From Heptranchias perlo (lineage: Eukaryota): a DNA stretch of 63,315 nt. The notes beneath the pieces are model-generated. The model was given only the letters and a program-made list of their open reading frames with translations. It made no database searches and was not told the origin of the DNA. Positions 1 through 63,315 of the stretch are shown here, piece after piece. The DNA lies in contig NC_090359.1 of NCBI RefSeq assembly GCF_035084215.1, forward strand, positions 24,366,001-24,429,315, written 5' to 3'. A program made the position numbers and the translations under genes. Within the stretch, counting starts at the first letter, position 1. The number at the start of each line of letters is the position of its first letter.

Positions 1-118
1 TCGACTGTTACATTCCAGTCTGGCTGCTATTGATACTTGGATTGTTCACTGTTGGTAAGAATCTGCTCCATACAGAGAATGATTTCCCTTTCAATATTTA
101 CTAAAGGTGCCCTTCCAC

Positions 119-515
119 AAAGCTCCCTCTACACCGTCCCATCAAACACTCTCAGGGCAGGTACAGCACGGGTTAGATACAGAGTAAAGCTCCCTCTACA
201 CCGTCCCATCAAACACTCCCAGGGCAGGTACAGCACGGGTTAGATACAGAGTAAAGCTCCCTCTACACTGTCCCATCAAACACTCCCAGGGCAGGTACAG
301 CACGGGTTAGATACAGAATAAAGCTCCCTCTACACTGTCCCATCAAACACTCCCAGGGCAGGTACAGCACGGGTTAGATACAGAGTAAAGCTCCCTCTAC
401 ACTGTCCCATCAAACACTCCCAGGGCAGGTACAGCACGGGTTAGATACAGAGTAAAGCTCCCTCTACACTGTCCCATCAAACACTCCCAGGGGCAGGTAC
501 AGCACGGGTTAGATG
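119..515 (+). repeat. 67-bp tandem repeat, ~6 copies
   Basis: AGCTCCCTCTACAC...GGGTTAGATACAGAGTAA recurs at 121, 188 and onward. The same family is at 24225-24340 and, inverted, at 35775-36170. Confidence 0.95.
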
Positions 516-767
516 TAGCATAAATCTCTTAGGATTCTCACCCCACTGCTGACGTCACACTGCGAAGGCTGTTAAAATGATTTAAATGAGTCAAGGCTGG
601 AGAAAATGGCTCTGTTTGGGGGCGCCCTGCCCTGGCTGCTGAAAGTGCCCTCACACAGATGATGTACGCAGAGTTCGCCCCAGTGTGAATACCTGGGGGT
701 GGGCCCTTTAATTCCAACATCAGAACTCGTGCAAGCTTTTCAGGCGGGGCTGACAGCCGAGCAGGTT

Positions 768-1302
768 CATAAGAACATAAGAAATAGGAGCAGGAGTAGG
801 CCAATCGGCCCCTCGATCCTGCTCCGCCATTCAATAAGATCATGGCCGATCTGATCCTAACCTCAAATCTAAGTTCATGTCCAATTTCCTGCCCGCTCCC
901 CGTAACCCCTAATTCCCTTTACTTCGAGGAAACTGTCTATTTCTGTTTTAAATTTATTTAATGATGTAGCTTCCACAGCTTCCTGGGGCAGCAAATTCCA
1001 CAGACCTACTACCCTCTGAGTGAAGAAGTTTCTCCTCATCTCAGTTTTGAAAGAGCAGCCCCTTATTCTAAGATTATGCCCCCTAGTTCTAGTTTCACCC
1101 ATCCTTGGGAACATCCTTACCGCATCCACCCGATCAAGCCCCTTCACAATCTTATATGTTTCAATAAGATCGCCTCTCATTCTTCTGAACTCCAATGAGT
1201 AGAGTCCCAATCTACTCAACCTCTCCTCATATGTCCGCCCCCTCATCCCCGGGATTAACCGAGTGAACCTTCTTTGTACTGCCTCGAGAGCAAGTATGTC
1301 CT
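768..1302 (-). mobile_element. CR1-clade LINE 3' fragment
   Basis: ORF2 C-terminus LEAVQRRFTRLIPGM...FFTQRVVGLWN plus short-repeat 3' tail; near-identical to 18150-18750 and 46837-47703. Confidence 0.93.
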
Positions 1303-2116
1303 TTGGCCAGGTCACCTCTCCCGCAGCGACGTCAGATGCGAGCGAAGCTGTTGCTTTTGCGCTGGAGAGGGATGGAGCAAGGAACCCCAGCAACTCCATC
1401 CCCTTCCTCCCCTCTCCAACGCGGCCCAGCTCCCCCACCCCACCCTAAATTAATGGGCCGGGGATCAGGGCTGCAATCGAAGGGCAGGACTCTCCGCTCC
1501 CCTCTCGCCACCAGAGATCTGCCAGCACCGTGGTGACGGGGTGGGTTGGCCCCAGGGCCGAGCCGAGTTGCTAGCCACTGGAGCCCCCTCCCCCCATGCC
1601 GTGACACGGATTGAGTGTTTTACTCGCCGTGCCGCTCGCTGCGTCTCCTCGCGCCCCGCCGTGGATGGTTCCGTGTTACGGACCCTCTGCGCGCTGTCTC
1701 TCTGGTCAAAGAACAACTTTCCGTTCTTCCCTTGCCGCTTTGTTCCGTTTGGATTCTGTGCTGCTTCCCGTCGGATACCAGGGCCTGTATTGGGAAGCAA
1801 GGAGAGGGGTTGTCCAAACGGTTACAGCCCTAACTCTCCAACCCCCCCCTCCACTCCTCACGCTGCGGCCCTTTGAAAACTCGACACCACCCACAGTACG
1901 TGTAATCAGGCCCGTCTCAGCAGGCTCCGTCCTGTTGAATCAGAGACTTTTGCAGCGCGGAAGGAGTCCATTCGGCCCGTCGACCCCATGCCGACTCTCC
2001 GAAGGGGCTGCCCACCCGGTCCTGTTCCCGCGCCTTTTCCGCATGAAAGCTCTGCTTGCCCGGGTGTCCAACTCAAGCTCGTCCAAAACTCGCCCCCCAC
2101 CAACCGCCCCCCCCCA

Positions 2117-2425
2117 ACTCTGTAACCTCCTCCAGCCCTACAACCCTCCGAGACCTCTGCGCTCCTCTGATTCTGGCCTCGTGTCCATCCCCCCAAGTCC
2201 TTCGCCCCGCCATTGGCGGCCGTGCCTTCAGCCGTCCAGGCCCTAAGCTCTGGAATTCCCTCTCTCTCCTCCTTTAAGACCTACAACCTACCTCTTTGAC
2301 CAAGCCTTTGGTCATCTGTCCTAATATCTCCTTGGCATCAAACTTTGTGTGATGTCGCTCCTGTGAAGCACCTTGGGACATTTTACTCTGTTAACGGTGC
2401 TGTATAAATGCAAAGTTTTGTTGTT
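2117..2425 (+). mobile_element. L2-like LINE 3' fragment
   Basis: Encodes GGRAFS...PKLWNSL; similar to 16090-16405. Confidence 0.7.
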
Positions 2426-2474
2426 CTTGTTGGAAGCTATGCCAATGTAATAATGGAGTACATCCATCCCACAG

Positions 2475-2822
2475 GCCAGTCCGTGTGTACCGAGCACAGC
2501 TTAAAACATCAGGCAGTATGTGGAGGGACTGCTCTCCTTCCTTGTCATTTTACAGGTGGAGGAGAGCAAGCAGAGGTTACCTGGCAGAAAAAAGTTGCTT
2601 CTTCTGATCTGGTGGTCCATGCAGAACCTCCCAGCAGTGCCCAGGACATCATATATAAGCACAGAACAGGAATTCAGCAAGATTGGAACAAGAAAAAAGA
2701 TGCTGAGCTGACTATCAGGGGCATTACGTCGCAGGACGGAGGCACATATATCTGCTACGTCCGTCTACATCCGGAATCCAAAAGTGAAACGTGCTCTGAA
2801 ATATGCCTGGAAGTAAATCGAG
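2475..2822 (+). CDS. Gene A exon: Ig V-set domain, B7/butyrophilin-like
   Basis: cccacag|GC...CGA G|gtgagg, phase 1/1. LPCHF (B-strand Cys), VTWQ (C-strand Trp), QDIIYKHRT, DAELTIRGITSQDGGTYICYV (DxGxYxC). Confidence 0.9.
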
Positions 2823-2966
2823 GTGAGGAGATTTTAATGGCAACGGGGCGGGGTGTAGCCTTTCCAAAGCTGAAAGGGTCATTTTGCCTGGCTTGCCTGC
2901 AAAGCAAAGTTTGCCAGATGCAAGCACGGACCAGAAGTAGGGTCACCCTCTGATTCCCTGACCCCA

Positions 2967-3392
2967 TTAGTTAGGTGGATAGACTGGAGAAGCTGGGGTT
3001 GTTCTCCTTGGAACAGAGAAGGTTGAGAGGAGATTTGATCGAGGTATTCAAAATCATGAAGGGTCCAGACAGAGTAACTGTTCCCATCGGTGGAAGGGTC
3101 AAGAGCCAGAAGACATAGATTTAAGGTGATTGGAACCAAAGGTGACATGAGGAAAAACTTTTTGTGCAGTGAGTGGTTAGGATCTGGAATGCACTGCCCG
3201 AGGGGGGTGGTGGAGGCAGATTCAATCATGGCCTTCAAAGGGGAACTGGATAAGTACTTGAAAGGAAAAAAATTGCAGGGCTACTGGGATAGGGCGGGGG
3301 AGTGGGACTAGCTGGATTGTTCTTGCCACAGAGCCGGCATGGACTCGATGGGCCAAATGGCCTCCTTCCATGCTGTAACCTCTCTATGATTC
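2967..3392 (+). mobile_element. CR1 LINE 3' fragment
   Basis: LEKLGLFSLEQRRLRGDLIEVFKI-type sequence plus tail. Confidence 0.9.
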
Positions 3393-3616
3393 CATGCTGG
3401 TTACTAGCGAGGCAGCCCACTGTCGGCTGGGTTTAGGAAAATGGCTCGTATCAAACTCCTCCCCACAATTTACATAGAACCGTCAACCCATCTATATAAT
3501 ATGTTTCAAATCTTACATCTGCACGCAATTCCTGTCAACCTTTTTCCGTTATAAAAGTCCTATTTATAATGCGAATTGCCTATGTAAATTTATTGCACTG
3601 TAACTACACGCTCCCC

Positions 3617-4157
3617 TGCAATGGCACAAGTCAGGAGTGTGATGGAATACTCTCCACTTGCCTGGATGAGTGCAGCTCCAACAACACTCAAGAAGCTCGA
3701 CACCATCCAGGACAAAGCAGCCCGCTTGATTGGCACCCCATCAACCACCCTAAACATTCACTCCCTTCACCACCGGCGCACAGTGGCTGCAGTGTGTACC
3801 ATCCACAGGATGCACTGCAGCAACTCGCCAAAGCTTCTTCGACAGCACCTCCCAAACCCGCGACCTCTACCACCTGGACGGACAAGAGCAGCAGGCGCAT
3901 GGGAACAACACCACCTGCACGTTCCCCTCCAAGTCACACACCATCCCGACTTGGAAATATATCGGCCGTTCCTTCATCGTCGCCGGGTCAAAATCCTGGA
4001 ACTCCCTTCCTAACAGCACTGTGGGAGAACCTTCACCACACGGACTGCAGCGGTTCAAGAAGGCGGCTCACCACCACCTTCTCAAGGGGCAATTAGGGAT
4101 GGGCAATAAATGCCGGCCTCGCCAGCGACGCCCACATCCCATGAACGAATAAAAAAG
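3617..4157 (+). mobile_element. Second non-LTR (CR1/L2-group) LINE family, 3' fragment
   Basis: AQVRSVMEYSPLAWMSA...; ends GAACGAATAAAA. Copies at 5940-6808, 8853-9168, 21342-21726, 43858-44150. Confidence 0.85.
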
Positions 4158-4319
4158 ATTGTGATACTGCAGCAGCACCACTGGAAGGGAGGGAGTAATT
4201 GCAGTGTGACAAGTTTGCACAGGCAGCTTCTATCATAAATGTGGAGATAGGAATTTATAATACAAATATAAAAGTACGGACAGAATATGTGACTTCAAAG
4301 AATTACTTCTTATGAGCGG

Positions 4320-4795
4320 CTGCAGAAGAGATTTACTAGAATGGTACCAGGGATGAGGGACTTTAGTTACGGGGAGAGACTGGAGAAGCTGGAATTGTTC
4401 TCCTCAGAGCAGAGAAGGTTAAGGGGAGATTTAATAGAGGTGTTCAAAATCATGAAGGGTTTTGATAGACTAAATAAGGAGAAATCGTTTCCAGTGGCAG
4501 AAGGGTCGGTAACCAGAGGACACAGATTTAAGGCGATCGGCAAAAGAGCCAGAGGCGACATGAGGAAACGTTTTTTTACGCAGCGAGTTGTGATGATCTG
4601 GAACGCGCTGCCTGAAAGGGCGGTGGAAGCAGATTCAATAGTAACTTTCAAAAGGGAATTGGATAAATACTTGAAGGGAAAAAATTTACAGGGCTGTGGG
4701 GATCGAGCAGGGGAGTGGAACTAATTGGAGAGCTCTTTCAAAGAGCCGGCACGGGCATGATGGGCCGAATGGCCTCCTTCTGTGCTGTACCTACT
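4320..4795 (+). mobile_element. CR1 LINE 3' fragment
   Basis: ORF 4341-4724 is the CR1 ORF2 C-terminus. Confidence 0.92.
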
Positions 4796-4904
4796 GTGAT
4801 GCTTCTGCTCACCCTTGGCCCAATTACCTCTCCCACCTTGCTTCATCTGAAGGAGTCACTTGGTCTTAACAACCAGTGAGCAACGCCACGGGAGATCAGC
4901 TAGA

Positions 4905-5362
4905 GAAAGAAAGAGTTGCATTTATATAGCGCCTTTCACGACCTCAGGGCGTCCCAAAGCGCTTTACAGACAATTAGTTACTTTTGAAGTGTAGTCACTG
5001 TTGTAATGTAGGAAACGCGGCAGCCAGTTTGCGCACAGCAAGATCCCACAAACAGCAATGTGATAAATGACCAGGTCATCTGTTTTCAGTGATGTTGTCC
5101 GAGGGATAAATGTTGGCCCCAGGACACCGAGGAGAACTCCCCTTTTCTTCTTCGAAATAGCGGCCGTTGGATCTTTTACGTCCACCTGAGAGGGGCAGAC
5201 GGGGCCTCGGTTTAACGCCTCATCCGAAAGACGGCACCTCTGACAGTGCAGCACTCCCTTGGTACTGGCACTGGGAATATCGGCCTGGATTTTGTGCTCT
5301 GGAGTGAAACGTGAACCCACGACCTTCAGACTTGAAGGGGAGAGAGCGACCCACTGAGCCAA
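4905..5362 (-). mobile_element. tRNA-headed Deu-domain SINE (SacSINE1/AmnSINE1-like)
   Basis: On the minus strand: A/B-box-like head (TGGCTCAGTGG...GGTTCACG) and GTAAAAGATCC...GTCCTGG core. Further copies near 15270, 20790, 46360, 54600, 61005, 61975. Confidence 0.75.
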
Positions 5363-5939
5363 GGATGAAACCTTGACATTAGTCTAAAATAAAGTGCTCA
5401 GCATCTCTTAAAATAGCAGCGGGCGGCAATTGATACTCACATGTTCAACATTCATCTGGTAGGACCAGCGAAAATAACTGCGGGCTACTTTCATTTAATA
5501 CTTAGATTAATTGCAGTGGTGTTTGAGGGTAAATTTTCCGTTCTTGCCGATTCCAGTTCAAAGCATTGGACGACAGGAATACATATTGGAATCAAAAGCA
5601 AAATACATATTTGAATATTGGACATGCTGTGTAGTGGGAGCTAGAATCAGAACTGTTGCATCCAACGTTCTGATATGCACATCAGAGAGTGCGACAACTG
5701 AAAATCAGAGAGATAGCGATTCCTATAATGGCCAAGGTCCATCTAGTTCGCCTGAAACCATCCTGGTAGTCGCATGATACGACGATAATGCAGTCGTTGA
5801 TTAATCGTAGCCATCAATCTCTATCGATTAGCCCACAACAGACCCAGACATGAGGAGAGGAAAACCCCCAGTGGTGGAGAGCTTTGGGAACCAGAGGTCC
5901 AAAGTCACCTTTTTCCTCCCAAGGATGCTACAGATAATG

Positions 5940-6808
5940 CCCTCAGATAATGAAGCAGTCCGAGCCCGCATGCAGCAAGACCTGGGCAACATCCAGGCTT
6001 GGGCTCATAAGTGGCAAGTAACATTCGCGCCAGACAAGTGCCAGGCAATGACCATCTCCAACAAGAGAGAGTCTAACCACCTCCCCTTGACATTCAACGG
6101 CATTACCATCGCCGAATCCCCCACCATCAACATCTTGGGGGTCATCATTGACCAGAAACTTAACTGGACCAGCCGCATAAATACTGTGGCTACAAGAGCA
6201 GGTCAGAGGCTGGGAATTCTGTGGCAAGTGACTCACCTCCTGCCTCCCAAAGCCTTTCCACCATCTACAAAGCACAAGTCAGGAGTGTGATGGAATACTC
6301 TCCACTTGCCTGGATGAGTGCAGCTCCAACAACACTCAAAAAGCTCGACACCATCCAGGACAAAGCAGCCCGCTTGATTGGCACCCCATCCACCACCCTA
6401 AACATTCACTCCCTTCACCACCGGCGCACCGTGGCTGCAGTGTGTACCATCCACAGGATGCACTGCAGCAACTCGCCAAGGCTTCTTCGACAGCACCTCC
6501 CAAACCCGTGACCTCTACCACTTAGAAGGACAAGGGCAGCTGGCACATGGGAACAACACCACCTGCACGTTCCCCTCCAAGTCACACACCATCCCGACTT
6601 GGAAATATATCGGCCGTTCCTTCATCGTCGCTGGGTCAAAATCCTGGAACTCCCTTCCTAACAGCACTGTGGGAGAACCGTCACCACACGGACTGCAGCG
6701 GTTCAAGAAGGCGGCTCACCACCACCTTCTCAAGGGGCAATTAGGGATGGGCAATAAATGCCGGCCTCGCCAGCGACGCCCACGTCCCATGAACGAATAA
6801 AAAAAAAA
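5940..6808 (+). mobile_element. CR1/L2-group LINE 3' fragment
   Basis: RT C-terminal region WQVTFAPDKCQ...LGVIIDQKLNW; poly(A)-like end. Confidence 0.88.
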
Positions 6809-6897
6809 CTTACCTTATATCATCAATGTAACGTCTTGTGTGTTCACATGCGTCTAGCTTCCCCTCGTCCCAGTCTGTCTTGTTCCAATGTTCGCAG

Positions 6898-7215
6898 GTG
6901 AAGATGCTGTCTGGGCAGCCTCCTCCCAGGTTACTGTGATGGCTGGTGAAGTGTTGGAGCTCCACTGCGGCTTTAACCCAAACTGCTTCAATTCAACGGC
7001 ATCGGCCGTGACGTGGAGTTACGGCGATGGTTCATCTGACGACATTCTCGTGCGCAATGAAAGGATTTCGACGGCAGCGTTCTGGGATGGGAATCGCATG
7101 GTGAGGTTTGAACCTGGCGATGGAAGTGCCACCCGAGGAGGTCAGTACCAATGTTGTCTTGGTGATGACCCCGCCCGACCAAAGAGGTGTGCGTTCATGA
7201 ACGTCACTGTCGCCG
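6898..7215 (+). CDS. Gene A exon: second Ig domain (divergent V/I-like)
   Basis: ttcgcag|GT...GCC G|gtaagt, phase 1/1. VTVMAGEVLELHC, AVTWSY, GGQYQCC, FMNVTVA. Confidence 0.85.
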
Positions 7216-8761
7216 GTAAGTCTAATCTGAGTCTCCCCTTACTTTGTCCTTCCTCTATCATTCGTCACGCCCGCCAGCACCTCAGGGAACAAACGGGGTT
7301 AGATTTTGCCGCCCATTCCGGCAGTGAAGAGGCTGCCACCATTTTGAGGCTCAGTTAAATTGGGCAGGCGAGCCGCGCCCCGCAGATCGAAGCCTGAAAA
7401 TCGGGCCGGAGGCTGACGCCGGGAAAGGAAATTGCGGGGGCGGGGCGTTGGGAGGTGGGGTGGGGGGGGGGGGGGGCGGGGGTCGCGATCGCTGTGGGTG
7501 GGGGGACCCGGGGCCTCTTCTCTCCCGTCGCCCGTGGAGCCTGCAGTGCGTGGGTTTCCGACCAGTTCCTCCCGACACTGGTGATCGGGGGGGTGGGGGG
7601 GGGGGGGGCGCGGGGAGATACTATTTACGGCCCAGAAGCCCGATTTCCGTAACATATCGCCTGAATCAGGCGGGCGCTGCGGACACCCCAGCAGTAGGCC
7701 CCTTTTAAAGTAGCACCGGCCGCGTCACGTGCTGTTACCGGGGGGGGGCGGTGAGGCCACCGGCCTCCATTTTGAGGCCACCGACCTCCATTTTGAGGCC
7801 GCTCCTGCCCTATTAACTGCGGGCGAGGGCCACTCGAAAACGAATCACCCCCCCTCTCCCTCCCTCCCACACACACACACAGCGGGACCGATTTACATCC
7901 CCCCCCCCCCACCCACCCTTGACCCCCCCCCCCCCCCGGTTTTCGGACGGGAACGGAGCAGGCAAAATGGCTGCTGGCTCCTCGCCGCTCCGTTCCCGCT
8001 GCCCGTCCCTCGCCCGCCCGCCATTCCAATCCAGTCGTGCAAAATGGGCGCCAGAGCGGTCCCTGGTCTCAGCCGGGCGTGCCAACGGGCGGAGCTCCTC
8101 TCGTTGGTACTCGGCCGAAACCAACCGGGCTCTGAAAGCCAGCGCGGAGAGCGCTCGGCGAGACGGTAAAACGTGTTTCAACGATATCTCTGGAATCAGG
8201 AGGAACGTTAATGCCCCGTCCTCTCGTCCCGCTCAATTCCGGTGCCCCCCATGTGCTTTCCCCTCGGATTATCTCCCCCTCCCCCACTGAAGGCTCCATA
8301 TAAGTTGAAGGAGAGACTGTTCCCCATCTCCCCCAATTGGCGAGTACCGGTTCAGTGGGGACTTTGGTTGGCGGGGGGGCTTTGGTGGTGGGTTTGGGGG
8401 AGAATGGAGTCTCAGGTAGGAGTTGGAGGGGGTGTGGGTTGGAGAGGGGGGGATGAGGGGGTGAGTGCGGGAATGTGCGGGGGGGAAGTGCGGACGCAGG
8501 TGGGAATGGGTGCGGCGGGGGTACGGGGGGCGAGTGGAAGTGTGCGGGGAAGTGGGGGCTTGGGTAGCAGTGAGTGGGAGCAGAGGGAATGAACCAGAGG
8601 GTTTAGTTCATATGGACACTGGTGTGCTGACCGGGCCGCTGTAAGACCATCGACATGGGTTTGCATGATAAACTCTTAACACTTGGCCACTCAATATTTG
8701 AAGTGATTGTGAGTTGTTCCAGTTCGTTTTTTAACAACTTCCACTGATGTTCATCCAATAG

Positions 8762-8874
8762 AGTCAACAAGTGGTGCTGAGGCAGGACTCGGAAGGCACT
8801 GCCAGTACTCCGCGGCTCTGTTACTGGCTGAATTCTTCCTCATTGCTGCTATCTTAACTGGACCAGCCATATAA
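8762..8874 (+). CDS. Gene A terminal exon: GPI-signal-like hydrophobic C-terminus
   Basis: catccaatag|AG in phase 1 gives ESTSGAEAGLGRHCQYSAALLLAEFFLIAAILTGPAI*. Confidence 0.72.
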
Positions 8875-9168
8875 ATACTGTGCCTACAAGAGCAGGTCAG
8901 AGGCTGGGTATTCTGTGGCGAGTGACTCACCTCCTGACTCCCCAAAGCATTTCCACCATCTCCAAGGCACCAGTCAGGAGTGTGATGGAATACTCTCCAC
9001 TTGCTTGGATGAGTGCAGCTCCAACAACACTCAAGAAGCTCGACACCATCCAGGATAAAGCAGCCCGGCTTCTTTGACAGCACCTCCCAAACCCGCGACC
9101 TCCACCACTTAGAAGGACAAGAGCAGCAGGCACATGGGAACAACACCACCCGCACGTTCCCCTCCAAG
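8853..9168 (+). mobile_element. Internally deleted LINE fragment overlapping the gene A stop codon
   Basis: CTTAACTGGACCAGCC..ATAAATACTGTG matches the copy starting near 6159. Confidence 0.85.
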
Positions 9169-10140
9169 TTTATACCCACCCCCTCCCACCTCGCCCCCAA
9201 GTACGGAAATTAAATCTTTCAGTCCAGCGAATCGAAACCATTTATCACGCGTCTGAGTTGTGATTCCTGTAAGAATATTGGAAATAGGGAAAAATTGACG
9301 TCTTTTTCTTGGTGCTACTAACCATCGTGCTCTGCGGGCCGTGCTGCCTATTTTGCCGAGCATGTGGCTTAGTCTGCTTAGTAAACTGTTAACCTTTGAC
9401 TTGTGACTGACCCTTGTCATCCTCCTTGCTGGACAAGGCCGCTGTGTGATAGAAGGAGAACAATAATCCAAGAGATAACGGGTTACTTGACCGTCCCCAA
9501 ACACGCTGTGGTAAAACTAAAGTTCGCAGTGGGTTGGGGGTCAGGTTTCACGTTTTTAACAATTCACCCCCCTTTTCCAACCCCCCCGCCCCCCATGACC
9601 CACTCCCGCCCCTCATTGGGGATGGGTTAAATGGACTGGTCTTCTCCTCCTGCAACTCACTCGGGCGGGATTAACCACTTCACACAGAGCCTTGTGCATC
9701 AGGAGCCCCATCTCGAGAATCCAGGCACAGAGCTCAGCCCGAGGGGGCAGAGATGACCGCCCTGAGCTGGGAAGCCCACAGACCCAGACCTCAGGGACCC
9801 CAGTCTTCAAAGGAACAATGGCGCGGGAGCGATAATCTCATGCCCTGACAGTGCAGAGGTGGTTTCCAGGTGGTTCAGATGATGGGGAACTCAGAAGTCG
9901 TCACTTGGAAGTCACAGTTGGACGAAACTTCCTCGCGACCTGCAGGAACGCCCCTGGAGAGAGGGGACATCCCGGGAAACCCCCACAGCAGCAAGACGGC
10001 CGGGGGGTGGGGGGCGGGCGGAGTCTTCTCGGGACATTGGTGGCTTCCAGAGTGGCAGCGACCGATAGTCAATGGATGCCCTGAGGGTCAGCCCAAAGCT
10101 GCAGACTTTCACTGGGCTTCCGTGACCTGGTTGAGTCATT

Positions 10141-10710
10141 GGGGCCGATTTTAGGATGGCCAAGCGGGTGCGTTCGGGGCAGGGGGGGGCCCTCCTAAAA
10201 TCGGGGAATCCCGGAGCGGGTCCGGAGCCCCGGCTCCAACACGCCCACTTCCGGGTTCCCCGATGACGCGTTCGGGTGCGCGCGCAGCTCCCGCATGCAG
10301 GACTCCCACCGGCAATTAAAGCCGGCCGGATGACCATTTAAATACTTACTTACCCAGTTGAGATACTTGACAGACCTCATTGACTGGAGATTTTGGCAGG
10401 GGTGCAATTTTCATGGATCCTCAGTGTGTTTCCCTGTTGGAACAGACAAGTTTCAGTCAGCAGCCAGTGGGAGATGCAAAGGATTATTTTGACACTTGGG
10501 AATATCTCATTTATTGCACTCTGTCACTTCCACTCAAAATTATTAATTTATACCCTGAGCTCTGCTGTGCAAACACATTTACCGACTTTGCGGACCCCCT
10601 CAAACTCACACCGTCAGGATGGGGACGAGCAACATCACCAGCCTCGCCAGGCTTGCCGTCCACCTCCGCCACGTGGAGCTCCACACAGTGCTGCGTCACA
10701 GGTACCTGCA
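10141..10710 (+). mobile_element. Probable 5' remnant of a PIF/Harbinger-like DNA transposon
   Basis: GC-rich terminus GGGGCCGATTTT. DGDEQHHQPRQA.RPPPPRGAPHSAA resembles, from recall only, N-termini of shark HARBI1-like ORFs; no DDE core is present. Confidence 0.4.
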
Positions 10711-10784
10711 CAAAATATCCCCATCAACTCACACACCATCCCGCCTTGGACATATAAAACCACAGCCTTCCCCTCCTCAACCCT

Positions 10785-11905
10785 CTCCCGCCGCGACCTC
10801 TCCCCGCCGCGACCTCTCCCCGCCGCGACCTCTCCCCGCCGCGACCTCTCCCCCACCGTGACCTCTCCCCCACCGCGACCTCTCCCCCACCGTGACCTCT
10901 CCCCCACCGCGACCTCTCCCTCACCGCGACCTCTCCCCGCCGCGACCTCTCCCCCACCGCGACCTCTCCCCCACCGCGACCTCTCCCCGCCGCGACCTCT
11001 CCCCGCCGCGACCTCTCCCCGCCGCGACCTCTCCCCCCGGGATCTCTCTCTCCCCCACGATCTCTCTCCCCCGCGATCTCTCTCTCCCCCCCCCCGCGAT
11101 CCCTCTCTCCCCCCCCGCGATCTCTCTCTTCGCCCCCCGCGATCTCTCCTCCCCCCCCCTCCGCGATCTCTCTCTTCCCCCCCCGCGATCTCTCTCTCCC
11201 CCCCCCAGCGATCTCTCTCTCCCCCCCCCGCGATCTCTCTCTCCCCCCCCGCGATCTCTCTCTTCCCCCCCCCGCGATCTCTCTCTCCCCCCCCCCGCGA
11301 TCTCTCTCTCCCCCCCCCCGCGATCTCTCTCTCCCCCCCCCGCGATCTCTCTCTCCCCCCCCCGCGATCTCTCTCTCCCCCCCCGCGATCTCTCTCTCCC
11401 CCCCCGCGATCTCTCCTCCCCCCCCCTCCGCGATCTCTCTCTTCCCCCCCCAGCGATCTCTCTCTTCCCCCCCCCGCGATCTCTCTCTCCCCCCCCCCGC
11501 GATCTCTCTCTCCCCCCCCGCGATCTCTCTCTCCCCCCCGCGATCTCTCTCTCCCCCCCCGCGATCCCTCTCTCCCCCCCCGCGATCCCTCTCTCCCCCC
11601 CGCGATCCCTCTCTCCCCCCCCGCGATCTCTCTCTCCCCCCACCGCGATCCCTCTCTCCCCCCCGCGATCCCTCTCTCTCCCCCCCTGCGATCTCTCTTT
11701 CCCCCCCCGCGATCCCTCTCTCCCCCCCCCCCACCGCGATCTCTCTCTCCCCCCCCCCCGCGATCTCTCTTTCCCCCCCCGCGATCCCTCTCTCCCCCCC
11801 CGCGATCTCTCTTTCCCCCCCCGCGATCCCTCTCTCCCCGCCCCCCCCCCGCGATCCCTCTCTTCCCCCCCCCCCGCGATCTCTCCCCTCTGATCCCCGA
11901 TCTCC
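10785..11905. repeat. C-rich minisatellite (CCGCGACCTCTCCCC grading into CCCCCGCGATCTCTCTCT)
   Basis: Direct inspection; explains the long Pro/Gly-rich spurious ORFs. Confidence 0.95.
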
Positions 11906-12387
11906 TCGGTCGCTGGGGACCAGCCTCTCAATCTGTCTGGCTGCCGAGAGGCAAACGGAGTAAAAAATTTCTAAGCAGGTCCTGCCGTTAAATTCGGCAG
12001 AGCCTCCGCCTTCCCGGTCTTTCCAGGTTTCCGGGGGCTGACACTCACCCTCATATCCCTCCCCTCCGCCCCATAAATATTGGGGCTGTTACTTCAACAC
12101 AGGAAGGATGCAGGGAATTAAATTACGAAAAAAACATTAATTATAAATAAACAGTGCTGTTAAAGAGAGGGAGGGTCTCTGTCAGTGATGTTTCACCATG
12201 AACCATTCAGCTTTGGAAATCGCCAACTGTCCCTTGTTTTGGGCCTTTGGTCCCAATCACACCTGGGATTGAGGCCTCCCACCTGTAGAGAGGGCTGTTC
12301 CTCACTGTGCAACACTGCGCTCAATGGGCCCCCATCGACAATAGGATCCCGTCACCCGGGCTGGGGCTCTGCACTCTGCTAATATAT

Positions 12388-14478
12388 GCCCCACCCTCGG
12401 TCCCCGTACTCCCCCCACCCTCGGTCCCCGTACACCCCCCACCCTCGGTCCCCGTACTCCCCCCACCCTCGGTCCCCGTACTCCCCCCACCCTCGGTCCC
12501 CGTACTCCCCCCACCCTCGGTCCCCATACACCGCCCCCACCCTCGGTCCCCGTACTCCCCCCACCCTCGGTCCCCGTACTCCCCCCACCCTCGGTCCCCA
12601 TACACCGCCCCCACCCTCGGTCCCCGTACTCCCCCACCCTCGGTCCCCGTACACCCCCCACCCTCGGTCCCCGTACTCCCCCCACCCTCGGTCCCCGTAC
12701 ACCCCCCACCCTCGGTCCCCGTACTCCCCCCACCCTCGGTCCCCGTACTCCCCCCACCCTCGGTCCCCGTACTCCCCCCACCCTCGGTCCCCGTACTCCC
12801 CCCACCCTCGGTCCCCGTACACCCCCCACCCTCGGTCCCCGTACTCCCCCCACCCTCGGTCCCCATACACCGCCCCCACCCTCGGTCCCCGTACTCCCCC
12901 CACCCTCGGTCCCCATACACGGCCCCCACCCTCGGTCCCCGTACACCCCCCCACCGCCAGTCCCACACTCCCCCCACTCTCAGTCCCCACACTCCCCCCA
13001 CTCTCAGTCCCCACACTCCCCCCACCCTCGGTCCCCGTACTCCCCCCACCCTCGGTCCCCATACACCGCCCCCACCCTCGGTCCCCGTACTCCCCCCACC
13101 CTCGGTCCCCGTACACCGCCCCCACCCTCGGTCCCCGTACTCCCCCCACCCTTGGTCCCCGTACACCCCCCCACCGTCAGTCCCACACTCCCCCCACTCT
13201 CAGTCCCCACACTCCCCCCACTCTCAGTCCCCACACTCCCCCCACCCTCAGTCCCCACACTCTCCCCACTCTCAGTCCCCACACTCTCCCCACTCTCAGT
13301 CCCAATACTCCCCCGACTCTCAGTCCCCACATTCCCCCCACTCTCAGTCCCAATACTCCCCCGACTCTCAGTCCCCACATTCCCCCCACTCTCAGTCCCA
13401 ATACTCCCCCTGCCCTCAGTCCCCACACTCTCCCCACTCTCAGTCCCAATACTCCCCCCACTCTCAGTCCCCACATTCCCCCCACTCTCAGTCCCAATAC
13501 TCCCCCCACCCTCAGTCCTCACACTCTCCCCACCCTTAGTCCCAATACTCCCCCCTACCCTCAGTCCCCACACTCCCCCCACTCTCAGTCCCCACATTCC
13601 CCCCACTCTCAGTCCCAATACTCCCCCCTACCCTCAGTCCCAATACTCCCCCCACTCTCAGTCCCAATACTCCCCCTACCCTCAGTCCCAATACTCCCCC
13701 TACCCTCAGTCCCAATACTCCCCCTACCCTCAGTCCCAATACTCCCTCCACCCTCAGTCCTCACACTCTCCCCGTTCTCAGTCCCCACACTCCCCCCACT
13801 CTCAGTCCCCACACTCCCCCCGTTCTCAGTCCCCACACTCCCCCCGTTCTCAGTCCCCACACTCCCCCCGTTCTCAGTCCCCACACTCCCCCCCCGTTCT
13901 CAGTCCCCACACTCCCCCCGTTCTCAGTCCCCACACTCCCCCCCGTTCTCAGTCCCCACACTCCCCCCCCCTTCTCAGTCCCCACACTCCCCACACTCCC
14001 CCCCCTTCTCAGTCCCCACACTCCCCCCCCTTCTCAGTCCCCACACTCCCCCCGTTCTCAGTCCCCACACTCCCCCCGTTCTCAGTCCCCACACTCCCCC
14101 CGTTCTCAGTCCCCACACTCCCCCCGTTCTCAGTCCCCACACTCCCCCCGTTCTCAGTCCCCACACTCCCCCCGTTCTCAGTCCCCACACTCCCCCCGTT
14201 CTCAGTCCCCACACTCCCCCCACTCTCAGTCCCCACATTCCCCCCACTCTCAGTCCCAATACTCCCTCCACCCTCAGTCCTCACACTCTCCCCACCCTCA
14301 GTCCCAATACTCCCCCCTACCCTCAGTCCCCACACTCCCCCCACTCTCAGTCCCAATACTCCCCCCTACCCTCAGTCCCAATACTCCCCCCTACCCTCAG
14401 TCCCCACACTCCCCCCACCCTCAGTCCCCACACTCCCCCCACCCTCAGTCCCAATACTCCCCCCACTCTCAGTCCCCT
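12388..14478. repeat. ~24-bp minisatellite with graded variants
   Basis: CCCCCACCCTCGGTCCCCGTACT grades into CCCCCACTCTCAGTCCCCACACT. Confidence 0.95.
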
Positions 14479-15727
14479 GGGCACAGTTAACAGTGTAATT
14501 ACCAATAGAATACGTCAGCGAGCCCCACCTTGGGCTTTACTGGCAGTCTGGGTTGTTTGCAGACCTGTGTTTCTCTTAGCAGCGGGTTCTGCTCTACACA
14601 AGTGGCTAAAAATCGAAGTGTTTCTTATACTGAATGAGGCGGTAATGGAACCCCCTGCTGCTCGGATTTACTTGTCTGGAAGGTGTGATGGACATTTCAC
14701 ATCGCACAAGTGTTGCAACATTTCACACCGCATAAGTCGAGCATGGCCGAGCCCTGACTGGAAATTTCGGTCTGATAATATCTGCGGTGCAAAGTGTCAC
14801 AGAGCTCCATCTAGATCTGCCTGAGCAGTTCGCTTTTGGTGGAGGATGCAGGACGTCTGGCTGCTTTACATAGAACGCATGGTTCGGAAACAGAATGGCC
14901 GGTTTCTGTGCTGTAAATTCTACCTGATTCGATGCGAGGTTTCCTGCTGGTTCCCATCTCCTTGCTGAGTTGCCGAATCTTCCCCCTCATTACCTCCAAA
15001 AGCCTTCTGGCACTTGCAAATGTACAATGGCTGGCTGGGTGAAGTTGGGGGGGAAGCAGGCTTGGCGGCGGGGGAGGCGGGGTGGGTGGTGAGGACTCTT
15101 TTTTTTAATCTTGTCTCGCTCACTTTGACATTGGCCAGCGTTCCTCGGAACATTCCTCCCTCCCTCCCAGTCGCCCCTGAGCTCCGACTCTCACCGCGCT
15201 CCGCCCCCACCCCCGATTTACTCCACCTCCCTGCTTCCTCGCTGCGTTGAAATCCAGAGCAATCTATGCTGACGCTCCCAGTGCCGGTACTGAGGGAGTG
15301 CTGCACTGTTGGAGGTGCCGTCTTTGGGATGAGACGTTAATCCGAGGCCATGTTTGCCCTCTCGGGTGGATGTAAAAGATCCCAAGGCCACTATTTCGAA
15401 GAAGAGCAGGGGGAGTTCTCCCCGGTGTCCTGGCCAATGTTTATCCCTCAACCAACATGACGAAATCTGGTCATTATCTCATTGCTGTTTGTGGTATCTT
15501 GCTTTGCACAAATTGGCCCCCACATTTTCCTACATCACACAACAGTGACTACACTTCAAAAAAAGTAGTTTATTGGCTGAGGTTGTGAATATAATGAAAA
15601 AAGTTTGTTCTTTCTTTCTTTCTAAAGGACATTCGCCTGAGACCCTGCATCATCCAGCTTGCTTACCTCTTCTCCTGGCTCGTGCTAGGTAAGAACTGGC
15701 CACTGTCTGAGGCTGAAGCAGACTGCA

Positions 15728-16405
15728 ACCTCGGCATCCTATTGGACCCTGAGCTGAGCTTTTGACCCCCATGTCCTCTCCGTCACCTCCGTGGTATCGC
15801 CCGTCTCCAACCCTGCCTCAGCCCATCTGCCACTGAAACCCTCACCAATGGCTTTTGTCACTTTCAGACTCGACTACTCCAATGCTCTCCTGGCTGATCT
15901 CCCGTCTTCCACCCTCCATCAAATTCAGCTCAGCTAAAATTCCGCTGCCTGTATCCTAACTCGCACCAAGTCCCGTTCACCCATCACCCACTGTGCTCGC
16001 TGACCCACATTGGCTTCCAGACCGGCAATGACTCGAATTTAAAATTCTCATCCTCGTGTTCAAATCCCTCCATGGCCTCGCCCCCTCCCTATCTCTGTAA
16101 CCTCCTCCAGCCCCTACAACCCTCCGAGATCTCTGCTCTCCTCCAATTCTCACCTCTTGCGCATCCCCGATTTCCATCGCTCCACCATTGGCGGCCGTGC
16201 CTTCAGCTGCCTAGGGCCCTAAGCTCTGGAATTCCCTCCCTAAACCTCTCTGCCTCTCTCTCCTCCTTTAAGACGCTCCTTAAAACCTACGTCTGTGACT
16301 CCTGTCCTAATATCTCTTTACGCGTCTCGGTGTCAAATTTTTGTCTGATTGTGCTCCTTTGAACCGCCTTGGGGACGCTTTACTACGTTAAAGGTGCTAA
16401 ATAAA
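15728..16405 (+). mobile_element. L2-like LINE 3' fragment
   Basis: RLDYSNALLA-type and RAFS...WNSLP-type motifs. Confidence 0.75.
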
Positions 16406-16407
16406 AC

Positions 16408-17365
16408 ATACGAACGTAAGAAATAGGAGCAGGAGTAGGCCACACAGCCCCTCGAGCCTGCTCCACCATTCAATAAGATCATGGCTGATCTTCGACCTCA
16501 ACTCCACTTTCCCGCCCAATCCCCATATCCGTTATTCCCCTAGAGTCCAAAAATCTATCGATCTCAGCCTTGAATATACTCAACGACTCAGCATCCACAG
16601 CCCTCTGGGGTAGAGAATTCCAAAGATTCACAACCCTCTGAGTGAAGAAATTCCTCCTCATCTCAGTCCTAAATGGCCGACCCCTTATCCTGAGACCATG
16701 ACCTCTAGTTCTAGACTCTCCAGCCAGGGGAAACAACCTCTCAGCATCTACCCTGTCAAGCCCCCTCAGCATCTTATATGTTTCAATGAGATATTGGAAC
16801 CTCTCATTCTTCTAAACTCCAGAGAGAAGAGGCCCATTCTACTCAATCTCTCCTCATAGGACAACCCTCTCATCCCAGGAATCAATCTAGTGAACCTTCA
16901 TTGCACCGCCTCTAAGGCAAGTATATCCTTCCTTAGATAAGGAGACCAAAACTGTACGCTGTACTCCAGGTGTGGTCTCAACAAAGCCCTGTACAATTGC
17001 AGCAAGACTTCCTTACTCTTGTACTCCAACCCCCCTGCAATAAAGGCCAACATGCCATTTGCGTTCCTAATTGCTTGCTGTACCTGCATGCCAACTTTCT
17101 GTGTTCCTTGTACAAGGACACTCAAATCTCTCTGAACACCAACATTTAATAGTTTCTCACCATTTAAAATATATTCTGTTTTTCTATTCTTCCTACCAAA
17201 GTGAATAACCTCACATTTCCCCTCATTATACACCATCTGCCACCTTCTTGCCCACTCACTTAACCTGTCGATATCCCTTTGCAGACTCTTTGTGTCCTCC
17301 TCACTGCTTACTTTCCCACCTAGCTTTGTATCGTCAGCAAACTCGGATACATTACACTCAGTGCC
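16408..17365 (-). mobile_element. CR1 LINE fragment
   Basis: FADDTKLGG...RPHLEYSVQFWSP in ORF 16898-17428. Confidence 0.92.
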
Positions 17366-17757
17366 GTATAAATGCAAGTTTTTGTTGTTTGAACCATTTG
17401 GCCCCTGGTACCTCACCTCAGTGACCACTCCTCATCTGCGAACCCAGGCGGAGTGCGTCAGGCAATTCTACTGTCAAGCACGGTCCTGCGCTCGTGACTT
17501 CTGCCCGTTCCTTCGAATTGCTGCCGTCACCGGCAAAGCTTTGACCATGTTTGTTCTGATATCCTGTCACACGGCCCACAAACCGCAGGGCAGGCCTGCT
17601 TCAAAGAACCACAAACATCCTGTGAGGCAACACACGACGAAAAACATTCAGGTCTGTTAAACGGACTCGTCGCCCAGAGGGAGAAGGGGCACTGAGGTCA
17701 AACTACACAGCGATAGAAGGTAAAGAGAAACACCCATCCCTCTCCAGGCCAGGAGAA

Positions 17758-17824
17758 ATGAACCAAAAAGTCCTCCTGTGGTCTTTCATCGTCCTGTCCG
17801 TCTGCTTTGGCCTTGATCCTCAAG
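17758..17824 (+). CDS. Gene B exon 1: signal peptide
   Basis: MNQKVLLWSFIVLSVCFGLDPQ G|gtaggg, phase 1. Confidence 0.85.
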
Positions 17825-17919
17825 GTAGGGGATATAATCTGAATCTATCGACGATAAGGCTACTGTTCTTGCCTCCTCACCATTAATGGTTTCATCTAAT
17901 CCCGATCTGTTATCTTGAG

Positions 17920-18905
17920 ATGAGGGGAGATTTAATAGAGGTGTTCAAAATCATAAAGGGTTCAGATAGAGTGAATAAGGAGAAACTGTTTCCAGTGGCA
18001 GAAGGGTCGGTAACCAGAGGATGCAGATTGAAGTTAATTGGCAAAAGAATCGGAGGCGACATGAGGAAAAAGTGTTTTTCACGCAGCGAGTTGTTATGAT
18101 CTGGAATGTGCTGCCTGAAAAGGCGGTGGAAGCAGATTCAATAGTTATATAAGGTATTGGTGAGACCGCACCTGGAATACTGCATACAGTTTTGGTGTCC
18201 ATACTTAAGAAAAGACATACTTGCTCTCGAGGCAGTACAAAGAAGGTTCACTCGGTTAATCCCGGGGATGAGGGGGCGGACATATGAGGAGAGGTTGAGT
18301 AGATTGGGACTCTACTCATTGGAGTTCAGAAGAATGAGAGGCGATCTTATTGAAACATATAAGATTGTGAAGGGGCTTGATCGGGTGGATGCGGTGAGGA
18401 TGTTCCCAAGGATGGGTGAAACTAGAATGAGGGGGCATAATCTTAGAATAAGGGGCTGCTCTTTCAAAACTGAGATGAGGAGAAACTTCTTCACTCAGAG
18501 GGTAGTAGGTCTGTGGAATTTGCTGCCCCAGGAAGCTGTGGAAGCTACATCATTAAATAAATTTAGAACAGAAATAGACAGTTTCCTAGAAGTAAAGGGA
18601 ATTAGGGGTTACGGGGAGCGGGCAGGAAATTGGACATGAATTTAGATTTGAGGTTAGGATCAGATCAGCCATGATCTTATTGAATGGTGGAGCAGGCTCG
18701 AGGGGCCGATTGGCCTACTCCTGCTCCTATTTCTTATGTTCTTATGTTCTTAACTTTCAAAAGGGAATTGGATAAATATTTGAAGGGGAAAAATTTGCAG
18801 GGCTTTGGGGGAAAGAGCAGGGGGGAGTGGGACTAATTGGACAGCTCTTTCAAAGAGCCGGCACGGGCATGATGGGCCGAATGGCCTCCTTCTGTGCTGT
18901 AAGAT
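17920..18905 (+). mobile_element. Nested CR1 fragments (young copy ~18148-18750 inside an older copy)
   Basis: Outer element breaks at TTCAATAG and resumes at TAACTTTCAAAAGGG. Confidence 0.85.
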
Positions 18906-20385
18906 TCTATTCTGTGTAAGATTTGCAGGTTTTTTTTTAATCCGGCCGTTAGAATTGCTACAGTTCATCAGGGGCAGGATGGTTGTAACAGGGACACAGC
19001 ACAGTGCAATAAAAACACAGGCCCCCCTTTGAAGGCTGCTTCAACTGTTTTGTTAAACTAGGCGGCTGTCAGGGTGGGTTTTGAGTCAAAAGTTGCAGCA
19101 AAGGCAAGAAGTTGGCGTTTGGAATTTGCTCTTTGGAATGATCAGGCATCGTGGAGTTGGGAAAAAAGAAATCTTATTTTTAAATTGCTGTTTTCCAAAG
19201 GTAAACACGAGAGGGAGAAAAGGTAATTCGGCCCATCGGTTCCCCACCCACCCACCCACCCACCCAACCCAGTGCCCCGGGGACCGACATTGACCCTAAC
19301 CGCCTGTCCGCCCACCCGGGGGGGAGAACCGAGTCGATGGGCGGTTAAAATCGATCGGGTGCCTAACCCGCCCAGATCCCGCCATCTTCAATTTTAACCT
19401 GCTCTGCGCCGCTGAGTTACACTGTACGGTTTAGAACTGAACTTGCAGCAAGAGCTGCTTTGCATGGAGGCGAACACCAGATATGTGCGGGTAGATTTTC
19501 TAGTTGGCGTCTGGCCTTACGGACTGGCTGCCCGTTGAATACACTGCGTGGTTTTCATTTAGGAATATAGGGACAGGAGGAGACCATTCAGCCCCTCGGG
19601 CCTGCTCCGCCGTTCAATTAAACTGTGGCTCATCTGTACCTCAACCCCATTTACCTGCCTTGGTTCCATCTCCCTTGATCCCCTTACCTGGCAAAAATCT
19701 ATCCATCTCAGTCTTGAAAGTTTCAATAGACCCCCCCCCCCACAGCATCCACGGCCTTTTGGGAGGGGAGAGTTCCAGATTTCTACGACCCTTTGCGTGA
19801 GAATGTTTTCCTGATTTCCCTCCTGAATGGCCTGGCGTTAATTTTAAGATTATGTCGCCCTTGTTCTTGATTTCCCCCGCCAGAGGAAAGAGTTTCTCCG
19901 TATTTACCCTATCGAGTCCTTTTAAGATTTGAAACACCTCGATCAGATCACCCCTCGACCTCCTGTCCTGGGGGGGGGGTCGCAAGCTAAGTCGATGCGA
20001 CCTGACTTCAGAGTTTGACACCCGGTATCATTCTGGTGAATCCGCGCTGCACCCCCTCCAAGATCCTTCCTGAGGCGCGGCGCCCAGAACTGAAGGCAGT
20101 CGCTCCAGATGGGGTCTAACCAAGGCTCTGTACAACTGAAGCATCACCTCTCACGCATTTGCAGTCCAGTCACTTTGAACGGTTTCTACAGCTAACCTCC
20201 AATCCACAACTCAAGTTTTATCCCTGGATGCCAAGTTGAAAATCTACCCCATGGCCTCAGCAAGTGAGGCCTCCCTCCCCCCGCACCACGAGATGGGAGG
20301 CGGGCAATGATCCTACCGTGTAGTAAGACTGGCCAATTATTTAGGAGTTACTCCAAAAAAAAAACCTTTTATTTCGCTCTTTCAG

Positions 20386-20745
20386 CTGCACAGGCAGGAA
20401 TGCTGGTCTCACAATCGCCCTCTACTCTCTCCGTCAAGCCAGGGGCAGACGTGCTTGTAAATTGCAGCTTTAAACTCCGAGTGGCAGAAGCATTCATCGA
20501 CTGGAAACAGGGAAATGTCACACTCGTCACCTGTAAGATCAGGCAAGCGAAAGATTGTTGCACGGTTCCTGAAGACCCGAGATTTAATGTCAGCGTTGAT
20601 TGGAAAACCCAAATCTCCACTTTACAGATCAGGAACGTTGAGCTGAAGGACGACAAGGTTTATTATTGTCACTTGCAGAGAGAAAAACCACTTCCAATCA
20701 AACAGGGACAGGGTGATGGGACAAACCTTACCATCGATGCACAAG
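20386..20745 (+). CDS. Gene B exon 2: germline-joined VJ Ig domain, CD28/CTLA-4/NKp30-like
   Basis: ctctttcag|CT...CAA G|gtaata, phase 1/1. VSQSP, VNCSF, IDWKQ, STLQIRNV, DDKVYYC, KPLP, GQGDGTNLTI. Confidence 0.93.
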
Positions 20746-21924
20746 GTAATACTGCTTCTCGGTGATTTTATAAACAAACAAGAGTAAAGAACTTGCATTT
20801 ATATAGCACATTACATGACCTCAGGATGTCCCAAAACGCTTTACAGCCAATTAAGTACTTTTGAAGTGCAGTCACTGTTGTAATGTAGGAAACGTGGCTG
20901 CCAATTTGCGCACAGCAAGATCCCACAAACAGCAATGAGATAATGACCAGATAATCTGTTTTACTGATGCTGGTTAAGGGATAAACAGGACACCGGGGGA
21001 GAACTCCCCCCGCTCTTCTTCGAAATAGTGGCCATGGGATCTTTTACGTCCACCTGAGAGGGGCAGACGGGGCCTCGGTTTAACGTCTCCTCTGAAAGAC
21101 GGCACCTCCGACAGTGCGGCACTCCCTCAGTACCGGCACTGGGGAGCGTCAGCCTGGATTTTGTGCTCAAGTCTCTGGATTGGGACTTGAACCCACGACC
21201 TTCTGACTCGGAGGGGAGAGTGCGACCCACTGAGCCTCGGCTGACACCTGAGGGGCCTGGGGGCTGGGGTTGGCTAAGTCAGCATTCGATCAGACGGGGT
21301 GGGGGGGAGCTCAGGGGAGTAGGACAGACCAGGGGAGTAGGGCGCACAGCGGCTGCAGTGTGTACCATCCACAGGATGCACTGCAGCTACTCGCCAAGGC
21401 TTCTTCGACAGCACCTCCCAAACCCGCGACCTCTACCACCTAGAAGGTCAAGGGCAGCAGGAACATGGGAACAACACCACCTGCACGTTCCCCTCCAAGT
21501 CACACACCATCCCGAATTGGAAATATATCGGCCGTTCCTTCATTGTCGCTGGGTCAAAATCCTGGAACTCCCTTCCTAACAGCACTGTGGGAGAACCTTC
21601 ACCACACGGACTGCAGCGGTTCAAGGCGGCGGCTCACCACCACCTTCTCAAGGGGCAATTAGAGATGGGCAATAAATGCCGGCCTCGCCAGCGACGCCCA
21701 CATCCCATGAACGAATAAAAAAAAAACAGAAAGTGTGATAGGTTTTTCTCCCCCAACAGTCTGTCCAGATGGAAAGTTCCAGTAGGATTATTAGCCAATC
21801 CAGGACTGAATGTAAAATCGGTCCAAGCAGCCCTGACTTTGGACGAACTGTCGGGAGTGTGATGAGGGACATCTCTCGGTGAAGTGAACCTGCATTTAAT
21901 GTGAAGGTTCGAACTCTTTTTCAG

Positions 21925-22044
21925 ATGAAAGATCACCTGATCTTTATAAGGCTCCGTATTGGACACTGACAGGTCTGCTGGTCGCTGGGATGCCCCTGTG
22001 CGTGTTGTGTATAAGGTGTCTCCTGCTTAAAGGCAACAGACCGG
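21925..22044 (+). CDS. Gene B exon 3: connecting peptide and transmembrane segment
   Basis: ctctttttcag|AT...CCG G|gtaagt gives DERSPDLYKAPYWTLTGLLVAGMPLCVLCIRCLLLKGNRP. Confidence 0.85.
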
Positions 22045-23173
22045 GTAAGTATAGCCTGCCAGTAAATGGTTATTTAAATGTCACAGAACTTACAGACACG
22101 GAGGCGAATGTTAATGCCCGGGGTCCAGTCCTGGGAGCTGCTGAGGAGGTTTATTTCAGTTTGGCTGTAGAAAGACAAATGTTGGCCAGGACACTGGGAG
22201 AACTCCCCTAATCCTCTTCAAATAGTGCTGTGGGATCCCTTCTATCCGTCTGACAGCCATTCACACTCACTGCCCTAGGCTCAGACAATGAGTGACCACT
22301 TACGTGAGGCGCTAGAGGGTCACCCATGGAGTTGGTCCCCCAACAGCAGACAGTGGTGCAGGTTGAGAGACAGATGTTCACCAGGACAAACTCCCCCGCT
22401 CTGCTTCGAAATAGTGCCGCGGAATCTTTAACGGGGCCCCGGTTTAACATCTCATACCGAAAGACGGCATCTCCGACAATGCGGTACCGGCACTGGGAGT
22501 GTCAGCCTCGATTATGGGCTCGAGTCTCGGGAGCGGGGCTCGAAGCAATGACCTTCTGACCCGGGGGGGGGGGGGGGGCAAGAGCAGTACCCACTGAGTC
22601 ACAGCTGACATTCTGTCGGGCTCCCTCCAGTTCCCGACTTCAGGTTGGAGTGATTGTCACTAATTTTGCTGTCAGAACCAAGGCGCACCGTTTGTGCCTC
22701 AGCAATCCTACAGTCCAGATCTCTGCTCCACCAGGCATCAGCCTTACCTTTCTCATTCCTTCTGTCTGTTGCATTGATCCTCCGATGGTCCCTCTCTGAA
22801 CTTCCCACTCTTGTTCCTCCCGAGCTCCAGATATCACACCAATCATTGTCCACGCTCTCCGTGCTGTTTGCGTCCTCGCCGTGTTGAAACAAAGACCCAC
22901 TGCACAGCCTCCATCTCCAACTCATTCTATGCCTTCCTCCTACAACCTTACGGGGCCTCCTTAAGCCCTAAGCTCATTGTTGCCGAGCTATTGCGTTCTG
23001 ATTTACCTCCTCCTCCTCTTTTCAGCCCTACGCTCAGTTAGGGAGATTTGAGAGCAGTGCAAGCTGTATGGATTATGTTTTAAGGGGTTGATATGAAGGA
23101 CCCACTGGCCTTTTCTCCTCCCCCTACCCCCTCCGTTCATTCTTATCTACTGATATTTGTGCGATTCTTGCAG

Positions 23174-23241
23174 GAGCGAGATCAGGATCACAGGAAGGTG
23201 GAGAAGGAGATGACGACTGTACCCGACCAAAGGAGAATAAG
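23174..23241 (+). CDS. Gene B exon 4: cytoplasmic (GC donor)
   Basis: ttcttgcag|GA...AAG|gcaagt gives GARSGSQEGGEGDDDCTRPKENK, phase 1 to 0. Confidence 0.65.
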
Positions 23242-23619
23242 GCAAGTTTGTCCTGCAATTTACAGAGGGCAGTTTCGGTACAAATAAGGGGCTTTTTGCC
23301 ACAAGAAACCTGTCCATTTTTGATGGACCTCACCCCCCGCCCTCTCACCGCACTCTCCAGACCAATTTTAACCATTTGCCTCAGTGCCCATCCCTGATCA
23401 TTTATTTCATGCGGTACATTTGCTGAAACCCTTGGCAACCAGTTAATTTGTTTGTGACCCTTGTACCATTAACATTGTTGTTTGGGATAACTCCAGATGG
23501 TTTTTCTTTCTCCAGGGCCCCATTTACAGGGGTGGGGGGTGGGGGGGCAGTAGGGAGGTGGGGGGAGGTTGGAGGGCGAGAGATTCTGTTGAATCACCAT
23601 TTTCTACCATTAGATATTC

Positions 23620-24550
23620 AAAGAACGATAGAGGCAGAGGGAGAGACACAGAGAGACAGAGAAATAGAAAGATATAGAGCNNNNNNNNNNNNNNNNNNNN
23701 NNNNNNNNNNNNNNNNNNNNNNNNNNNNNNNNNNNNNNNNNNNNNNNNNNNNNNNNNNNNNNNNNNNNNNNNNNNNNNNNNNNNNNNNNNNNNNNNNNNN
23801 NNNNNNNNNNNNNNNNNNNNNNNNNNNNNNNNNNNNNNNNNNNNNNNNNNNNNNNNNNNNNNNACAGAGATAGAGAGATGGATAGATATATAGAGAGATA
23901 GACAGATAGAGAGATAGATGGGGAGATAGATAGATAGGGAGATAGATAGATAGGGAGATAGAGAACTAGATNNNNNNNNNNNNNNNNNNNNNNNNNNNNN
24001 NNNNNNNNNNNNNNNNNNNNNNNNNNNNNNNNNNNNNNNNNNNNNNNNNNNNNNNNNNNNNNNNNNNNNNNNNNNNNNNNNNNNNNNNNNNNNNNNNNNN
24101 NNNNNNNNNNNNNNNNNNNNNNNNNNNNNNNNNNNNNNNNNNNNNNNNNNNNNNNNNNNNNNNNNNNNNNNNNNNNNNNNNNNNNNNNNNNNNNNNNNNN
24201 NNNNNNNNNNNNNNNNNNNNNNNGTGAAGCTCCCTCTACACTGCTCCATTAAACACTCCCAGGGCAGGTACAGCACGGGTTTGACACAGAGTAAAGCTCC
24301 CTCTACACTGTCCCATCAAACACTCCCAGGGCAGGTACAGACAGACAGAGGGTGATAGACAGGCAGAGGAAGATAACGTCAGAGAGAGAGTTAGAGGGAC
24401 AGAGAGAAATAAACAAAGAGAGAGACTGAGAGAGAGACTGAGGGAGAGACTGAGGGAGAGAGAGCAGGACAGAGAGAGAGAGCGACTGAGAGAGATAGAG
24501 ATAGACAGAGGGGCAGAGAGAAATAGAGATAGACAGAAAGAGATAGAGAC
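23620..24550. repeat. GA/GATA microsatellite tract with N gaps
   Basis: Direct inspection. Confidence 0.9.
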
Positions 24551-24684
24551 CGAGTCAGACTCTAACAGCTATGGGGTAAATGTCCCATTAGTGTATCATA
24601 TCAGACAAGGAGTTTGTGTGATAGTTAACACGTTGGGTGCTCTCCCTACTGCTCACCAGTACTGACTTGGAACAGTCAGGATGA

Positions 24685-26199
24685 ATCATAGAAAGGTTAC
24701 AGCACGGAAGGAGGCCATTCGGCCCATCGAGTCCATGCCGGCTCTATGAATGAGCAATCCAGCTAGTCCCACTCCCCCGCCCCATCCCCGTAGCCCTGCA
24801 AATTTTTTCCTTTCAAGTACTTATCCAGTTCCCTTTCGAAGGCCATGATTGAATCTGCCTCCACCACCCCCTCGGGCAGTGCATTCCAGATCCTAACCAC
24901 TCGCTGTGTAAAAAAGTTTTTCCTCATGTCACCTTTGATTCTTTTACCAATTACCTTAAATCTATGCCCTCTGGTTCTTGACCTTCCACCAATGGGAACA
25001 GTTTCTCTCTATCTACTCTGTCTAGACCCTTCATGATTCTGAACACCTCAATCAAATCTCCTCTCTGTTCCAAGGAGAACAACCCCAGCTTCTCCAGTCT
25101 ATCCACGTAACTAAAGTCCCTCATCCCTGGAATCATTCTAGTAAATCTCTTCTGCACCCTCCCGAAGGCCTTCACATCTTTCCTGAAGTGCGGTGCCCAG
25201 AACTGGACACAATACTCCAGTTGTGGTCGAACCAGTGTTTTATAAAGGTTCATCATGACTTCCTTGCTTTTGTACTCTATGCCTCTATTTATAAAGCCCA
25301 GGATCCCGTAAGCTTTTTTAACCGCTTTCTCAACCTGCCCTGTCACCTTCAACGATTTGTGCACATATACCCCCAGATCTCTCTGTTCCTGTACCTCTTT
25401 TAGAATTGTGCCCTCGAGTTTATATTGCCTCTCCTCATTTTTTCTACCGAAATGCATCACCTCGCATTTGTCTGCGTTAAACTTCATCTGCCACATGTTC
25501 GCCCATGCCACCAGTGTGTCTATATCCTCTTGAAGTCTATCACTATCCTCCTCACTGTTCAAAACTTGGAAGAGTAGTGTGTCATCTGCAAATTTTGAAA
25601 TTGTGCCCTGTACACCCAAGTCCAGGTCATTAATATATATCAAGAAAAGCAGTGGTCTCAGCACTGACCCCTGGGGAACACCACTGTACACCTCCCTCCA
25701 GTCCGAAAAACAACTGTTCACCACAACTCTCTGTTGCTTAACCAATTCTGTGTCCATGTTGCTGCTGCCCCTTTTATTCCATGGGCCACAATCTTAATAG
25801 CAAGTCTACCATGTGGCACTTTATCTTTTTGAAAATCTACATATACCACATCAACTACATTGCCCTCATCTACCCTCTTTGTTACCTCATCAAAAAACTC
25901 TATCAAGTTGGTTAAACATGATTTGCCTTTAACAAATCCGTGCTGGCTTTCCCTAATCAATCCACACTTATCCAAGTGACTGTTAATTTTGTCCTGGATT
26001 ATTGTTTCCAAAAGTTTCCCCACCACTGAAGTTAAACTGACTGGCCTATAGTTGCTGGGTTTATCCTTACACCCTTTTTTAAACAAGGGTGTAACATTTT
26101 CAATTGTCCAGTGTCTGGCACCACCCCCGTACCGAAGGATGTTTGGAAGATTGTGGCCAGTACCTCCGCAATTTTCACCCTTACTTCCCTCAGCATCTG
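24685..26199 (-). mobile_element. CR1 LINE ORF2 fragment (RT), disrupted
   Basis: NYRPVSLTS, QHGFVKGKSCLTNL, GVPQGSVL, FADD motifs spread across frameshifts. Confidence 0.93.
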
Positions 26200-26308
26200 C
26201 GTGGCCCAGGGCCACGCCTGGTGGGGCAATCTCCCGCTGCGCCATTGGCGTAGACAACTTATAAACGGGGGCTTGATAAACCATTTAACGTCTCTGTGAT
26301 CTGCCCAG

Positions 26309-26488
26309 CTCCTCATGATGAACCAATGGCCCGCAGGTGAGACGTCGTACAGTGAGAGCACAGTGCAAGTGGGGAGATCGGAGTCAGCTCAGCCCACCAA
26401 CGAATCTGGAAGCGATGCGATCTATTCACAAATCTGTCACAGCACAACACAGCGCGTTCAAACTTTGTACGAGCAAATTGGCTCCTGA
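26309..26488 (+). CDS. Gene B exon 5: tyrosine-motif cytoplasmic tail
   Basis: tctgcccag|CTC in phase 0 gives LLMMNQWPAGETSYSESTVQVGRSESAQPTNESGSDAIYSQICHSTTQRVQTLYEQIGS*. Confidence 0.78.
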   Translation, partial: LLMMNQWPAGETSYSESTVQVGRSESAQPTNESGSDAIYSQICHSTTQRVQTLYEQIGS

Positions 26489-26779
26489 AATAAGCTCTGA
26501 GAAACAAACAGTGGTTCGGCCGCACTTGATGGGAATCACCCTCTTGGCTGCGTCGATGACAGAAAGGACCGTGCATAAACCCGGATATTTAAAGTAAGAA
26601 CGACCTGCTTCAGGAGGGGGAGGGGGAGCAATCATTACCATCACCGTTTGCAAAAAACGCATACAGCTTGTGTTTGTTCATTGCCTCAGGGCTTCTGGAA
26701 ACATTTCACAACCAATAAAGTACTTTTGAAGTGCAGTCAGTGTCTTTTCTTTGTGGGCAAACGCGCCAAGCAATTTGCA

Positions 26780-26828
26780 CATAGATAGAGAGAGAGAGAG
26801 ATACAGATAGAGATAGGGAGAGATAGAT

Positions 26829-26859
<31 letters not shown>

Positions 26860-27970
26860 CAGGGATAGGGAGAGACAGAGAGAGACACACACAGATAGAG
26901 ATAGGAAGAGACAGAGAGACACACANNNNNNNNNNNNNNNNNNNNNNNNNNNNNNNNNNNNNNNNNNNNNNNNNNNNNNNNNNNNNNNNNNNNNNNNNNN
27001 NNNNNNNNNNNNNNNNNNNNNNNNNNNNNNNNNNNNNNNNNNNNNNNNNNNNNNNNNNNNNNNNNNNNNNNNNNNNNNNNNNNNNNNGGGAGAGAGAGTC
27101 ACACNNNNNNNNNNNNNNNNNNNNNNNNNNNNNNNNNNNNNNNNNNNNNNNNNNNNNNNNNNNNNNNNNNNNNNNNNNNNNNNNNNNNNNNNNNNNNNNN
27201 NNNNNNNNNNNNNNNNNNNNNNNNNNNNNNNNNNNNNNNNNNNNNNNNNNNNNNNNNNNNNNNNNNNNNNNNNNNNNTAGCAAGAGAGACATACACAGAC
27301 AGACAGGGATAGGGAGAGACAGAGAGAGACACACACACACATAGAGATAGGGAGAGATAGAGAGACNNNNNNNNNNNNNNNNNNNNNNNNNNNNNNNNNN
27401 NNNNNNNNNNNNNNNNNNNNNNNNNNNNNNNNNNNNNNNNNNNNNNNNNNNNNNNNNNNNNNNNNNNNNNNNNNNNNNNNNNNNNNNNNNNNNNNNNNNN
27501 NNNNNNNNNNACAGAGAAAAAGACACACAGACAGCTAGAGCGAGGCAGAGAAAGGCAGAAAGACAGATAAATAGATAGAAAGATAGATAGAAAGATAGAC
27601 AGGCAGAGAAACATAGATACAGACAGACAAAGGCAGAGAGAGAGAGAATGAGAGAGACAGACACACAGAGGAAGAGAGAAAGAGATAGAGACAGAGAGAG
27701 AGACAGTTAGAGAGAGATCGAGATGGACAGATATAGAGACAGACAGAGACAGATAGTGAGAGATAGGGAGNNNNNNNNNNNNNNNNNNNNNNNNNNNNNN
27801 NNNNNNNNNNNNNNNNNNNNNNNNNNNNNNNNNNNNNNNNNNNNNNNNNNNNNNNNNNNNNNNNNNNNNNNNNNNNNNNNNNNNNNNNNNNNNNNNNNNN
27901 NNNNNNNNNNNGAGACAGACAGATAGAGAGAGACAGCGAGAGACAAGAGAGAGAGTGTACACAGACACAT
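26780..27970. repeat. GA-rich simple repeat with N gaps
   Basis: Direct inspection. Confidence 0.9.
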
Positions 27971-28554
27971 ACACCATTCAGCTGGGGTCCTTGTGGTGAT
28001 CAGGAGCAGGAACCAGTGCTGATTGTTCCCTGACTTGTTCCAGGGCTGCTGAGGTCAATTGCAGCACCCTTTTGCCACAGCCGGGGAGATCAGTTAATCG
28101 GACGCTGGGATCTCCCCGATCTGTCAGGTTGAGTTGTACACTGAGCTGTGCCTTTATCAGTTCAGCCCTGTGGCCGTACAGACACCAACAGGTGTGACTG
28201 AAAGAAGGAGGCCAAAAAGTCCCATGCCCAGGCGCACTCCGCTGGTGAACCGTCAGTACTACACTCTACTGGTAGTCCACGCTCCCACACCCCCGCGGGG
28301 AGCTGCCGATCTCAGGGAGTAAAAGTAACATTCAGCAACAGCGACTATGAATCCCAATGAACGAATGGGACCACTTCCTTTGCCCCATTGGCGTCACATA
28401 TGTCAATCTTGTAAGCAGAAATGCCACTTAAATATTGTTGAGCTATCTCAGTGAAGAAGCAAGAATCATCGAGAAGGGCCAGAGCGATAGTGAAGGGATA
28501 AGAGTCATCTTGAAGGGTCAGGGCCATGGTAATGGGTCATAGTAAAGGGTCTCA

Positions 28555-28983
28555 GGAGATTAAATGGGTGGGGTAGAGTCCACAGTAGGGTAGAGTCTAC
28601 ATGGGCACAGGAAGGAGATTAAATGGGTGGGGTAGAGTCCACAGTAGGGTAGAGTCTACATGGGCACAGGAAGGAGATGAACTGGGTGGGGTAGATTCCA
28701 TGATAGGGTAGAGTGTACATGGGCACAGGAAGGAGATGAAATGGGTGGGGTAGAGTCCATGATAGGGTAGAGTCTACATGGGCACAGGAAGGAGATTAAA
28801 TGGGTGGGGTAGAGTCCATGATAGGGTAGAGTCTACATGGGCACAGGAAGGAGATTAAATGGGTGGGGTAGAGTCCATGATAGGGTAGAGTCTACATGGG
28901 CACAGGAAGGAGATTAAATGGGTGGGGTAGAGTCCATGATAGGGTAGAGTCTACAAGGGCACAGGAAGGAGATTAAATGGGTG
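28555..28983. repeat. 59-bp tandem repeat, ~7 copies
   Basis: GGAGATTAAATGGGTGGGGTAGAGTCC... recurs at 28555, 28614 and onward. Confidence 0.93.
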
Positions 28984-28984
28984 C

Positions 28985-31835
28985 TTTGTTTGCTCTTTAT
29001 ATGGCCTTATTAACCTGTGTTGCTACTTTTAATGATTTATGTATTTGTACCCCTAAGTCCCTTTGCTCCTCTACCGCATTTAGACTCTTAATTTCCAAGG
29101 AGCATGTGGCCTCCTTATTCTTCCCACCAAAATGCACCACCTCACACTTATATTTCTCCTGGACTTTATTGCTCACCATATTAAATATTTCCCACTGTTG
29201 TTTTATCTCCTTATTTGTCAATAATTTTTCCAGTTTATTTTCCCTGGTCCCATTCTCATCCCACCCAAAATCAGGTTTGTTTCCAATATATTACTTTGGC
29301 CTTTGTCTTACTTATGTCCTTCTGAATCTTTATCTTAAACCTTATTATGTTGTGATCACTATTGCCTAGATGTTCCCCTACTCTTACTTCCCTTATCTGC
29401 TCTGGTTCATTTCCCATTACCAGATCCAGCAGTGCTTCCTCTCTTGTTGGGCTTCTTACGTATTGAGTGAGAAGGGAGTCCTGAACACAGTGTAAAAACT
29501 CCATTCCCTTCTCCCTACTTCTTCTTGCCAGTTTATTTGAGGGTGGTTGAAATCTCCCATGACTATCATTCTATGGTCTTTTACACTTCATAGATTTGCT
29601 TACATATATCTTCCTCCACCTCCCTTCCACTATTAGGTGGTCTGCAGAATACCCCTATTGGCGTCTATCGATCCCTTACCTTTTATCTCATAGAAACATA
29701 GAAAATAGGAGCAGGAGTAGGCCATTCGGCCCTTCGAGCCTGCTCCGCCAATCAATATGATCCTGGCTGATCCTCTATCTCAATACCGCATTCCCGCTCT
29801 CTCCCCATACCCCTTGATGCCTTTTGTGTCTAGAAATCTATCTGGCTGGTCCTCTATCTCAATCCATTTGGATTCTGCTTCTATCTTAGTGTTGGCTTTC
29901 TCCCTTTTTTCTACTGCCACTAAGTTATCTCTAACCAGTAAAGCCCCCGCACCCACCCCCTTCTTCCTCCCCTATCCTTTCTCAATATGTTATAACCTGC
30001 AATATTTAATTGCCAGTCCTGTTCTTTTTGGAGCCATGCTTCAGTATTTCCTACGACAGCTGGTTCCTCGCTATGTATTATTGCCTCCAGTTCCCCGGTT
30101 TCATTTCAGAAGCTGTGTACATTGCTGTACAGGCAATTTAATTTGCTTTTATTAGTCGTTCCTCTGACTTTATTTTTACAGTTTCTCTTCCACAACTGTA
30201 TTTGTTCCCTAACTGTTTATGTTACCTTTATAGGAACATAGGAACAGGAGTAGGCCATTCAGCCCCTCGTGCCTGCTCCGCCATTTGATAAGATCATGGC
30301 TGATCTGTGATCTAATGCCATATACCTGCCTTTGGCCCATATCCCTTAATACCTTTGGTTGCCAAAAAGCTATCTATTTCAGATTTAAATTTAGCAATTG
30401 AGCTAGTATCAATTGCCGTTTGCGGAAGAGAGTTTCAAACTTCTACCACCCTTTGTGTGTAGAAATGTTTTCTAATCTCGCTCCTGAAAGGTCTGGCTCT
30501 AATTTTTTAGACTGTGCCCCCTACTCCTAGAATCCCCAACCAGCGGAAATAGTTTCTCTCTGTCCACCCTATCCGTTCCCCTTAATAGCTTATAAACTTC
30601 GATCAGATCACCCCTTAACCTTCGAAACGCCAGAGAATACAACCCCAATTTGTGTAATCTCTCCTCGTAACTCAACCCTTGAAGTCCGGGTATCATTCTA
30701 GTAAACCTACGCTGCACTCCCTCCAAGGCCAATATGTAATTCCTTACCTTGGTCTGACCTTTGCACTCATCTCCTGATTCTTTTATCGCTAGACTTATGT
30801 TATTTCTACCAGATCCCTCACCCCCGTCTTACCAATTTAGAGCCTTTAGCCACAGCCCGATTTATCCTTTCCGTTACGGCCTCCGTCCGATCCCGGTTCA
30901 GGTGGAGCCCGTCCCAGCCATTCATCTCCTTCCTGCCCCAGTACTGGCGCCGGTATCCCATGAAATGGGACCCCTCCTTCCCACCCCACTCTTCCAGCCA
31001 CACATTCACCTTCCTGATCTATCTATCCCTATGCCTATTAGTGGCTCGGGTAGTAATCCCAAGGTTACCACCCGTGAGGTACTGCTTCTTAATTTAGTTC
31101 CTAACTTCTCACACGTCCTCCTTGTTCTTCCTTAAGTCTTTGGTTCCGACACGGACCACGACAACTGGATCTTCCCCCCCCCCCCTCCATTTCCAAGTTC
31201 CTCTCCAGTTGCTCCGAGATATCCTTTATCCTTGCACCAGGCAGACAACACACCCTCCTGGACTCCCGGTCGTGACTGCCGAGATGCTATCTACTCCCTA
31301 AGTATCAAATCCCCTCTCACTCCCTTGCCATGGAGGGAGTGCAACAAAGGTTTACCAGACTGATTCCTGGGATGGCAGGACTGACGTATGAGGAGAGATT
31401 GGGTCGACTAGGCCTATATTCACTCGAGTTTAGAAGAATGAGAGGCGATCTCATCGAAACATATAAAATTCTAACAGGACGAGACAGACTAGATGCAGGG
31501 AGGATGTTCCCGATGGCTGGGGAGTCCAGAACCAGGGGTCACAGTCTCAGGATACGGGGTATGCCATTTAGAACCGAGATGAGGAGAAATTTCTTCACTC
31601 AGAGGGTGGTGAACCTGTGGAATTCTCTACCACAGAAGGCAGTGGAGGCCAAGTCATTAGATGTATTCAAGAAGGAGATGGATATATTTCTTAATGCTAA
31701 AGGGATCAAGGGATATGGGGAAAAAGCGGGAACAGGGTACTGAGTTAGACGATCAGCCATGATCATTTTGAATGGCGGAGCAGGCCCGAAGGGCCGAATG
31801 GCCTACTCTAGCTCCTATTTTCTATGTTTCTATGT
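28985..31835. mobile_element. Patchwork of CR1 fragments (endonuclease and ORF1-esterase remnants on -, 3' ends on both strands)
   Basis: PTREEALLDLV...SDHN (endonuclease), WDGLHLN (ORF1), and ORF2 C-termini at 30499-30732 (-) and 31330-31743 (+). Confidence 0.85.
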
Positions 31836-32759
31836 TACAGCACTTTAGCTGTAGGTCCAGGTAATTCTTAAAAGAGTTGAGGGTCCCTGCCTCTACCACC
31901 AATTCGGGCAGTGAATTCCATACACCCACCACCCTCTGGGTAAAAACGTTTTTCCTCATGTCCCCTCTAACCTTCCATCAATCAGCTTAAATCTATGTCC
32001 TCCAGTTCTTGAACTCTCTGCTGGGGGAAACAGGTACTTCCTGTCTACTCTATCTGGGCCCCTCATAATTTTCTGGGCGTCTGCTCCATGCATCCACTAT
32101 CTACAGGGGGGAAGGATTTCCCTAATCTCTAAACCTTGTGCCAACAGGCTTGTGAATTTCCTACAGTACCCTCTAATTATTACTAATATCACAGTTTGAT
32201 TTCAGTATCATGTTTGTTTGTAAAATATTTTAAATGGACATAAGTGAAAAGAGAACATGTGAATTAAGATTGACGCAAAATGAAATCTGAAAGTTTATAA
32301 TGGGAGTATTTTGACAATTTTAATCAGCGTCTGATATAAACGGAACTCACCACGCGACTGTTCCGTTTTGCCAAAATGGCCATTGGGTTTGTCTCTTGGA
32401 GCCAGTAATGGTCAGTGCCTGTCATGTAATCTATCTCATCGACATAAATTGACCGAACCTGCTCAAAATCCTCTTCTTTAGCCAGGCAAAAGTCCAGCTC
32501 CGACGCTGAGTACTTGACATAGTCAAGTGAAACACAAAGATTAATATCATCGCTGAATATGCCGTGAGGTTTGGGTTTTGATTTAGAGACAGAATGTGTT
32601 GATCCCGGGCCTCAGGGGCTGCCTGTCACTCAGGCACAAAGAGCCGTGTTTATTTAGGTTTGATGGTTCACGTCTGGGCCACTAGATGGCAGGTGAGTCG
32701 ACAAGCAACAACTTGCATTTATAAAGCACGTTAAACATGGAAAAACAATCGAAACCGCT

Positions 32760-33062
32760 CATGCCCTGTCTGTCTCCGCCCAGAACCTGTCTGACCCTGC
32801 TCACACCCTGTCTGACCCTGCTCACACCCTGTCTGTCTCCACCCAGACCCTGTCTGACCCTGCTCACACCCTGTCTGTCTCCACCCAGACCCTGTCTGAC
32901 CCTGCTCACACCCTGTCTGTCTCCACCCAGACCCTGTCTGACCCTGCTCACACCCTGTCTGTCTCCACCCAGACCCTGTCTGACCCTGCTCACACCCTGT
33001 CTGTCTCCGCCCAGACCCTGTCTGACCCTGCTCATGCCCCGTCTGTCTCCGCCCAGACCTTG
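32760..33062. repeat. 42-bp tandem repeat, ~7 copies
   Basis: 14-aa periodicity in ORF 32737-33066. Confidence 0.93.
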
Positions 33063-33931
33063 CTAGAACCTAATTTGATAGTCATTTAAATTACATTGAA
33101 TTCCCTGGATAATTCATGCATATTCTTGGCGGTCCCGTTGGCAGTTAACACAGCGACTGATTGGCTTACACCAGTAATTCTGACACTAATAATCGTGACA
33201 ATGTCACACTGTACTTAACGAGCTCCTCGTAAGGCTCAGCTTGTTTCATGTCCTTTCATTTTCTGTCACCCAAGTTCACTGACTCGAAATAAATCACGCA
33301 CAGCGTCGCAAACCCAAGTCTGTTCTCCGTGGCGAGGGGTGAGCGTGCGATCGAACCATCAGAAACCTCACATGCTTCCTATCGTTCGCTAAGTGGGATA
33401 GGTGCCTCAGCTCTCAGAATACTGTATTTTCAGACGGAACCAAACTAGGAGGGGCAGTCGAATCGGGGGGGGGGGTGGGGGCGGACAACCCAGAAACTGC
33501 GGAACGAGGGGCAAAGTGGGTAGAAAAATGGCCGACACACGCACTCCACGAATGGCGAAGACGTATCCGAGAATGAATTTGAAAGAGAACGCGGAGGCAC
33601 AACAGGTCCAACCAACAGCGAGCAGCAATCAACAAAGCCGATACAGGGTTGAACCACGGAGGAAAAAGCAAGTTTACAAGTCAGAGGAAGTCGTGTTCAA
33701 ACTGGACAGGGTTGTGGTCAGATCGCTCCTGAAGTACAGTGTCCAGTTCTTTTTGTTTTACAGCACAGAAGGAGGCCGTTCGGCCCATCGTGCCTGCGCC
33801 GGCTCTGCGATTAGCCCCACCCCCCTTCTCTTTCCCCATAGCCCTGCAGATTTCTCCTTTACACGTATACAGTATTTCTCCGACTCCCTCTTGAAAGTCA
33901 CTATTGAAGCTGCTTCCGCCACCCCGCAGCG

Positions 33932-34988
33932 GGGGACGAAGTCAATGTCCAGACGCACAGCATCATGAACATGGATACAGTGCAGGAAGAAGTTCAATGC
34001 TTTGACACGAGTGGTCAAGGTGAGTGAGGTCAACTGTCAAGTGGCGTCTCCTACCAACTGCACCACACACTACACCCCCATCACCCACATACCAACAAAT
34101 TCTTTCCATCAGTACTCAACTCTTCAACCAGATGCTTCCTCTCACCCTTACACATTACCACTGTTTCAAGCCGCCCACCCACAACTCACAGGCCACACAC
34201 ACTGGTAGCTATTCAACCATGACAGGCACATCACCCAGACACACGTCCCGCTTTCTTGCAGGAGAAGGTGGCACACATCAGGAGGCAGCAAGTGGCATTT
34301 AGCCCCTCGAGCCTGTTGCATCATTCAATGAGATCATGGTGGACCTGTGACCTAACTCCATGTATCCGCCTTAGCCCCATATCCCTTAATACCCTTGGTT
34401 CACAGAAATCTATCAATCTCAGATTTAACATTCACAATTGAGCTAGCATCAACTGCCGTCTGCAGAAAAGCGTTCCAAACATCTCCCACCCTTTGCATGT
34501 AGAAGCATTTCCTAACTTCACTCCTGCACATCCTGGCTCTAAATGTTAGGCTATGTCCCCGCGTCCTAGTATTCAAGTCTAGGAGAGCTCCAAAAACAAT
34601 TATAAATGTCTCGGCAGCCAGATGCAATAATCCAGCCACTAACCTGTAAATCCTGCATGGTCCCTTTAAATAGCGCCGGTGGGGGGTCCTCCAGACACTC
34701 TCAGACACGTTCAGATGGTCGGGGTTAAGACTGTGCGTTGAGTTGAGAGTTAAGTCCCAAAATGGTGTCTATCACTTTAAATCAGCGTTGTGCACTGATT
34801 GAAGTCATTTTCTCCCTACTTTACATGATTCCAGCGTTCGTTATCTGCGCCTGCGCTAACTCCTATATCAAGATGGCATCCGGCGCACATCACGCTGGAA
34901 ACGTGCGTGTGCATCCAAGACGCCATCTTGGATGTTGGAGAGGCCGTGTAGCACCGAAACAACGGAGGGTACACGGCCCAATTTGGCG
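33932..34988 (+). repeat. ~1.05-kb composite interspersed repeat, copy 1
   Basis: Collinear and highly similar to 56032-57072. Confidence 0.9.
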
Positions 34989-35774
34989 CCTCTACTGTTT
35001 TCAGCCTTGATGCTGCCCTGTACTGGAGACCATTCAGCCTTCATCTGGTGCCATGATATCGCCTGTATCTGAACTGGATTTTTTTTTAAAAAAATGATAA
35101 TCCCTCTGAAATGTTAAATTCAGCATTTTTCCTCAGCAATAAACCAACAGGGCTGTTTACGGACTGGTCACCAAAAATTGGAGGGCAGAGAGTGAGAGAA
35201 GTCCCAACTCTGACCCTACCAACAAGTCCTTAATTGACTGAGATTTCCTCCATGGATATAAATTCATCCCGTAAAGTGATTCTTGTGCGTTATTAACATA
35301 CTCTGCGATTCACTGCTGTCCTGGTTCAAGGGTTGAGCTCAGTCCATCGAGATTAATCATTGAAGACAAGAGTTGAGAAAGGATTGGAACCAAAGCAGTG
35401 CCACATCAGTTAGTGACCCCAACGCGGTTACCTGGGCTGAGAGTCATTCACCAGTAACTCCTGTAACTCAGCATTTATCCAAGAATCATACAGCACAGAA
35501 GGAGGCCATTCGGCCCATCGCGCCTGTGCCAGCTCTTTGAAAGACTAATCCAATTCGTCCCACTCCCCCATCTCTTACCCCGTAGCCCTGCGAATTTTAC
35601 CTTTTCAAGTATTTATCCAATTCCCTTTCGAAAGTTACTATTGAATCTGCTTCCACCGCCCTTTCAGGCAGCGCGTTCCAGATCATCACAACTCGCTGCG
35701 TAAAAAAAGTCAGTGCATGTTGTTAAAGGAGGAAAGAACTTTCTAGTGCCCAATCCCCATAAAATGTGGCTCCC

Positions 35775-36170
35775 TGGGAGTCTTTGATGGGACAGTGTAG
35801 AGGGAGCTTTACTCTGTATCTAACCCGTGCTGTACCTGCCCTGGGAGTACTTGATGGGACAATGTAGAGGGAGCTTTACTCTGTATCTAACCCGTGCTGT
35901 ACCTGCCCTGGGAGTGTTTGATGGGACAGTGTAGAGGGAGCTTTACTCTGTATCTAACCCGTGCTGTACCTGCCCTGGGAGTGTTTGATGGGACAGTGTA
36001 GAGGGAGCTTTACTCTGTATCTAACCCGTGCTGTACCTGCCCTGGGAGTGTTTGATGGGACAGTGTATAGAGGGAGCTTTACTCTGTATCTAACCCGTGC
36101 TGTACCTGCCCTGGGAGTGTTTGATGGGACAGTGTATAGAGGGAGCTTTACTCTGTATCTAACCTGGGCT
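35775..36170 (-). repeat. 67-bp tandem repeat, inverted relative to 119-515
   Basis: Reverse complement of the unit at the window start. Confidence 0.93.
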
Positions 36171-38374
36171 GTGCCACACTGCGGAATTCTTGCTGGGTTC
36201 AATTTTAGGACCAGTCTCCCTCCAGTTCCTCGTCCAATTGGTCTTTCTTCTGCCAGTCCAAACAGTGGATGTCAGCAGGAGGTCTAACCTCACCCGACCT
36301 CCACCCATGCCTTTGTCCTACTGCAATCACTAGCCAATGTACAGTTAGCAGAGACCTGTCCGGGTCAGGGGCCTTGAGACCTGTAGTAGTAGTAGTAGTC
36401 TGGACTGCAGCCAAAGCTGAGAGCAGCCAACTCAGCACAAGCCAGGGACTGACCCTGAAGCTTCAGTAGTCTGTCAGGTCGTGGTTGCTCACCGCCTTAA
36501 CCAGTTGACCTCTGACCCCGGGAACACACGGTTTGCCGACACGTGCTCCCGTTTTCTCCGCCTCGGACTTCCCTCAGCTCCACGAGCGGGATCGTCACCA
36601 AAGGAAAAGGGCCAAAAAGTGACGGAGTGCCGTTAGCTTCCCTGTCATCAGCGAACATCAATCGGTGTCCTTTGTATCAATCGATTCACGGAGTGCAGCC
36701 AACGCACGGAGGACAGCAGGCCGAGAACCCCCAGCCCTCCTGCGTTCGCCGGGGCAGGGTTGAGGGGAGCAGCAGTCGGCTGCAGTGCCCATGCGGTTTG
36801 GTGTGGAAATGTCAACCCGGGGTCAGTAGATAGGCACGTGAAGGAGAAAGGAATAGAAGGACATGATGGGAGGGTTGGATGAAGAGGGCTGGGAGGAGGC
36901 TCGTGTGGAGCATAAACACCGGCACGGACCAATCGGGCTGTAAATTCTATGCAAGAGAGTGAGGAGAGAGGTTTAGGTTATGGAAGCATTGATTGCTTTG
37001 CCGCAAAGGGTGGTTGAGGTAGAGACCATTGCACCTTTTAAGGGAAAAGCATTTGAAGCAGAGGAAGATAAGGGGAGAGAGCGGGGCAGTGGGATTGTTG
37101 TTGGTTTGCTCTACCAAAGAGCCGGCACAGACACGATGGGCCAAACGGCCTCTTTCTGTGCTGTACACTACTATGGTTCCAGTTTGGCAGGAATTACACA
37201 CAAAATGTCAGACAGGAAGAACAACAACTGGTCCATCTAGCCTCGCCCATACAGTTGTGATGCCTTATACGTCATGATTAATACACTCCATACCCCTCCA
37301 GTTGTCATGCGACCTCCTGGGCGAGATTAAAACCCCAAGGCCAGTTAGTGGGAAAAAATCTGGAAAGTTTCTCTCCGTTCCCCCTAGGCAATCAGGAGAT
37401 CACATTGCCCATGATTTGCATTTCTTGATACCCACCTCTTGTACGATGTGATCTCCGCCCCAGCCACGAACTGGGCCAGGTCCCTCTTGAAGTGACTCAG
37501 CGCTCACCGCACAAGCCGGCAACTTGGTTCCTTGACTCTACTATTCTCTGGGGATAGAAGAACCGCCTAACGTCTAACAGAGGCTCAAACCTCTTTCCTC
37601 CGCACTCTGGTCGCTCTGAGATGTTCCCCGAGGTTCCATCACAGGGATTAATCATTGAAGGGAAGACGTCAAAAGATTGAAAACCAACGTTGCGTCATGT
37701 TGGTTAATGGCCATCGAGGCGGTGGCCTTGGCGAGGGTTAGCCTGCGGTAAGGGACTAAGTTCATGGGGAATCAGTCATTGAATGACCTTAAATATCCCC
37801 ATAATCCCTGCTCATTGCCGACATTTCCCAACCAGCTTCACTGCACGCTCAGTGCTTCTGGTTAAACAGTAAACGTTGGTAAATAGTAAGGTGAGGAGAA
37901 GCATAAGCCCCTTCAGATAAACAACGGGAGGGCATGGAGCAGGGCAAACCCTAAATTTGGCTGCTCTAATTGGCCAGTCGGGTAGCGACAATCCCCTCCT
38001 CCTACCCACCCCCCATCAGTAAAACACATTCCCGGATTGCCCCCACCTCAGAGTGTTGACTCCAGACTCTGCAGTGAGTGGGTGTCGCTACGTGTTGGGG
38101 TAAGAACCATGTCTGTTGAAATCATTTACGGTTAATCTCACTCTTTGTTGGCCTCCCTGCAGGCTCCGCGGGTTAGTGACCCTCATCCTGAGCCAGAGAC
38201 GTCAAGAAGGGTCCAGGCTTGGTGGCTGCTCTGCGCTGAGTTAACTGATCTCATTTGGTGCTGTAGGGTGGGGGGATGTTACAGCTCACTGGTAGGAGAA
38301 GAATCAGTCAGGGTTCCTGCTTCTGATCTCCATCCAGTGGGCTTCAGTTGGAAAGTGCCTCCATTGTGCCCAAT

Positions 38375-38895
38375 TCCAGATACCACACTTTAGGAAGGAT
38401 GTCAAGGCCTTGGAGAGGGTGCAAAGGAGATTTACCAGAATGGTACCAGGGATGAGGGACTTCAATTACATGAAGAGACTGAAGAAGCTGGGATTGTTCT
38501 CCTTAGAGTAGAGAAGGTTAAGGGGAGATTTAATCGAGGTGTTCAAAATCATGAAGGGTTTTGATAGAGTAAATAAGGAGAAACTGTTTCCAGTGGCAGA
38601 AGGGTCGGTAACCAGAGGACACAGATTTAAGGTAATTGGCAAAAGAACCAGAGGGGAGATGAGGAGACATTGTTTTACCCAACGAGTTGTTGGGATCTGG
38701 AATGCGCTGCCTGAAAGGGCGGTGGAAGCAGATTCAATAATAACCGTCAAAAGGGAATTGGATAAATACTTGAAGAGGTAGAAATTTGCAGGGCTATGGG
38801 GGAAAGAGCAGAGGGGAGTGGGACTAGTTGGACAGCTGTTTCAAAGAGCTGGCACAGGCGAGATGGGCCGAGCGGCCGCCTTCTGTGGTGTAATA
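38375..38895 (+). mobile_element. CR1 LINE 3' fragment
   Basis: ORF2 C-terminus motifs. Confidence 0.9.
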
Positions 38896-40181
38896 ATTCT
38901 ATGCAGCCGTGGGAAGGCAGAATGGGGTCGGGATTTGATGTCTCGCATGGTCAAGCTGCCTGTCACTCATTATCTAGGGTCACCCAGGAGGAGCGGCCAC
39001 CCTGAACCCTTGGGGTTTGCGGCTCAGCTCCCATTGAGCCATGACTCCAGGAAAGGACGGAGAAGTGGGTGGGGGTGGAGAGAGAGAATAGGGAAAGATT
39101 GCACAGTTTGAGCCCCTAACTTCAGCTGAGAGTCCAGGGCAGTACTGAGGGAGTGTCAGAGATGGGACGTTAAACCGAGGTCCTTTACTGCCCTCTCAGG
39201 TGGACGTAGAAGATCCCACAGCACCAATCAAAGAGTAGGCCAGTTCTCTAGTTGTCCTGGGCCGATATTCCAGCCTCAAGCAACATCACTAAAAACAGAT
39301 TAATTGGTCATTTGCCTCATTCACGATTTGCGGGATCTTGCTGTGCATAAATTGGCACATTTGCCAACCAAGCGACAATGACCGCCCTGAGGGTACTGAA
39401 TGGGTTGTGAAATACCTGGGCCACCTCGGTAAAATGATATATGCGAGTCATTTCTTTAATCTAGGACACGGTGTTTTGGAAAAGTGTGACTGTTGCCGTG
39501 AGCCGTGCTCGACATCTCGAAGACTGACGCAGGTTGAAGTCCGAAGGTTGGGTAGATGAGGTGTTGGTGAGAAGGAGCCTTTGGGCCTCCAGTCACGTGG
39601 GCTGTCTCATTGTACGGTGAAGGGGGGCTCCATTCCAATCCTCCCGTGGATGAGATTACTGAGAGTGGGATAAAACCAGAAAATGCTGGAAATACTCAGC
39701 AGGTCGGGCAGCATCTGTGGAGAGAGAAACAGTGTTAACGTTTCAGGTCGATGACCCTTCGTCAGAACTGGAAGAAGCTGAAGATTAAACAGTTTTTAAG
39801 CAAATGCAGAGCCGGGGAAAGAGGAGGGAGGGAAGGGAGGGGAGGAAAGAACAAAAGGGGAGGTCTGTGATAAGATGGAGGGCAGGAGTGATTAAATTAC
39901 AAAAGGGGATGATGGTGCGAGGCACGGAGGGTGGGAATGGGACAGATAAAGAAACAAAAGATGGGTCTAGAGGAGCTGTAAATGGCAACAGCAGAACCAT
40001 CACCATCACCCGCTGTCTGAGAAAATGGGAGAAGTGGTTCTGATCTGAAGTTATTGAAATCAGTGTTGAGTCCGGATGGTTGTAAAGTCCCTAATCGAAA
40101 GATGAGGTGCTGTTCCTCGAGCTTTGCGGAAGCTCAGACACAGACAGAATGCGGAACGTCACATCTGAGGGTGGAATTACT

Positions 40182-63315: not shown

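Follow-up and report, generated by a model that had tools for sequence, protein, structure and literature searches.

A spliced gene of Heptranchias perlo, lying in the window (the whole 63,315-nucleotide stretch analysed here), encodes a receptor that, judged by its motifs, matches none of the nine named genes of the CD28 family yet has the layout and loop motif of that family. On balance, we lean towards its being an inhibitory, SHP-recruiting immune-cell receptor with a three-tyrosine tail. Sharks and rays alike retain the gene, which has this layout and loop motif but belongs with none of the nine, so the present catalogue may understate the early checkpoint repertoire. The tail varies naturally, from three tyrosine motifs to two or one and from a kept to a decayed ITIM, and so lends itself to studying how SHP-recruiting tails are tuned, and the surrounding cluster and a candidate shark CD28HL3 on C28 are testable targets for comparative immunology. 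The signalling logic would be conventional, and automatic models of the orthologs are already in public databases, unnamed.

Gene structure and transcript evidence

The five coding exons (67, 360, 120, 68 and 180 nt; 795 nt in total) join in a single open frame that reaches a stop after 264 amino acids. The first-pass annotation had given these lengths and this frame correctly; it did not mention that intron 4 is GC-AG, introns 1–3 being GT-AG (intron phases 1, 1, 1 and 0). The predicted product is a type I membrane protein with a signal peptide, IgV domain, transmembrane (TM) segment and cytoplasmic tail (Table 1). Joints between exons 2 and 3, 3 and 4, and 4 and 5 were present in contigs of all four sequencing runs (one sample, one study; the tool guessed them to be RNA, and none is recorded as such), and X3 (record 13) and X4 (record 18) each contain one contig that spans exons 1 and 2 and continues to exon 5. 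All four joints, which the annotation had proposed to confirm, were thus seen in spliced contigs from presumed RNA. Both exon 4 joints, 22043/23173 and 23239/26307, occurred in 4/4 runs, with two letters assignable to either side; the latter establishes the splicing of the last coding exon onto the TM-side exons, on which the annotation's model depended. An artefact or retrocopy is ruled out: the joints are splice sites, and one of eight own-genome matches was identical, the others standing at 24–34%. The spliced gene is genuine.

Table 1. Features of the gene and its neighbours (window coordinates)
Feature	Position	Strand	Evidence
B7/butyrophilin-like V exon of a neighbouring gene, 15 kb upstream	2475..2822	+	
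Second Ig exon beside the upstream B7/butyrophilin-like V exon	6898-7215		
5' untranslated part of exon 1	17416..17757	+	contig X1 record 1 begins at 17416, the limit of contig reach
Upstream ORF, 37 codons, in 5' untranslated part	17547-17660	+	
Exon 1 coding: ATG and signal peptide, 67 nt, phase 1	17758..17824	+	joined to exon 2 in X3 record 13 and X4 record 18
Exon 2: single-exon VJ-type IgV domain, 360 nt	20386..20745	+	Pfam V-set, predicted model, fold search
FG loop and G strand, E-[KR]-P-x-P-[IV]-x2-G-x-G-x-G-T	20682..20723	+	ortholog alignment
Exon 3: short Cys-free stalk and TM helix (~aa 155-177)	21925..22044	+	hydropathy, contig joints
Exon 4: 68-nt cytoplasmic exon, GC donor at end	23174..23241	+	contig joints
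Exon 5 coding: three-tyrosine tail and stop	26309..26488	+	contigs
Y219 motif TSYSES, decayed counterpart of ITIM	26342..26359	+	tail scan, ortholog alignment
Y244 motif AIYSQI, conserved tyrosine	26417..26434	+	ortholog alignment
Y259 motif TLYEQI, ITSM consensus in Heptranchias perlo only	26462..26479	+	ortholog alignment
AATAAA poly(A) signal	26714..26719	+	contig ends 26709-26734
Neighbour gene: paralogous PLP-loop V exon	54917..55273	+	

Orthologs and phylogeny

Orthologs were found in eight other sharks and rays, every one annotated as ‘uncharacterized’ or ‘hypothetical’; V-domain and TM counts below rest on these eight, and tail counts on the seven that are full-length, all being automatic gene models whose last exons may be wrong. 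By V-domain phylogeny, the ortholog clade spans sharks and rays: seven V domains grouped with support of 99/98 and 100/99 in two trees, and two further orthologs were found separately. The trees rest on 118 columns, the second omitting 20 of 59 rows (mostly extra domains and near-duplicates, with one long branch), and a PILR-like exon is in neither. At this depth, the V domain stood weakly apart from the named CD28-family members (82/88), and none of the six placements tested was rejected (AU p 0.21–0.38). A search of openly accessible papers found none of six ortholog accessions or gene ids, and five of these were absent from the nine supplements of PMC11599192.

IgV domain

The exon 2 product matched Pfam V-set (E 4.6e-9), gave a predicted model with pLDDT 93 and had a V-set fold match at Z 16.5. 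It carries the IgV landmarks C49, W62 and C117, the extra cysteines C72, C80 and C81 (an odd total of five) and four N-glycosylation sequons. In the FG loop and G strand, E122, P124, P126, G130, G132, G134 and T135 are invariant in 8/8 orthologs, and the PxP/GxG register, YxC-x6-PLP-x5-GxG, is CTLA-4-like. The description of the ectodomain as CTLA-4-like in the first-pass annotation holds for this loop but not for the remainder: against the two CD28/CTLA-4 genes on C7 the V domain scored 21–22 bits (E 0.06–0.11), whereas a C7 homolog from the same genome matches human CTLA-4 at E 2e-18. Outside the FG loop, the domain is at least as near to B7-like domains as to the genome's CD28/CTLA-4 genes. 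Its best 60 PDB sequence matches were antibody or TCR chains, and fold searches returned generic V-set matches, with PD-1 at rank 22 (Z 15.1) and neither CTLA-4 nor CD28 among the matches listed. ESM Atlas features for the horn-shark ortholog gave a near tie between unnamed V-set (0.97), PD-1 (0.96) and CTLA-4-like clusters (0.96). A word-index protein search with longer stretches of the V exon matched 0/131 candidates, and one with P0002 gave only two matches.

Stalk and transmembrane segment

The annotation's report of no YxxM and no stalk cysteine was borne out on both counts. Its suggestion of a monomer agrees with the Cys-free stalk and with the lack of the TM YxxxxT motif (0/9 proteins); against it stand an unpaired ectodomain cysteine and TM Cys168 (21999-22001), invariant in 8/8 orthologs, and a PD-1-like monomer is unproven. 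A conserved charged TM residue was not found, R173 occurring in 0/8 orthologs.

Cytoplasmic tail and predicted signalling

The 86-residue tail carries three tyrosines, Y219, Y244 and Y259. It had been described as an ITSM-bearing two-tyrosine tail; the motif strings DAIYSQI and TLYEQI, their 11-residue spacer and the ITSM in Heptranchias perlo are correct, but Y219 had been overlooked and the ITSM Thr at pY-2 of Y259 occurs in 0/7 full-length orthologs. The first motif, described as ITIM-like, fails the ITIM consensus, having Ala at pY-2 of Y244. The Y219 position holds a canonical ITIM in two of the seven full-length orthologs, horn shark (VLYNEI) and bamboo shark (VLYSVI), where it precedes the Y244 tyrosine by 24 and 25 residues. 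Conservation of both later tyrosines, named as a check in the annotation, was found for one: Y244 is kept in 5/7 as YS[E/R]I, with Ser at pY+1 in all five, whereas Y259 is kept in 2/7 (SLYTQI, SLYSYP) and missing in five. At least one YxxI is present in 6/7. Each of the three ray proteins has just one YxxI (the final four residues in two of them), so that in-cis tandem-SH2 binding would not be possible there; the catshark ortholog has His at the Y244 position, and the whale-shark model has no YxxI/L. In horn shark, SxYxxI occupies the Y259 position in addition to the ITIM, with two ITIM matches in total. Tails of five related PLP-loop proteins (six records) contained ITIM plus ITSM in P0007, P0011 and newt P0069 and neither in P0009 or P0027/P0085. 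Shuffling the tail 100,000 times produced an ITSM in 1.6% of cases, two YxxI/L in 1.1% and an ITAM-like pair (spacer 6–12) in 0.17%, for motifs picked after they had been seen.

Signalling polarity had been called undecidable from sequence; what is seen in the orthologs, and in paralogs from the cluster, leans to inhibition. YxxM is absent from all tails scanned, YxN is absent from this tail, and the TM segment lacks a conserved charge. The SHP-2 C-SH2 preferences described in PMC12151841 fit Y244 at +1 S, +2 Q and +3 I and Y259 at -2 T and +3 I, and Glu at pY+1 of Y259 falls outside them. Against inhibition, this tail has no strict ITIM, pY-2 of Y244 is Ala or otherwise non-preferred here and in all five orthologs keeping that tyrosine, and the ray, catshark and whale-shark tails depart as described. 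We propose that the receptor would be expressed on leukocytes and, like CD28-family receptors, would use its invariant PxP/GxG loop to engage a cell-surface IgSF ligand, probably B7-like; Src-family kinases would then act on Y244 (and Y259), and the phosphorylated sites would bring in SHP-type phosphatases. The older signalling unit may have been the Y219 ITIM with Y244, spaced as in PD-1 (25); Heptranchias perlo would have let this ITIM decay and carries a distal S/T-x-Y-x-x-I, and rays keep Y244 only, so that signal strength probably varies among lineages.

Possibly, YS[E/Q/R]I could instead serve mainly as a YxxPhi internalisation signal in a ligand-competing or endocytic receptor that, like CTLA-4, removes or blocks its ligand and signals little through phosphatases. 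One YxxI near the C-terminus, at the very end in the two ray proteins, is the sole well-conserved feature, its pY-2 residue is not ITIM-like, and the C-terminal YxNF of teleost CTLA4 supports endocytosis (PMC11599192). We consider this reading unlikely, given the canonical ITIMs in two orthologs and the three PLP-loop proteins and the pY+1 Ser retained wherever Y244 is kept.

The usual ITAM consensus is YxxL/I-x6-8-YxxL/I, and a long-spaced version resembles that of FcgammaRIIA. The ITAM-like arrangement reported earlier, DxxYxxI-x11-YxxI, does exist in Heptranchias perlo, and could recruit Syk/ZAP70 in an activating receptor; the pair recurs with the same spacer in horn shark, and such a pair arose in 0.17% of the tail shuffles. 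The other six full-length orthologs do not have it, horn shark lacks the acidic pY-3 residue and has its two ITIM matches, and no tail scanned has a spacer of 6–8, which makes activation decidedly unlikely. A true switch of the SLAM-receptor type, in which SAP/EAT-2 and SHP-2 would compete for TLYEQI, is very improbable: TLYEQI fits TxYxx(V/I) and has the hydrophobic pY-1 required for SH2D1A binding (PMC12151841), but the poor conservation of Y259 and its Thr would make it at most a species-specific gain. By these alignments, the ITSM and ITAM readings are both lineage-specific.

Genomic neighbourhood

The gene sits in an immune cluster of B7/butyrophilin-like, PILR-like, NAIP-like and C1s-like genes, with four B7/butyrophilin-like V exons within 0.55 Mb. 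Flank DNA was contiguous over 24.246–24.540 Mb and sampled elsewhere in 10-kb blocks; annotation covered 150 of 239 candidate ORFs, 148 of 523 plus two others, and eight window ORFs. C38 could not be placed with proteasome, MHC-I or TFR markers, MHC class I matches lying on unplaced contigs. Unnamed or loosely auto-named PLP-loop multi-V receptors (P0007, P0011, P0012, P0027, P0042; amphibian P0055, P0069) lie on the same chromosome here, and on contigs as long as the ortholog's in horn shark, sawfish and stingray. They share the PxP loop, have ITIM/ITSM tails in three cases and form a weak sister group (82/81), but the elasmobranch ones have two to three V domains, and identity across the group is only ~25–33%. 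Together, these genes might form an undescribed complex of alternating PxP-loop V receptors and B7-like genes, a linked receptor–ligand cassette housing a tenth, elasmobranch-wide CD28-like branch with neighbouring B7-like proteins as predicted ligands, although we hold this to be unlikely.

Relationship to CD28-family and other receptors

The CD28 family of jawed vertebrates comprises nine members: CD28/CTLA4/ICOS, CD28H, CD28HL1-3, CD28X and PD-1 (Quiniou et al. 2024, PMC11599192). The shark gene shares the broad family pattern, with a single IgV–TM–cytoplasmic layout, YxC-x6-P[L]P followed by the G-strand GxG (CDR3 proline and GxG invariant in 8/8 orthologs) and tail tyrosine motifs, but none of the nine sets of member-specific motifs applies to it. 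It lies on C38, whereas C7 has the CD28/CTLA4-like genes, C32 a CD28H-like gene, C1 a CD28HL-like V exon and C28 the CD28HL3 markers. Orthology to CD28/CTLA4/ICOS is excluded by the loop (EKPLPI versus [MLI][YF]PPPY), the low C7 scores and the missing tail YxxM and TM YxxxxT; two genes of the type that forms the conserved three-gene cassette were found, at C7:95.28 and 95.55 Mb, and the C38 gene is not part of that cassette. For CD28H, CD28HL1 and CD28HL2, CDR3 is E[KR]P versus E-I-P and the tail lacks YxN (motifs sought: YxN[VIMT], Y[ED]SF, YxNx); in the C32 gene, 18/20 loop residues agree with epaulette-shark CD28H. CD28X is excluded by the lack of a PPP loop and an EYEDM tail.

Other receptors were likewise set aside. 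NKp30 (NCR3) has a charged TM residue, here not conserved, and a separate NCR3-like gene lies on C42 (29 bits). Conserved TxYxx(V/I) in 0/7 orthologs excludes the ITSM class (SLAM/PD-1 type), and the spacer lengths with the x11 pair in 1/7 exclude the ITAM class. The closest single domains in the genome are those of V-C1 ‘EIPPP’ genes on C11 (68 and 64 bits, 32% identity), presumably PRARP-like; like these and NKp30, which are non-rearranging VJ-exon genes, the shark gene has a J-like GxGxGT end inside the V exon, but it lacks both a C1 domain and a conserved charged TM residue, and its tyrosine tail is long. The XMIV genes are MHC-linked V genes of Xenopus.

PD-1 has a five-exon plan like that of the shark gene, a single IgV and no stalk cysteine. 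The 24–25-residue spacing in two orthologs compares with 25 in PD-1 (x19 between hexamers; supplement 4 of PMC11599192). PD-1 orthology is excluded, however: the tail lacks (I/V)(D/E)Y(A/G)(E/V)L(D/E)F and (T/V)EYATI, PxP/GxG is present, with PxP invariant, whereas PD-1 has no conserved CDR3 prolines, and the residue after the C-strand Trp is K, V, A, I or N rather than Tyr. PD-1 is linked to SNED1, MUC4, TFRC and PCYT1A; C38 had 0/17 NIDO matches (the marker domain of SNED1 and MUC4) and 0/3 TFR_dimer matches, domain-level results that do not place the PD-1 locus.

CD28HL3 (bichir, gar, sturgeon, otophysans) shares a two-site tail, with a proximal ITIM and distal YS[E/D][I/V], and is predicted to be inhibitory. 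The shark gene could be a chondrichthyan CD28HL3 relocated to another chromosome, an identity compatible with any mechanism: CD28HL3 combines a CDR3 proline with an ITIM plus V[TL]YS[ED][VI] tail, none was found in Chondrichthyes (PMC11599192), and the trees reject no tested placement. We judge this identity very improbable: from the synteny set prkab1, pla2g1b, tmem233 and ccdc60, PRKAB and CCDC60 were searched, PRKAB matching on C28 and C9, CCDC60 on C28 and neither on C38, and C28 has a different single-V gene with an SxYxxL / VVYSD tail exon, a better positional candidate. The shark gene also differs in its shorter spacing, third tyrosine, E[KR]PxP[IV] CDR3 and chromosome. Set beside the ITIM plus distal V[TL]Yxx[VI] of CD28HL3, its ITIM is kept in 2/7 orthologs and decayed here, and the residue at the distal pY-2 is another one. 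It is likely that the gene works like a PD-1/CD28HL3-type checkpoint while being the ortholog of neither.

Gene structure and transcript support

The receptor gene is real. Its five exons (table) join in frame, as first proposed, giving 795 nt of coding sequence for 264 residues, with intron phases 1, 1, 1 and 0 and a GC donor at intron 4; the product comprises a signal peptide, an IgV domain, a stalk of 12-13 residues, a transmembrane (TM) helix and a tail of 86 residues. The joints e2-e3, e3-e4 and e4-e5 are present in contigs of 4/4 sequencing runs examined, and exon 1 continues into exon 2 in one contig each of runs X3 and X4; the four runs, which we guess to be RNA, derive from one sample of one study, and the sample may be the assembly's own individual. 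No differing letters are listed between contigs and genome across exons 2-5. The contigs reach 17416 at the 5' side and 26709-26734 at the 3' side, beside an AATAAA at 26714. A V-exon search of the 3.25-Gb genome returned eight matches, one identical.

An upstream ORF of 37 codons lies within the transcribed 5' region. Skipping the TM exon leaves the frame intact and would yield a secreted form; no such joint occurs among the 15 listed of 163 joints. An unspliced 1.5-kb contig of run X1, spanning part of intron 1 into exon 2, may reflect intron retention, pre-mRNA or an alternative start.

Features of the receptor gene, its neighbourhood and related loci (plain coordinates, window, which is G000:C38:24,366,001-24,429,315; G000, H. 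perlo genome; C, its contigs; L, sampled stretches of it)
Feature	Location	Strand	Remarks
Receptor gene	C38 24.384-24.392 Mb	+	
Exon 1, coding	17758-17824	+	reading frame
Exon 2 (IgV)	20386-20745	+	reading frame; contig joints
Exon 3 (TM)	21925-22044	+	reading frame; contig joints
Exon 4	23174-23241	+	reading frame; contig joints
Exon 5, coding	26309-26488	+	reading frame; contig joints
Upstream ORF	17547-17660		
X1 unspliced contig	18882-20413		
Histidine N-acetyltransferase-like	C38 24.03 Mb		
Two M23 exons, presumably LECT2-like	C38 24.04 and 24.41 Mb; 45353-45565; L052:3113-3424(-)		peptidase M23; Pfam M23 below cut-off
DAGAT/MOGAT-like	C38 24.10 Mb		
PILR-like V exon	C38 24.25 Mb; L057:5932-6300	-	PILRA E 4e-14
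B7/butyrophilin-like V exons	C38 24.272, 24.368, 24.461, 24.817 Mb; 2475-2822, 6898-7215; L009:5875-6242(-); L022:1594-1947; L094:6699-7454		best matches CD276, BTN3 (two searched)
PLP-loop V exons	C38 24.421 and 24.790 Mb; 54917-55273; L049:35-409		paralogous to receptor V exon
L037 V exon, unplaced contig	G000:C1237:49664-50017		
NAIP-like BIR exon	C38 24.56 Mb; L040:1121-1768	-	mammalian NAIP E 2e-55 vs XIAP 1e-14
C1s-like protease	C38 24.63 Mb; L041, L042:7264-8079		E 7e-72; CUB, EGF, single-exon protease pieces
tRNA-Glu(CTC), tRNA-Lys(CTT)	47714-47785, 47801-47873	-	side by side
95-aa non-repeat ORF	32327-32611	-	cyclin-like by eye; no Pfam match
C28 single-V gene	L078:7527-8063; C28 ~10,199,500; L079:6154-6396 (G000:C28:10.197-10.206 Mb)		V, TM-like exon, tail exon
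C11 cluster	G000:C11:53.8-54.4 Mb; L002, L003, L004, L006		four non-rearranging V exons

V domain and orthologs

Exon 2 encodes a Pfam V-set domain (E 4.6e-9), for which AlphaFold, given an alignment of 17 rows, returned a model of pLDDT 93. Structurally the model most resembles TCR V domains (Z 16.5, rmsd 1.9, 109 aligned), while PD-1 scores Z 15.1; Foldseek also retrieved antibody and TCR domains and placed murine PD-1 16th. The FG loop has the sequence YxC-x6-PLP-x3-GxGxGT, and E122, P124, P126, G130, G132, G134 and T135 are invariant in 8/8 orthologs. Shark CD28/CTLA4 genes carry P-[P/L]-P plus GxG, according to PMC11599192, and because the loop shares this register the ectodomain had been called CTLA-4-like. 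The description suits the loop but not the remainder: the IgV scores 21-22 bits against the species' own CD28/CTLA4-type V exons on C7, one of which matches CTLA-4 (E 2e-18) and CD28 (E 4e-14). Its other scores in bits were 64-68 for two V-C1-type 'EIPPP' exons on C11, 47 for a CD28H-like exon (C32), 45 for a CD28HL-like exon (C1), 40-44 for the C38 paralogs and 29 for an NKp30-like exon (C42). The V exons of the C11 cluster bear [EF]IPPP or TIPPP loops, and their public relatives are V-C1-TM proteins auto-named 'Ig light chain-like'.

The top six of 76 matches among 1.84 billion representatives, from cloudy catshark, horn shark, sawfish, whale shark, bamboo shark and stingray, show 43-51% identity (E 1e-28 to 4e-21) and are all labelled 'uncharacterized' or 'hypothetical'; a profile search added devil ray and small-spotted catshark. 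No direct ortholog beyond elasmobranchs appeared in these database searches. Seven V domains form an ortholog clade in two trees (support 99/98 and 100/99). In the smaller tree the weakly supported sister group (82/81) of this clade consists of PLP-loop V domains encoded in the same cluster and includes one Xenopus and one newt protein (96/85). No forced placement, whether with CD28/CTLA4, CD28H/HL, NKp30, the C28 gene, V-C1 genes or Ig/TCR, was rejected (AU p 0.21-0.38).

Cysteines and tail tyrosines

A monomer had been suggested from the lack of a stalk cysteine. The stalk indeed has none (one of eight orthologs has one), and YxxxxT occurs in 0/9 proteins, this one included. The V domain, however, holds five cysteines (49, 72, 80, 81 and 117); since 6/8 orthologs have four, C72 probably pairs with C80 or C81 in a second bond within the domain, leaving one thiol free here. 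With this thiol and TM Cys168, invariant among orthologs, the protein may be a monomer or a dimer. Arg173, lone at the TM edge, is missing from 8/8 orthologs.

The first-pass annotation read the tail as a two-tyrosine, ITSM-bearing sequence devoid of YxxM. YxxM is indeed absent from every tail scanned and the motif letters are present, but there are three tyrosines, Y219, Y244 and Y259, of uneven conservation. Of seven full-length orthologs, five retain Y244 (AIYSQI) in the form YS[E/R]I, the exceptions being catshark, with His at that position, and a whale-shark model without such a motif; for Y259 (TLYEQI), 2/7 have a corresponding tyrosine (SLYTQI, SLYSYP). The pY-2 Thr of the ITSM recurs in 0/7, which counts against a SAP switch receptor, the least probable of the mechanisms considered. 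An activating receptor signalling through the ITAM-like x11 YxxI pair is improbable too: the x11 pair is found in 1/7 orthologs. In 100,000 tail shuffles an ITAM-like pair arose in 0.17% and an ITSM in 1.6%, so that composition makes these motifs improbable, but their conservation does not speak for ITSM or ITAM function.

At the position of Y219 (TSYSES) the alignment has VLYNEI in horn shark, VLYSVI in bamboo shark and EEYSEI in catshark. Because the first two are canonical ITIMs, 24 and 25 residues ahead of the Y244 tyrosine, and PD-1 has 25 residues between its two tyrosines (PMC11599192), the ancestral signalling pair was probably Y219 and Y244 rather than the pair first proposed. The +3 hydrophobic residue of the Y219 ITIM is lost in H. 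perlo, and this protein has no strict ITIM by the consensus (S/I/V/L)xYxx(I/V/L) as quoted from PMC12151841. Among related PLP-loop proteins, P0007, P0011 and P0069 have both an ITIM and an ITSM, whereas P0009 and P0027/P0085 have neither motif.

Proposed mechanism and candidate ligands

We lean towards an inhibitory co-receptor. In presumed leukocytes, the conserved FG loop would engage a presumed B7-like surface ligand, whereupon the tail would be phosphorylated and might recruit SHP-1/SHP-2/SHP-2L. The tail partially matches the SHP-2 preferences quoted from PMC12151841: Y244 fits +1, +2 and +3 and misfits -2; Y259 fits -2 and +3 and misfits +1. An endocytic or ligand-competing receptor is unlikely, though less so than the ITAM-like activator or the SAP switch.

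The B7/butyrophilin-like neighbours on C38 are candidate ligands of the receptor. Three that were aligned share 33-36% identity, and the family has an extra Cys close to each end of the domain, possibly forming an A-G strand disulfide. The PILR-like V exon, ~131 kb upstream, has Ser at the F-strand Cys position; the NAIP-like BIR exon lies ~170 kb downstream. In human, 7q22 holds PILR, NAT16 and MOGAT3, and C1S is at 12p13. The PLP-loop V exon at 24.421 Mb shares 51% identity with the first domain in multi-V proteins of rays and skates; apart from it, the window yielded no further paralog of this type. Horn shark, sawfish and stingray each have a PLP-loop paralog whose contig is recorded with the same length as that of the ortholog. 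Horn-shark model P0007 appears to fuse a LECT2-like exon with a multi-V receptor. The L037 exon has the same match as the C38 24.79 Mb exon and is possibly an alternate haplotype or recent duplicate.

Comparison with the CD28 family

The ortholog accessions were absent from the papers searched, a scope outside which the older XMIV, NKp30/B7H6 and PRARP literature falls. CD28HL3 orthology was rejected, its markers sitting on C28 and the receptor on C38; for the PD-1 markers SNED1 and MUC4, no NIDO-domain gene matched on C38. The putative single-V gene on C28, whose tail exon carries STYATL and VVYSDP, is a positional candidate for shark CD28HL3, which PMC11599192 reports as not found. It shares its chromosome with PRKAB (11.99 Mb, 1.8 Mb away) and CCDC60 (15.5 Mb); no V exon was found within 100 kb around PRKAB, and an Ig-light-chain-type V segment lies ~25 kb from the gene.

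The receptor has the structure set out in the CD28-family working definition of PMC11599192. The protein itself does not fit the motif set of any of the nine members, and its locus differs from those tested, namely the CD28/CTLA4-type genes on C7 and the CD28HL3 markers on C28. Membership of the broad CD28 family is likely, although not established by tree, and the receptor, an ortholog of neither PD-1 nor CD28HL3, would function much as they do.
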